The notes under the pieces were generated by a model. The model was given only the letters and a program-made list of their open reading frames with translations. It did no database searches and was not told the DNA's origin. DNA of 61,114 bases, filler included, from an uncultured virus (IMG/VR IMGVR_UViG_2049941000_000596) (lineage: Duplodnaviria; Heunggongvirae; Uroviricota; Caudoviricetes). It is 23 parts of one record of this genome, joined end to end, with 100 filler letters (N's around TTAATTAATTAA, not from the genome) between each part and the next. Parts side by side here need not be neighbours in the genome. Positions count along the whole stretch, not along the records: positions 49,705 to 50,492 come from IMGVR_UViG_2049941000_000596; positions 50,593 to 53,480 come from IMGVR_UViG_2049941000_000596; 21 more parts are not named here. One strand, written 5' to 3'. Shown here piece after piece: positions 1 through 61,114 of this stretch. A program made the translations under genes and the position numbers. Position 1 is the stretch's first letter, and the number at the start of each line of letters is the position of its first letter.

Positions 1-163
1 TGTGCAGGCCCGCCTGACGGTAAGGCGTTTAGCCAAAGCTTGTATCGCGCAGTTAACGTGGGAGGTTCATAGAATAGTTCCGTACTAACGTCTCAATATA
101 AGGGTTAATCGTTGGTCAATTATTATATCATATTATTGCGGCACCCGCCAGCCCTTATATGAG

Positions 164-192
164 GAAAAGCGCCCATTGTAGGGCGCCTTTTC
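164..192 (-). terminator. Intrinsic terminator after the recombinase operon
   Basis: Stem GAAAAG(G)CGCCC/GGGCG(C)CTTTTC around a 6-nt loop, about 40 bp past the stop of 230..1627. Confidence 0.6.
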
Positions 193-229
193 ATCGAGCC
201 TCAAGCATTCTGTGCAACATGAGATTCAA

Positions 230-1627
230 TCAAAACTGAATGCTGAAAGCTGTTCCGTCCAAGAACCTGATCTCAAAGGTTGCATTGTCCTTGATAGTAA
301 TGCTTTCCAGTACCGTCAGCACCATCTCTGGAATGATTCTTCTGATCGGTCCGTTTTTAACCAGTGACTGCATCTGCCGAGCTCTTACCGCCTCTAGTTC
401 TGTCCCCGTTCTTTCCATCTCTTCCCAACGTTTACTAAGTGACTCCTGATTTGCAACAACAGTATTCCATGCCTCAACAAACACCCTATTAATTACACTT
501 TCCCGGATATTCACACCTCGGCAGCTTTTCGGCCCATTGTAGCATCGAGTATTACACTGCCAATAGGTCTCTGCTTCCCTTCCGGAGTGGGCTTTTCTAC
601 CGTAAATACAACCGCATTCACCGCAGATAATCTTCTGCGTGAAGGGCCGCACTTCACCACCATACCCATACCTTGACATATTATGTCTATTCATATACTG
701 TTTGATTCGCTCAAATTCCTGTTGCACCGCATTCCACTCATCTCTGGGTATTATTCCTTCATGGCTGTTTTTTACGTAGTACTGAGTAACTTGACCTTCA
801 TTTTTTACCATCTTTCTTGTGAGGTAATCAGAGGTGAAGCTTTTCTGGAGAAGACTATCTCCCATGTATTTCTCGTTTTTGAGCATACCTTCAATAGTGG
901 TTTTCAGCCATCTCGGTTCCCCATTAACCCCTGGTACACCTTCTGCATTCAGCCTAGTGGCAATAACGGTGGCAGTATAACCCTCAAGAAACTCCCTGAA
1001 GATCCTACGAACAAGCTTTGCTTCTTCTTCATTAACAATGAGCCTGCCCTCAGCATCCTGATCAAAGCCCATGAACCTTTTTGCGTTAATATGAGGAATT
1101 CCCTTCTGAAATTTGCTCCGGATGCCCCATTTTGTGTTTTCTGATATGTTCCTGGACTCATCTTGCGCCAGTGAGGAGAGAATCGTCAGAAGAAGCTCAC
1201 CGGTTGTATCTGCGGAACTGATGTTCTCTTTCTCAAACACCACGATGATCCCGAGATTTTTCAGCTTCCGGTAATTCTCAAGGCAATCCTGCGTATTCCG
1301 AGCGAACCTACTGATCGACTTTGTGATTACCATATCGATTTTGTGAGCCTCGCAATCAGCAATCATGCGTTTGAAGTTTTCCCGTTTTTTGGTGCTCGTT
1401 CCACTGATCCCCTCGTCCGCGTAGATGTCCACGAGCTCATATTCAGGATGCTCTTCAATGTATCTGGTGTAGTACTCCACTTGATTACGGAAGGAATTCT
1501 CCTGTTCTTCTTGTTCTGTTGAAACCCGGCAGTAGGCAGCAACTCGGATTTTCTTTTCAGACAGCTGCTTTTTGCCATTTGCCTGTGGCGTCTTTGTGGC
1601 GGGAATAACTGTAACTTCTCTGGCCAT
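230..1627 (-). CDS. Large serine recombinase (resolvase + recombinase + Zn-ribbon)
   Basis: AAYCRVSTEQEEQ catalytic motif, YADEGISGT, TKSISRFARN, SLAQDESRNISEN, LKNEKYMGD, CGECG Zn ribbon; RBS AAGGAGG upstream. Confidence 0.95.
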   Translation of the reverse strand: MAREVTVIPATKTPQANGKKQLSEKKIRVAAYCRVSTEQEEQENSFRNQVEYYTRYIEEHPEYELVDIYADEGISGTSTKKRENFKRMIADCEAHKIDMVITKSISRFARNTQDCLENYRKLKNLGIIVVFEKENISSADTTGELLLTILSSLAQDESRNISENTKWGIRSKFQKGIPHINAKRFMGFDQDAEGRLIVNEEEAKLVRRIFREFLEGYTATVIATRLNAEGVPGVNGEPRWLKTTIEGMLKNEKYMGDSLLQKSFTSDYLTRKMVKNEGQVTQYYVKNSHEGIIPRDEWNAVQQEFERIKQYMNRHNMSRYGYGGEVRPFTQKIICGECGCIYGRKAHSGREAETYWQCNTRCYNGPKSCRGVNIRESVINRVFVEAWNTVVANQESLSKRWEEMERTGTELEAVRARQMQSLVKNGPIRRIIPEMVLTVLESITIKDNATFEIRFLDGTAFSIQF

Positions 1628-3077
1628 GACGGTCCTCCTTCATTCTGATAAAAATATCCTTTTTAATTTCGCCCCAGCCCCGGATCACATCATCTGAGAT
1701 GCGGACTCCCTCACAGAAGGCCCTTCCTTTGTGCTTTCTCCCATTGCAGGTCCACACTGTGTCGCCATGCTTACCAATGATTCTGGTCAGCTTCGAACCG
1801 CATGAACCGCAGAAAATGTGGTCCTTGTAGGGGAAATTTTCGATTGTCAGCTCAGGAGCTATTTTGGCCGGTTCTTTTTTCTGATGCTCCTGAGCCCAGT
1901 TCTTCTCCCGAACATAGCGGAATGTGGTCTTCCCTAGCTCGTCTGTAGTGCTCCGGATAAAAATATTACCGGGCAGCTCACCCCATCCACGGATGACGCT
2001 GTCCGGCACGCTGATGCCTGTACAGAACTTTTTCAAATATCGCATTTCTCCGCTGCAGATCCAGCTTACCCGGTTCCCATTGGAGTACACCCGCCGATAT
2101 AGAGGGAAGCCGCATTCTGCGCAGAAAAGCTGGTTCTTGTAAGGGTAGGTCTCTTCATCCAGCGTCCCTATCACAGATCCGGTTGCTAAATACTCTCTCA
2201 TCTCGGCCAGCTTATCCTGTGCCCGGTCCCATAGCCTTCTGCTGACCAGTGCCGGGTGATCATCTGTAATGTACCAGGCATCCACTTCTCCCCTATTCCT
2301 AACTTCCTTCCGTTCGTCGTTTACGTAGTACTTGTGCATGATGTAATCGCCCTTGTAGATTTCGTTCTCCAGAATTCGAATTACTGTGCTGGAAGTGAAC
2401 TCTGCACCAGCTTTGGTATGCACGCCGTGCTCATTGAGATGACGAGCAATCTGCTGTGGCCTGTACCCATCTGTGCAAAGTTGAAATACTTTCTTCACCC
2501 ACGGTGCTTCTTCCTTGTTTGGCAGGTATTCGCCGTTAGCCCCAAGCTCAAAGCCAAAAGATCGCTCCAAATACTGGACAGGGATTCCGGCCTCGTATTT
2601 CCGATTATAAACCATTTTTCCCAAAGCGCTGTAGTTCTCGCTCTCTGCCTGCGCAAAGGCCGCCAGCACAGTGAGCATGACTTCACCGGATGCAGCAAGC
2701 GTATCGATATGCTGCAGCTCAAAAATGACACCGACACCCAGATCCTTAAGCTCTCGTACAGCTTTCAGAAGGGTGTCGGTGTTCCTGCAGAATCTAGAAA
2801 CAGATTTTGTGATGATGCGATCGATCTCATGATTTCTTGCTGCCTGCAGCATCGCTTGGAATCCCGGTCGTTTTTCTTTGAAACCGGAAATCCCGAAATC
2901 GTGGTAGATGCCCGCAAACTCATATGATGGATTGGACCGGATTGCCGATTCATAGTGTTCCATCTGGTTATTAAGCGAGTTTTCTTGTTCCTCTTCATCG
3001 GTTGAAACACGGCAATATGCACATGCACGAAGCTTTCGCGATTCGTGTACCCAAGGCTCAATAACTTTAATTTCCAT
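1557..3077 (-). CDS. Large serine recombinase with duplicated C-terminal Zn-ribbon
   Basis: CAYCRVSTDEEEQ, ITKSVSRFCRN, AFAQAESEN, LENEIYKGD; two FCxxCG...W.C...FC repeats; overlaps the next gene by 71 nt. Confidence 0.95.
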   Translation of the reverse strand: MEIKVIEPWVHESRKLRACAYCRVSTDEEEQENSLNNQMEHYESAIRSNPSYEFAGIYHDFGISGFKEKRPGFQAMLQAARNHEIDRIITKSVSRFCRNTDTLLKAVRELKDLGVGVIFELQHIDTLAASGEVMLTVLAAFAQAESENYSALGKMVYNRKYEAGIPVQYLERSFGFELGANGEYLPNKEEAPWVKKVFQLCTDGYRPQQIARHLNEHGVHTKAGAEFTSSTVIRILENEIYKGDYIMHKYYVNDERKEVRNRGEVDAWYITDDHPALVSRRLWDRAQDKLAEMREYLATGSVIGTLDEETYPYKNQLFCAECGFPLYRRVYSNGNRVSWICSGEMRYLKKFCTGISVPDSVIRGWGELPGNIFIRSTTDELGKTTFRYVREKNWAQEHQKKEPAKIAPELTIENFPYKDHIFCGSCGSKLTRIIGKHGDTVWTCNGRKHKGRAFCEGVRISDDVIRGWGEIKKDIFIRMKEDRHGQRSYSYSRHKDATGKWQKAAV

Positions 3078-3094
3078 TTAATCACCAATACTTT

Positions 3095-3595
3095 CTACAG
3101 CAAAGTAATTTTTGGGGATACTGTGTAATCTGGCTCTTCCGGATCAGCTGTGGGCTGTTCCCCGCCGTAAAATCTCGCGCTGTAATAGCATTCTTGACTG
3201 CAATATTTTCTTTTAGAATCCCCATAGGCAAAAAACTCTTTTCCGCAGTTTTGGCAAACAAACGTGTATTTTGAGTCATCTCCAAGCTTCAACTTATCTC
3301 TGTTCTCTTTCCACCATTTTCGTCTGCATTCCTCATCACAAAACCTCTTTTTCCTGCCTGTTCTTGGATTAAAAAGTGTTTTCCCGCAATACTGGCAGAC
3401 AGTATGGTCTTCTCCATACCAACGAGGCTCACGAACCGGCTTCTCTGCTTTTTTCTTTTCAGCTTTTTCCTTTTCAGCGGCTGCAGTATAGAATTTCTGC
3501 TCTGTGACAGTCACGTCCTGTCCATCATCCATGCCCACAACGCGAATTTCGATTCCTTTCTTCCCATTAGGTGGAATCAGAATATGTACTTCCAT
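3095..3595 (-). CDS. Cys-rich zinc-finger protein (first gene of recombinase operon)
   Basis: CQYCGK...KRFCDEECRRKWW and CQNCGKEF...KRKYCSQECY; ATG at 3595 preceded by GGAGGAG. Confidence 0.75.
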   Translation of the reverse strand: MEVHILIPPNGKKGIEIRVVGMDDGQDVTVTEQKFYTAAAEKEKAEKKKAEKPVREPRWYGEDHTVCQYCGKTLFNPRTGRKKRFCDEECRRKWWKENRDKLKLGDDSKYTFVCQNCGKEFFAYGDSKRKYCSQECYYSARFYGGEQPTADPEEPDYTVSPKITLL

Positions 3596-3624
3596 ATGGG
3601 CTCCTCCCCTCTTTGCGGGTAGCA

Positions 3625-3663
3625 TATTATTGCTCTACTTTTCCAAGATAGCAAGTCAATTCT
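3625..3663 (-). promoter_or_regulatory. Promoter core TTGCTA-N12-AGAG upstream of recombinase operon
   Basis: Minus strand GAATTGACTTGCTATCTTGGAAAAGTAGAGCAATAATAT matches the core of six units elsewhere in the window. Confidence 0.65.
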
Positions 3664-3703
3664 GCCTGACCCTTCAACTATTATTCTTCGGCAAAATGGG
3701 CAT

Positions 3704-3735
3704 AAAAAATAGCCAGGTATCGGCTACCTGGCTAT
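3704..3735 (-). terminator. Intrinsic terminator after endolysin
   Basis: Perfect 11-bp stem ATAGCCAGGTA/TACCTGGCTAT, 5-nt loop, T-tract on minus strand. Confidence 0.85.
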
Positions 3736-3744
3736 AGTTTTCTA

Positions 3745-4554
3745 TCATGTAGTTATGAGGCTCGACCACGTTTCAGTGCCAATAATCCCGTCCGCTGTCA
3801 GGTTTTTCTTGCCCTGAAAGCTCTTCACGGAGCTCTCCGTCGTTGGGCCAAATTCTCCATCGGCGATTTCCCGGCCGGAAATGATCCTGCCGCCGCAGTA
3901 GTAGCCCTTGGAGATAAGCAGATGCTGCGCATTTCTTACCGCGCTGCCTACAGCGCCGTTCTTCAGCTGAGGCAGGTCGACTTTGCAGTGAACGGCCACA
4001 GGCGTCTCCTCCATTGGGGCAGGTGTCGCCGGTGCGGGATCAGACTCGCCGTAAAGCGGGTGCCCGTATCCGGCGATGTAGCTGTTGGATCGGCTGTAGG
4101 TGTTACGCTTCACCTGATCGGAGCTGTTGCCCTCGACCGTCACAATGGTGGAGTCGGTCACCTCGACCACAATACCCGTGTGCCCGATCTGTCCGCCGGA
4201 CTGAAAGAATACTTGATCGCCGACCTTCGGATTCTTATCGTATCGGCCTTTCTGCTGATAATACTGCGCAGAAAAAATGCACCCAGCCCCGAGCGGACCG
4301 CTCTGACACTGGATGCGCTGGCCTTCGACAGCTCCGTATGCTTTGAAAAAGCACCAGTCCACGAACACATCACACCATGCATAGCCATTCTTGTTCCCAT
4401 TATAATAGCCCGCGGCAGCTAGGTCGCGGGCATACTTGGTCCAGTTGGCAGCACCGGCATTAGCGGTTTTGTCGTCAAGAGATGTGTTGGATGCTTTCTC
4501 CCGGTATCCGACCTCCGCCAGCGCGATGGAGACAATATCACTCGGTTTACTCAT
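3745..4554 (-). CDS. Endolysin, CHAP domain + peptidoglycan-binding domain
   Basis: AWCDVFVDWC, PKVGDQVFF, GHTGIVV, TVEGNSS; C-terminal ADGEFGPTT...ADGIIGTETW; start overlaps holin stop. Confidence 0.9.
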   Translation of the reverse strand: MSKPSDIVSIALAEVGYREKASNTSLDDKTANAGAANWTKYARDLAAAGYYNGNKNGYAWCDVFVDWCFFKAYGAVEGQRIQCQSGPLGAGCIFSAQYYQQKGRYDKNPKVGDQVFFQSGGQIGHTGIVVEVTDSTIVTVEGNSSDQVKRNTYSRSNSYIAGYGHPLYGESDPAPATPAPMEETPVAVHCKVDLPQLKNGAVGSAVRNAQHLLISKGYYCGGRIISGREIADGEFGPTTESSVKSFQGKKNLTADGIIGTETWSSLITT

Positions 4555-5035
4555 GATCTGTGTCCTCCGGCTTCTCATGCTTACCAGAAACCGGCTCCCC
4601 GACCACTTCGGGAACCTGCACTTCTGCGCCGCTCTTCCCTTCCCTGTCATGCAGCTGCTCCAGGACCTCTTTCAACTGTTCCGGTACAGGCAGCCCGAGG
4701 TGAGCAGCGTTCTCCAGAATGCTCAGGCCATCATTAGCGAGGAAGAAAAAGATAACAGCTGTGCGCAGCACGCCTTCCTGATGCAGTACCTGCATATCGA
4801 GAATATGCGCGAGGCCGACTAAAAGAAAAATGAGAACTTTGCGGCAGATACCCCGGAAGCCGACAGCGGAACTGAGCTTTTTGTCATTGACTGCGCACAT
4901 CACGCCCGTGATGTAGTCAATGATCACAAAGACGAGCAGTGCATACAGGAGGCCGTCGCAGCCCCCCAGGAAATAGCCGAGCCATCCGCCGATCGCGGAA
5001 AAGATTAATTGAATGGTATTCCAGAATTCTTTCAT
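4547..5035 (-). CDS. Phage holin (Phage_holin_4_1 / toxin secretion-lysis type)
   Basis: GGWLGYFLGGCDGLLYALLVFVIIDYITGV, SILENAAHLGLPVPE; hydrophobic; directly upstream of endolysin. Confidence 0.92.
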   Translation of the reverse strand: MKEFWNTIQLIFSAIGGWLGYFLGGCDGLLYALLVFVIIDYITGVMCAVNDKKLSSAVGFRGICRKVLIFLLVGLAHILDMQVLHQEGVLRTAVIFFFLANDGLSILENAAHLGLPVPEQLKEVLEQLHDREGKSGAEVQVPEVVGEPVSGKHEKPEDTDHE

Positions 5036-5049
5036 TTCGAGTAACCCCC

Positions 5050-6066
5050 TTAATTTCCATAAATGATGCAGTAGTAATAGGTCCAACCAGCACGCAGTGA
5101 CTTGCTTAGATTCCACACGCCGTTTGAATACGTCGGATAGGTGCCAGTACTCGTGCGGTTGGTCGCGGACGAGTAATACGCAGTGCCTTTGCCGTAGGTG
5201 CCGGTCTCGATTTTGTTGTTGGACCATGCCGCAGAGATAAGCGCGTTTGACACAGCAGCAACGCCGCCGGTGCTGATGAGCGAGATGACCAGCCCCATCG
5301 GCGTGCCTTTAGAAAGATCAGCATTGAGCTTTGTCTGGGCAGATGTGGGCGTGATCGTACCGACTACGATGTTCTTCCATGGAGACGGGTCAAAACCGCC
5401 TCCGCCGCCCTCCGTGCTAAGGGTTCCGGTCAGACCGAGGATATCCACGCCCTCCCGGATATTAGCGGCAACAAAGTCTGAGTCCAAGGAGGAAACCAGC
5501 TCCGCCGTCACCGGGTTTACCGTCACGCTCGTCAGCTCATACCCGCTGTCCGGCGTGACAATCTGCGCTGTAGCGGACGGAGTGACCGTTTTGCTCTGCT
5601 GCATCTTCTCTTCCCCGGAAGAAGGCGTCTGCTCCGTGATGTAAACATTCGCTTTGCAGGAAACCGAGGAGTTAAAAGCGGTCGAATCCGTTGTCAGAGT
5701 GATGTGTCCCGTTGCCGGATCATAGCTGATGCTCACATCGGTATTGAGGGAGCCGCCGAACACAAGGCCAGTGGCATACAGGCCGAAATGCGTCAGCTCA
5801 ACAATGATCTGGTTCCGGGTGATGCTGCTGTAGATAGCCGTCCGGTCACTGATGTCTATCCTCGCCGTGGTAGCGGAAACATAGGTCACATCCAAATCGG
5901 AGAGCTTGACCAGAATCCCGGTCTGGCTCCCGGTTAGGGTACCGTTCACGATCTGCCCGTCAGCGCCATGCGCCCGATTACCGAGCAGAAGCGTCTGCGG
6001 AGTAACAGTGTCCTCCGTCAGGTCTACAAGCACAGTTGTGCCATAGACCACTTTATTGACCGCCAT
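5050..6066 (-). CDS. Minor tail/structural protein, paralogue of 6068..6652
   Basis: NKVVYG..LVDLTEDTV N-terminus, QSKTVTP..Q.V.PDSGY and NIREGVDILGLTGT modules; Thr/Ser/Gly-rich. Confidence 0.6.
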   Translation of the reverse strand: MAVNKVVYGTTVLVDLTEDTVTPQTLLLGNRAHGADGQIVNGTLTGSQTGILVKLSDLDVTYVSATTARIDISDRTAIYSSITRNQIIVELTHFGLYATGLVFGGSLNTDVSISYDPATGHITLTTDSTAFNSSVSCKANVYITEQTPSSGEEKMQQSKTVTPSATAQIVTPDSGYELTSVTVNPVTAELVSSLDSDFVAANIREGVDILGLTGTLSTEGGGGGFDPSPWKNIVVGTITPTSAQTKLNADLSKGTPMGLVISLISTGGVAAVSNALISAAWSNNKIETGTYGKGTAYYSSATNRTSTGTYPTYSNGVWNLSKSLRAGWTYYYCIIYGN

Positions 6067-6067
6067 A

Positions 6068-6652
6068 TCAGCCACCGATGGTGACCGTCACACCGCCTGC
6101 GGAGTTGTCGCTCTCGGTGTACGGGATGGCGTTCACGGTGACAGCAGACAGATAGTCATATCCGCTGTCGGGCTGTACGGTCTGCTGCGTGGTGCGCGGG
6201 GTCACGGTCTTAGCCTGTGCGGAGATCTCCTCACCGCCGTAGGTGCCGGTGACGCCGAGGATCTCGACGCCAGCCTTGATGTTGCCTGCTACGATCTTCT
6301 CCGCTTCCGTATCGGCAATGCCGACCTTGCCGGAGCCATCGTGGAAGCCCATCGGGATCGTGTACTCGCCGTTTACGTCATCGATCTCTCCCTGGACTGA
6401 GCCGTTATTCGGCATGGTGCCGGTGAGCTTTGTACCGCGGGCGTAGGCGGTTTTTCCGACAAGGATCTCAGCTACAGCTGCGGTACCGTCGGTCGAATCG
6501 ACGTCGAATGCGCAGGTGCCGGTGATCGGAGCGCCGGACTTATCATGTGCTGTGTAGCCTGACAGGACTTTTGCTGCTTCGACAGTATCGCCGGTCAGAT
6601 CGATCAGCGTCCGGTTGCCGTATATGACTTTGTTGATATACTGATTTGCCAT
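6068..6652 (-). CDS. Minor tail/structural protein
   Basis: MANQYINKVIYGNRTLIDLTGDTV, IPMGFHDGSGKV, NIKAGVEILGVTGT; RBS AGGAGG. Confidence 0.6.
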   Translation of the reverse strand: MANQYINKVIYGNRTLIDLTGDTVEAAKVLSGYTAHDKSGAPITGTCAFDVDSTDGTAAVAEILVGKTAYARGTKLTGTMPNNGSVQGEIDDVNGEYTIPMGFHDGSGKVGIADTEAEKIVAGNIKAGVEILGVTGTYGGEEISAQAKTVTPRTTQQTVQPDSGYDYLSAVTVNAIPYTESDNSAGGVTVTIGG

Positions 6653-6654
6653 GG

Positions 6655-6927
6655 TCAAATTCCTCCTATAATCGCGGTCGTGCCGCGTTCTGTATTTTCC
6701 ACTTCGTGGTATGGGATCGCCTGAATCACCACATTCCGGTCCAGCCAACGGTCCTGTGTTGGCAGGCTCTGTGCCGTCACCCGGGGGATGGCCTCATAGC
6801 TTCCGGAGTATGGTGTGACGCCTGACGGAGAGAAAGATTCAGAAAAGCTGATGTTGAAGCTGCTCTCCCCGGAAAAGCCGAGATCAAAGGAAAAATCCTT
6901 CTCGGTCAGTTCAACTTGAATCTTCAT
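6655..6927 (-). CDS. Small tail-region protein
   Basis: 90 aa ORF coupled to neighbours; C-terminus AIPYHEVEN..GTTAIIGG resembles that of 6068..6652. Confidence 0.6.
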   Translation of the reverse strand: MKIQVELTEKDFSFDLGFSGESSFNISFSESFSPSGVTPYSGSYEAIPRVTAQSLPTQDRWLDRNVVIQAIPYHEVENTERGTTAIIGGI

Positions 6928-7226
6928 ATCTCGCCATCCTTCAGAACCTCCTGCGCTGTAGTGGAGATCACATTGGAAGCCACCGCTGTGCCGTCCGGCA
7001 TCCGGGCGCGAAGCTGGATCTTTACCGGCCCGGGAGAAAAGCAGAGCGTATCGGCCTGAGAAAACAAAAGCCGGAATCCATCGTCTGTGGACTCCAGCTC
7101 ATCCTTCGTTTTCTCCAGAACGTTATGCCCGTTCTGCGCGAAGGTCAGATATACAGTTGAGAAATCTTCCAGCCTAACGCCGTCCGGCAGGGTGAAGTTA
7201 TATGTCGGTGTCGTACCTCGCCACAT
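6924..7226 (-). CDS. Small tail-region protein (BppU-N-like)
   Basis: MWRGTTPTYNFTLP...VYLTFAQ...LFSQADTL...IQLRA...VLKDGEI; position in tail-lysis region. Confidence 0.55.
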   Translation of the reverse strand: MWRGTTPTYNFTLPDGVRLEDFSTVYLTFAQNGHNVLEKTKDELESTDDGFRLLFSQADTLCFSPGPVKIQLRARMPDGTAVASNVISTTAQEVLKDGEI

Positions 7227-7238
7227 ATCATCACCGCC

Positions 7239-7649
7239 TTACAGCAGGCCGCCGAATGTCAGCGGGATGCGGGATGTATCGATATCGTCGACCCAAGAAG
7301 GCCGTTCCGGTGGGGTCATGGTCTCCGTTACCTTCAGCCATGAGATGTACCATGTGCGCAGCTCCCGCCATTGAGCGAGGGTCAGGGTTGAGTACCAGAG
7401 CCATCCCCTGTTGACCACAGAGAAGCACTCCTTCTCCCGGCGTGCCCGGAGCGAGGTCTTCTCCTCCTCCAAATGGTCAGCCTCTTCTTTTTCCTCATCT
7501 CGAACCAGTTTCCCGTCCGATAGATGAAAGCAGAAACAGTTGTCCAGAAACTCATCAAAGTTCTCGGGCGGATCGTATTCTTTCCCGCCGTTGTCGCCGA
7601 CCATGCACCAGCCGTTGACGTAGCCGTTTTCATCAAAAGTAACTTTCAT
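7239..7649 (-). CDS. Putative tail fibre assembly/chaperone-like protein
   Basis: 136 aa immediately after tail fibre; RBS GGAGG; LRARRE..CFS.VNRG.LWY, P.RPSW. Confidence 0.5.
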   Translation of the reverse strand: MKVTFDENGYVNGWCMVGDNGGKEYDPPENFDEFLDNCFCFHLSDGKLVRDEEKEEADHLEEEKTSLRARREKECFSVVNRGWLWYSTLTLAQWRELRTWYISWLKVTETMTPPERPSWVDDIDTSRIPLTFGGLL

Positions 7650-7659
7650 GCTGGCCTCC

Positions 7660-10352
7660 TTAATTCACACCATAGACAGCGATAATCTGTCCGGAACTGT
7701 TCCTCCCCTTATAAGCCGCATAGGCGGTGGTCCCGGAATAGTACAGATTGAAAGAATAGTAGTAGGATTCGTCTGTAATCTGGTAAGCCACTGCACTCGT
7801 AGTCAAGGCGGCTTTGGGTACAACGATCGGAGTTCTTGATCCGGAAGACGCAGGCTGGCCGATGATGATATACCAGTTATAGTTTCCATAGTTGAACGCA
7901 CAGCTTCCGGTCGTACAGGTTCCCGACCAGAGGAGCGTTATGCCTAGCCCCAGATTAGTTCTTACACCCGCTGCCGTTGTGGCACCCGTCCCGCCATAGG
8001 CGATGGCCAGCGGATTGGTCAGCGTAATGCTGTCCCAACTATTCCGGTCGTATGCCGCTTTTACAGCGGCAGCATTTGCGGCCAGGCCAGTGCTCGTTGA
8101 AGATGTGCTGCTGGTGAGCCTCGTCAGGCCGTAATAGGTGGTAGAGGCGACATTCAGCGTAAAAGCGACAAAGTACGTGCCGTCATAGATAAACAGCACT
8201 GTCTGCATCGGCTTCCAGGCATATGTCACCGGCAGATAGTTGTTGTAGGTGACGATGTACTTCAAGCCGGTGCCGTTTACATTCATTTTTACCTGCTGTA
8301 CAGTGTTGTGGTTGGTAAACTTGATCGCCACGACGGCCCCGGTCTTCAATTCAAAATTGCCCGGAACTGTAGCAATTTTATCTCCGTCGTCTGCCTCAGT
8401 CTCACATGTGCCGAGTGGGATGCCGCCAGCGACCTGGGATCGGATATACTCGGCCAGGAGCATACCGTAGACCTTCACATCCCAATTCTCTGAAACCTCA
8501 AAGCAGCTATCCGTCTCGGAAACTTTACCCACAGCCAGACCCGTACCACCCGCCTTAAAGTCCATCAGAACGGAGGCGGTAGACAGGCTGTCCACGACCG
8601 TGACCGTACCGAAGGCGTCGGTCAGGGTGAATCGGATATCGTAGGAATAGTCCACGCTCAGATTGCCGCCGCCGAAGATGAACTGCGTACCGCTGGTGAA
8701 GCTCACCCCAGCGTTTGTATAGGACGATTCAGAGGATTTCTTGTATGCCACAGCTGTCGTGATCGTATTCTTCCCGCTGCAGGACCAATAGGAAAATTCA
8801 ATCGTACTCTTGGCGTAGGTGCCGTTGGAGGAAGATGCTCCGGCGCTTGTGCAGCGCTGCGTAGAGTAGCTGTTGAAGCGCGGAGCGGCATACGGGACAA
8901 CAGTTATCGTGACGGTTGCCTCATCTGACCAGCGGCCGCGGCTGTCACAGACCTTCCCGGTGAACGTGATGGAACCGGAAGTGTTGAGAAAGCCGGTCGT
9001 CACCGAGGAAGCGGTGTATGACAGCCCGCCGCCGGTAATACTGTAGGAGCTGATGGTGGAGCCCCCTGCCCCTGCAGCGCCGGTTATCTCCAGTGTCACC
9101 TTGCTTTTCGTCTGCACATAGATGCCCCAGCTTGACGGCACCGTCCCATCAACACGTGTTGCCGTGATACCCGTGATTGTTGGCTTTACAGAAGCCGGGA
9201 CCGACAAAGTGACTGTAGTCGTGCTTGTGCCGACCAGCGTATTTCCGTTGTAGGTATAACAGGTCAGGGTACAGGAACCGCTGGTGCTGTTCGGAATCTG
9301 GCTGGCCAGCGAGGTGGGCGGCGTCCATGATACGGAGGTTGATGTAGTCTTTGTCGCAATCGTCCCGGTCGCATTGCCGAAAGCGTAAGTCAGCGTATGC
9401 GTAAAGGATGAGGATGCCCGGGAAATGCTGATCGTCCCTGCGCTGCCCATCGTGGTGGCGGGCATAGATACGCTCGAAGTGCGCGGGATCGTGCGGAGCG
9501 TAACATTCTGGCTGCCGCTGACGGACCAGCCGCTGCCGCCCTTGCCGTCCCAGGTAAAGCACTGGAAATTTGCGGCGATGTTGACAGTTTTGGTGCCGTC
9601 GGCATTGCCTGCGATGGTCCCTGAAGACCACGGTGCCGCAGGATAGCTGGAGCCCTGGGCAGGGATAATGGGATAGCCTGCGCTCTGCGTCTGGATCGTA
9701 CAGTTGTGGGTACCGGTCTGGGAGTTGAATGTAACGACCGTACTCCCGTTGATGGAAAGTGTGCCGTTTGGATAATACGTGAAGCCGTACCAGTTGTAGG
9801 ACACGAGCTGGCATGACGTTATGCTCACGACATGAGTATTGGCGGATTCGTTATAGGTTTCCGACCAGTTTATGATGACAGCNNNNNNNNNNTCGACGTG
9901 CGCGGGATCGTGCGCAGCGTAACATTCTGACTGCCGCTGACACTCCATCCGCTGCCGCCCTTGCCATCCCACGTGAAGCACTGAAAGTTTGCTGCGATAT
10001 TTACGGTCTTTGTACCATCAGCATTGCCCGCGATGGTGCCAGACGACCACGGCGCTGCCGGATAGCTGGAGCCGCTTGCAGGGATGATCGGGTAACCGGC
10101 GCTCTGCGTCTGGATCGTACAGTTGTGGGTACCGGTCTGGGAGTTGAATGTAACAACCGTGCTCCCGTTAATGGAGAGCGTGCCGTTGGGATAATAGGTA
10201 AAGCCGTACCAGTTGTAAGAAACAAGCTGGCAGGACGTTATACTGACGACGTGCGTATTTGCAGATTCGTTATAGGTTTCGGACCAGTTTATGATGACGG
10301 CAAAGTTCTGGCTGCCTGACAGCGTAAAACTGCCGCTGTTGCCCTGTGCCAT
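7660..10352 (-). CDS. Tail fibre/minor structural protein (DUF859-like); N-terminal part assembled twice
   Basis: LRTIPRTSS, ISRASSSFTHTLTYAFG, SWTPPTSLASQIPNSTSG, DSRGR, MDFKAGGTGLAVGKVSE; a 10-N break at ~9883 joins two variants. Confidence 0.75.
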
Positions 10353-10600
10353 AGGCGTCACTCCTTATGCTGTGGGATCTCTCCACTGAATAGAGAGGTT
10401 CCCGGTCTCACGGGGTATGAAATCAAACCAGCCCCTTGCCGCCGTGCCAAGGGAGAGTCTGTTCCGGATNNNNNNNNNNAGACTGGATGTTCACAATATC
10501 TGCCCCCTGAACCGTCAGTGTTGCCGCTGTTGCTCCGGAAATATTTGCCCAGGTTCCCCCGCTGTATTTCGCCCACTGATAGGTCGCATTNNNNNNNNNN

Positions 10601-12247
10601 GCCGCTATACTTTTTCAGCGTCACGGTATGGCCGGTGTGATCGATCTGGTACCAGAAGTCCCCAGCGGCAGGATTGGCCGGGGCCGTCTCGGAGATATTG
10701 CCCTTCAGCGGATCGACTTCACGCTGATTGGTACGGACGATCACATAAGGCACAAGCCCGCCGAGATTGTTCTTTACGGTAAAGCCGCCGATGGAGAGCA
10801 TCTCCGAAACATAAGGATCGGACTTGTCCTCCACGGTAATGACGTCCACGTAGCTTTTGCTGTTGTAGGTCATGGTGCAGCGGTAGGACTGGATGTTCAC
10901 AATATCTGCCCCCTGAACCGTCAGTGTTGCCGCTGTTGCTCCGGAGATATTTGCCCAGGTTCCCCCGCTGTATTTCGCCCACTGATAGGTCGCATTCGTA
11001 ATCGCAGTCGCGCCTTCATAGGCAGAGGTTGCCAGCGTCAGGCTGCCGGACTGGTTCTGCACGATAGTGCCGTTAGGCGCATAAACGGAGAACACCACAG
11101 CGGAGGTCCCGCTTGTACCGGCGTTGGCCTTGGTCCATGCAAAGTTCTTTGTGACGCTCTTGCCGGAGACAGAGAACGTGAGTGGAATCGTGCCGGTCAG
11201 TACGGATACGCCGCCCAGGGTAGAGTTCTTGGCGAAGGTCAGCACAACAGAACCTGTGGCAGTTGCCGTGGCCGGGGTATTGCTCTTAACCGTCACGCCG
11301 GACGGCAGAGTACCAACCGTGCAGGTCGCTGCCTTCTGCTCAATACCCTCATAGGCGGTGAACGGGATGGTCACGTTCGTGGCGGCAGTCACAGCACCGC
11401 CGGAGGTGCACGGGATCGTCTGCGCTTCATTGGAAAGGATCACGGACAGACCGCCGGAGCCGGAGGAACCGGGAGTGCCGGGGTCGCCCTTTGTGCCGTC
11501 NNNNNNNNNNNNNNNNNNNNNNNNNNNNNNNNNNNNNNNNNNNNNNNNNNNNNNNNNNNNNNNNNNNNNNNNNNNNNNNNNNNNNNNNNNNNNNNNNNNN
11601 NNNNNNNNNNNNNNNNNNNNNNNNNNNNNNNNNNNNNNNNNNNNNNNNNNNNNNNNNNNNNNNNNNNNNNNNNNNNNNNNNNNNNNNNNNNNNNNNNNNN
11701 NNNNNNNNNNNNNNNNNNNNNNNNNNNNNNNNNNNNNNNNNNNNNNNNNNNNNNNNNNNNNNNNNNNNNNNNNNNNNNNNNNNNNNNNNNNNNNNNNNNN
11801 NNNNNNNNNNNNNNNNNNNNNNNNNNNNNNNNNNNNNNNNNNNNNNNNNNNNNNNNNNNNNNNNNNNNNNNNNNNNNNCTTGATCTGCGCCACATTATTT
11901 ACGAACACAGAATGAGCGGGCTTTACCACGAGGGTACCGCCGGTGATGCTGGCGTTGTCCGAGGTCGTGGGATAATCCGCCCAGTTGCCGGAACTGTTCT
12001 TATACTGCCACTTGCTGATCGTCACGCCCTGCACCTGTCCGGTAAGGGTGGCCTGGGTCGCGCCGACCAGAGCGCCGGAAGTATCGTACTTGAACACATA
12101 AGTGTCCGCGGTCACATATGCCAGCTTTGCGTTCTCCGCGTTCCTCACCAATGTGAACGTGATGTCCGAGGAGATGTTGACGGTGTTCTTCGTCTCAGAA
12201 TCGTAGTAGCTGATATAGCAGATATACGTGATCATGCCGGAAGACGC
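10601..12247 (-). CDS. Large tail/baseplate protein, central fragments
   Basis: Continues 14868..15590; short collagen-like DGTKGDPGTPG, VILSNEAQTIP, Ig-like YQW..GAT..TL motif; internal N gap. Confidence 0.6.
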
Positions 12248-12654
12248 NNNNNNNNNNNNNNNNNNNNNNNNNNNNNNNNNNNNNNNNNNNNNNNNNNNNN
12301 NNNNNNNNNNNNNNNNNNNNNNNNNNNNNNNNNNNNNNNNNNNNNNNNNNNNNNNNNNNNNNNNNNNNNNNNNNNNNNNNNNNNNNNNNNNNNNNNNNNN
12401 NNNNNNNNNNNNNNNNNNNNNNNNNNNNNNNNNNNNNNNNNNNNNNNNNNNNNNNNNNNNNNNNNNNNNNNNNNNNNNNNNNNNNNNNNNNNNNNNNNNN
12501 NNNNNNNNNNNNNNNNNNNNNNNNNNNNNNNNNNNNNNNNNNNNNNNNNNNNNNNNNNNNNNNNNNNNNNNNNNNNNNNNNNNNNNNNNNNNNNNNNNNN
12601 NNNNNNNNNNNNNNNNNNNNNNNNNNNNNNNNNNNNNNNNNNNNNNNNNNNNNN

Positions 12655-14520
12655 CTTGGTGGAAAGGCCGGTCAGCGTTACGCCGGAAGCGCCGATGGTG
12701 ATCGTATTGCCCGCCGGATTGAGGTAATCTCGGGTACGGCCAACACAGCGGTATCTGCCATCGATGCCGTGGGGCGGAGATTTGCAGACAACATACATGC
12801 CCGCATGGATGTCCCCGATGTCTGCGCCGGTATCTGACTCATCAACGATGGTCAGTTCCATGCTGGTGACGCCCTGGGCCAGATCGTGCAGTCGGGTTCT
12901 GGCCTTGGTGAGCAAATTGCCAGGAACNNNNNNNNNNCGCGTCCCACTCGGCGTCTGCAGCGGAATCGCCGGAATTGCGGTGCCAGTTGAACGCACCGGC
13001 ATCCAAAGTATCCGTGATCTCTTTATCCCAGGAATACACCTTGCAGCGCACGAGACTCTGCTGTGTTTTCTCCCGGAATATGCTCACGCCCTCCGTCACC
13101 AACTCCGTGCGGTACATCTTGGATTCGTTGATTTTGTCCACCTGGCCCGANNNNNNNNNNTCCGGTGTCCGACTCGTCCACGATGGTCAGTTCCATGCTG
13201 GTGACGCCCTGAGCCAGATCGTGCAGTCGGGTTCTGGCCTTGGTGAGCAAATTGCCAGGAACGGTCACATCGTCCCAGATTTCGGTTCTCCAGATCATTC
13301 CGATCTCAGCCGCGGCGTCTTCGTCAACAATATAGTTTTTTCCGCCGTTCACGGACGTGATCTGGACCCGCTCATCGGTTTCATATTCCTGGCCTTCAGC
13401 ATCTACATCCTTAATCTTCGCCCCGAGCGGGAGTAGGACGGAGACACGGTCGGTATGATCTCGGCTGATCTTCACATCCAACAGGTTTTTGCCGTACTCC
13501 ACGGTCTGCGGGGAGAGGGAGTCGAAGTCCGCAATATAGTCCAGGTACTTCACACCGCCCGCATAGCGAACACGCAGGAAACCCCCGTGCGTTTTGATCA
13601 GCTTATCCCGGATGGCATCCAGCGTGACGGTGAAATCTATGCTGCTATAGGAAATATAGTCATTGTTGTCTGACACGGTCACGTTACCGATGACGAACCG
13701 CTTTTTCTCCTCGACCGAGTTGTTATGGACGGATATGAAGAGCTCCAGCAGCCCATGCAAGGTGCCCTTGTAATCATAGGGCGGTTGAACACTGTCCTTC
13801 AGATAGGCCAGACAGCTTTCGCATGTCCACGTATGGGTGTTATAGAAATCCGTACCGTTATCCAGCGCCCGGCCCTCAAATACAACGGCATCGCCCTTCT
13901 TGCAGACGATGGTGGAGGCAAGAGGCCGGATGCTGGATAGGTACGGATGGTTGAAAGGAGCGGAAAGCGTCATGCTGTCGATGTTCTCTGCGTCCTCCTC
14001 AATCCGGGCGTCCGTGATCGCCAGCTTCGACATCTGCGGATGATAGAACAGAGCNNNNNNNNNNCACCCGAAGGAACCCACCGTGAGTTTTGACCAGCTT
14101 GTCCCGGATGGCGTCCAGCGTGACGGTAAAGTCAATGCTGTTATAAGAGACATAGTCGTTGTTATCCGTCACGGTCACATTTCCGACCACAAATCGTTTC
14201 TTTTCTTCGACCGTGTTGTTATGGACGGAGATGAACAGCTCGAGCAGACCGCGCAGGGTGCCTTTATAATCATAGGGCGGCTGAACGCTGTCTTTCAGGT
14301 AGGCTAGACAGCTTTCGCATGTCCAGGTATGGGTGTTATAAAAGTCCGTGCCGTTGTCCAGCGCCCGGCCCTCGAATACCACGGTATTGCCCTTCTTACA
14401 GACGATGCTGGAAGCAAGCGGCCGGATGCTGGAAAGGTACGGGTGGTTGAAAGGCGCGGAAAGCGTCATGCTGTCGATGTTCTCCGCGTCCTCTTCAATG
14501 CGGGCGTCCGTGATCGCCAG
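12655..14520 (-). CDS. Tail spike/endopeptidase-like (Tal) gene, several variant fragments
   Basis: VFEGRALD, CESCLAYLKDSVQ, KTHGGFLRVR, VEYGKNLLD, ITSVNGGKNYI, WDDVTVPGNLLTKA. Confidence 0.65.
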
Positions 14521-14564
14521 NNNNNNNNNNNNNNNNNNNNNNNNNNNNNNNNNNNNNNNNNNNN

Positions 14565-14576
14565 TTAATTAATTAA
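14565..14576. other. Artificial contig linker TTAATTAATTAA (first of many)
   Basis: Always flanked by N runs; stops in all six frames; recurs at 16264, 18406, 23024 and onward to 60229. Confidence 0.95.
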
Positions 14577-14620
14577 NNNNNNNNNNNNNNNNNNNNNNNN
14601 NNNNNNNNNNNNNNNNNNNN

Positions 14621-14810
14621 TTCACCATCAACAGTCCATCGGAGAGTCGTTTCCGCAGTAGTCGTTACCGTTGGGACCACAGGCATATAATCGTTAGCCA
14701 GAACAACAGTGCCGCCGCCAGTGATGCTCACAACGGTCTCCTCTGTATGGTACAGAAATGAGTCCCCATCCTCACAAGAGAGGATCAGCTCTCCCCTGCC
14801 CGTTAACGGA
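14621..14810 (-). CDS. Distal tail protein (Dit) fragment, divergent variant
   Basis: NDYMPVVPTVTTTAETTLRWTVDGE, homologous to 16672..17078. Confidence 0.55.
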
Positions 14811-14867
14811 CTATAGGAAGGAGCCGCCTCCAGGGAGCCGGAGGAACCGGGAGTGCCNNNNNNNNNN

Positions 14868-15590
14868 ATATACATCGGCATCAGATGTGACCAGCTTGAT
14901 CTGTGCCACATTGTTTACGAACACGGCATGAGCGGGCTTTACCACAAGGGTGCCGCCGGTAATGCTGGCATTGTCCGATGTTGTGGGATAATCCGCCCAG
15001 TTGCCAGAACTGTTTTTATACTGCCATTTGCTGATCGTCACGCCCTGCACCTGCCCGGTAAGGGTGGCCTGGGTCGCGCCGACCAGAGCGCCGGAGGTAT
15101 CGTACTTGAACACATAAGTGTCCGCCGTTACATACGCCAGCTTTGCGTTTTCCGCGTTCCTCACCAGCGTGAACGTGATGTCCGAGGAGATGTTGACGGT
15201 GTTCTTCGTCTCGGAATCGTAGTAGCTGATATAGCAGATATACGTGATCATGCCGGAAGACGATGCTGCCAGCTTGTTCTGACTGACGGTCAGGATGCCG
15301 CCGGACACAGACTCTCCGGAGGTGACCGCCGTCTCAGCCGAAGTGCCATCCTTCCGCTTCCATGTGATGGTCAGGCCGGAAGAGCCGAGCGCGATGCTCG
15401 TCTGATCGAGAAAAACTACAGGTGTCAGCACCAGATGGGTCGATGCCCAGCTCGGCGCATAGGTATGCGGCAGAACGTTAGGATCTTCACTTTGCGTTTT
15501 CGGCAGATTGGATGTGATATATGCCGACAGCTTCCGCTGATCTGTAATGTCCACGAAAGTCTGCTGGCTGGATGTGAGTACAGTAGGCAT
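14868..15590 (-). CDS. Large tail/baseplate protein, N-terminal fragment
   Basis: MPTVLTSSQQTFVDITDQRKLSAYITSNLPKTQ; RBS AAGGAGG; directly after tail spike C-terminus. Confidence 0.65.
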
Positions 15591-15602
15591 GATACGCCCT
15601 CC

Positions 15603-15938
15603 TTATATTGTGACTTCACAGTAGAAGGATGCGTTGTCCGTCACATCCTCCGTAGATACGGTTATGGTTTTTGTACCGACATGGGCTGCGTCCCACTCGG
15701 CGTCTGCTGCGGTATCGCCGGAATTGCGGTGCCAGTTGAATGCAGCGGCATCCAAGGTGTCAGTGATTTCTTTATCCCAGGAATACACCTTACAGCGAAC
15801 AAGGCTCTGCTGCGTTTTCTCCCGGAAGATGCTAACACCCTCCGTTACCAGCTCCGTGCGGTACATCTTGGATTCGCTGATCCTGTCAACCTGGCCGGAG
15901 ATCACATCGATCCTGCCGGACTGGCCGACCACATCCTC
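15603..15938 (-). CDS. Tail spike C-terminal fragment
   Basis: CKVYSWDKEITD..FNWHRNSGD..ADAEW...DVTDNASFYCEVTI stop; same text in other variants. Confidence 0.6.
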   Translation of the reverse strand, partial: EDVVGQSGRIDVISGQVDRISESKMYRTELVTEGVSIFREKTQQSLVRCKVYSWDKEITDTLDAAAFNWHRNSGDTAADAEWDAAHVGTKTITVSTEDVTDNASFYCEVTI

Positions 15939-15951
15939 NNNNNNNNNNAAT

Positions 15952-15979
15952 GAAAACAGAGCCGGTTTCCCGACTCTGT
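15952..15979 (-). terminator. Intrinsic terminator just after 18-bp site
   Basis: Minus strand ACAGAGTCGG-GAAA-CCGGCTCTGT-TTTC, GNRA tetraloop and T-tract. Confidence 0.75.
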
Positions 15980-15995
15980 CTGAAATATTCAGTTG

Positions 15996-16013
15996 GCTAA
16001 ACTGGGAGTTGTC
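15996..16013 (-). repeat. 18-bp quasi-palindromic site (GACAAC-TCCCAG-TTTAGC)
   Basis: Matches sites at 16084, 50280, 51003, 51321, 51347, 53421. Confidence 0.7.
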
Positions 16014-16083
16014 GAAAAAAATACGCTCTGTTATTCGTAAAACCCCTGAATGGGTCNNNNNNNNNNTAGGTTGTATTCAAATA

Positions 16084-16101
16084 GCTAAACTGGAAGTTGT
16101 C
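16084..16101 (-). repeat. 18-bp quasi-palindromic site (GACAAC-TTCCAG-TTTAGC)
   Basis: Second variant; same upstream sequence as the 15996 copy, different downstream sequence. Confidence 0.7.
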
Positions 16102-16148
16102 GAAAAAAATACGCTCTGTTATTCGTAAAACCCCTGAATGGGTCAGCC

Positions 16149-16219
16149 TTATACCGCCTCTTCCGCCAAAGTGCTCATACCGCAGAACGTTTCTGTCTTC
16201 TTCTTGTAGCGAACCAGCA
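16149..16219 (-). CDS. C-terminal fragment of an unknown accessory gene
   Basis: LVRYKKKTETFCGMSTLAEEAV-stop, about 47 bp before the 18-bp site. Confidence 0.4.
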
Positions 16220-16626
16220 NNNNNNNNNNNNNNNNNNNNNNNNNNNNNNNNNNNNNNNNNNNNTTAATTAATTAANNNNNNNNNNNNNNNNNNNNNNNNN
16301 NNNNNNNNNNNNNNNNNNNCAACCAGCGCTTCCGCGGCTTGAGCCTTTTCGGATTCAGAAAGCTGAGAAAAGGCCCCACGGCAATCCGCCAGAATATCTG
16401 ACAGGTCACGCATGGAGCCGTCTGTATTGGTGGTGGCGATAGTGACTTCGCCCAGNNNNNNNNNNGGTGACGCCCTCAACGAGATCATGCAGCCGAGCCT
16501 GCGCTTTACGGAGCAGATTCCCGGGGATCGTCACATCCTCCCAGATCTCTGTTCTCCAGATCATTCCGATCTCAGCCGCGGCCTCTTGGTCTACAATATA
16601 GTTTTTCCCGCCGTTCNNNNNNNNNN

Positions 16627-16665
16627 GTCGAGATGGAGTATACCACATTTATCTGTCTTTCGGAA
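16627..16665 (-). promoter_or_regulatory. Sigma-A-type promoter plus start of 18-bp site, downstream of Dit
   Basis: TTCCGA-17bp-TATACT with extended TG; the 19 nt TGGTATACTCCATCTCGAC are identical to 50264..50282; contig breaks inside the site. Confidence 0.65.
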
Positions 16666-16671
16666 GATGCT

Positions 16672-17078
16672 TTATAGCCGTCCCTGCCTATAAGTGAAGG
16701 ACGTTGTTCCTTCTCCCGTAATGGATACCGTGTTCTCCCCATGCCGTAGCTCCAGTTCCGGGATCTCCCACGTTCCCGCACTGACAGTCTTGTGGAAGGT
16801 TTCTCCGTCAACCGACCAACGTAGAGAGGTTTCTGCTGTGGTTGTGATGACCGGCACAACGGGCATGAAGTCATTGTGGAGAGTGACTGAACCGCTGCCG
16901 CTGACACTCTCGACTGTTTCCGACACATAGTAGAGAAAGGCGTCCCCGTCTGTGCAGGAGATTGCAAGCAGACCTTTGCCGGTTTTCGGGTCATAGGTTG
17001 GTTCTGCCTCCAGAGTCCCCAGCGCGTACAGCGTTGGCGCTTCTGTCAGTATTACCCGACAAAGCTGTCCGGCAAACT
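16672..17078 (-). CDS. Distal tail protein (Dit), C-terminal part
   Basis: LHNDFMPVVPVI...ELELRHGENTVSITGEGTTSFTYRQGRL stop, typical siphophage Dit end. Confidence 0.65.
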
Positions 17079-17088
17079 NNNNNNNNNN

Positions 17089-17839
17089 TCTGTCCACCTG
17101 ACCGGAGATCACATCGATCCTGCCAGACTGACCGACTACGTCCTCCTCAAGGGCGGAGATGGTATCGTTCTGCTTGGTGGAGAGGCCGGTCAGCGTCACG
17201 CCGGATGCGCCGATGGTGATCGTATTCCCAGCAGGATTGAGGTAATCCCGGGTACGCCCCACGCAGCGGTATCTGCCGTCAATGCCGTGCGGCGGAGACT
17301 TGCAGACTACATACATGCCCGCNNNNNNNNNNGGCAGCGGCATCGCCGGAATTGCGGTGCCAGTTGAACGCACTTGCATCCAAGGTTTCAGTGATTTCTT
17401 TATCCCAGGAATACACCTTGCACCGCACAAGGCTCTGCTGTGTTTTCTCCCGGAAAATGCTCACACCCTCCGTCACCAGCTCTGTGCGGTACATCTTGGA
17501 TTCGTTGATCTTGTCCACCTGGCCGGAGATCACATCGATCCTGCCGGACTGGCCGACCACATCCTCCTCCAGGGCGGAGATGGTATCGTTCTGCTTGGTG
17601 GAAAGGCCGGTCAGTGTCACACCACTTGCGCCAATGGTGATCGTATTCCCTGCAGGGTTCAGATAGTCCCGGGTACGTCCTACGCAGCGGTATCTGCCGT
17701 CAATGCCGTGCGGCAGAGATTTGCAGACCACATACATGCCCGCATGGATGTCCCCGATATCCGCTCCAGTGTCCGATTCATCCACAATAGTCAGTTCCAT
17801 GCTGGTGACGCCCTGGGCCAGATCGTGCAGCCGGGTTCT
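17089..17839 (-). CDS. Tail spike variant fragments
   Basis: AGMYVVCKSPPHGIDGRYRC...YLNPAGNTITIG repeated across 10-N joins. Confidence 0.55.
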
Positions 17840-17849
17840 NNNNNNNNNN

Positions 17850-18361
17850 TTTATACCAGTCAATGGACAGGTGCGGGACGCTCGGAGGCGAGATGGATAG
17901 AGTACCGGATACCCGGAAATGCGGCAGTTTGATGTGCGGCAGCTGCAGCTTCAGGCCGGAAAAGAAACCGCTGACAGCATTGAGCGCAGAGCGGATCTTG
18001 TCCCGGGCCGCTTCGATGGGAGTAACGATCGCGGTCTTGATCCCATTCCAAACGGAGGTGGCGGTACTCTTGATTCCGTTGAACAGATTGGTGGCCGTGC
18101 TCTTCACGGATTCAAACGCCGAGGAGACTTTGCTTTTAATTCCGTCCACGACCGTGCTGATTGCCGTTTTGATCCCGTTCCAGATCGTGGAGGCGGTTGT
18201 TTTGATAGCCGTGAACACCGTAGTNNNNNNNNNNTGAAAAAGGCAACGATCCCATTCCAGATAGTCTCAAAGAAGGATTTGATTCCCGTCCACACGGATT
18301 CCCATGTGGTTCCGAACCAGCCGAAAACGACCTCTGCCAGAGACTTCAGCAGATTCAGCGC
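17850..18361 (-). CDS. Tape measure protein, C-terminal fragments
   Basis: Trp-periodic repeats (IWNGIK, VWNGIK) and LPHIKLPHF...SVPHLSIDWY. Confidence 0.8.
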
Positions 18362-18681
18362 NNNNNNNNNNNNNNNNNNNNNNNNNNNNNNNNNNNNNNN
18401 NNNNNTTAATTAATTAANNNNNNNNNNNNNNNNNNNNNNNNNNNNNNNNNNNNNNNNNNNNACCGTACTTATCCGTAACAGTATCGTTTTTCTGAATGGT
18501 GATCCGCACACGGAGCCCTGCGATGTTCATCACACGACTCCTTCCCGGATTCCGAACAGCAAAGACCTCAGTCTGAGGGTCAGTTCATGATGATCTGCAT
18601 CCTCGCGGNNNNNNNNNNAAAGTTCTGGCTGCCCGACAGCGTAAAGCTGCCGCTGTTGCCCTGTGCCATAGGCGTCACTCC

Positions 18682-19345
18682 TTACGCTGTGGGATCTCTC
18701 CATTGGATTGAGAGGTTCCCGGTCTCCCGGGGTATGAAATCAAACCAGCCCCTTGCCGCTGTGCCAAGGGAGAGCCTGTTCCGGATCTCCGCGTTGGTGA
18801 TGACGAGGGACTGGTTTGTGATGTATGCAATGGTCTGGCCGTTTTCCAGAAAGGATAGGCCCTCATTGGAAAACTCTGCTGTGAAGGCGTTTCCGACTTT
18901 GCCCAGCTCTATCAAAGCGCCTCGGAAGCGGATGTACTCCTCAATCAGGGAGTAGTTGCCGGAGACGTTGTTCGTGATCTCGTTTGTCAAAGTCGTAAAG
19001 TCCATGCGGATCTCTGAAGCCGCCTGCGTGATGGCCGTCTGGAAATCCTGCTGGATGGTGGTCAGATCGTCCTTGCTGAGATANNNNNNNNNNTGTGATC
19101 TCATTGGTCAGGGTCGTAAAGTCCATGCGGATCTCCGAGGCCGCCTGGGTGATGGCGGTCTGGAAATCCTGCTGAATCGTAGTCAGATCGTCTTTGCTGA
19201 GATAATTCTCGCGGACGGTAGATTGGATCTGCTCGGAGGTTTTTGTGATCTCCGCATAGCATTCCCGCACTTCCACCCGCAGAGAATCCACCGCCTCCAG
19301 CTCGACCAGACTCTGGAATGTGTTCTGGCAGATGGAAAGGAGCAT
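18682..19345 (-). CDS. Minor tail protein upstream of tail fibre (two joined variants)
   Basis: Coiled-coil N-part, YIRFRGALIELGK, IAYITNQSL.IT.AEI, FIPRETGNLS. Confidence 0.65.
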
Positions 19346-19357
19346 GCTGTCACCTCC

Positions 19358-19522
19358 TCAGTTGGAGACATCACACTGCAGGGTCAGGATGGAATCTATG
19401 TCCGCGGCGGAGAGATAAATAACTTTCCCGGTCTTGTCGAAGGTGATGGGATTGCCGTCCTTGTCCTGCGCATACCAGGTATAGGTCAGTTCCTGTGTTT
19501 CAGTTGCCGCCTTCCACTCTGT
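19358..19522 (-). CDS. Large tail/baseplate protein, C-terminal fragment
   Basis: TEWKAATETQELTYTWYAQDKDG...LQCDVSN stop, followed by RBS GGAGGTG of next gene. Confidence 0.55.
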   Translation of the reverse strand, partial: TEWKAATETQELTYTWYAQDKDGNPITFDKTGKVIYLSAADIDSILTLQCDVSN

Positions 19523-20249
19523 NNNNNNNNNNNNNNNNNNNNNNNNNNNNNNNNNNNNNNNNNNNNNNNNNNNNNNNNNNNNNNNNNNNNNNNNNNNNNN
19601 NNNNNNNNNNNNNNNNNNNNNNNNNNNNNNNNNNNNNNNNNNNNNNNNNNNNNNNNNNNNNNNNNNNNNNNNNNNNNNNNNNNNNNNNNNNNNNNNNNNN
19701 NNNNNNNNNNNNNNNNNNNNNNNNNNNNNNNNNNNNNNNNNNNNNNNNNNNNNNNNNNNNNNNNNNNNNNNNNNNNNNNNNNNNNNNNNNNNNNNNNNNN
19801 NNNNNNNNNNNNNNNNNNNNNNNNNNNNNNNNNNNNNNNNNNNNNNNNNNNNNNNNNNNNNNNNNNNNNNNNNNNNNNNNNNNNNNNNNNNNNNNNNNNN
19901 NNNNNNNNNNNNNNNNNNNNNNNNNNNNNNNNNNNNNNNNNNNNNNNNNNNNNNNNNNNNNNNNNNNNNNNNNNNNNNNNNNNNNNNNNNNNNNNNNNNN
20001 NNNNNNNNNNNNNNNNNNNNNNNNNNNNNNNNNNNNNNNNNNNNNNNNNNNNNNNNNNNNNNNNNNNNNNNNNNNNNNNNNNNNNNNNNNNNNNNNNNNN
20101 NNNNNNNNNNNNNNNNNNNNNNNNNNNNNNNNNNNNNNNNNNNNNNNNNNNNNNNNNNNNNNNNNNNNNNNNNNNNNNNNNNNNNNNNNNNNNNNNNNNN
20201 NNNNNNNNNNNNNNNNNNNNNNNNNNNNNNNNNNNNNNNNNNNNNNNNN

Positions 20250-21319
20250 TCGCTTTCCGCTGGCTTTCGGACATGCCGTTCAGCTTATCCACAAACGCCT
20301 GGATCTTGCCGACGATGGAGCGGATAGCAGGCATTAGCATCTCACCGAAGGATATGGCGAGCTCTTCAAGCTGAGATTTGAGAATTGTCAGTTGACCGGC
20401 AAGGTTGTCCTGCATCGTTTCCGCCATCTGCGCGGCGGTGCCATCACAGTTGTCGATGGCAGTGCTGAGTTTTTCGATGTCTTCCGGAGCCGCGTTCATC
20501 AGCGCGAGGAAGCCGGACATGGCGTTCTTGCCCACCAATGCTTCCGCGGCTTGAGCGCGCTCTGACTCGGACAGCTGAGAAAAGGCAATGCGGCAGTCTG
20601 CCAGAATGTCCGACAGATCACGCATGGAGCCGTCCGCGTTGGTGGTGGCGATAGTTACCTCACCGATCGCCGCACCGGTGATCTTCACATCCCCGGAGAG
20701 GTTGTTCATGATCGTGCGCAGCGCGGTACCGGCCTGGGTGCTCTTGATACCGGCGTTTGCCATCAGGCCGATGGCCTGGGCGGTATCCTCCGCGGAGAAA
20801 CCCAAAGCGCCGGCAATAGGAGCGCAGTATTTGAATGTCTCGCCCATCATGGAGACATTGGTATTGGCGTTGGAAGAAGCTGCGGCAAGGATGTCCGCAA
20901 AGTGGGCAGAGTCATCGGCGCTCATGCCGAAAGCGGTCAGAGCGTCCGTTACGATATCTGACGTGGTAGCCAGATCCTCGCCGGAAGCGGCGGCAAGGTT
21001 CATGATGCCCTCAATACCGCCGAGCATGTCCTCCGTTTTCCAACCGGCCATCGCCATGTATTCCATAGCGGCAGCGGCCTCAGTCGCGGAGAATTTGGTC
21101 TTCGCGCCCATCTCACGGGCTTTATCCCGCAGGGCGTCCAGGTCATCACCGGTCGCGCCGGAGATGGCAGCGACCTTGCTCATGCCCTCATCAAAATCCG
21201 CCGCGGTCTTTACAGCGGCAGCGCCGAGACCGGCGACAGCCATGGATGCGGGCATGATCTTCTGNNNNNNNNNNATCGCCTCCGATTTCCACTGTTATGC
21301 CTTTGATGCGTCCAGCCAT
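20250..21319 (-). CDS. Tape measure protein, N-terminal part (PhageMin_Tail type)
   Basis: MAGRIKGITVEIGGD start with RBS AAGGAGG; TKFSATEAA, MAMAGW, NANTNVSMMGETFKY, MQDNLAGQLTILKS; variant at 16320..16455. Confidence 0.9.
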
Positions 21320-21345
21320 GCAACCCGCCTCCTTCCCGTGAAATT

Positions 21346-21402
21346 GAAAATACCCGGATCACTCCGGGCATGAAAAAGGCACCAGCCGCTAAGACTGATG
21401 CC
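21346..21402 (-). terminator. Two tandem terminator-like hairpins between EamA and tape measure
   Basis: Minus strand GGCATCAGTC-TTAGC-GGCTGGTGCC-TTTTT then ATGCCCGGA-GTGA-TCCGGGTAT-TTT. Confidence 0.65.
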
Positions 21403-21435
21403 GTGTCAATCTGTTTTTTCGGTGAACTATAGTAG

Positions 21436-21855
21436 TTACAGAACCATCATCAGTGTACCCGCGCCGATCAGTACGCATCCGATCAGAGATTTTGCCGTAA
21501 ACTTCTCGTGCAGGAAAACGAATGCCAACACCAGCGTAATGACGACTGATAATTTGTCAATCGGAACAACCTTTGAGGCATCGCCGATCTGCAAAGCTTT
21601 ATAGTAGCATAGCCATGAAGCACCTGTGGCAAGGCCGGACAGGATCAGGAAAACCCAGCTTTTCTGGCTGATGTCTTTTATCCCGCCTTGCTGCTGCGTC
21701 AAAAAAACCATGCCCCATGCCATGACAACTACAACCATAGTACGAATTGCAGTTGCAAGATTGGAACCGACACCCTCAATTCCAATCTTTGCCAATATGG
21801 ATGTGAGTGCCGCAAAGACTGCAGATCCAAGAGCCAACCAAAACCACATGTTCAT
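21436..21855 (-). CDS. EamA/DMT family membrane transporter (moron)
   Basis: LAKIGIEGV.SNLATAIRT, LILSGLATGASWLCYYKALQ.GDASKVVPIDKLSVV; lower GC than flanks. Confidence 0.9.
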   Translation of the reverse strand: MNMWFWLALGSAVFAALTSILAKIGIEGVGSNLATAIRTMVVVVMAWGMVFLTQQQGGIKDISQKSWVFLILSGLATGASWLCYYKALQIGDASKVVPIDKLSVVITLVLAFVFLHEKFTAKSLIGCVLIGAGTLMMVL

Positions 21856-21923
21856 CCCTCCGCAAATTCAAATAGACTGGCTGTAGCATACCACTGTTTA
21901 TATGATAATGCTACAGCCAACTA

Positions 21924-22087
21924 TCAGAATCTGTCGAAATCCTTTTGACCAGCAACCCGCACGGTATCTTTTTCGCCGTACTTGTAGTCATCGTTCCCTT
22001 TCTCTGTCCAGATATCCAGGACCATGCCGATGGTCAAGAGATCGAGGTCCGACATAGACAACCCGATCTCCAGACATCGGAGCAGGA
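21924..22087 (-). CDS. Tail assembly chaperone, frameshift-extension (gpT-like) part
   Basis: LLRCLEIGLSMSDLDLLTIGMVLDIWTEKGNDDYKYGEKDTVRVAGQKDFDRF stop; variant at 22530..22650. Confidence 0.65.
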
Positions 22088-22097
22088 NNNNNNNNNN

Positions 22098-22897
22098 GTC
22101 CCTTCGGATTCGTTCTCAATCGTGGGAACGTAGACAGCCCCATACCAGCCGTCATAGGTAGCCTTGGCAGTGGTGTCACCGGTGCGGCTCTTGACCAGAC
22201 CGTCCTCGCGGGGATCAGCCGTCAGATTCAGAGTCTCCGTCCGCGGTTCAATCGTCTCCTCCTTAGTCTGGGACTCGATGCTCGGACGGGAGGCGGCGCA
22301 GTTGTAAAGAACATGGCGGATGCCGTGTTCATCGCCGTCAAACTCAAACAGCAGCGCAAACTTTACGCTCTCGGTGTTATCGGCCCGCTCGACCAGAACG
22401 CCGTTGCTGTCCAGGATCTCCTTGAGGATCTCCGTGCGGAACCATTCCGGGATCAGCGCGATCTCCAGGTCACCGCTGTAGCCGTTGTTGGCATAGGTAC
22501 GGAAATACACAATGCCGTCNNNNNNNNNNCCCGCACGGTATCTTTTTCGCCGTACTTATAGTCGTCGTTTCCTTTCTCAGTCCAGATGTCCAGAACCATG
22601 CCGATGGTCAGGAGATCGAGGTCCGTCATGGACAGCCCGATCTCCAGGCANNNNNNNNNNGTAGAAGGGAGAGCTTTCGCCTTCGGCATCCAGCGACAGG
22701 CTGACCGCGCCGGGGATGGCCTTGGGCGTTGCGTAGGAATAGTTCGTCACGCCGTCAACGACCTCAGTGGTCANNNNNNNNNNGCCGGGGATGGCCTTGG
22801 GCGTAGCATAGGTATAATTGGTCACGCCCTCAACGACCTCGGTCGTGAGCTTCGCGGCGTGAACATTTTTCAGATTGTATTTCACCTTATTGCTCAT
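22098..22897 (-). CDS. Major tail protein fragments (phi13 family)
   Basis: [57 protein letters not shown]. Confidence 0.85.
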
Positions 22898-23079
22898 TGG
22901 TTTTTACCTCCAACTCAAAAGAATATAGTACTTCGTAGAGCCGTTCGCTCTCGATCCAGACCTCGGTCTTGTCATAAAANNNNNNNNNNNNNNNNNNNNN
23001 NNNNNNNNNNNNNNNNNNNNNNNTTAATTAATTAANNNNNNNNNNNNNNNNNNNNNNNNNNNNNNNNNNNNNNNNNNNN

Positions 23080-23346
23080 CTTTCAGCTTACGCAGGGCAT
23101 TGACCGTGGCGTCGTTCATGATCCACTTGGCCTTCTTGCGGTAGGGCACACGCAGGCTGTAGTAGAGGTCGATCACATCATCGGCAGTGATGCTTGCCCC
23201 GGTGGTGGTCACGCCGACATCCGCGCCGCCGGTAGCAGCAAGAATACCGGTGGGCTTACCCGCACCGTCACCGGTGAAGAAAGCTTCTTCCTCTTTGGTG
23301 CCGATACGGCGGGCAAACTCACGGGTGATGTACGGCTCCAGGGGGA
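23080..23346 (-). CDS. HK97-fold major capsid protein fragment
   Basis: EFARRIGTKEEEAFFTGDGAGKPTGIL...DVIDLYYSL..PYRKKAKWIMNDATV. Confidence 0.85.
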
Positions 23347-23446
23347 NNNNNNNNNNNNNNNNNNNNNNNNNNNNNNNNNNNNNNNNNNNNTTAATTAATT
23401 AANNNNNNNNNNNNNNNNNNNNNNNNNNNNNNNNNNNNNNNNNNNN

Positions 23447-23703
23447 GAAAAACAAGGACAAAAGCTGTGACATCTGTTGTGCTGGAAAGATCGAGGCCTC
23501 CGTAGCAGACTCTGCCTTCCAAGTCATCTTCGTCTACAGGGAATGCGCAGGCGTCCCATTTGTCCATCGGCATCCATCTCACAGACTGTTTGACCCACTG
23601 GTTGAGACGCAGCTGACGGAAAGCGTTTTCCAGAGCGGGATCCTGCTGAGCCTGCAGACAGGAAGCCTGGACTTTGTCTATCCCGATTGTGACACCGAGG
23701 GTG
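23447..23703 (-). CDS. Terminase large subunit fragment
   Basis: ENAFRQLRLNQWVKQ, CYGGLDLSSTTD nuclease motif. Confidence 0.85.
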
Positions 23704-23722
23704 NNNNNNNNNNTGTTTTGAT

Positions 23723-23929
23723 TCAGCCCTTTCCGACGTCTTCCTCGACCTTCTTCGCCCGGTCCAGCGCCTGCCGGAGCAGTCCTCGGATCTCCTTCAT
23801 GTACTCGACATCGTCCGGCGTAGCGCCGACTGGATCATACCGGATGGCTTCAAGCGTATCGTAAAGCTCCGCGGCCAGGGAGTTGGCGTCGTCCGTCAGG
23901 GTGTAGACACGTTCTTCGATCTGGTTCAT
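23723..23929 (-). CDS. Small hypothetical protein (accessory array)
   Basis: MNQIEERVYTLTDD; homologue at 34012..34218; RBS GGAGG inside upstream gene end. Confidence 0.65.
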   Translation of the reverse strand: MNQIEERVYTLTDDANSLAAELYDTLEAIRYDPVGATPDDVEYMKEIRGLLRQALDRAKKVEEDVGKG

Positions 23930-24025
23930 GTTCAGTCCTCCGTGTGGGCCATCGCCCATNNNNNNNNNNAAGGGAGTTGGCGTCGTCCGTCAGGGTATAG
24001 ACGCGTTCTTCAATCTGGTTCATGT

Positions 24026-24229
24026 TCAGTCCTCCGTGTGGGCCATCGCCCATGCCATCGCATGGCCGTCGTCTTCAAAGGCAACCTCGCTGGCGGATCT
24101 CAGCCCGATCGTGCCTTCGCAGGAAAGGTCGTCGTCCAGATGCTCGTAAACCGCACCGAAGTAGCTGGGCTTGTTCTGTCCGTTGTAGTAATACCCGGCG
24201 AGGAGCACCTTGTCTCCAAAGTTCAGGAC
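24026..24229 (-). CDS. Small hypothetical protein, C-terminal part (accessory array)
   Basis: VLNFGDKVLLAGYYYNG...FEDDGHAMAWAMAHTED; N-terminus at 34464. Confidence 0.6.
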   Translation of the reverse strand, partial: VLNFGDKVLLAGYYYNGQNKPSYFGAVYEHLDDDLSCEGTIGLRSASEVAFEDDGHAMAWAMAHTED

Positions 24230-24300
24230 NNNNNNNNNNACAGGAAAGGTCGTCGTCCAGGTGCTCATAAACCGCGCCGAAGTAGCAGGGNNNNNNNNNN

Positions 24301-24357
24301 TTCCTTCACGCTAATCCCGAATCCGTATCCGTCGATGTAGTTCTGAAGTTCTGTCAT
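24301..24357 (-). CDS. Start of small hypothetical protein (accessory array)
   Basis: MTELQNYIDGYGFGISVKE after GGAGG and the repeated promoter unit. Confidence 0.5.
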
Positions 24358-24399
24358 TGTCGTATCCTCCGTATGTGTGTGTTTTCCCCTTGGGGTACT

Positions 24400-24488
24400 G
24401 TATATATCACTCTAAACGGGGATAATAGCAAGACAATTCTGCGGCATAATATGTACAAATAATCCGCGCCGGAATTGGGCACATTATG
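24400..24488 (-). promoter_or_regulatory. Repeated operator-promoter unit, copy 1
   Basis: CATAATGTGCCCA-N18-TGTACATATTATG-N13-TTGCTA-N12-AGAGTGATATAT. Confidence 0.75.
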
Positions 24489-24538
24489 ACGAGAAACACA
24501 GCCCTTTCAGGCTGCGTCCCCAGCGGTGGTGCCTGCCC

Positions 24539-24847
24539 TTATCTCAGGGCTGCGGCAAAGCGCTCTTTCTCTTCCTGGGTGTAAAGGTCGGTCCAAGGCC
24601 GCTCCTCACCGTGCAGGTCGTAGGTCAGGCCGTAGATGTAAATGATCCGTTCCTTCTCATCGTACATCCGGCTGTCGACTCTCACGCTGGCGGGGTGGAA
24701 CCCGAGGCTGGTGTAGTGCTCGTGAAGGGCCTGCTTGTATTCAGCGCTGCCGTCCGTACGGATCGTTAGGGTGGTGCCGTAGCCGAGGGTGAACTGTCTC
24801 AGGCTCTTGCGGATGTAGTTGAATTCGTTTCTTTCGATGCGCTTCAT
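24539..24847 (-). CDS. Small hypothetical protein (accessory array)
   Basis: MKRIERNEFNYIRK..., 102 aa, own RBS GGAGG, flanked by repeated units. Confidence 0.7.
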   Translation of the reverse strand: MKRIERNEFNYIRKSLRQFTLGYGTTLTIRTDGSAEYKQALHEHYTSLGFHPASVRVDSRMYDEKERIIYIYGLTYDLHGEERPWTDLYTQEEKERFAAALR

Positions 24848-24876
24848 GGTGGTATCCTCCGTTCGTTTTTGTACTG

Positions 24877-24964
24877 TATATATCACTCTGAACGGCAGAT
24901 ATATCAAGTTAATTCGACCCCATAATGTGCACAAATAATCCGCACCGGAACTGTACACATTATG
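24877..24964 (-). promoter_or_regulatory. Repeated operator-promoter unit, copy 2
   Basis: CATAATGTGTACA-N18-TGTGCACATTATG (12/13 inverted)-N13-TTGATA-N12-AGAGTGATATAT. Confidence 0.8.
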
Positions 24965-25174
24965 AACGACCAACAGAGCCCGTAGGCTCCGTGNNNNNNN
25001 NNNNNNNNNNNNNNNNNNNNNNNNNNNNNNNNNNNNNNNNNNNNNNNNNNNNNNNNNNNNNNNNNNNNNNNNNNNNNNNNNNNNNNNNNNNNNNNNNNNN
25101 NNNNNNNNNNNNNNNNNNNNNNNNNNNNNNNNNNNNNNNNNNNNNNNNNNNNNNNNNNNNNNNNNNNNNNNNNN

Positions 25175-25424
25175 CGATTCCCATGTGGATAATCACCCTG
25201 ATCGGCATAGGCAGTTTTTCATTCTGATAGGCGATCGTCGGTATACCGAATCCCAGACCAATGATCAGACAGCCAACAACCATCTTCGTGAACTGGTAAT
25301 TCTCAAGGCTGAAGTTGCCGCCATCACGAATATCAAAAGCGATGCCAGAGAAACAGAATAGTGCCATTGCAACACCAATGCTGATTACCGTGCTTTTCAG
25401 AATGTCCTTGATTATTTCTTTCAT
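25175..25424 (-). CDS. DUF3021-type membrane protein (partial)
   Basis: Hydrophobic, IIGLGFGIPTIAY...IRVIIHMGI; directly downstream of LytTR gene. Confidence 0.65.
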
Positions 25425-25435
25425 TTTTGCTCCTC

Positions 25436-25873
25436 CTATAGTCCAAGATATTTCTTGAATTCTGGTAAATACGTCCTCGACACATAATCCTTACAGCCAT
25501 TTCTGAGTTTCAGAAGCAGCGTGCCGCTGAATCCAGATTCAACACTGTCCATATAGGACAGGTTGACCAATGTGGATTTTGAAATCTGCATAAACTGTTT
25601 TCCCAATTGCTGGCCGAGTTCATACAGCCTCTTCCTCGACCGATACTTTTGCTGCTTCCCATAAATAATCGTATCTCCGTTCTCAACCCTGATCATATAA
25701 ATATCCTTTGGCTGCAGGATGATCAGATCCTCCTCGTTCAGTAGAGCAGTTATTGGGCTTTCGCTATTACCAAACGCCTCAATCACTCGTTGTATATCAT
25801 CCGTCATTTGGCTGGTATAGATCACAGCATACGGCTCGGTGTATGCAGGGGAAATTTCCACACTTATCTTCAT
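25436..25873 (-). CDS. LytTR-only transcriptional regulator
   Basis: IYMIRVE, RKRLYEL, FMQISKSTLVNL, LKLRNG.KDYVSRTYLPEFKKYLGL. Confidence 0.85.
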   Translation of the reverse strand: MKISVEISPAYTEPYAVIYTSQMTDDIQRVIEAFGNSESPITALLNEEDLIILQPKDIYMIRVENGDTIIYGKQQKYRSRKRLYELGQQLGKQFMQISKSTLVNLSYMDSVESGFSGTLLLKLRNGCKDYVSRTYLPEFKKYLGL

Positions 25874-26026
25874 GCCCTGAGCTCCTTTCGCTTTGATGGC
25901 CATATAATACATCAAAGTGGGAGCTTTGTGTTGCATTTTAAGGTAAGTGGCGAAAAAACGAAAGTGAAATGCAAAATACCCATGTACAAAGCCTCGGAAC
26001 AGATGAATGCTCCGAGGCTTAAAGAT

Positions 26027-26201
26027 CATGATTTCCCGAACAGCAACACTGTCAGCCGGTCCAGCGCCCGGTTCTTCCGCTTGTACGCGGTGGGCTGCTC
26101 GATGTGCAGATACTCGGCAATGTAGTAGGCCGCGCTGCTGCCGTAGGTGTTGCCGTCACCATAGAAGGTCTCGAGGCAATACCGGTCATCGTCGGAAAGC
26201 T
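26027..26201 (-). CDS. Sigma-region-4-like HTH protein, C-terminal fragment
   Basis: Manual translation LSDDDRYCLETFY...IAEYLHIEQPTAYKRKNRALDRLTVLLFGKS stop; followed by hairpin 25989..26020. Confidence 0.55.
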
Positions 26202-26213
26202 NNNNNNNNNNNN

Positions 26214-26592
26214 CTTGTCCGGCTTAATGTTGCCTGCCTCATCTGTTTTGATGTAGATGTTATCCATCATCCAGCGCAGTACCGGGTGCCCGCCATGTGC
26301 CAGCTTTTTCTCCAGCGTAAGGCGCATCAGGTCTTTTGTCGGATTGGACATAGAGGTGTAGCCCTGTCCGAAGTTCACCATGGTGAAACCCTCGTCATCC
26401 AGATGCTGTACGCATTCCGAAGCGTTCCAGCGGTCGTATGCGATCTCTCGAATATTGAAACGTTCACCCAGTTTTTCTATGAACTTCTCAATGAAACCGT
26501 AATGCACCACATTGCCCTCAGTCGTGAGCAGATATCCCTGCTTCTTCCAAAGGTCATACGGCACGTGGTCGCGGCGGACACGCAGGCCGAGG
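26214..26592 (-). CDS. Terminase large subunit C-terminal fragment (type A)
   Basis: RDHVPYDLW, TTEGNVVHY, EIAYDRWNA, FGQGY, PVLRWMMDN, AGNIKPDK. Confidence 0.85.
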
Positions 26593-26602
26593 NNNNNNNN
26601 NN

Positions 26603-27266
26603 CGATTTCGACCGCGCCGCCGTCGGTGCCGCTCTGGAACGCAACGCCGCCCGTCCCAGCCTGGGAGCCAAGCCCAGCATCCGGGAGCAGCTTCGCCAGC
26701 CCCAGGGCGTCCAGCGCATGGTGGACATTGAGGCCAAGAAAGCCGAGGGCAAGGGCATCGGCTACCAGCAATGGGCGTCCGTGTTCAACCTGAAGCAGAT
26801 AGCAAACTCGGTCAACGTCTATACCGAGTATGGCTTTTCCTCGCCGGAGGAGTTGGACGCCGCCGTGTCCGCCGCCTTTGCCGCTGTGCGTGACAGCGCC
26901 GCCAGCTTGAAGCCGAAGGAATTGGCCTTGAAAGAAAAAAAGGAGCTGCGGCGGCAGATCATCATCTACCGGAACACCAAAGCAGTCCGGGATGGCCTCG
27001 CCGCACAGAAAACGCCCAAGGCCCGCGCCGCCTACCGGCAGGAGCATGAAGGTGATCTTCTCCTCTCCGAGGCCACCATTCGTTTCTTCAAGGCCAACGG
27101 CATCACCAAGCTGCCCACCGTCAAGGAGCTGACGGCGGAGATCGAGGCCCTGATGTCCGAGAAGAACGCCGGGTACAATGAGTATCAGGAGCGTAAGCGG
27201 GAGGCGGACGAGCTGCTGACCGTCAAGCGGAACATCGACCAGGTGCTTCACGGTGCGCCCAGCCAG
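26603..27266 (+). CDS. Relaxase C-terminal region (Clostridia IME type), fragment
   Basis: MVDIEAKKAEGKGIGYQQWA..FNLKQ, KLPTVKEL..E...L..EK...Y.EY...K.....L.TVKRNID. Confidence 0.65.
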
Positions 27267-27379
27267 NNNNNNNNNNNNNNNNNNNNNNNNNNNNNNNNNN
27301 NNNNNNNNNNNNNNNNNNNNNNNNNNNNNNNNNNNNNNNNNNNNNNNNNNNNNNNNNNNNNNNNNNNNNNNNNNNNNNN

Positions 27380-27463
27380 ATTGGTGCATGACTGCTGCAA
27401 CTATGACGGCGGGAACTGCCTTCTGCTGGACGATGGGGAGGAATGTGTCTGCCCGCAGAGCAT
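27380..27463 (+). CDS. Cysteine-rich VLP-domain protein fragment
   Basis: LVHDCCNYDGGNCLLLDDGEECVCPQS, typical IME gene following a relaxase. Confidence 0.6.
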
Positions 27464-27562
27464 NNNNNNNNNNNNNNNNNNNNNNNNNNNNNNNNNNNNN
27501 NNNNNNNNNNNNNNNNNNNNNNNNNNNNNNNNNNNNNNNNNNNNNNNNNNNNNNNNNNNNNN

Positions 27563-27880
27563 ATGGAATTTCCGGCTGTTGTGTTTGAAGCCCATCTCAT
27601 CGATGCTCAGAATGTTGTAGATTCGGCCGCCCAGCAGGACGCGGTACTGCTTGGAGTTCACGGCAGCGGTCTCGGATGAATACCGGACCGTCATATCCAG
27701 GCGATCCGCCTCGACAGTATGACCGGCGGTCTCATCCTCGGACGAGGACAGGCCGCTGGTCACTGCCGTTGCCCAGCAGGTGAAATAATCCAGCCAGACG
27801 GATTTGTGATTGCCGTACTTATCTGTAACAGTATCGCTCCTCTGAATGGTGATCCGCACGCGGAGTCCTGCAATGTTCAT
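27563..27880 (-). CDS. Head closure / head-tail adaptor (SPP1 gp16-like)
   Basis: MNIAGLRVRITIQ, DKYGNH...W.DYFTCWA, TVRY, RIYNILSID; variants at 18462 and 30657. Confidence 0.8.
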
Positions 27881-27983
27881 CACACGACTCCTTCCCGGAT
27901 ACCGAACAGCAAAGACNNNNNNNNNNCGTAACAGTATTGTTTTTCTGAATGGTGATCCGCACGCGGAGACCTGCAATGTTCAT

Positions 27984-28123
27984 CACACGACCCCTTCCCG
28001 GATACCGAACAGCAAAGACCTCAGTCTGAGGGTCAGCTCATGATGGTCTGCATCCTCGCGGTGTTCGAACATATAGCCAAGCGCATAAAGGATCGCCACC
28101 CTCATGGTTTCCCTGACGGAAAC
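27984..28123 (-). CDS. Head-tail connector (gp6-like), C-terminal fragment
   Basis: MRVAILYALGYMFEHREDADHHELTLRLRSLLFGIREG. Confidence 0.7.
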
Positions 28124-28133
28124 NNNNNNNNNN

Positions 28134-28391
28134 AATGCTGCGCTCCTCGTCGATGTAGCAAAGGTGGTTGCCGACCTTGATGAACCGGGCGTCTTCGTAG
28201 CCTGCGAAGTCCGTGCGGTAAACGCTGGCGTTCCGGCTCTCGCCGTCGTAGCTCTTGCCGTCCCAGCCGTTGAAGGTGAAGCGAACCTTCTCGCGGGTCT
28301 TGGTGAAATGCTGCTCGAAATCCTCGCGTGTGATCGCGGTGTTGTACTCGATCAGGTTGAGGCTTTCTCTGAGTCTGTAAATGTTCTTCAT
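28134..28391 (-). CDS. Small hypothetical protein (accessory array)
   Basis: MKNIYRLRESLNLIEYNTAITREDF...FTFNGWDGKSYDGESR; variants at 33061..33156 and 49479..49574. Confidence 0.65.
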
Positions 28392-28427
28392 GGTGGTGTT
28401 CTCCCTTCGTTTTGTTGNNNNNNNNNN

Positions 28428-28947
28428 CGCTGGGGGAGCGGTTCTGTGCCGAGCAGTTCCCCGGACACCAGGCCCTGGTCTGCACCCACCCGGACGGTCA
28501 CAACCACAGCGGCAACATCCATGTCCATATCGTTATCAACTCCCTGCGGGTGGCCGAGGTGGAGCGCAAACCGTACATGGACAGAGCCAGCGACACCCAG
28601 GCCGGAGCCAAGCACCGCTGCACCGCCGCAGCCATGCGCCACTTCCGGGCCGAGGTCATGGAGCTGTGCCAGGGGGCGGGGCTGTACCAAATCGACTTGC
28701 TGGGCGGGAGCAAAAACCGTGTCACCGAACGGGAGTATTGGGCGCAGAAGAAAGGGCAGCTTGCTCTGGACACCGAAGCCGCCGCCCAGGGTAAGCCGCC
28801 CACCAAGTTTGAAACGGACAAGGAGAAGCTGCGCCGGGAGATCCGGGCCGTCCTCAACCTGGCCGTCAGCTTCGAGGACTTTGCCCAGCGGCTGTTACAG
28901 CGGGGCATCACCGTCAAGGAGAGCCGGGGCCGGTTGTCCTACCTCAC
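28428..28947 (+). CDS. Relaxase/mobilisation nuclease (MOBP-type) fragment
   Basis: HQALVCTHPDGHNHSGNIHVHIVINS HUH motif, VTEREYWAQ, KFETDKEKLR, ESRGRLSY. Confidence 0.85.
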
Positions 28948-29047
28948 NNNNNNNNNNNNNNNNNNNNNNNNNNNNNNNNNNNNNNNNNNNNTTAATTAAT
29001 TAANNNNNNNNNNNNNNNNNNNNNNNNNNNNNNNNNNNNNNNNNNNN

Positions 29048-29578
29048 TGTGCGGAACCACTCAGGGATCAGCGCGATCTCCAGATCGCCGGAATAGCCGT
29101 TATTGGCATAGGTACGGAAATACACGATGCCGTCAGCATAGAACGGGGAGCTCTCGCCCTCGGCGTCCAGCGAAAGACTGACAGCGCCCGGGATGGCCTT
29201 GGGCGTCGCATAGGAATAATTGGTCACGCCGTCCACGACCTCGGTCGTGAGCTTCGCAGCGTGAACGTTTTTCAGGTTGTATTTCACCTTATTACTCATT
29301 GGTTTTTTCCCTCCAACTCGAAAGAATAAAGGACTTCGTAGAGCCGTTCGCTCTCGATCCAGACCTCGGTNNNNNNNNNNCTCGGGAATCAGCGCGATCT
29401 CAAGATCGCCGGAATAGCCGTTGTTGGCATAGGTGCGGAAATACACGATGCCGTCAGCATAGAACGGAGAGCTCTCGCCCTCGGCATCCAGCGAAAGACT
29501 GACAGCGCCCGGGATGGCCTTGGGCGTTGCATAGGAATAATTGGTCACGCCGTCCACGACCTCGGTCGTGAGCTTCGC
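29048..29578 (-). CDS. Major tail protein N-terminal fragments (variants)
   Basis: Same sequence as 22098..22897 family. Confidence 0.8.
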
Positions 29579-29589
29579 NNNNNNNNNNC

Positions 29590-29801
29590 ACCCGGGATTC
29601 AGTTTCCGGGTTCTTTTCATCGGTGTACAGCTCGATGTGGACGACATCGACTTTGAAATAGGCCCAGCCGTCAGCAGCGAAGTTGTTGCTGCTTGGGCAT
29701 AGAAAGCAGATGAATGGCGGCTCCGGAGACTCGCCTTCTGCAAAATGGTCATAGGCAAATGGGAGACGCATTTCTTCCAGCATAGCGATCAGATTATCCA
29801 T
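29590..29801 (-). CDS. Tail completion/terminator protein (partial)
   Basis: LPFAYDHFAEGESPEPPFIC, NNFAADG, IELYTDEK; between gp10-like gene and major tail gene. Confidence 0.7.
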
Positions 29802-30258
29802 GGCGCAGCGTCCTCCCAATCTCTGTCTCCAATTCTTCAATGCCGTCCTGCTCGGCGGGTGCGATGTGGACCTTTGCAGCGACCCGGCCACCGTTGCGCA
29901 TGGCGTGTCCATGCTCCAACAGATGTGCCAGCATATAGCGCGTCGGCGAGTATACGGTGATCTCCAGAGCAGTGGAACTTTCCTTTGTGGCCTTAGTCCG
30001 CCAGCTTTTTGCATAGCGACCAGTCCGTTCCGGGGCTCCCGCCGTGATCTCTTTCTTCACAGTATTGGCAGCTTTTTTCACTGCCGCCTTCACGCCCTCC
30101 GTGGTGGTGTCGGCGTAGTTATCCAATTCCTGCATGACTGCATCGGCCAGACCGTCAATGCTTACCCTGCGTCCCANNNNNNNNNNTCCGGAGACTCCCC
30201 TTCTGCAAAATGGTTATAGGCAAATGGGAGGCGCATTTCTTCCAGCATAGCGATCAGG

Positions 30259-30642
30259 TTATCCATGGCGCAGCGTCCTCCCAATCTCTGTCTCCAGTTC
30301 TTCAATACCGTCCTGCTCGGCGGGCGCGATATGGACCTTTGCAGCAACCCGGCCGCCGTTGCGCATGGCATGGCCATGTTCCAGCAGATGCGCCAGCATG
30401 TATCGCGTCGGTGAATACACCGTGATCTCCAATGCGGAGGAGCTTTCCTTCGTGGTCTTGGTCCGCCAGCTTTTTGCATAACGCCCAGTACGTTCCGGAG
30501 CTCCCGCCGTGATCTCTTTCTTTACAGTGTTGGCGGCCTTCTTCACCGCTGCCTTCACTCCGTCCGTGGTGGTGTCGGCATAATTGTCCAGTTCCTGCAT
30601 GACTGCATCGGCCAGACCGTCAATGCTTACCCTGCGTCCCAT
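30259..30642 (-). CDS. HK97 gp10-like neck protein
   Basis: APERTGRYAKSW, LAHLLEHGHA..NGGRV....HIAPAE; variant at 29794..30176. Confidence 0.85.
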   Translation of the reverse strand: MGRRVSIDGLADAVMQELDNYADTTTDGVKAAVKKAANTVKKEITAGAPERTGRYAKSWRTKTTKESSSALEITVYSPTRYMLAHLLEHGHAMRNGGRVAAKVHIAPAEQDGIEELETEIGRTLRHG

Positions 30643-31077
30643 AGGATCACCTCTCTGTCAGCTCGGTGTGGAATTTCCGGCTGTTGTGCTTGAAGCCCAT
30701 CTCATCGATGCTCAGAATNNNNNNNNNNNNNNNNNNNNNNNNNNNNNNNNNNNNNNNNNNNNTTAATTAATTAANNNNNNNNNNNNNNNNNNNNNNNNNN
30801 NNNNNNNNNNNNNNNNNNCGCGTTGCCGGGACCGCCGTAAACCTGAGACCAGTTTTCCCGTATGCGCTCCGGATTCTTCAGGACACCCGGATGCTCCAGC
30901 ACGCCGGACGGCTGCGCTCCGTTTTTGAAGAAGGCGCTGCCGTATTTCTCGACCGCGATCGTGGTACCGAGCGAATTCTTCATCATGGCGATCGGCGAAA
31001 AGCCAACCAGCCCATTAAAACCGAGCCCTGGTACATGGAAGATCTCGTCGCGCCGNNNNNNNNNNATAGCGGGGTGG

Positions 31078-31269
31078 TTATTTCCCTGACGCTGGGATTC
31101 CGTTTTTTTTAGATTCGATATCCGTCACCAGATTCGCGCCCCAGAGATCCAGAATCTCCGGCAGCACCTGATAGATGGAGAACATCTCGAATTCATCCAG
31201 CCATTCTTCGATCGTCCCAGGAATGGTGGGATCAGCATGAAAGGCCATGATATAGGCCACGTTTTCGAA
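31078..31269 (-). CDS. Tail assembly chaperone (gpG-like), C-terminal fragment with slippery site
   Basis: ENVAYIMA.HADP, EWLDEFEMFSIYQVLPEILDLWG, SKKN; AAAAAAAAC at 31110..31102. Confidence 0.75.
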   Translation of the reverse strand, partial: FENVAYIMAFHADPTIPGTIEEWLDEFEMFSIYQVLPEILDLWGANLVTDIESKKNGIPASGK

Positions 31270-31280
31270 NNNNNNNNNNT

Positions 31281-32260
31281 GTCAGCGTATGGACCACAAA
31301 ATCGATGCTCTGATGCTCGATGTTCGAAAAAGTGGCGTGCTCCAAATCCTGCACCATATGGGGAGGAACTCGGAAGATCCTGCAGATCTCGTTCACGCCG
31401 AATTGACGTGTGGACAAGAACTGGCTGTCTTCCGGCGGCAGGGAAATTGCTTTATACTGCATCCCCTCCTCCAGCACAGCGACCTTATGCGCGTTGCCGG
31501 GGCCGCCATATACCTGTGACCAGTTTTCCCGGATGCGTTCCGGGTTCTTCAGGACGCCGGGGTGCTCCAGGACGCCAGACGGCTGTGCCCCATTTTTGAA
31601 AAAGGCGCTGCCGTATTTCTCGACCGCGATCGTGGTGCCGAGTGAATTCTTCATCATGGCAATCGGCGAGAAGCCGACCAGCCCGTTAAAGCCTAGCCCT
31701 GGAACATGAAAAATCTCGTCTCGCCGGAACAAGATGTCCTTGTTCTGTTCACCGGGAACCTCATCCGTATAGGCGTGATAGATGTAATAGATATCGCCCT
31801 TTTCATTACGGTCCACCTCTACGTTCTCCGGCAGCAGCGGGTACAGACCGAGGATGGTATTCTTACCATCTCTCACGATCTGCGCGTATGCATTTCCGTA
31901 AAGCAGCAGGTGGGTCATCAGTGTCTCCCGGAAGGAGAAGCTCGTCATCTCGGGATTCGGCTGGCGGTACAGGAGCTTATACAGCGGATGATCCACCGCA
32001 CGCTCTTTGCCGTTCCCGGTTTTATCCGAGTATTTGAACAGGTGCAGCGGAAGCCCAGCGATCGTCTCCGCAAGGAGCCGTACACAGGCGTAGACTGTTG
32101 CGATCTGCATGGCAGATTTCTCATCCACCCGCTCCCCTGCATCAGACTTGCCGAAAATAAAGGTCTGGCCGGAATCGCGGACATTATCCTGTATCTCCGG
32201 TGCCTTGGGAGCATCCCTCGGTCTGGGATGCGGCGTTGTCGCCATAAAGCTGTCGAAGAA
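31281..32260 (-). CDS. HK97-family portal protein (main fragment)
   Basis: VYACVRLLAETIAGLPL, PNPEMTSF.FRE, GLGFNGLVGFSPI, QFLSTRQF, ATFSNIEHQ; other pieces 30819..31055, 32511..32960, 44329..44568. Confidence 0.92.
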
Positions 32261-32360
32261 NNNNNNNNNNNNNNNNNNNNNNNNNNNNNNNNNNNNNNNN
32301 NNNNTTAATTAATTAANNNNNNNNNNNNNNNNNNNNNNNNNNNNNNNNNNNNNNNNNNNN

Positions 32361-32514
32361 GCAGGTCCGAGGCTGGAAGGTCAACTTCCCGGCCGCAGGA
32401 GCACCTGCAATGCCATGTGGAACCGCCGTTTGCACATTTCCTGTACAGCCGCGCGACAGTCAGCTCTCCGAATTGGCAGCCGGTCAGGTCTTGAAAGTCA
32501 CCCATCGCCGTCAC
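32361..32514 (-). CDS. Cys-rich repeat protein of AP2/HNH endonuclease-like type, N-terminal fragment
   Basis: DLTGCQFGELTV...WHCRCSCGREV; overlaps portal stop. Confidence 0.5.
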
Positions 32515-32960
32515 CTCTTCTTTGGCTGCTGCTCTGTCGGAATCCGGTCCTTCCCTGCATCCTGCAGCTTGACATAGCCGCCGTTCAGGTAATAGTCATC
32601 GCCGCCCTTTTCAGGCGGGATCAGGTCCAGATTCTCCAGACGCCTGCAGTCATTGGGAGAAAGAAAGCCGTTGCTGATGCCGGTTGCATAGCCCTGCATA
32701 CGGGATGCGTAGTCGCCGCGGAGAAGGCCGTCCACATTGAACTTCGGGAAATACGTGTCCTGCTCGGCTTCCAGCAGAAGGTCTTTCATGATCGCCTGCT
32801 CGAACCGGACCAGCCACGGCGTCAGCGTATGGACCACAAAGTCGATGCTCTGATGCTCGATGTTCGAAAATGTGGCGTGCTCCAGATCCTGCACCATATG
32901 CGGCGGCACCCGGAAGATCCTGCAGATCTCGTTCACGCCGAATTGACGTGTGGACAGGAA
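32511..32960 (-). CDS. Portal protein C-terminal fragment
   Basis: PKFNVDGLLRGDYASRMQGY, SPNDCRRLENL, GGDDY. Confidence 0.88.
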   Translation of the reverse strand, partial: FLSTRQFGVNEICRIFRVPPHMVQDLEHATFSNIEHQSIDFVVHTLTPWLVRFEQAIMKDLLLEAEQDTYFPKFNVDGLLRGDYASRMQGYATGISNGFLSPNDCRRLENLDLIPPEKGGDDYYLNGGYVKLQDAGKDRIPTEQQPKKR

Positions 32961-33185
32961 NNNNNNNNNNNNNNNNNNNNNNNNNNNNNNNNNNNNNNNN
33001 NNNNTTAATTAATTAANNNNNNNNNNNNNNNNNNNNNNNNNNNNNNNNNNNNNNNNNNNNGGTCTTGGTAAAGTGTGCTTCGAAATCTTCGCGGGTGATC
33101 GCGGTGTTGTAGTCGATCAGGTTGAGGTCGTTTCTGAGTCTGTAAATGTTCTTCATGGTGGTGTTCTCCCTTCGTTTTGTTGTCC

Positions 33186-33283
33186 TATATATCCCTCTAA
33201 AAGTGATAAATAGCAAGTCAATTCTGCCGTTTTCCGAGGAATAATATACACAAAATGTTCAGGGAGAAGCTGTTTAGAATGTA
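33186..33283 (-). promoter_or_regulatory. Repeated operator-promoter unit, copy 3 (+10 bp spacing)
   Basis: TACATTCTAAACA-N18-TGTGTATATTATT-N23-TTGCTA-N12-AGAGGGATATAT. Confidence 0.7.
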
Positions 33284-33325
33284 CAAGAGAAAGGCCCCTT
33301 TCGGAGCCTGCCGGTCGTGCCCGGC

Positions 33326-33799
33326 TTAGAGGCTGAAGCGGATGCCCTGCACTTCGTAGGGCTCTTCCTCGCCCCAGCGGTTTTCCTGCCGGGTAATGGT
33401 GCATAGCCCTTCCAGCCTGCAGCCCTCAGCGGCGAACCGGTGAAGGTTATCCATGACCGCCGTGCTCTGGTTGGTGTAAACAAAGCTGGAGAATCCCGCC
33501 TCCCGCAGGGCTTCGACAAAGTCGTGGACCTCGCCTTCCCAAAGGAAGTCGTCCATCTCGATCTCATCCTCGCTACGGCTCAGGCTGGATTTCCATGCCC
33601 GGAATGCCTTGCTGATGCCCTGGCTGAAGGGGAACTTCGCAGCGGCGTCCTCTTCGTACCAAGCTTTGAGCTCTTCGCTGTCCCAGCCAAGGGTGTCGAT
33701 AATCTGCTTTTTGCGGGCCTGACGCTCAGCTCTGGCTGCTTCGTACTCGCAGCCGATCCGGTAAAGGTTATCGAAATAGGTGTTGGTGGTGTTCATCAT
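33326..33799 (-). CDS. Hypothetical protein (accessory array)
   Basis: 157 aa, MMNTTNTYF...FVEALREAGF..FVYTNQSTAVMDNL; own RBS GGAGG and promoter unit. Confidence 0.7.
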   Translation of the reverse strand: MMNTTNTYFDNLYRIGCEYEAARAERQARKKQIIDTLGWDSEELKAWYEEDAAAKFPFSQGISKAFRAWKSSLSRSEDEIEMDDFLWEGEVHDFVEALREAGFSSFVYTNQSTAVMDNLHRFAAEGCRLEGLCTITRQENRWGEEEPYEVQGIRFSL

Positions 33800-33844
33800 G
33801 GTGATGGCCTCCTGAAAAAGTGTAGTTTGCCTTTCGGCATGTAC

Positions 33845-33931
33845 ATATATCACTCTGAAAGGCCATAATAGCAAGTTATATCGACACCATAATCTGCACA
33901 AATATAGGCACGGGAAGCTGGTACAAATAGA
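33845..33931 (-). promoter_or_regulatory. Repeated operator-promoter unit, copy 4
   Basis: TCTATTTGTACCA-N18-TGTGCAGATTATG-N13-TTGCTA-N12-AGAGTGATATAT. Confidence 0.72.
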
Positions 33932-34011
33932 CGAGAAAAAAGCAGGCCCCATGCCTGCGCCATAACGAGGAACACAGCCTCCCGGCTGCATTCCCTCGGT
34001 GTTCTGTTGAA

Positions 34012-34218
34012 TCAGCCCCGGCCGACGTTCGCCTTGACCTTGTTGGCCCGCTCCATCGCCTGCCGCAGCAGTCCCCGGATCTCCTTCATGGCCTCCACAT
34101 CGTCCGGCGTTGCTCCGACCGGATCGTACCGGATCTGCTCAAGGGCATCGTAAATGTCCGCTGCGGTGGAAAGCACATCGTCCGTCAGGGTGTAAACCCG
34201 CTCTTCAATCTGGTTCAT
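34012..34218 (-). CDS. Small hypothetical protein (accessory array)
   Basis: MNQIEERVYTLTDDVLS...; homologue of 23723..23929. Confidence 0.65.
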   Translation of the reverse strand: MNQIEERVYTLTDDVLSTAADIYDALEQIRYDPVGATPDDVEAMKEIRGLLRQAMERANKVKANVGRG

Positions 34219-34347
34219 GCTCAATCCTCCGTGTGGGCCATCGCCCAAGCCATCGCATGTCCGTCGTCTTCAAAGGCAACCTCGCTGGCGGATCTCAGCC
34301 CGATCGTGCCNNNNNNNNNNCAAGGAGCCGGAAGGCTCTCTTGGTCG

Positions 34348-34435
34348 TACATTCTGAACAGTTCACGGCGCTGATCTTTGTACATATTATGCTTCCGAAT
34401 TGACTTGATAATATCTCGGTTTAGAGGGATATATA
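34348..34435 (+). promoter_or_regulatory. Repeated operator-promoter unit, copy 5
   Basis: TACATTCTGAACA-N18-TGTACATATTATG-N13-TTGATA-N12-AGAGGGATATAT. Confidence 0.75.
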
Positions 34436-34463
34436 GGTCACCAAAACAAAGGAGGCAAACGCC

Positions 34464-34646
34464 ATGACAATCAACGACGCGATGAGAACCTACAGACTTC
34501 CGAACCCCACCACCCCGGAGGATCTGGAGTGCCGGTGGAGCAAGGTCCTGAACTTCGGAGACAAGGTGCTCCTGGCCGGGTATTACTACAACGGGAAGAA
34601 CAAGCCCTGCTACTTCGGCGCGGTTTACGAGCACCTGGACGACGAC
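34464..34646 (+). CDS. Small hypothetical protein, N-terminal part (accessory array)
   Basis: MTINDAMRTYRLPNPTTPEDLECRWSKVLNFGDK; RBS AAGGAGG. Confidence 0.65.
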
Positions 34647-34934
34647 NNNNNNNNNNNNNNNNNNNNNNNNNNNNNNNNNNNNNNNNNNNNTTAATTAATT
34701 AANNNNNNNNNNNNNNNNNNNNNNNNNNNNNNNNNNNNNNNNNNNNAAGCTGCTTCGCAATCTGTCGGTAGCCGATCCCTTGAGACCGGAGCTGCCGAAT
34801 CTGTTCTTCTTGCAGTACAGTTACCACGTTTTCTCCTTCCTGATCATAATAATTGCGCAAAAGCGGGGTATGCCATTGGCATCATGGTTTTCTGTCTAAC
34901 CAGCATCCCACAACCATTTCACGTAGGTGTCAAG

Positions 34935-35035
34935 CAATACCCCTTTACAATTTCGCGAAAATCAACGCGAGAGGGGGCGGCGGTCCCTTGGGCCAAGGGC
35001 TTTAGAGGTTTTGACCCGCCCCCGGTGGGGTAAAA
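34935..35035 (-). other. Candidate cos/packaging-initiation region
   Basis: Non-coding GC-rich tracts just downstream of HNH; the part GACCGCCGCCCC...TTTCGCGAAA is conserved in the second variant 35641..35699; position is that of cos in HK97-like phages (inference). Confidence 0.4.
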
Positions 35036-35052
35036 ATCGACACGATTTGACA

Positions 35053-35337
35053 TTAAAAATGGTACTCCGGATGCATGTCCTGAGTACGGGTCTTGATGCT
35101 GTGATGGCGATGGCAAAGGGCCTGCCAGTTACCCCTGTCCCAAAAGAGAACAGGGTCACCGCGGTGCGGCACGATGTGGTCAACATCGGTGGCCTGCACG
35201 TACTTCCCTTCTTTCATGCACTCCACGCAGAGCGGGTGCGCTTCGAGGTAATGCTTCCGGGCTCTGCGCCATGCTGCACCGTACCCACGGTTGGCTGCGC
35301 TGGGACGGTCACCGCTGTGGACAAGCGCGTGCTCTTC
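35053..35337 (-). CDS. HNH endonuclease (packaging-associated), C-terminal part
   Basis: HPLCVEC, VDHIVPHRGD, NWQALCHRHHSIKT; N-terminal variant 35710..35910. Confidence 0.9.
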   Translation of the reverse strand, partial: EEHALVHSGDRPSAANRGYGAAWRRARKHYLEAHPLCVECMKEGKYVQATDVDHIVPHRGDPVLFWDRGNWQALCHRHHSIKTRTQDMHPEYHF

Positions 35338-35348
35338 NNNNNNNNNNC

Positions 35349-35542
35349 CTGCACATGCAGCCATTCTCCTGCATCATCTGCATATTGGCCGCGACTGCAT
35401 CCTTGTATCCGTTCAGGTTATACTTTTTGCAGTAGTTCCGGACATCGTCACGGCTCAGGTCGAGCTGCTTCGCAATCTGTCGGTAGCCGATCCCTTGAGA
35501 CCGGAGCTGCCGGATCTGTTCTTCTTGCAGTACAGTTACCAC
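35349..35542 (-). CDS. HTH + Cys-rich regulator (sigma70-like annotated family), N-terminal fragment
   Basis: QIRQLRSQGIGYRQIAKQLDLSRDDVRNYCKK; RBS AAGGAG; variant at 34747..34830. Confidence 0.6.
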
Positions 35543-35913
35543 GTTTTCTCCTTTCAGCCCTAATGATTGCGCGAAAGCAGGGTAAGCCAAACACGGCAGC
35601 GCCTGCTGAATAGCCAGCGAGCTATTGGCATTTCGCGCAGGTGTCAAGTAATACCCCTTTACAATTTCGCGAAAATCAACGCGAGAGGGGGCGGCGGTCN
35701 NNNNNNNNNCTTCATGCACTCCACACAGAGCGGGTGCGCTTCGAGGTACTGCTTCCTGGCTCTCCGCCATGCTGCTCCGTACCCTCGGTTGGCTGCGCTG
35801 GGACGGTCACCGCTGTGGACAAGCGCGTGCTCTTCACAGTATTGCTTCCCGTAAGGAACAAGCCGAGGGCAGCCGGGATGCTTGCAGGGTGTGTCTGGTC
35901 GGCGCGGCATACG

Positions 35914-36864
35914 TCACATCTCCCAGGGCAGGCCCTGCTTACCGAAGTGGCCGTAGCTGGAGACCTTGTTGTAGTCCACTCGGTCGAGGCCCAGGTGCAT
36001 GCAAATGCCACGCGGAGTGAGATCATAACCATTGCGGACGCAGTTCTCGATGAACTCCTCGGTTTTCCGGTTCGTGCCGAAGCAATCCACATGGATGGAA
36101 ACCGGCTCCGGAATTCCGATCGCATACGCGGCCTGCAGTTCCACCTTCTCGGCGAAACCAGCATGCACCAGGTCCCGCGCGATCTGCCGCAGCATGTAGG
36201 CAGCGCTGCGGTCAACCTTGCTCGGGTCTTTCCCGGAGAAAGCACCTCCGCCAACATGGGCAAGGGAGCCGTAAGAATCGCAGCAGATCTTCCTGCCGGT
36301 CACACCGCAGTCAGCAAAGCTGCCGCCGATGACGAATCTGCCGGTCGGATTGACCAGTTTCAGGAAGTCGCCGCCAAGCATATACTCGTCTGCGGTCTCA
36401 ACCATGAGCTCCTCGAGAATCGGCCGAAACTCCTCGATCTCAACATCCGGGCTGTGCTGCACGCTGCAGAGGAAGGCGGTAATCTCGCCGGTATCGTAAT
36501 CGAAGGAGACCTGGCTCTTGGCGTCTGCTTTGAAGATCGTGTATGGGAGCTTTCTCAGCTTCTGCAGGAAACGAGTCGCCACCGCAAACGGAATCGGCAG
36601 CATCTCCGGCGTTTCCAGACTGGCGTAGCCGAACATGACGCCTTGGTCCCCTGCTCCGCCGGTATCAACGCCCATAGCGATATCCGGGGACTGCTTCTTC
36701 ACCAGCACCTGAATATCCATGTCGGGCGGATAGCCGAGGCGTTCCCTGCCGATCCTGTCAAAGACCTGATCGACCAGCGCCTTGTAATCCGGCTCATGCT
36801 TACTGGTAAGCTCACCGGCAATAATCAGGTGATTATCCTTCAGGAGGCACTCCACCGCAACACG
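35914..36864 (-). CDS. metK: S-adenosylmethionine synthetase (main fragment)
   Basis: QSPDIAMGV, GAGDQGVMFGY, DAKSQV, NPTGRFVIGG, GVTGRKI, GGGAFSGKDPSKVDRSAAY, YGHFG; N-terminus [12 protein letters not shown] at 46838..47040. Confidence 0.93.
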   Translation of the reverse strand, partial: RVAVECLLKDNHLIIAGELTSKHEPDYKALVDQVFDRIGRERLGYPPDMDIQVLVKKQSPDIAMGVDTGGAGDQGVMFGYASLETPEMLPIPFAVATRFLQKLRKLPYTIFKADAKSQVSFDYDTGEITAFLCSVQHSPDVEIEEFRPILEELMVETADEYMLGGDFLKLVNPTGRFVIGGSFADCGVTGRKICCDSYGSLAHVGGGAFSGKDPSKVDRSAAYMLRQIARDLVHAGFAEKVELQAAYAIGIPEPVSIHVDCFGTNRKTEEFIENCVRNGYDLTPRGICMHLGLDRVDYNKVSSYGHFGKQGLPWEM

Positions 36865-37237
36865 NNNNNNNNNNTGGAATCGGCAGCATCTCCGGCGTTT
36901 CCAGACTGGCGTAGCCAAACATGACGCCTTGGTCCCCAGCTCCGCCGGTATCAACGCCCATAGCGATATCCGGGGACTGTTTCTTCACCAGCACCTGAAT
37001 ATCCATGTCAGGCGGGTAGCCGAGGCGTTCTCTGCCGATCCTGTCAAATACCTGATCGACCAGAGCCTTGTAATCCGGCTCATGCTGGCTGGTAAGCTCC
37101 CCGGCAATAATCAGGTGATTATCCTTCAGGAGGCACTNNNNNNNNNNNNNNNNNNNNNNNNNNNNNNNNNNNNNNNNNNNNTTAATTAATTAANNNNNNN
37201 NNNNNNNNNNNNNNNNNNNNNNNNNNNNNNNNNNNNN

Positions 37238-38046
37238 ACCGGCCCACAGATCAGCAAAGAGCTCCGTATTGCCCGTGGTGTTGGCCTTTTCCAAGATCTC
37301 CTCGTCACTGAGCTTCTCGACGGCACCGCGCTTTTTCTTGCGCTTCTTCTCAGCTTTCTTGGGCGTGATAAAGGTCTCNNNNNNNNNNGATACCGAGCGC
37401 CTTGACGCCGGTCTTCCGATCCCAATCGAGGCTGGCCACATGGATCTTCAGGAGCTCCAGATCGCCGTCGCCGCCGAAGTATGCCAGCGCGATGGTGCGT
37501 TTGGTCAAAAGGTTTTTGAACTTCTGCGTATTGGAGAAATCTGATGTCATGAAGGTCAGCCGGAAGGTCTCCCCGCCTGCCGTCACCAGATCCGCNNNNN
37601 NNNNNCGCCCACGCCAGAATCGAGACGGTTTTCTCCGGGGTGTTGTAGTCAAGGAGATATGTGCCAANNNNNNNNNNGGCCCACGCCATAATCGAGACGG
37701 TTTTCTCCGGGGTGTTGTAGTCAAGGAGATATGTGCCAAGGTCTCGCAGCTGCTCTGCGCCGAGAGTCTCCGTATTGAGGATTCCGCTCTGGATACCGAC
37801 GTACTTCTCAAGCTGCACGATATCCAAGACCTCCGTGCCGCCCGCTTCGATGGAGCCGACCGAGGAGGCATACACCGCCCTGCCAGCATGCTCGTAAATG
37901 CCGAGCGCCTTGACGCCGGTCTTCCGATCCCAGTCGAGGCTGGCCACATGGATTTTCAGGAGCTCCAGGTCCCCGTCGCCGCCGAAGTACGCCAGCGCGA
38001 TGGTGCGCTTAGTCAAAAGGTTTTTGAATTTCTGCGTATTGGAGAA
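37238..38046 (-). CDS. Primase-helicase, central fragments
   Basis: Continues the ADLVT junction of 41995..42237; several variants. Confidence 0.55.
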
Positions 38047-38056
38047 NNNNNNNNNN

Positions 38057-38842
38057 GTCCCGGAACAGGCCGGAGGATCTGAAGATCCTGTCCATCTGCG
38101 CTTTGTCTTTCCCGGACCAGAATGCCAGCTTCATCGCCAGCGCCATATCCGCTTCCGACTGCGAGGGGTAATGCTCCTGCCAGTTTCCGGCCCACAGATC
38201 AGCAAAGAGCTCCGTATTACCCGTGGTGTTTGCCTTTTCGAGAATCTCCTCGTCACTGAGCTTCTCCGCTGCACCACGCTTTTTCTTGCGCTTCTTCTCA
38301 GCTTTCTTGGGCGTGATAAAGGTCTCCTGAATCCACGTCAGTGTATCCGGCAGGGCCTCGGCCACAGAATCCATGCAGCCGGGTATCGGCTTCTCCGTCA
38401 CCGTGAAATACCGGGTCCGGTCATACATCTCAACGCCGGACTTGGTGTTCTTGCTGCTGCCCTTCGGCTTGGTCCCTTTGAACCACAGGTGAATCCCATC
38501 GCCGGAGGGCGAGAACTCCATGTATGTCGGCTGCCGCGCCATGATCGTCTGCGCGGTCTCATTGAAAGCACCGGTTTCCGGATCATAGCAGTGGTCCACA
38601 TCGACGCCGACGTATCCGTCCTCCGGGAGAAACATGAAGCCGATGCCGTTGTAGCCATATTGGTCAGCGGCTGCGCGGGCGGTCTCGTAATCACACCATG
38701 AGGCCGGGTTGTTGGACTGCGCGTTTTTCCCGTTCACAGCATTGATGGGCACCTTCTTCGGCTTCCCGCCGTCTTCGACCGGTACCAGGCGGTAGCCAAC
38801 CCAGCGCCGGAGCTTTTTCAGTTCTTCAGGAAAACCTTTCAT
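38057..38842 (-). CDS. Primase-polymerase (NrS-1-like) N-terminal domain
   Basis: FPEELKKLRRWV, KKVPIN, GIGFM, GVDVDHC, EFSPSGDGIH, VEMYD..RYFTVT, SQSEADMAL...LAFW, SGLFRD. Confidence 0.85.
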
Positions 38843-39025
38843 GACGAGACCTCCATCATCTGCTGATCAAAGCGGCGGATCTTCTTCCGGAGCCGCTTTG
38901 CCTCCTGCATCTCCTGCTCCATCCCNNNNNNNNNNNNNNNNNNNNNNNNNNNNNNNNNNNNNNNNNNNNTTAATTAATTAANNNNNNNNNNNNNNNNNNN
39001 NNNNNNNNNNNNNNNNNNNNNNNNN

Positions 39026-39372
39026 GTTTCCGCTTCCCCGCTCTCTGCGATCTGCTCTTTGCAGAAGGAGCTGAGTGTATTGGCGTTCACGTTCTCGGTA
39101 ATCAGGTCACCGTAGCCGTGCGCACGGAGTGCAGCAAACAGGTCCTCTTTCCGACCGGCCTGCGGCGAAGCAAAGAGTCTGCTTTTCAGGTAGAAGGTCA
39201 TCCCGCTGTGGCTGAACTTCGGAACCTCGGCCTCGGCCATCTGATCGGAGAGCGCCTTATCCGTCGCATCGATCTCCGCGGTCAGCGCCTTCAGCTCATC
39301 CTCCAGCTCTGCCTTCCGGTCCCGGAGCTGACGCAGCTTGTCTGCCAGCAAGAAAATCTGGTCATTGCCCAT
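39026..39372 (-). CDS. Conserved phage replication-module hypothetical protein
   Basis: Coiled-coil N-terminus, ENVNANTLSSF; directly after SNF2 gene. Confidence 0.65.
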
Positions 39373-39387
39373 CTTGTTTCCCTCCCC

Positions 39388-40843
39388 TCATTCGAACGGG
39401 TTTATGCCCACTCGGTAATCGTCAATCAGCGCCCGGGCCAGATCCTGCTTGTTCTGCAGGGCGTTTATCACCTTGCCGTCGACCGTGTTGCGGGCACATA
39501 GATAGATGTAGGTGCACGCGTTCCGCTGGCCGACACGGTGAATACGGGCCATCGCCTGGGTGTGATTGGCCATGCTGTAATCCAAGGAGAAGAACACCAT
39601 GGTCGACGCCGCGGTCAGGGTGATGCCGACGCCAGCNNNNNNNNNNNNNNNNNNNNNNNNNNNNNNNNNNNNNNNNNNNNNNNNNNNNNNNNNNNNNNNN
39701 NNNNNNNNNNNNNNNNNNNNNNNNNNNNNNNNNNNNNNNNNNNNNNNNNNNNNNNNNNNNNNNNNNNNNNNNNNNNNNNNNNNNNNNNNNNNNNNNNGGT
39801 CAGAATATTGGCCGCAGTCACTTCGCTGTTCAGGATTTCGGCATAGCTGTCATTGCGCAGCTGCGTATAAAGCTTCATGGCCTCCGGCTCCAGGTCGACG
39901 TTTCGGATTTCCTCGGTTACTTCCGGCAGGTCTAGGGCCTCGGCCTTTGTGATGCGGTAGGTGATGCTGTGCATCAAGCTGAGGAACTCGCCGCCGGTCT
40001 CCTTTCGGAAATACGGCACATGCTGCTCGAAGCCACCCATCCAGAAATACCGGTTCCGGAAGCGGTAGAAGCTCTTTCCAAAAATGTCCGGGTTCATGAA
40101 GCGGAATTGAGACCACACGTCGATCTCGGAGCCGGTGATCAGGGTGCCGGTCAGCCCGAGCTTGTACCGGGCTTTGTCNNNNNNNNNNATTGCAGAATCC
40201 AAGATGTCCCCCAGCGCGTCGAGCTTGGCCGTGGATACGCAGCGCGTCCTCCCGTCGTCGTCAGTGATATGCCCCCCGCAGATCTGCGATAGCCGCAGCA
40301 GCCGGGTCAGGATATTGGCCGCGGTCACTTCGCTGTTCAGGATCTCGGCATAGCTGTCATTGCGCAGCTGCGTATAGAGCTTCATGGCCTCCGGCTCCAG
40401 GTCGACGTTTCGGATCTCCTCAGTGACTTCCGGCAGGTCCAGCGCCTCCGCCTTCGTGACGCGGTAGGTTATGCTGTGCATCAGGCTCAGGAACTCGCCG
40501 CCGGTCTCCTTGCGGAAATACGGCACATGCTGCTCGAAGCCGCCCATCCAGAAATACCGGTTCCGGAAGCGATAGAAGCTCTTTCCGAAAATGTCCGGGT
40601 TCATGAAGCGGAATTGAGACCACACATCGATCTCCGAGCCGGTGATCAGGGTGCCGGTCAGCCCGAGCTTATACCGGGCTTTGTCGCCCAGCTCATGCAT
40701 GCCCTTGCTCTGCGCCGTCTGTCCGTCCTTGGTCTTGTGCAGCTCGTCCCCGATTATCATGTCAGCGTTGTAGGCCAGAAGCTCCGGTTTCAGTCGCCAT
40801 GCCGATTCATAATTGATGACCTTGATATCCAGCCGGTCGGCAG
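39388..40843 (-). CDS. SNF2-family helicase, fragments of two variants
   Basis: VINYES, GDELH, LGLTGT, LLRLSQICGG, GVGITLTAA, QAMARIHRVGQ. Confidence 0.88.
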
Positions 40844-41340
40844 NNNNNNNNNNTCTGAATGAGGGTGAAGTTGGCATCTTCATCTACGACGGCAAAGCCT
40901 ATATCAAGGTCTACGGCGAGCAGGAGCCCGACGAGGCTTTCTTGGATGAGTACAGCGACAGCTACGGCACTGTGCACCAGCAGCCGGTCCTGGTCTCCTA
41001 CAACAGCGAAAAGTATGATCCCATTGAGATCAACCCCTATAACTCATTTAAGATTTTCGGACGGGTTCTGAAGTAAGCCCATAACAATTGAACATCTTTT
41101 ATGATGCACCGGCCTATCAATCGGTGGGTCGGTATTGTTATACCCTTTTTTCCCTGCGCATCTACATTTTGCCGGTTAAGGAGGAGCATAAGAATTGGAT
41201 ACAATGGCAGTAGTAAAGGTTTTAGCCGATGAACGCGACCNNNNNNNNNNNNNNNNNNNNNNNNNNNNNNNNNNNNNNNNNNNNTTAATTAATTAANNNN
41301 NNNNNNNNNNNNNNNNNNNNNNNNNNNNNNNNNNNNNNNN

Positions 41341-41886
41341 TGCCGATTCTCTGCGGGAGCACGGTGTTGAGCTGACCAAGGGAGCCATCAGCAAGTGGGA
41401 GACCGGCGAGACGGTCCCCAATGCCTATCAGTTCCTTGCTGTCTGCTCCGCGCTGGGCATGGATGAGCACCTTTCCTTTTATAGAAAAAACTATGTACCG
41501 GAGCTGAATGAAGAAGGTCTCCGGAAAGTTGATCAGTACAAGCATGACCTGATCAGCAGCGGCAACTATAAGCCGGTCAGAAAGGTTTCCAAGCTTATCC
41601 GCTATATCGACATGCCCATTGCCGATATGCCCGCCGCTGCCGGTAACGGCAACCTGCTCGATGACAGTGAGCATTACGAAATGGTCAGCTACCCCGAGGA
41701 TCAGGTTCATCCCCGCGCCGATGTCGGCATCCGGGTTTCCGGTGACTCTATGGAGCCTGTGTTCCATGACGGGCAGACTGTCTGGGTTGAAAAGTGCACT
41801 ACCCTGAACGAGGGCGAAGTGGGTATCTTCATCTATGACGGCAAAGCCTATATCAAGGTCTACGGCGAGCAGGAGCCCGACGAGGC
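41341..41886 (+). CDS. XRE/S24 (LexA/CI-like) repressor, partial
   Basis: AISKWETGE HTH, AAAGNG cleavage motif, IRVSGDSMEP, YIK; C-terminal variant 40854..41076. Confidence 0.85.
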
Positions 41887-41994
41887 NNNNNNNNNNNNNN
41901 NNNNNNNNNNNNNNNNNNNNNNNNNNNNNNNNNNNNNNNNNNNNNNNNNNNNNNNNNNNNNNNNNNNNNNNNNNNNNNNNNNNNNNNNNNNNNN

Positions 41995-42237
41995 TAAGTG
42001 GGACACCAAGCATCATGCTGACGGTACCACCTACGGCGAGGAGACCCTGAACCGCGCGATCGAGTCGACGGATTCTGTGTACACCAGCGGCGGGGATAAT
42101 TCCATCTTCGAATATGAGGGAAAGTATTTCCGGTCCAAGGGCGATGCTGTCTACGCCATTACGAATTTCATCTTTGAGCCGATCGAGATGCTGATCCTTG
42201 AGGATGAGATGCAGATGACGGCGGATCTGGTGACGGC
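41995..42237 (+). CDS. Primase-helicase fragment
   Basis: KWD..H..GTTYGE.TL..AI continues the 38057 fragment. Confidence 0.6.
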
Positions 42238-42252
42238 NNNNNNNNNNGAGAA

Positions 42253-42468
42253 TTGGATACAATTGCAGTAGTAAAGGTTTTAGCCGATGAACGCGACCTG
42301 ACGCTGTTTCAACTGGCACAGCTTTGCCGGGTGAACTACAGCACTTTAAAAAACGCGGAAGATCGGCACGGCCAGCTGAATGTTGATACGATCGAGCGGA
42401 TTTGCAATGGCCTGCACATGCCCATGAGCGCTTTCTTTGCAGTTTCGGAGAGGAGGAACATGCGATGA
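42253..42468 (+). CDS. Small XRE-type HTH protein
   Basis: LTLFQLAQLCRVNYSTL, LNVDTIERICNGL.MPMSAFF; follows the S24 gene in variant 41195. Confidence 0.75.
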   Translation: MDTIAVVKVLADERDLTLFQLAQLCRVNYSTLKNAEDRHGQLNVDTIERICNGLHMPMSAFFAVSERRNMR

Positions 42469-42703
42469 ATAAGGACGGCACAGTGCTGCCGAAAGTATAT
42501 GTCCCGGTCAAGGCCAGCTTTGATGCAGAAGGAAATATCCTCCCGACAGAGATCCTGTGGGAGGACGGCAGGCGGTATCCGATAGATAAGGTATTAAAAG
42601 TCCGCCAAGCCGCGGCGATGCGGTCTGGCGGTCAGGGCGACAGATATACAATCATGATTGGAGGACGGGAAAGCTACCTGTACTTTGAACGGAGCACCAA
42701 CCT
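42465..42703 (+). CDS. Small conserved protein usually next to Y-family polymerases in Clostridia (partial)
   Basis: KVYVPVKASFD.EG...P....WEDGRRY.IDKV, GGQGDRYT, YLYFE. Confidence 0.6.
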
Positions 42704-43263
42704 NNNNNNNNNNAAGGTGTTAGCCGATGAGCGTGACCTGACGCTGTTTCAACTGGCTCAGCTTTGCCGGGTGAACTACAGCACATTGAAGAACGCGGAG
42801 AATCGGCACGGCCAGCTGAATGTTGATACGATCGAGCGGATTTGCGATGGCCTGCACATGCCCATGAGCGCTTTCTTTGCAGTTTCGGAGAGGAGGNNNN
42901 NNNNNNAATGCTGATCCTTGAGGATGAGATGCAGATGACGGCGGATCTGGTGACGGCNNNNNNNNNNTACCCCGGAGGATCTGGAGTGCCGGTGGAGCAA
43001 GGTCCTGAACTTCGGAGANNNNNNNNNNATAGCCGAGGCGTTCTCTGCCGATCCTGTCAAATACCTGATCGACCAGCGCCTTGTAATCCGGCTCATGCTT
43101 GCTGGTAAGCTCCCCGGCAATAATCAGGTGATTATCCTTCAGGAGGCACTNNNNNNNNNNAGAAGAGCCGAGCGCAATGCTTGTCTGATCGAGAAAAACT
43201 ACCGGTGTCAGCACCAGATGGGTCGATGCCCAGCTCGGCGCATAGGTATGCGGNNNNNNNNNN

Positions 43264-43627
43264 CCGCTTCCTTGTACACGATACTCGCCTGATTGCGATC
43301 ACAGGCAGCGGAGTACACCTCCGGGGATGCCTCCCCGTCTGCGTACAGCAGATACAAGGCCAGCGCCGAGCTCAGGGTGCTCTTGCCGTTTTTCTTCGCG
43401 ATCTCAATATACGCATTCCGAAACTGCCGGAAACCGTCCTCCCCGATAATGCCGAAGATGTCCCGGACGATCTGCTCTTCCCATGGCAGCAGCATAATCC
43501 GCTGTCCCTGCCACTTGCCTGTGGTATGTTTCAGGCACTGAATGAAGTTGACCGCATGATCCGCTTTGCGCTTATCATAATGGGACGTCGGCAGCATCAA
43601 GGGAGTCGGTTTGTATTTGTAGGCCAT
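43264..43627 (-). CDS. Terminase large subunit N-terminus
   Basis: LLPWEEQIVRDIFG, EIAKKNGKST Walker A, EVYSAACDRNQA; variant 45773..45971. Confidence 0.9.
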
Positions 43628-43941
43628 CAGATCACACCCGCCAGAATCATGTCCATCTCAGACGCCTGATCCTGCGTGGCGTTCCCCGCTATAATTCTGC
43701 TCCGTGCAGAAGGCGTCAGGCCAAACTCGGAAGCCGCCTGCAGCATGACCTTCTGGTTTGCATGCGAGATGGTCACCTGCGGCACCTGCTGCCAGAAGCC
43801 ATTCTTGGTCTTGACGATGCTGCCGTGCTGGGAAATAAACTCCTCAGCCTCTTTCCATCGAGCATACGCCTGACAGTACACAGCAAAAGCAGCCATGTCC
43901 AGCTCGGTCAGCAGGCCCAGCTTAAACATCGGCTCTGCCAG
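43627..43941 (-). CDS. Terminase small subunit (P27 family), C-terminal part
   Basis: LTELDMAAFAVYCQAYARW, QQVPQV, SEFGLTPSARSRI. Confidence 0.88.
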   Translation of the reverse strand: MAEPMFKLGLLTELDMAAFAVYCQAYARWKEAEEFISQHGSIVKTKNGFWQQVPQVTISHANQKVMLQAASEFGLTPSARSRIIAGNATQDQASEMDMILAGVI

Positions 43942-44579
43942 NNNNNNNNNNNNNNNNNNNNNNNNNNNNNNNNNNNNNNNNNNNNNNNNNNNNNNNNNNN
44001 NNNNNNNNNNNNNNNNNNNNNNNNNNNNNNNNNNNNNNNNNNNNNNNNNNNNNNNNNNNNNNNNNNNNNNNNNNNNNNNNNNNNNNNNNNNNNNNNNNNN
44101 NNNNNNNNNNNNNNNNNNNNNNNNNNNNNNNNNNNNNNNNNNNNNNNNNNNNNNNNNNNNNNNNNNNNNNNNNNNNNNNNNNNNNNNNNNNNNNNNNNNN
44201 NNNNNNNNNNNNNNNNNNNNNNNNNNNNNNNNNNNNNNNNNNNNNNNNNNNNNNNNNNNNNNNNNNNNNNNNNNNNNNNNNNNNNNNNNNNNNNNNNNNN
44301 NNNNNNNNNNNNNNNNNNNNNNNNNNNNTGAATAGCGGAAGAGATGCAGCGGAAGCCCCGCGATCGTCTCCGCGAGGAGACGGACGCAGGCATAGACTGT
44401 GGCGATCTGCATGGCAGATTTCTCGTCCACCCGCTCCCCTGCATCGGACTTGCCGAAGATAAAGGTCTGACCAGAATCGCGGACATTGTCCTGTATCTCC
44501 GGTGCCTTGGGTGCATCCCTCGGTCTGGGATGCGGCGTTGTCGCCATAAAGCTGTCGAAGAACCCCATTGTATTCCCCC

Positions 44580-45101
44580 TTAAAAAACACACAGGCCGCG
44601 TTCATCGTAAACGCTGCCTGGATTCTGATTGAGGATCGCGCGGCCCATCGCCATGATCAGGGCAACGATACCGTCGATCTTCTCTATGGATTTTGCTTTT
44701 GTCGGCTTGATATTTCCTGCCGGGTCCTGGTCGACCACGACATTCGACGCCATCCAGCGCAGGACCGGATTGCCGCCGTGGATCAGCTTTCCTTCCAGCA
44801 TGATCTTATAGAACTCTTTGCTGGCCGGAGACATGTCCTTGTAGCCCTGCCCGAAAGGAACCATCGTCAGGCCCTCGTCGATCAGGTTTTGCACCAGCAT
44901 TGTTGCGTTCCATCGGTCGTAGGCGATCTCCAGCACATGGTACTTTTCACAGGTCTCCTCAATAAACGCCTGCAGGAAACGGTAATCTACAACATTTCCC
45001 TCTGTCGTAATCAGGTACCCGTTCGCGACCCAGGTATCATATAGCACATGATCCCGCGCCACTCGCTGCGGGAGGGTGTCCTCCGGCAGAAAGAAGTACG
45101 G
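44580..45101 (-). CDS. Terminase large subunit C-terminus (type B), directly upstream of portal
   Basis: EIAYDRWNA, FGQGYKDMSP, GNPVLRWMASN, EKIDGIVALIMA, SVYDERG; variant 50330..50492. Confidence 0.9.
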   Translation of the reverse strand, partial: PYFFLPEDTLPQRVARDHVLYDTWVANGYLITTEGNVVDYRFLQAFIEETCEKYHVLEIAYDRWNATMLVQNLIDEGLTMVPFGQGYKDMSPASKEFYKIMLEGKLIHGGNPVLRWMASNVVVDQDPAGNIKPTKAKSIEKIDGIVALIMAMGRAILNQNPGSVYDERGLCVF

Positions 45102-46071
45102 NNNNNNNNNNCCTAGCCGTGATCTCCGCCTTCAGGTCCACCAGCGAATCGATGTCGCTGTTGATCTCATTCTGCAGATCCACGATCTTTGCGATGATAT
45201 TCTCAAAGGACGACGTGCCCTTATTCGGGTTGTGCGGCATGCCNNNNNNNNNNCGGCGACATGTCTCCGAAGAACCAGCATTCCTGACAAGTGGCCAGAA
45301 GCGCCAATCCGAAAAGCAGACCCAGCTCCCGCTCGGCCGGAACGGCGTCAGAGAGCACCTGGGGATACAGGAGGTGGCTGGCGATCGGCAGATAGCCCTT
45401 CTCAATAGCAAAGCGGCAGTACTGCACCGCGCGGGCTGTATTCCCTGCAGTGTCACCGGCATAGGCAGACGCCACGTAAACCTTACAGCGGTTCTTATCC
45501 TGATACTTCTGGCGCTGGGCCTGCCGGAATTCTTTCATCTCCTTGGCCAGCACAGCACCGACGGTCGGGTCCTTATATCCNNNNNNNNNNGGGTGAAAGC
45601 TCCCCAAAGAACCAGCATTCCTGACAAGTGGCCAGAAGCGCCAATCCGAAAAGCAGCCCCAGCTCACGCTCGGCCGGGACCGCGTCTGAGAGCACCTGGG
45701 GATACAGGAGATGGCTGGCAATCGGCAGATAGCCTTTCTCAATAGCAAAGCGGCAGTACTGNNNNNNNNNNGGCCGAATACACCTCCGGGGATGCTTCAC
45801 CGTCCGCATACAGCAGATACAGGGCCAGTGCCGAACTCAGGGTGCTCTTGCCGTTTTTCTTCGCGATCTCGATGTACGCATTCCGAAACTGCCGAAAGCC
45901 GTCTTCCCCGATAATGCCGAAGATATCCCGGACGATCTGTTCTTCCCATGGGAGCAGCATGATTCGCTGGCNNNNNNNNNNNNNNNNNNNNNNNNNNNNN
46001 NNNNNNNNNNNNNNNTTAATTAATTAANNNNNNNNNNNNNNNNNNNNNNNNNNNNNNNNNNNNNNNNNNNN

Positions 46072-46252
46072 TCTCTTCCGGCTCCGGCATGGTGTCCCAC
46101 CAAGGGAAGCAAACCCGGTCGTCCTTCACCTCAATGGTGAGGCGGTCCGCTGCCAGCGCTTTCTGCGTCAGGCGGGCCTTGCTGTCCACCAGCTTCTGCA
46201 GACGGTCCAGGCTGTCCTGATCGAAGCCGTCCAGCGGGAGGCTGATCTCCAG
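46072..46252 (-). CDS. Fragment of phage protein commonly labelled virulence-related
   Basis: LDRLQKLVDSKARL.QKAL...V.FPW; probably the same gene as 51901..52062. Confidence 0.45.
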
Positions 46253-47063
46253 NNNNNNNNNNCGGCTTCATCGTCGGGTGCAGATCATTCTTTTTGGGTT
46301 TATCATATTCCCACACCGTGGTCTGCTTCCGGTCCGCATACCACTGATGCCGACCGCCTTTCTTCCAGCCGAAGAGCACGGGCTCATGGAGCCATTGGTA
46401 TGGGCTCCGGCCCAGCACCAGACTGTTCTTTTTCCAGATGCAGCAGCCGGAAAGATAAAAGCCAGCCTCTTCAAATGCTCTCCGAAAGGCCAGCCCGTGT
46501 GAATCGCTGTGGAAAACATAAATGGACGCATCGTCCATCATGTTCTGTTCCATATTGACATATGCGGCAAAGAGGAACTTTTCAAACTGCTCTTCTGCCA
46601 TTTTATCGTTTTTGATCTTACCGGCGGAGCCTTCATAATCCACGTTGTACGGAGGGTCCGTCACCACAAGATTGGCCTTCCTGCCCGCCATCAGCAGATC
46701 GTAGGTCTCCGGCAGCGTGCTGTCGCCGCAGACGAGCNNNNNNNNNNNNNNNNNNNNNNNNNNNNNNNNNNNNNNNNNNNNTTAATTAATTAANNNNNNN
46801 NNNNNNNNNNNNNNNNNNNNNNNNNNNNNNNNNNNNNTCGCAACGCGGGAATCAGGGTCATGCTGCAGGCAGTCGGTGACGACGGCATCGCTGATCTGAT
46901 CGCAGATTTTATCCGGGTGTCCNNNNNNNNNNGGAATCAGGATCATGCTGCAGGCAATCGGTGACGACGGCATCGCTGATCTGATCGCAGATTTTATCCG
47001 GGTGTCCGTCCGACACCTGCTCACAGGTAAGAATTCTCATTGCTATCGCTCCTCATGAAAAAT

Positions 47064-47091
47064 GCCCCACAGGGATTGCTCCCCGTGAGGC
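47064..47091 (-). promoter_or_regulatory. Hairpin in putative late-promoter region between DUF1492-like regulator and metK
   Basis: Minus strand GCCTCACGGGGAGCAATCCCTGTGGGGC followed by ATTTTT; AT-rich upstream. Confidence 0.5.
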
Positions 47092-47147
47092 GTTTCGTTT
47101 TTCGCAGTTTAATACTATCACATAAGCCATATGAAAAATAGTGAAAT

Positions 47148-47567
47148 TCACTGCACTCTTTCCAGATCCTTCTGGATCTCCTCAAGAGCCAGATCATGGA
47201 GCTGGAACATGCGCCGGGTGGAGAAGTTCAGTTCCACAGCGATCTCCGGCCATGTTGCCCAGCAGAGGTACCGGCGCTCAAGGATCAGACGATAGTCCGT
47301 ATTCTCCACCGCATTGATCCTTGCCGTGATCTCCGCCTTTAAATCCACCAGCGAATCGATGTCGCTGTTGATCTCGTTCTGCAGATCCACGATCTTTGCA
47401 ATGATATTCTCAAAGGACGACGTGCCCTTATTCGGGTTGTGCGGCATGCCGGACATCACCGACGTAGCCTTGGTGGCCAGATCGTTCAGGGTGGACAGCT
47501 GCTCTATTTTGCTGTTGATCCTCTGATCCAGCCGATAAGCCTGACTCAAATACTCTCTTGCTGTCAT
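47148..47567 (-). CDS. DUF1492/ArpU-like late transcriptional regulator
   Basis: MTAREYLSQAYRLDQRINSK, LILERRYL..TW.EIAVELNFS. Confidence 0.8.
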   Translation of the reverse strand: MTAREYLSQAYRLDQRINSKIEQLSTLNDLATKATSVMSGMPHNPNKGTSSFENIIAKIVDLQNEINSDIDSLVDLKAEITARINAVENTDYRLILERRYLCWATWPEIAVELNFSTRRMFQLHDLALEEIQKDLERVQ

Positions 47568-47811
47568 ATTCCCAGTTCCTCCTTCTGGATTCGCATCATG
47601 ATCGCTTTACCGTCAACATTCGTCAGCTGCTCGAACCATTGGGAGAGGAAAAACTTCTCGCATTCTTCCTTCACCCCCAGATACTCCCGGCTCATACGGT
47701 TCAGCTTGAGCCNNNNNNNNNNNNNNNNNNNNNNNNNNNNNNNNNNNNNNNNNNNNTTAATTAATTAANNNNNNNNNNNNNNNNNNNNNNNNNNNNNNNN
47801 NNNNNNNNNNN

Positions 47812-48091
47812 NCAGCTCCCGCTCGGCCGGAACGGCGTCCGAGAGAACCTGGGGATACAGAAGGTGGCTGGCAATCGGCAGATAGCCTTTCTCAATAGCA
47901 AAGCGGCAGTACTGCACCGCACGGGCTGTATTCCCTGCAATGTCACCGGCATAAGCCGACGCCACGTAAACCTTGCAGCGGTTCTTATCCTGATACTTCT
48001 GGCGCTGGGCCTGCCGGAACTCTTTCATCTCCTTGGCCAGCACAGCACCGACGGTCGGGTCCTTATATCCTTCAGCATTTTTGTAGCTCAT
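47812..48091 (-). CDS. DUF4406-like (nucleoside deoxyribosyltransferase-like fold) protein, partial
   Basis: KNAEGYKDPT, VYVASAYAGD, PIASHLLYPQ; C-part LLATCQECWFFG in variants 45254..45761. Confidence 0.7.
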
Positions 48092-48102
48092 ATCTTTTCT
48101 CC

Positions 48103-49468
48103 TTAGTCCATCTCGCCGTAACGCTTGCCGACTGACACCTCCGCCACAAGCGGCATGAAATCCGGCAGCGGCGGTGGGGTCTCCATGCAGCTCTTTATCA
48201 GTGCTGCGGCCTCATCTGCCTTGTCCTCGCGGACCAGAAACACGATGCTGTCATGGACCGTGAGAATCGGCTGGATATACGGCTTGTCCTTNNNNNNNNN
48301 NNNNNNNNNNNNNNNNNNNNNNNNNNNNNNNNNNNNNNNNNNNNNNNNNNNNNNNNNNNNNNNNNNNNNNNNNNNNNNNNNNNNNNNNNNNNNNNNNNNN
48401 NNNNNNNNNNNNNNNNNNNNNNNNNNNNNNNNNNNNNNNNNNNNNNNNNNNNNNNNNNNNNNNNNNNNNNNNNNNNNNNNNNNNNNNNNNNNNNNNNNNN
48501 NNNNNNNNNNNNNNNNNNNNNNNNNNNNNNNNNNNNNNNNNNNNNNNNNNNNNNNNNNNNNNNNNNNNNNNNNNNNNNNNNNNNNNNNNNNNNNNNNNNN
48601 NNNNNNNNNNNNNNNNNNNNNNNNNNNNNNNNNNNNNNNNNNNNNNNNNNNNNNNNNNNNNNNNNNNNNNNNNNNNNNNNNNNNNNNNNNNNNNNNNNNN
48701 NNNNNNNNNNNNNNNNNNNNNNNNNNNNNNNNNNNNNNNNNNNNNNNNNNNNNNNNNNNNNNNNNNNNNNNNNNNNNNNNNNNNNNNNNGATATTGAAGA
48801 CGGCGGAGGTGGTAATCGCATGGATGTCCGCGCCCTGTCGGTAGGCATTCAGCAGCACCTGATCCTGTGACAGATAGGCACACAGGCGAATCTCAGCTTG
48901 GGAATAGTCCGCCTCCAGCAGGGTCCAGCCCGCCGGTGCCGTAATGAAGTTACGGATGCCGACCGGGTCCTGCCCCTTCTGCGGCATGTTCTGCAGATTG
49001 GGCTTTCGGCAGGCGAATCGTCCTGTCTCCGTTGCCAGCGGCATGAGATCCGGATGGATACGCTTGGTGGCCGAATTGATAAACTCCAAATAGCCGTCGA
49101 GGTAGGTACTTCTCAGCTTCTGCCACTTTCGGTATTCGAGGACTTTATCAAAGAGAGGCGTCAGCTCCGGCCGGTGCTCNNNNNNNNNNGCGGTATTCGA
49201 GGACTTTATCAAAGAGAGGCGTCAGCTCCGGCCGGTGCTCGGCGCAGTGATCCTTCAAAAGCAGCATGGCTTCATCGTCCACCGACGGGGAGTATTTCTC
49301 GGTCATTTTCAGGACCGGGAGCTCCAACACGTTGTACAGGTAATTCTTGAACGCGCCGGTACTGCAGTTGTCGCCGATCTCAACGCCTCCGATCATCTCT
49401 GCGATCTCCGCCCGCAGACGATCGATATTGCTGTCCGCATTTGTCTTTGCCGCCTGCATTGCCGGGAT
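48103..49468 (-). CDS. Family A DNA polymerase, polymerase-domain fragments
   Basis: TETGRF, PNLQNMP, ADYSQAEIR motif A, DIHAITT, TVHDSIV motif C. Confidence 0.9.
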
Positions 49469-49704
49469 NNNNNNNNNNTGTCTTGGTGAAGTGGGCTTCG
49501 AAGTCTTCACGGGTGATCGCGGTGTTGTAGTCGATCAGGTTGAATTCGTTTCTAAGTCTGTAAATGTTCTTCATGGTGGTGTTCTCCCTTCGTTTTGTTG
49601 TCCTNNNNNNNNNNNNNNNNNNNNNNNNNNNNNNNNNNNNNNNNNNNNTTAATTAATTAANNNNNNNNNNNNNNNNNNNNNNNNNNNNNNNNNNNNNNNN
49701 NNNN

Positions 49705-50192
49705 AGCAGCCACAGGTCCCCTTCCCGGGTGACGGTCGGCTGCTGCAGCTGGGCTTCGATATCGAACTCATCCTCTACGATCTCTTTGTCGTGAACGGAA
49801 TTCATGAGCTGCTCGATCTCCGGAGGATCAAAACCGGTGAAGGTCACATCGAAATCCGAATCCTGCAGCTCCGCGATCAGATCGGCCAGGAGTTCCTTGT
49901 TCCACTCGCCGGTGATCTTGTTCAGCGCAATGTTCAGGGCACGCTCCTTGGTTTTATCGATATCGATCACAATGCAGTCGATCTCGCTGTAGCCCAGGTC
50001 CTTCAGCACGGTCACCCGCTGGTGGCCGCCGATAATAGTCATATCGCTGTTTACGATGACCGGCTCACAGTACCCGAATTCTTCAATGCTGCGTTTGATC
50101 TTTTCATATTCTTTATCGCCGGGTTTCAGGGCCTTCCTCGGGTTGTACGAAGCAGGCACCAGATCCGCGATCTTGATTTTTCTTAGGTCCAT
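49705..50192 (-). CDS. ParB-domain DNA methylase, N-terminal part (variant 1)
   Basis: PASYNPRK, IKRSIEEFGY, IIGGHQR, ALNIALNKITGEW; variants 50593..50916 and 52914..53333. Confidence 0.85.
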
Positions 50193-50243
50193 GGATGTAC
50201 TCCTTTGGGTATAAAAATAGCGGCCCTTGTTAGAGTCGCCTTA

Positions 50244-50297
50244 TTGTGCACGATAGGGTTTTATGGTATACTCCATCTCGACAACTCGGGATCTTTA
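50244..50297 (+). promoter_or_regulatory. Divergent sigma-A promoter + 18-bp site (variant 1)
   Basis: TTGTGC-17-TATACT with extended TG, then GACAAC-TCGGGA-TCTTTA. Confidence 0.72.
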
Positions 50298-50967
50298 GGG
50301 ATAATATTCTGAATAGTATNNNNNNNNNNCCCTTCCAGCATGATCTTGTAAAACTCCTTGCTGGCCGGAGACATGTCCTTATATCCCTGCCCGAAAGGAA
50401 CCATCGTCAGGCCCTCGTCGATCAGGTTCTGCACCAGCATGGTGGCGTTCCATCGGTCATAGGCGATCTCAAGCACATGGTACTTTTCACAGNNNNNNNN
50501 NNNNNNNNNNNNNNNNNNNNNNNNNNNNNNNNNNNNTTAATTAATTAANNNNNNNNNNNNNNNNNNNNNNNNNNNNNNNNNNNNNNNNNNNNGTCTGCAA
50601 TCAGGTCGGCCAGAAGCTCCTTGTTCCACTCGCCGGTGATCTTATTCAGCGCGATGTTCAGGGCACGCTCTTTGGTTTTATCGATATCAATCACGATGCA
50701 GTCGATCTCGCTGTAGCCCAGATCCTTCAGCACGGTCACACGCTGGTGGCCGCCGATAATAGTCATGTCGCTGTTTACAATGACCGGCTCACAGTATCCG
50801 AACTCCTCAATGCTGCGCTTGATCTTTTCATACTCTTTATCGCCGGGTTTCAGGGCCTTCCGCGGGTTGTACGAAGCAGGCACCAGCTCTGCGATCTTGA
50901 TTTTTCTTAAATCCATGGATTTACTCCTTTGGGTATAAAAATAGCGGCCCTGGTCAGAGTCGCCTTA

Positions 50968-51020
50968 TTGTGCACGATAGGGTTTTATGGTAAAATCATC
51001 TCGACAAATCGGGATTTGAC
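50968..51020 (+). promoter_or_regulatory. Divergent sigma-A promoter + 18-bp site (variant 2)
   Basis: TTGTGC-17-TAAAAT with extended TG, then GACAAA-TCGGGA-TTTGAC, immediately RBS GAGGT and ATG 51033. Confidence 0.75.
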
Positions 51021-51032
51021 GAGGTAAGACAA

Positions 51033-51312
51033 ATGACCATCCAAACAGTTGAACANNNNNNNNNNNNNNNNNNNNNNNNNNNNNNNNNNNNNNNNNNNNN
51101 NNNNNNNNNNNNNNNNNNNNNNNNNNNNNNNNNNNNNNNNNNNNNNNNNNNNNNNNNNNNNNNNNNNNNNNNNNNNNNNNNNNNNNNNNNNNNNNNNNNN
51201 NNNNNNNNNNNNNNNNNNNNNNNNNNNNNNNNNNNNNNNNNNNNNNNNNNNNNNNNNNNNNNNNNNNNNNNNNNNNNNNNNNNNNNNNNNNNNCTCTGAA
51301 TGCAAAGTATAG
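51033..51312 (+). CDS. Putative cassette gene (mostly N gap)
   Basis: MTIQTVE start with RBS; ...SECKV TAG end 8 bp before the next 18-bp site. Confidence 0.35.
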
Positions 51313-51320
51313 ATTTGATT

Positions 51321-51364
51321 GATAAATGTCAGTTTATCGGGATGACGCAAAATCGGGATTTGCA
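51321..51364 (+). repeat. Two tandem 18-bp quasi-palindromic sites
   Basis: GATAAA-TGTCAG-TTTATC (perfect arms) and GCAAAA-TCGGGA-TTTGCA, 8 bp apart. Confidence 0.65.
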
Positions 51365-51499
51365 AAGGAGATTGCAATTAAGGAAAAGCAATCATAACGA
51401 AATCGAAATAAGAGATGCATATCAATGGAGAATATACTGCATCTTCCGAAAAAACAGATTCTGTGCTATAACAGGTAATCAAAAAAGGAGATTATACAC

Positions 51500-51676
51500 A
51501 TGAACACTATGTCAATTGTATCCACAGTCTTAACAATTCTTTTGCTTGGCTTCCTGTATTGGAGGATGGTGAAGAGAGAGATTCCGGAGCCTGTCGGCTG
51601 GTTGCAGGCTCTGCTTCCCATTGCTATCGGCATGCTGTCGATGCCTATGACAATTCCAGTTTCCATGGGCTACTTA
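51500..51676 (+). CDS. Membrane protein, N-terminal fragment (putative cassette cargo)
   Basis: Two hydrophobic segments; RBS AAGGAG; promoter TTCCGA-17-TATAAC at 51444..51472. Confidence 0.55.
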
Positions 51677-51687
51677 NNNNNNNNNNG

Positions 51688-51890
51688 CATCTGTTCCTGA
51701 TCGGTGAGGCTGGCAGCGGCAAGAGCACTACCTTGGAAAAAGTGGTGCTGCCGATCTTCTCTACGAGCAGAGTGACCGCGGCAACCCAGGTGACGCAGTT
51801 TACGCTGATGAAGGAGAGCGCTTCCTCCAATCTGGTGCCCATGGCGCTGGACGAGTTCAAGCCGTCCAAGATCGACCGGCTGAAGATCAA
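51688..51890 (+). CDS. Primase-associated helicase P-loop fragment
   Basis: HLFLIGEAGSGKST Walker A, ALDEFK Walker B. Confidence 0.7.
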
Positions 51891-51900
51891 NNNNNNNNNN

Positions 51901-52062
51901 GTCGTCCCAGCTCAGGCCGCCGGTCTTATCCACCGTGAAGCCGCCGATGCGGTAGGCCATGGTCGGAACGCCTTCGTAGGTGCCTTTCTCGCCGGTGGCG
52001 TGGGTAATGATGCTGACAAGTCTCTTGCGTTCGCTTCCGGTAACGTTGAAATTGATGTTCAT
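51901..52062 (-). CDS. Phage protein commonly labelled virulence-related, N-terminus
   Basis: NVTGSERKRLV..I....G....Y.GVPTMAY.IGGFTVDK.G; RBS AGGAGG; preceded by repeated unit. Confidence 0.6.
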
Positions 52063-52115
52063 GGGGTGCCTCCTAAAAATGTAATGTCCGCGGGGTTCTC
52101 CCCTTCGGCATGTTC

Positions 52116-52201
52116 ATATTCGCTCTACTCTGCCTATATAGCAAGTTAATTCGGAGGCATAATGTAGACAAAGATTCACAGCTATTATTGTTCATAATAC
52201 A
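52116..52201 (-). promoter_or_regulatory. Repeated operator-promoter unit, copy 6
   Basis: TGTATTATGAACA-N18-TGTCTACATTATG-N13-TTGCTA-N12-AGAGCGAATATG; distal arm overlaps the methylase stop. Confidence 0.7.
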
Positions 52202-52893
52202 GCAGTTTTTGCCGCGTTTTTGACTGCTTCTGCATATGAAATCTTCTGTCCATCCCGGACCAAGAAGATCTGCTCATCGCTGCCGACCTGGGCCAGATAC
52301 CGATTGACGATCACATCAGCATACTTCGGGTCCAGCTCAACCGTATAGCAGATACGCTTCAACTGGTCCGCCGCGATGAGGGTGCTGCCGGAGCCTCCGA
52401 AGGGGTCCAGCACAATGCAGTTGCTCATGGAGCTGTTCTTGATCGGATAGGCGATCAGGTTTACAGGCTTCATCGTCGGGTGCAGATCGTTCTTCTTGGG
52501 TTTATCATATTCCCACACGGTGGTCTGCTTTCGGTCCGCATACCACTGATGCCTGCCGCCCTTCTTCCAGCCAAAAAGGACAGGCTCGTGCAGCCATTGG
52601 TACGGGCTCCGGCCCAGGACCAGACTGTTCTTTTTCCATATGCAGCAGCCTGAAAGATAAAAGCCAGCCTCTTCGAATGCTCTCCGAAAGGCCAGCCCGT
52701 GAGAATCTGAGTGAAAAACATAAATGGACGCGTCGTCCATCATGTTCTGCTCCATATTGACATATGCGGCAAAGAGGAATTTCTCAAACTGCTCCTCCGC
52801 CATTTTATCATTTTTGATCTTCCCGGCAGAGCCTTCATAATCCACATTGTAAGGCGGGTCGGTCACCACCAGATTGGCCTTTCTCCCGGCCAT
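52192..52893 (-). CDS. N6A/N4C DNA methyltransferase domain (C-terminal part of ParB-MTase)
   Basis: TDPPYNV, IWKK, HPTMKPV, VLDPFGGSGST, ELDPKYADVI; variant 46263..46737. Confidence 0.92.
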   Translation of the reverse strand: MAGRKANLVVTDPPYNVDYEGSAGKIKNDKMAEEQFEKFLFAAYVNMEQNMMDDASIYVFHSDSHGLAFRRAFEEAGFYLSGCCIWKKNSLVLGRSPYQWLHEPVLFGWKKGGRHQWYADRKQTTVWEYDKPKKNDLHPTMKPVNLIAYPIKNSSMSNCIVLDPFGGSGSTLIAADQLKRICYTVELDPKYADVIVNRYLAQVGSDEQIFLVRDGQKISYAEAVKNAAKTAVL

Positions 52894-53385
52894 CAGGATA
52901 CCGNNNNNNNNNNCTCAACGATCTCCTTGTCATGAACGGAATTCATGAGCTGCTCGATCTCCGGAGGATCAAAGCCGGTAAAGGTCACATCGAAATCCGA
53001 ATCCTGCAGCTCAGCGATCAGATCGGCCAGCAGCTCCTTGTTCCATTCGCCGGTGATCTTGTTCAGCGCAATGTTCAGGGCACGCTCTTTGGTTTTATCG
53101 ATCTCGATCACGATGCAGTCGATCTCGCTGTAGCCCAGGTCCCTCAGCACGGTCACGCGCTGATGCCCGCCGATGATGGTCATGTCGCTGTTCACGATGA
53201 TCGGCTCACAGTATCCGAATTCCTGAATGCTACGTTTGATCTTCTCATATTCTTTATCTCCGGGTTTCAGGGCCTTCCTCGGATTGTACGAGGCGGGCAC
53301 AAGATCCGCGATCCTGATTTTTCGTAGGTCCATGGATGATCTCCTTTGGGTATAAATAATAACAGCTCCTTCAGGAACTGCATGA

Positions 53386-53438
53386 TTGTACATAATTGGG
53401 TTTTGTGGTATAATCAGCCCGTCAACTCGGGATTTATA
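53386..53438 (+). promoter_or_regulatory. Divergent sigma-A promoter + 18-bp site (variant 3)
   Basis: TTGTAC-17-TATAAT with extended TG, then GTCAAC-TCGGGA-TTTATA. Confidence 0.75.
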
Positions 53439-53580
53439 GGGATGATCATTTCTCTTATAAACAGGCACTAAGATGCGAGGNNNNNNNNNNNNNNNNNNNN
53501 NNNNNNNNNNNNNNNNNNNNNNNNTTAATTAATTAANNNNNNNNNNNNNNNNNNNNNNNNNNNNNNNNNNNNNNNNNNNN

Positions 53581-53850
53581 TAGGGCACGCACCTCATCGA
53601 CGGAGCGGACAACTGCCGCGGTCCCGCCTGCAGCGAGGATTTTCCGGATCGTCACAGTCTGAAGGGCTGTCGGCTTTCCTTTATCGGTCTTCACTTCAAA
53701 ACCGAAGAAGTGACCTTCAATGCAGGCGATGATGTCCGGGATGCCTGCTGTCCCGTACTGCCCGCCGTGCTCTTTCCAGAAGAAGCAGTTGGGCACAGTT
53801 TTCAGGTAATTCCTGATCTTTGCAACAATGTCTTTCTCCAGCATTTTCAT
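53581..53850 (-). CDS. VRR-NUC domain nuclease
   Basis: GIPDII, FEVK...GKPTALQ, GG.AAVVRSVDEV; variant 60893..61114. Confidence 0.88.
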
Positions 53851-53866
53851 GCCGCCTTTCTTCCAC

Positions 53867-54020
53867 AGAAGGTAACCAGTAACCGCGTAACCCCCAAAAA
53901 TAGAGGTTCATATATATTCACGCGCACACGCGCACGCACGCGAATGAAAAAATCGCTCTCGCGTGAAAGCTCTAAAATAGAGGTTTCTGCGGTTACCTTC
54001 TTAAAAAGGTTACCTTAACC
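53867..54020. other. Candidate replication origin
   Basis: Iterated GTAAC/GTTAC, inverted AGAAGGTAACC/GGTTACCTTCT, direct AAAATAGAGGTT, central alternating purine-pyrimidine tract; directly after primase-helicase. Confidence 0.5.
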
Positions 54021-54030
54021 GTTGTGTATC

Positions 54031-55108
54031 TCATAACAGAGGAACGGCATCGTCGATATCAAAACCTGTGACGTCGCAGCGCTCCATCAGCAGGCCATAG
54101 TTGATCACCCAGAACTTGGCGTTGACGCCGTTCAGCTTCTTCTGCACGTTTGCCTGAATGAAGATGTCCGAGTGGCTGAGCTGCTTCTTGAATTGGGCGT
54201 AGGTCAGCACTTCCCCGACGATCGCGTAGTCTTTCCGGTACTTCGTGTACTTGTCATAGACCGAGGACAGCCGGATAAAAAGCTGCGTGCGATCGTCACT
54301 CAGGCAGTAGTCCACCTTCGGGTCCAGGCCCATGCGGCTCATGATCTCAAAGGTCTGCTCCACGACGCTGGTGTTGTTGATGCCGCCGTCCAGCAGGTAT
54401 TCCTTCGCGCCGTACTCCAGATAGCGGATGCAGGCGTCAAAGCTGTACGGGAACACATCGGACCATGACAGCCCTGCCCTCGTACACATAGCCTCGACCA
54501 GCTTCAGCCCTGCATGGCAGCAGGCCAGGTTGCTGATCACCCTGCTGGGCATCTCCTTCGTAAAGACGCCGAGTCCATCCTTATACCAGGACGCCGCTTC
54601 CTCCGGCTGTATGCGCAGCGCTGTATCCAGCAGCGTCCGGCCCAGATCCTGCAGCGTCTTTTCGTTTGCCTCAATCCGGCGAAAGCACGCTGCCTGATCG
54701 GGTTTCTTCAGATCCTTCTTGGAAAACAGGAGCTCCACGCTGCGTTCCCGGATTGCCGCCTCGTCCGGCGACTCCTCCCCNNNNNNNNNNAAGCTCCACG
54801 CTGCGTTCTCGGATTGCCGCCTCGTCCGGCGACTCCTCCCCTGCCGTTACCAGTGGAGCCAGCAGGTGATAAACGATCATGGTCTGATCTGCCCGGCCGC
54901 GGACGCCATCATGGCCGTCATAGCTGTCGCGGAAATGGTTATAGAGGGCGTTGATCTTCAGCCGGTCGATCTTGGACGGCTTGAACTCGTCCAGCGCCAT
55001 AGGCACCAGATTGGAAGAAGCGCTCTCCTTCATCAGCGTAAACTGCGTCACCTGGGTCGCCGCGGTCACCCTGCTCGTAGAGAAGATCGGCAGCACCACT
55101 TTTTCCAA
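54031..55108 (-). CDS. Primase-helicase C-terminal fragments
   Basis: RDSYDGH.GVRGRADQ, APLVTAGE, ends ...DAVPLL stop; variant 60556..60762. Confidence 0.7.
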
Positions 55109-55208
55109 NNNNNNNNNNNNNNNNNNNNNNNNNNNNNNNNNNNNNNNNNNNNTTAATTAATTAANNNNNNNNNNNNNNNNNNNNNNNNNNNNNNNNNNNN
55201 NNNNNNNN

Positions 55209-56084
55209 ATCCACCGACGGGGAGTATTTCTCGGTCATTTTCAAAACCGGGAGCTCCAGCACGTTGTACAGGTAATTCTTGAATGCGCCGGTGCTGCAGT
55301 TGTCGCCGATCTCAACGCCGCCGATCATCTCTGCGATCTCCGCCCGCAGGCGATCGATATTGCTGTCCGCATTTGTCTTTGCCGCCTGCATTGCCGGGAT
55401 GTCCACGGGGATGCCGCTGCATTTCATGATGCCGACAAAGACCGCTGTCGGGGATTCGAGGTTCTCTACGATCCAGCGATGCCGCGGCAGATAGCGGTCA
55501 AACCACTCATTGAACCGGTGATACAGCCGAAGTGCAAAATCGCTGTCGGCGCAGGAGTAGCGGATCGTCTCCGGGTCGGCCGGGTCCAGCTCGTCAAAGT
55601 GCCTGCCCGCGGTCACTGCAGTGAAAGACGGCAGCGGCTCATGGCAGAGGTTCAGCGCCAGCGTCTTCAGGCCGGAGTCTGACAGGGAGCGAAACTCCAT
55701 AGGCGCTTTCAGGGTAAGCTGGCTGGCCGCGATGGTGTCATACACAGGCGGCTGAACCACGATCCCCTGCTTATAGCTGAACATCGCCTCAAAGGCCAGG
55801 TTGTGGGCGATCTTGGTTATGCTGCTGTCAGTCAGGAAGCGGCGAAGAAAGCTGTAGAATTCATCCTTCGGCATGTTCTCCCCGATCAGATGCTGCACTG
55901 GAATCATGATGCCGGTAAACGGCTCAACCGACAGGGACATGGTGCAGATATGGGATTTTGCAGGATCAAGGGCTGCGCGGTCCTCATTGCGATAGTCCAG
56001 GTCAGGNNNNNNNNNNATCTTGTGGTCGCCGATATATGCCTGGATCTCCGCGAGGGTCTTCACAACACGATATTCTGTATTCAT
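55209..56084 (-). CDS. Family A DNA polymerase, N-terminal exonuclease region
   Basis: KIAHNLAFE, VYDT, GLKTLA, YSCADSD, LESP; overlaps in text with 49190..49468. Confidence 0.8.
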
Positions 56085-56149
56085 AATGATGTCCTTTTCC
56101 GGCTCTGCCGGAGGACGGGATGGTCCCGCCCTCGGCTTTGCCTTTTTTA

Positions 56150-57045
56150 TCAGGTCAGGGCTTCGATCACTTCGCCGGTCTCAGGATCGGCCATCGGAAG
56201 ATCGTCGTACTGCTGCATCTGCGCCACCGTCAGGCCGGACGCATAGGTCTTCGCCTGCTCGATCACCGGCGCGATCGCCGCCTGCTCTGCAGGGTCAAGC
56301 GTACGCTCACAAGAGAACACGCACTGGCTGTAGCCGATGCCGCCAGCATTGGTGGCCTTCTTCAGGGTGATCTTCGTCACAACGCTTGAGAGCCTGCGGC
56401 CCTTGGACAGGTTGCGCTTCAGGTAGTCGGTGAAGGGCTTCAGGCTGCCGGTCGGCAGCGCAAAGAGCTGCGGGAGCAGTTCCCCNNNNNNNNNNTTTCA
56501 GGGTGATCTTAGTCACCACACTGGAGAGCCTGCGGCCCTTGGACAGGTTGCGCTTCAGGTAATCTGTGAAAGGCTTCAGGCTGCCGGTCGGCAGCGCAAA
56601 GAGCTGCGGGAGCAGTTCCCCTTCGGGGAGGATGTACAGCAGGCGCTTGTTTTTACACGCCTTCGCCTGACCGCCGCCAGAGCCAAACTGGTTATACGGG
56701 CAGGTGGCGCATTCCTGGCCGGTGCTGCCGGTCACGCCGTCGTAGCTGCCGCAGTCGGGAGGATTCTGCCCGCCGACGTAGGCATCCTTGTAGTAGCTGT
56801 TCGCCGGATGCTGCAGGACGATTACCCCGCGGAGCTCCTTCACCATCTCGCTCTCCCCGTTCTCGCCGGGGACCTCGAACACCGGGCTTGCCGCAGACGG
56901 GATCTTCACNNNNNNNNNNGTCCTTGTAGTAGCTGTTCGCCGGATGCTGCAGGACAATTACCCCGCGGAGCTCCTTCACCATCTCGCTCTCCCCATTCTC
57001 GCCGGGGACCTCGAACACCGGGCTTGCCGCAGACGGGATCTTCAC
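56150..57045 (-). CDS. Putative ssDNA-binding/replication protein, variant fragments
   Basis: PPDCGSYDG, CATCPYNQFGS, KACKNKR, LPTGSLK, acidic tail ADPETGEVIE; upstream of PolA. Confidence 0.55.
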
Positions 57046-57145
57046 NNNNNNNNNNNNNNNNNNNNNNNNNNNNNNNNNNNNNNNNNNNNTTAATTAATTA
57101 ANNNNNNNNNNNNNNNNNNNNNNNNNNNNNNNNNNNNNNNNNNNN

Positions 57146-57564
57146 TTACGCCACGCACATACGGGCTGACGGAGACATGTTTACAGGAGTCGGCAACAAC
57201 GCTGTACAGAAGCCTCAGCTTGCCGTCAAAAGCAGAGTTGCTCTTCGGATTCGTCGCGCATACCGGACTTGCGCTGGTATCGTTGTTATACTGGTTCTCT
57301 TCCACGATATACAGCTCATAATCACTGCCGCTGTAAGAATTGTAATTCACGTTTGCGAGATAAATCAGTGTGTCCTCAGCTATGCGCGTGTGGAACATGT
57401 CCCCACCGATACTGCAGTAAGGCCCGTCCGGGTTGAAGAAGGAGTTAAAGTAAACGTCTCCGTTCTCGTACCGGAAAAGTGGATGAGATGTGGTACCGTC
57501 GCCGTATGGCTTCACCGTTGCCAAAGCACCCTGCGTCTCCTTCTCCCAGCTTCTATTGGAAAAC
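57146..57564 (-). CDS. Hypothetical protein fragment
   Basis: Open frame across the contig; no recognised motif. Confidence 0.35.
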
Positions 57565-57601
57565 NNNNNNNNNNTAACTTCTCAGTCAGCTCCTCGGCTG
57601 G

Positions 57602-57820
57602 TTACGGGGCTTGTCGAGATAATTCCCTTCCCATATTCGTCATGTTAAGTTTCTTTGCTGCCTCTACCTGAGAAACCACGTCAGGCCACGGTACGGTCTC
57701 GTACTCGTTTTTCCCCGTCTTGACCTGAATCGCAACATCATCGCCGTCCACAAGCACATCGAAAAGGCGCGGCGGGACGGGCTTGGTGCTGCTAAGATTG
57801 CGCACTGGCTTTTTTACCAT
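57602..57820 (-). CDS. Small hypothetical protein
   Basis: 72 aa directly after HTH gene, RBS GAGGGGG. Confidence 0.5.
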   Translation of the reverse strand: MVKKPVRNLSSTKPVPPRLFDVLVDGDDVAIQVKTGKNEYETVPWPDVVSQVEAAKKLNMTNMGRELSRQAP

Positions 57821-57832
57821 TGGCTGCCCCCC

Positions 57833-58856
57833 TCACTCTTTCTGAGAAAGGTAGAGCTTCACCATGAAGCGCATATCGGAGGACAGATGCGCATCGAGCT
57901 CCATGGACTGAATCATTTTATACAGCGCTTCAGCCCTTCCAGCGAGTCGCAAGAACGGATCATCATGGGTGTACAGGACTTTCTCCCAGGCTGGTTCTTC
58001 ATCAGGCACAGATGATGGCGTGTTATCATAAAGCATTATGAGATCATACTGCTTCTCGTCGGAGCCCTCCTTGGTGAAGGGAACGATCATGAGCGCCTGC
58101 TCCTCTTCCATAAACTCGCCGGTGACCATGATGTCGTCAGTCAGGACCCATTTCATCTTCTTATTCAAATGATCTGGGTGGTAGATGCAGCTACTATCAG
58201 TCTGTTCAAAGAGGCCAAGGTCTGTAAGGCGCTCATCCAGATAGCACATGACGCCGCCAGCATTTTCCCAACTAAGCTCACCTGACTCCGTCTGCCGAAT
58301 GAGCTTATCGAGAAACTGCATCAGCAGTGCGGTGTTGCCCTTGACCTCCTCTAGCTTGTTCCCAATCAGGTCCTGGACACTGACGTTAAACAGCTTGGCA
58401 ATCTTCCACACCACGTCGATGCTCATTTTCTTCAGTGAGTTTTCCTTTGCAGTGCGAGAGATATACCCGGCGCTGATTCCCGCGTACCGCTCCAACTCGC
58501 CTACCCGGATGTCGTATCTGCGGCAGAGGTAGTCAATGTTGGCCACGAGAATGCTGTTGTCAAAGTTACCGAGGTTNNNNNNNNNNTAGGTAGTCAATGT
58601 TGGCCACGAGAATGCTGTTGTCAAAGTTACCGAGGTTCTCGACATAGTCGCGGATATAACCTTCTTGCTCTTCCAGCAACTCATACACAGAGCCCGGGTC
58701 CTCATCGTTCGGGACTGTATTTGCAGCGTAAGTGAGCTTGTCTTTCATTTTCACGGCTTCGAGAAGCTCCTCAAAAGAGCTTGGATCAATAGCATGGAGC
58801 GTCTCTCCGTTGATCACGATATCGTCGCCGTGAGCCTCATCATACTGTCGGGACAT
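57833..58856 (-). CDS. XRE-type HTH protein, allele A (two overlapping pieces)
   Basis: IRVGELERYAGISAGYISRT...SIDVVWKIAKLFNVS; start MSRQYD with RBS GAGGAGG. Confidence 0.7.
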
Positions 58857-58990
58857 AATACCCCTCCTCATCGTTTCTGCCGCTATTGTACTACTTGTAC
58901 CATAGAATGTCAATGGTTCAATAGTTCTTTTCAATTCGTTCTTTGTAAACAATTTATGTCCTTCCAATATTTTATGGTCCATGCTCCGCC

Positions 58991-59257
58991 TTAGGAATAC
59001 ATCAGCCCCGGCATCTTCACGCTGTCTCTGCCGTCATCCGGCATTTTCAGATCCTGCAGCAACGTCGCATAGGTCAGCGCCCTCTTGCCATATCTGCTGC
59101 GGACATCCTCGATCGCGTCCTGCAGGCGCTCCATCTTGGCACGCTTCTCAGCATCGTCGAATAGCGTCATCTGATCCGGCAGGGCCTTCGGTGCGAGGTC
59201 GATCGCGCGGATGCAGACCGCCCTGACATGATTATTCCACTTGTAGCGTTCCTGAAA
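58991..59257 (-). CDS. Y-family DNA polymerase (DinB/UmuC-like), C-terminal fragment
   Basis: Manual translation ...VRAVCIRAIDL...DQMTLFDD...LQDAIEDVRSRYGKRAL...GLMYS stop; QMTLF clamp-binding motif; variant 60043..60184. Confidence 0.75.
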   Translation of the reverse strand, partial: FQERYKWNNHVRAVCIRAIDLAPKALPDQMTLFDDAEKRAKMERLQDAIEDVRSRYGKRALTYATLLQDLKMPDDGRDSVKMPGLMYS

Positions 59258-59646
59258 NNNNNNNNNNATCGATGCTCATTTTCTTCAGTGAGTTTTCCTT
59301 TGCAGTGCGAGAGATATANNNNNNNNNNATGCCGCGTTTTTGACTGCTTCTGCATATGAAATCTTCTGTCCATCCCGGANNNNNNNNNNGACCGCCCTTC
59401 TTCCAGCCAAAGAGCACGGGCTCGTGCAGCCATTGATACGGGCTGCGGCCAAGCACCAGACTGTTCTTTTTCCATATGCAGCAGCCGGAAAGATAAAAGC
59501 CAGCCTCTTNNNNNNNNNNGCTGACGTTAAACAGCTTAGCGATCTTCCATACCACGTCGATGCTCATCTTTTTCAGTGAGTTTTCCTTCGCGGTGCGTGA
59601 GATGTATCCGGCGCTGATTCCAGCATACCGCTCCAGNNNNNNNNNN

Positions 59647-59888
59647 GTAGGCGTCATGGCCTCCAAGTCCGTGCAGGCCAGGGTGTCCATCGAAACGTCA
59701 AGCTGCTCCGACAAAGCCGCCAGCAGCTCGATGCTGATCTTCGTCGTATTATCATCCTTCGACAGCCTCGACAGATAGCCAGCGCTGACACCAACGGCCT
59801 GCTCCAGCTGCCCGATCTTGATTTTCTTTCTATCGATCAAAATGCCCAGATTCTTCAGGCAGATTTTCTTATCATAAACCTTGCTCAT
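59647..59888 (-). CDS. XRE-type HTH protein, allele B (partial)
   Basis: IKIGQLEQAVGVSAGYLSRL...SIELLAALSEQLDVS. Confidence 0.7.
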
Positions 59889-60285
59889 GGCAAACACCTC
59901 TCTTTTGAGATGTCTGTATTATAGTTGAAGCCTTTGAAAAAGTCAAGAGGCATTTGAACTGAAATTGTTTTCTTGAAAGAATGTTTACATTTATGAAGAT
60001 TTTCTTTCCTTTTTGAAAAAGACCTTTCCCATGAGCAATATCTCAGCTGTACATCAGCCCCGGCATCTTGACGCTGTCTCTGCCGTCATCCGGCATTTTC
60101 AGATCCTTCAGCAACGTAGCATAGGTCAGCGCCCTCTTCCCATACCGGCTGCGGACATCTTCGATCGCATCCTGCCGGCGCTCCNNNNNNNNNNNNNNNN
60201 NNNNNNNNNNNNNNNNNNNNNNNNNNNNTTAATTAATTAANNNNNNNNNNNNNNNNNNNNNNNNNNNNNNNNNNNNNNNNNNNNT

Positions 60286-60545
60286 GGAATAGCTTCAGTT
60301 TGTAAGTTAAAAAACAGCTTATTTCCAAATTCCGATATAAAGCCAGGGTTCCTTCTTTCGACTAACCTTATAAGGTGCTGGTATTGTGATTCATTCAGTT
60401 TTGTAATGGCATTAGTGTTGCTGATTTTTACAATGGTTTTGAACTCACTAATATCAACGGGATTGTCAAGGAGAATCATGTTCCTTATCTTTGCGCCCCA
60501 GCCGGGATATGTAGCGTCGTCACTTCTTTTGTATGGGTCCGCATG
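60286..60545 (-). CDS. Low-GC hypothetical protein fragment
   Basis: Open frame HADPYKRSDDATYPGWG...LDNPVDISEF; AT-rich. Confidence 0.35.
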
Positions 60546-61114
60546 NNNNNNNNNNACCATCCTTATACCAGGACACCGCTTCCTCCGGCTGTATGCGCAG
60601 CGCCGTATCCAGCAGCGTCCGGCCAAGATCCTGCAGCGTCTTTTCGTTTGCCTCAATCCGGCGAAAGCAGGCAGCTTGATCGGGTCTTTTCAGATCCTTC
60701 TTTGAAAACAGAAGCTCCACGCTGCGTTCCCGGATTGCCGCCTCGTCCGGCGACTCCTCCCCNNNNNNNNNNGCATCTGCTCAGGCGGGATTCTCGTCTC
60801 ACGGGCCATACCTTGGACCTCACTTTCATAGGTATTTCTTTTCCCGCTTCGAATCTTTATATCTCAGAGTCCTGGACTCGTTGTGTTCTTCGTTATCTTT
60901 GCAGAGCACCCTCAATCAGGGCACGCACCTCATCGACGGAGCGGACAACAGCCGCGGTCCCGCCTGCAGCGAGGATTTTCCGGATCGTCACAGTCTGGAG
61001 GGCTGTTGGCTTTCCTTTATCGGTCTTCACTTCGAAACCGAAGAAGTGGCCTTCTATGCAGGCAATGATGTCCGGGATGCCTGCGGTCCCGTACTGCCCG
61101 CCGTGCTCTTTCCA

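Follow-up and report, generated by a model that had tools for sequence, protein, structure and literature searches.

In this analysis of a 61,114-nt stretch of DNA from an uncultured member of the Caudoviricetes (the window), we examined a locus upstream of a ParB-methylase gene that, at a probability of about 0.5, we read as a moron bounded by mobile regulatory or junction modules, with cargo that would be exchanged by recombination at these modules, much as proposed for the PeSLs of T4-type phages. Such a moron would be an expression slot for accessory genes, inserted between two phage genes. Its left module comprises a putative TG-extended -10 promoter and, at about +1, a quasi-palindrome of 16–18 bp that has an invariant TCGGRAT centre and abuts the ribosome-binding site (RBS) of the cargo. 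The right module holds a related motif with a complementary centre, often lying over the cargo stop codon and followed in the tail-gene slot by a predicted intrinsic terminator. The same modules bound a slot between the tail genes Dit and Tal, as well as small accessory genes (many encoding GNAT proteins) in Lachnospiraceae chromosomes. Recombination with one end point in these short shared modules would swap the cargo.

The window strings together small scaffolds, with 22 linkers (N44-TTAATTAATTAA-N44) and many 10-N gaps. The assembly is fragmented and includes several related prophages, and many phage fragments are present two or three times at 87–97% identity to one another. Its gene content, according to Pfam, includes siphovirus-type tail proteins, serine recombinases and a Cro/CI-type HTH protein. 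Three contigs (49705-50319, 50593-51055 and 52914-53480) carry the three promoter-plus-site variants v1, v2 and v3 (Table 1), which the original prediction took for strain variants and which we ascribe to assembly fragmentation. The anatomy that it described was confirmed: each 18-bp site is present, with a TG-extended -10 located 6–7 bp before it and a TTGTRC hexamer 17 bp upstream of the -10, and v2 has the predicted RBS and ATG of a cargo gene (gene A), two more TCGGGAT cores and then an open reading frame (gene B). It had also described v1 and v2 as nearly identical up to the site and unrelated beyond it. The sites are as described, but the contigs stop 22 bp (v1), 35 bp (v2) and 42 bp (v3) past the site, so little variable cargo is visible in the window alone and the divergence has a thin sequence basis. 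By alignment, v1 and v3 are alike even downstream of the site. Continuations of the v1 and v3 cargo were not found in the window or in any locus examined, and a Pfam scan assigned no family to gene B.

Table 1. Features of the ParB-methylase and Dit-Tal slots in the window
Feature	Position	Strand	Basis and details
ParB_N-methylase gene copy 1, 5' part	49707..50192	-	Pfam ParB_N E 1e-8; contig 49705-50319
v1 left module	50244..50297	+	TTGTGC 50244-50249; TG-extended -10 50264-50272 (hexamer 50267-50272); 18-bp site 50280-50297
ParB_N-methylase gene copy 2, 5' part	50593..50916	-	Pfam ParB_N E 5.7e-8
v2 left module	50968..51020	+	-35-like 50968-50973; -10 50991-50996; site 51003-51020
Cargo gene A, RBS and start	51022..51055	+	Sequence; ATG 51033; N238 gap truncates gene
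Two internal sites	51331..51362	+	Cores 51337-51343 and 51353-51359; no promoter hexamers; AAAGGAG run next
Cargo gene B, partial	51500..51676	+	ORF; 59 codons, hydrophobic
ParB_N + N6/N4 DNA methylase gene, copy 3	52195..53333	-	Pfam N6_N4_Mtase E 6.7e-29, ParB_N E 4.9e-9; 10-N gap 52904-52913
Terminator-like hairpin	53362..53381	-	8 pairs, T-rich tail; between putative moron promoter and ParB-methylase RBS; different sequence at this position in v1 and v2
v3 left module	53386..53438	+	-35-like 53386-53391; -10 53409-53414; site 53421-53438; scaffold ends 53480
Window's own Dit-Tal slot, left	16627..16672	-	Dit gene end, same -10 module, first site bases
Right module of Dit-Tal slot, two variant copies	15950..16110	-	Cargo end and right junction motif (TTCCAGTTTAG type)

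Inside the window, neither motif nor promoter rises above chance. TCGGGAT occurs 11 times (9.6 expected), a 15-mer with up to three mismatches occurs 8 times (4.6 expected, with 8 reached in 7 of 100 shuffles) and a simple sigma-70 consensus scan lists 4 promoter-like sites (3.9 expected). The sigma-A promoters proposed before each site have their hexamers, but v3 (10/12 with TG) is the only one of the three that passes the consensus scan. Since the -35 of v1 and v2 matches at 3/6 positions, these two promoters depend on the extended -10. From these elements, we infer promoter activity of the left modules. That the site is more than a chance match follows from evidence outside the window.

Flanked by an HTH/zinc-ribbon gene and the ParB-methylase gene, the slot is oriented opposite to both. 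In most of the relatives seen, the upstream gene directly adjoins the methylase, and neither promoter nor site was found at any of 80 genome loci encoding ParB-methylases of 53–82% identity. Copy 1 is 96.8% identical over 588 bp to a viral contig locus (L029) and copy 3 is 96.3% identical to L057. In L029, a promoter, site and RBS precede a gene for a 248-aa YoaP/GNAT protein, beyond which minus-strand genes resume. The translated start of gene A resembles the N-terminus of this protein, and part of the cargo difference may thus represent diverged versions of one gene. Across the viral and metagenome collections, the promoter pattern matched a single contig (the source of L029, L057 and L058), and an exact 20-mer from the gene B leader had no match among viral contigs. 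Several leads were discarded. Distant phage relatives from a v3 blastn search of the phage collection (43 records, including Ca. Heliusvirales gut phages and Streptococcus phages) aligned in the coding part only, and the methylase lay in a co-directional operon without an insert in the two that were inspected. A 16-mer from the RBS region hit 54 viral loci, with L029 the only close one and the others weak or absent in blastn, and 21 weak matches of the 46-bp leader in the plasmid collection (E 3-9) were taken as chance.

A second slot, between Dit and Tal, has the same 29-bp -10-plus-site module, and the v1 29-mer is identical to the copies in L139, L140 and L142. Both empty and occupied states are observed here: 9 of the 19 Dit loci in related contigs are empty, with the Dit stop overlapping the Tal start, and 10 are occupied, by eight different cargos in gaps of 422–2131 bp (where Tal was found). 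Cargo is bounded by the site on the left and by a related motif with a predicted terminator on the right. Homology among occupied loci stops 2–3 nt past TCGGGAT and restarts at the right motif. As a counterpoint, two of the occupied loci break away from the module edges, L144 inside the left arm (with the right motif absent) and L153 upstream of the -10. L146 is a two-gene array in the order site, DUF4180 gene, site overlapping the stop codon, GNAT gene and right motif, and v2 follows the same plan with a promoterless internal site. In the window's own slot, the contig breaks within the site at 16627, and its module matches the left module of L139-L148. The right modules, one copy of which has a terminator hairpin, share 90–94% identity with L139, L143 and L146. 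A right-motif scan of viral contigs returned 14 loci, comprising 7 known Dit-Tal slots and 7 unrelated coding matches.

The motif is also enriched across the family Lachnospiraceae. The 16-mer GAYAAMTCGGRATTTG had 47 matches in 43 of 401 Lachnospiraceae-family genomes (1 for the reversed control), compared with 4 in 201 phylum-wide genomes (2 for the control). Of thirty motif loci retrieved, 23 were intergenic, 15 of them with a Shine-Dalgarno-like run no more than 5 nt after the motif. Copies in family genomes mostly stand just ahead of the RBS of small accessory genes, many encoding GNAT acetyltransferases, and two motifs flank a gene at four loci (L182, L188, L189 and L179). In one array (G375, compared at genus level in 4 genomes), the junction behind the first gene consists of right motif, terminator, promoter and site, giving a second promoter and terminator inside the array. 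The promoter-leader stretch of this junction recurs, visibly similar, before the first array gene, and its 82-bp right motif plus terminator recurs at 89% behind another gene. The arrays comprise 2 genes in phages and ~7 in one genome, and only some of their junctions hold an element.

Homology breaks were observed at the edges of the motif. The homology shared by L187 and L190 stops at the last motif base, that of L195 and L203 begins at the first, and that of L195 and L139 begins 3 nt ahead of the motif. These breaks, in related phages and bacterial genomes, agree with the expectation that alignments would break at the site, and sites recur at junctions of the L146 and G375 arrays and on both sides of the two-motif genes. 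Sites were found not only at transcription starts; promoterless copies lie between genes and others at gene 3' ends, so the refuting outcome named in the original prediction, hits confined to transcription starts, did not occur. The YoaP genes of L029 and G375 are 75% identical, and since this identity is confined to the coding region, the cassette has not recently moved with its flanks. A short palindromic junction motif is common to gut and rumen Lachnospiraceae and their phages, at points where swappable accessory genes begin.

In public metagenomes, the v2 left module matched 20 runs from 12 studies, including bovine gut and gut metagenomes, and the contigs of the four metagenome runs that were aligned agree in the 30 letters beyond 51055. 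A single contig from a single run (X1; 323 nt, depth 16.8) joins 51005 straight to 51350 via 13 shared letters, and among the contigs listed this site-to-site joint alone spans the N238 gap (51056-51293). Logan contigs are built from 31-letter words. Since 13 shared letters fall short of such a word, the joint is not an obvious graph artefact.

We infer that recombination takes place within the motif, and we consider general or phage-encoded recombination, homologous or by short homology, more likely than a dedicated enzyme, with the counterpoint that 16 bp of identity is short for RecA-type recombination. The cargo differences among phages could also stem from ordinary crossovers in the flanking conserved genes, with no role for the motif. 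Alternatively, the palindrome might serve as a core site at which a trans-acting site-specific recombinase or an HUH-type transposase excises and inserts single-gene cassettes in Lachnospiraceae chromosomes and their phages, a dedicated system akin to integron cassettes, Acinetobacter dif modules or transposase-less insertion cassettes. This is a possibility to be taken seriously, if an unlikely one. The motif occurs at both ends of single genes, direct or inverted (L179, L182, L189 and L146), and without a promoter between co-transcribed genes, and a stop codon lies in or no more than 3 nt from its left arm at 7 of the 10 junctions read (L146, L147, L148, L153, L029 and two of G375). Breaks at its first or last base and the joint through 13 shared letters would suit such an enzyme, as would a centre that is invariant while the arms vary, expected if partners must match in the crossover region, and the complementary centres of left and right motifs.

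However, no candidate for this enzyme emerged in the window or consistently near the sites. Pfam scans of 80 + 11 window ORFs or fragments detected no IntI-type tyrosine recombinase and no Phage_integrase match; the only recombinases found were two large serine enzymes at the far end of the window (233-3077). Likewise, no recombinase occurred consistently in the 1.5 kb around each of the 23 intergenic sites, where two loci had tyrosine-integrase fragments and one a Mutator transposase with Mob_Pre. At 16–18 bp, the motif is also shorter than any recombinase core site known to us. Furthermore, many cassettes are equipped with a promoter and terminator of their own, and modules of 75–170 bp are repeated, which fits homology-driven spread; no empty-module form was seen among the loci. 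The original prediction had likened the locus to an integron, and in the strict sense this does not hold, given these self-contained cassettes and the absence of both IntI and attC-like sites; its own remark that GTTRRRY cores and IntI were missing agrees with our scans, in which the junction motifs (16–18 bp, or up to ~30 bp including the right-hand extension) had neither GTTRRRY nor RYYYAAC cores. The co-occurring recombinase that it suggested looking for was not found with the sites, and the tyrosine recombinase that it proposed for the 6+6+6 geometry is pure conjecture. The broader notion of a cassette-capture hotspot survives in part: cargo varies behind the promoter-palindrome in near-identical phages and one contig joins site to site, but no enzyme accompanies them. 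We are doubtful of an integrase-free cassette exchange in which a trans-acting enzyme moves single genes between chromosomal arrays of Lachnospiraceae and fixed slots of their temperate phages (upstream of the ParB-methylase gene and at Dit-Tal) at 18-bp palindromic junctions, whose left and right forms have complementary centres; such a system would include, as an outlying member, the leader of the Campylobacter coli cat cassette.

It is less probable again that the palindrome is purely regulatory, an operator, roadblock or leader signal that travels with genes, plays no part in recombination and serves a DNA- or RNA-binding protein, specific to the family, that regulates accessory genes. Its size and symmetry suit a dimeric HTH operator, and in the phage slots its position is about +1 relative to the promoter, but no -10-like hexamer occurs within 32 nt at 14 of the 23 intergenic sites and internal sites follow stop codons, so the position expected of a repressor operator was not found. 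HTH_3 (XRE-type) genes lie near 4 of the 23 (L176, L187, L188 and L202). The motif is co-oriented with the downstream gene and abuts its RBS in 15/23 cases, against 8/23 in which an RBS or start is missing. In the predicted v2 RNA fold (-8.8 kcal/mol), the RBS pairs with conserved bases upstream of the site; nevertheless, all seven leaders folded no better than shuffles (z -1.7 to +0.9, none below -2) and their structures differed. Rfam searches of 10 loci at permissive thresholds found nothing at the motif. A CsrA-bound leader (GGA in a hairpin loop and GGA in the RBS) was considered and rejected, as csrA (PF02599) is present in 20 of the 43 motif-bearing genomes and in 213 of all 401. Moreover, identical 16-mers before unrelated genes across species call for common descent and not function alone. 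Finally, it is very improbable that poor assembly, through mis-joins or collapsed repeats, produced the variants with their diverging tails and that there is no biology at the site. In favour of this, the window is built of tiny gapped scaffolds with 2–3 copies of many fragments at 87–97% identity, and of the four contigs that stop at the site, three do so no more than 42 bp past it and one inside it. This reading is already contradicted because the modules recur in independent viral contigs, one metagenome contig and genomes of other species, and v2 is reproduced through and past the site by contigs from four runs of four studies.

Exact-string and term searches, with most matches judged by title, found no published description of the motif, and a term search on gene cassettes in Lachnospiraceae returned nothing relevant. 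Exact-string matches to 12-mers of the motif included a synthetic terminator and a cat-cassette primer. The motif is also present in a chloramphenicol-resistance cassette that is a routine tool of Campylobacter and Helicobacter genetics, which makes its function testable in these existing systems. Gut and rumen Lachnospiraceae are major commensals whose trade in accessory genes with phages is poorly understood. A searchable motif that marks swap points for acetyltransferases, an aminoglycoside-acetyltransferase-like gene, hydrolases and regulators offers a handle for cataloguing this mobile gene pool. It can also predict slots for lysogenic conversion by phages, and makes it possible to ask directly whether the exchange is driven by regulatory modules or by a new recombinase.

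Our preferred reading, a moron with exchangeable cargo, shares features with several known systems. As in integrons, one promoter stands ahead of a co-directional array of small genes with an element at junctions, and GNAT cargo is common. In contrast to integrons, which to our knowledge are essentially absent from Firmicutes, there is no IntI, and the 16–18 bp element has no GTTRRRY cores or folded attC structure; attC sites are imperfect palindromes of 60–140 bp with GTTRRRY and RYYYAAC cores. In addition, elements lie at only some junctions and a promoter and terminator belong to many of the individual cassettes; L146 and v2 have a promoterless internal site. Morons of lambdoid and HK97-like phages were reportedly described by Juhala, Hendrix and colleagues around 2000. 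Classical morons are autonomous promoter-gene-terminator units between adjacent phage genes, with individual, unrelated promoters and terminators. The present locus likewise inserts between genes that adjoin in relatives, has empty and occupied states and carries accessory cargo probably expressed from the prophage, but here one set of boundary modules is common to many cargos, at both slots as well as in host genomes.

On Acinetobacter plasmids, dif modules have 28-bp XerC/XerD sites (PMC6449649, PMC13141974). As far as the accessible parts of these reports describe them, they resemble our loci in that short palindromic sites, often inverted, bound accessory genes that have no recombinase gene of their own and are shuffled between replicons, whereas our motif is shorter, at 16–18 bp. 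The two are probably unrelated. Promoter reuse and putative mobile promoters have been surveyed generally (PMC3575422), and here too near-identical promoter-leaders precede non-homologous genes within and between genomes; the accessible text of that survey has no junction motif, right-hand partner or phage slots. PeSLs (promoter-early stem-loop cassettes) are short conserved promoter/terminator composites that flank non-essential genes in plastic regions of T4-type phages; they coincide with the indels and replacements that distinguish close phages, and recombination between copies has been proposed as the cause (Arbiol et al. 2010, PMC2839356; Comeau et al. 2014, PMC4122927). Similarly, repeated promoter and terminator composites flank accessory ORFs here (the G375 junction and the 82-bp repeat at 89%). 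Compared with the PeSL phages as portrayed in those excerpts, T4-type lytic myoviruses, ours are temperate siphoviruses of Firmicutes, the modules are common to host chromosomes, and the most conserved part is a 16–18 bp palindrome that also stands alone between genes, without promoter or terminator. Since the window is of siphovirus type, with serine recombinases and a Cro/CI-type HTH protein, we regard the locus as functioning like a PeSL rather than as a member of that class.

The safest statement is that Lachnospiraceae and their phages have a cassette-junction element in common, with the site as its core, and that the locus upstream of the ParB-methylase gene is a moron slot with such elements as borders. 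The original prediction had placed three sites 6–7 bp behind TG-extended -10 hexamers, and all were found in the sequence as claimed, together with an RBS and ATG at 51033 in v2 (the second of the three regions), two extra site cores (51337 and 51353) and an ORF at 51500. The three supposed variants of one region are three separate contigs (v1, v2 and v3). Each has a 5′ fragment of a gene for a ParB_N-plus-N6/N4 methylase, with the region upstream of it, and they end 22, 35 and 42 bp past the site, respectively. No continuation of the v1 or v3 cargo turned up elsewhere in the window or in any locus. A simple promoter scan listed the v3 promoter, but neither of the other two. Since the motif is no more frequent in the window than expected by chance and the scan listed v3 only, the window alone supports far less than was claimed. 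In v3, a hairpin with a T-rich tail separates the ParB-methylase RBS from the moron promoter, its stem differing in sequence from those at the matching position in v1 and v2; minus-strand transcripts would end there, immediately ahead of the methylase gene. Each promoter also has a short palindrome overlapping its -35 region, which could be a second operator or, as the neighbouring gene encodes a DNA methylase, a methylase target.

The 61-kb window contains 22 six-frame-stop linkers (N44-TTAATTAATTAA-N44) and many 10-N gaps, which makes it more than one molecule: small scaffolds of a fragmented assembly, strung together. Mapping of the window against L057, a related viral contig of 13.9 kb, showed phage regions to be repeated two to three times at 87–97% identity, indicating pieces of several related phage copies; methylase and P-loop fragments are examples of these diverged duplicates. 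In 80 open frames scanned with Pfam, the gene set was that of a temperate siphovirus (tail, portal, capsid and terminase pieces, CHAP endolysin, family A DNA polymerase, SNF2 helicase and a Cro/CI-type HTH protein) with a few bacterial fragments mixed in. The EamA transporter, LytTR regulator and DUF3021 protein pieces probably come from host or other-element contigs put in the same scaffold chain. A pair of large serine recombinase genes ends a contiguous 9.9-kb prophage piece and adjoins a CHAP/PG-binding endolysin gene.

Scanning species-representative genomes, we found 80 loci with a gene for a related methylase (53–82% identity), none of which has either the promoter or the site. In most relatives among the matches listed, an HTH/zinc-ribbon gene directly abuts the methylase start, and gut phages matched in the phage collection have the same insert-free arrangement. 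The viral contig L029 (= L057, L058) is 96.8% identical to v1 as far as the site, past which come an RBS, an ATG and a gene on the plus strand whose 248-aa product has YoaP and GNAT domains, before the minus-strand phage genes start again. Judged from sequence, the ParB slot holds an inserted accessory gene that has a predicted promoter of its own and is opposed to the operon direction.

A second slot emerged when the -10-plus-site pattern matched three more viral contigs, in which an identical 29-bp stretch lies co-directionally between Dit (distal tail) and Tal (tail-associated lysin). Among 19 usable loci from a Dit protein search, the slot was empty in nine, the Dit stop overlapping the Tal start, and occupied in ten (422–2131 bp in the nine with a Tal start found), in viral and genome samples that are small and phylogenetically clustered and with the occupied loci being closer relatives. 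The inserts have in common a left and a right module, the latter with a strong predicted terminator hairpin of 11 pairs, and between the two lie eight different cargos. In pairwise alignments, homology between occupied loci is lost 2–3 nt past TCGGGAT and regained at the right motif, except in L144, which diverges within the left arm and has neither a full left site nor the right motif, and L153, which diverges ahead of the -10 and keeps the right motif. The window has a Dit–Tal slot of its own.

Features of the two slots and of the window (positions along the window unless a locus is named)
Feature	Position	Strand	Detail
Hairpin with T-rich tail, v3	53362-53381	-	between moron promoter and ParB-methylase RBS
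Counterpart of hairpin, v1	50225-50243		
Counterpart of hairpin, v2	50949-50967		
Palindrome over -35 region, v1	50244-50255		GTGCAC
Palindrome over -35 region, v2	50968-50979		GTGCAC
Palindrome over -35 region, v3	53386-53397		TGTACA
Left module of Dit–Tal inserts			about 70 bp; Dit stop, -10, site
Right module of Dit–Tal inserts			about 85 bp; TTCCAGTTTAG-type motif, predicted hairpin terminator, new Tal RBS
Dit–Tal cargo			66-aa protein
Dit–Tal cargo			203-aa membrane protein
Dit–Tal cargo	L144:3354-5339		662-aa protein, six DUF4379 treble-clef zinc-finger repeats
Dit–Tal cargo			GNAT
Dit–Tal cargo			DUF4180 + GNAT
Dit–Tal cargo			cNMP-binding regulator + alpha/beta hydrolase
Dit–Tal cargo			DUF2961 protein
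Dit–Tal cargo			Mor + DUF1062
Window Dit–Tal slot, left side	16627-16672	-	contig broken within site
Window Dit–Tal slot, right modules	15950-16110	-	two variants
Two adjacent large serine recombinase genes	233-3077	-	Resolvase, Recombinase, zinc-ribbon domains
EamA transporter, LytTR regulator, DUF3021 protein fragments	21439-21867 and 25176-26155	-	among phage pieces
Methylase copies	46263-46736 and 52195-52902		diverged duplicates
P-loop fragments	51688-51888 and 54791-55108		diverged duplicates

The motif is not confined to phages. We searched the 16-mer GAYAAMTCGGRATTTG in 401 genomes from the family of one host-like Butyrivibrio genome, and obtained 47 matches in 43 genomes compared with a single match for the reversed pattern; the corresponding numbers in a phylum-wide sample of 201 genomes were four and two. 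Of 30 loci inspected, 23 were intergenic, five lay in hsdS-like ORFs on the opposite strand and two in other coding sequence. An SD-like run follows within 5 nt in 15 of the 23 intergenic loci, and a co-oriented ORF of at least 60 codons begins within 40 nt in at least ten; a -10-like hexamer is present up to 32 nt upstream in nine and absent from 14. The neighbouring genes have accessory functions, including seven GNATs across six loci, an aminoglycoside 3-N-acetyltransferase-like protein, glyoxalase, thioesterase, NUDIX and HIT proteins, methyltransferases, hydrolases and XRE/MerR regulators. Two motif copies flank genes in four loci, as direct (L182, L188, L189) or inverted (L179) repeats. 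Homology between genomes ends or begins at the motif: L187 and L190 have a methyltransferase gene end plus motif in common and diverge past its last base, the alignment of L195 with L203 starts at its first base, and that of L195 with the cargo of phage locus L139 starts 3 nt ahead of it.

The bacterial genome G375 links the two phage motifs. Its co-directional run of small genes encodes a membrane protein, an epimerase, a 205-aa protein, a GNAT, an AAC(3)-like protein, an XRE regulator and a YoaP protein (75% DNA identity to the L029 cargo), and the junctions comprise phage-type left sites, phage-type right motifs and intermediate forms. Therefore, the left and right motifs are variants of one quasi-palindromic element, with arms of 6–7 bp and a centre of 4–6 bp in two complementary orientations. 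One junction runs from right motif through terminator and promoter to left site, a predicted composite terminator/promoter. The promoter-leader stretch is repeated, visibly similar, upstream of the array's first gene, the right motif plus terminator recurs elsewhere behind an unrelated GNAT gene (89% over 82 bp), and a third place holds a decayed YoaP remnant with its 3′ element still attached.

Several further observations concern individual motif loci. G294 (L187/L208) has two copies, separated by 1.2 kb, of a 114-bp RNA uracil-methyltransferase 3′ gene end plus motif, which enclose a gene for an XRE regulator and an ORF of 101 aa, and in G070 the same gene end plus motif terminates an intact 493-aa gene. 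In the hsdS-like loci (type I restriction; L177, L178, L191, L199 and L200), 30 of 32 bases match the v2 leader (50998-51029), and in one of these loci hsdS fragments adjoin a gene for a tyrosine recombinase; the motif may have originated there, or the match may be coincidence. Fragmented homologous tyrosine-integrase genes end 50 nt (L180) and 16 nt (L192) from the motif, in opposite orientation relative to it; since the homology stops short of the motif, the latter resembles target DNA on the flank and not an att core.

Arrays are also found in the phages. In L146, two cargo genes have a second site copy between them, which is without a promoter and overlaps the first gene's stop codon; v2 is organized alike, its sites at 51331-51362 lying upstream of gene B. 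The v2 left module occurs in 20 public runs of 12 studies, among them bovine gut and gut metagenomes. When contigs of four bovine-gut or gut metagenome runs (four studies) were aligned to 50593-51676, those of all four runs extended beyond 51055 with identical letters, which makes the v2 cargo reproducible. In one run (X1), a 323-nt contig joins 51005 straight to 51350 through 13 letters shared by both sites, as would be expected of loss or gain of the first cassette between two copies of the site. Among the matches listed, contigs have loose ends at or inside a site (51319, 51339) and away from sites (51422, 51537, 51545, 51636). This 13-letter joint, the breaks at motif edges, the internal copies without a promoter and the stop codons built into the element make a dedicated site-specific system that moves cassettes at the motif a serious rival. 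No recombinase was a regular neighbour within 1.5 kb of the 23 intergenic sites. Because no dedicated enzyme is in sight and whole promoter/terminator modules are repeated, we favour recombination at short regulatory or junction modules common to the copies, through which cargo would be exchanged.

A purely regulatory motif would account for its position ahead of the RBS, but leaves identical 16-mers ahead of unrelated genes, and orphan copies, unexplained. No Rfam family matches the motif loci, and the folds of seven leaders differ, none being better than shuffles; the predicted v2 fold would bury the RBS. A CsrA double site was rejected: among the matches listed, csrA was present in 20 of 43 motif-bearing and 213 of all 401 genomes, completeness being unstated. 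Literature searches returned no description of the element, and in string searches of papers the motif was present, among the matches listed, only inside primers. The Campylobacter coli cat cassette is a resistance cassette in wide use. Primer 5705, antisense to the C. coli cat gene of plasmid pRRC (PMC3994027), contains the reverse complement of the motif with the RBS directly behind it, and thus the cat cassette has the same leader. Finally, an assembly artefact is excluded by independent records.

Recombination at common modules remains our favoured reading, with promoters, terminators and recombination events all deduced computationally. At 16–18 bp, the motif is shorter than the 28-bp dif sites, and recombinases are not known to use core sites this short; like classical morons, the slots would be expression units inserted between two phage genes, but with boundary modules common to many different cargos. 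By analogy, the favoured mechanism would resemble that of PeSLs, the mobile promoter/stem-loop cassettes of T4-type phages, for which recombination at short regulatory modules is reported (PMC2839356, PMC4122927).
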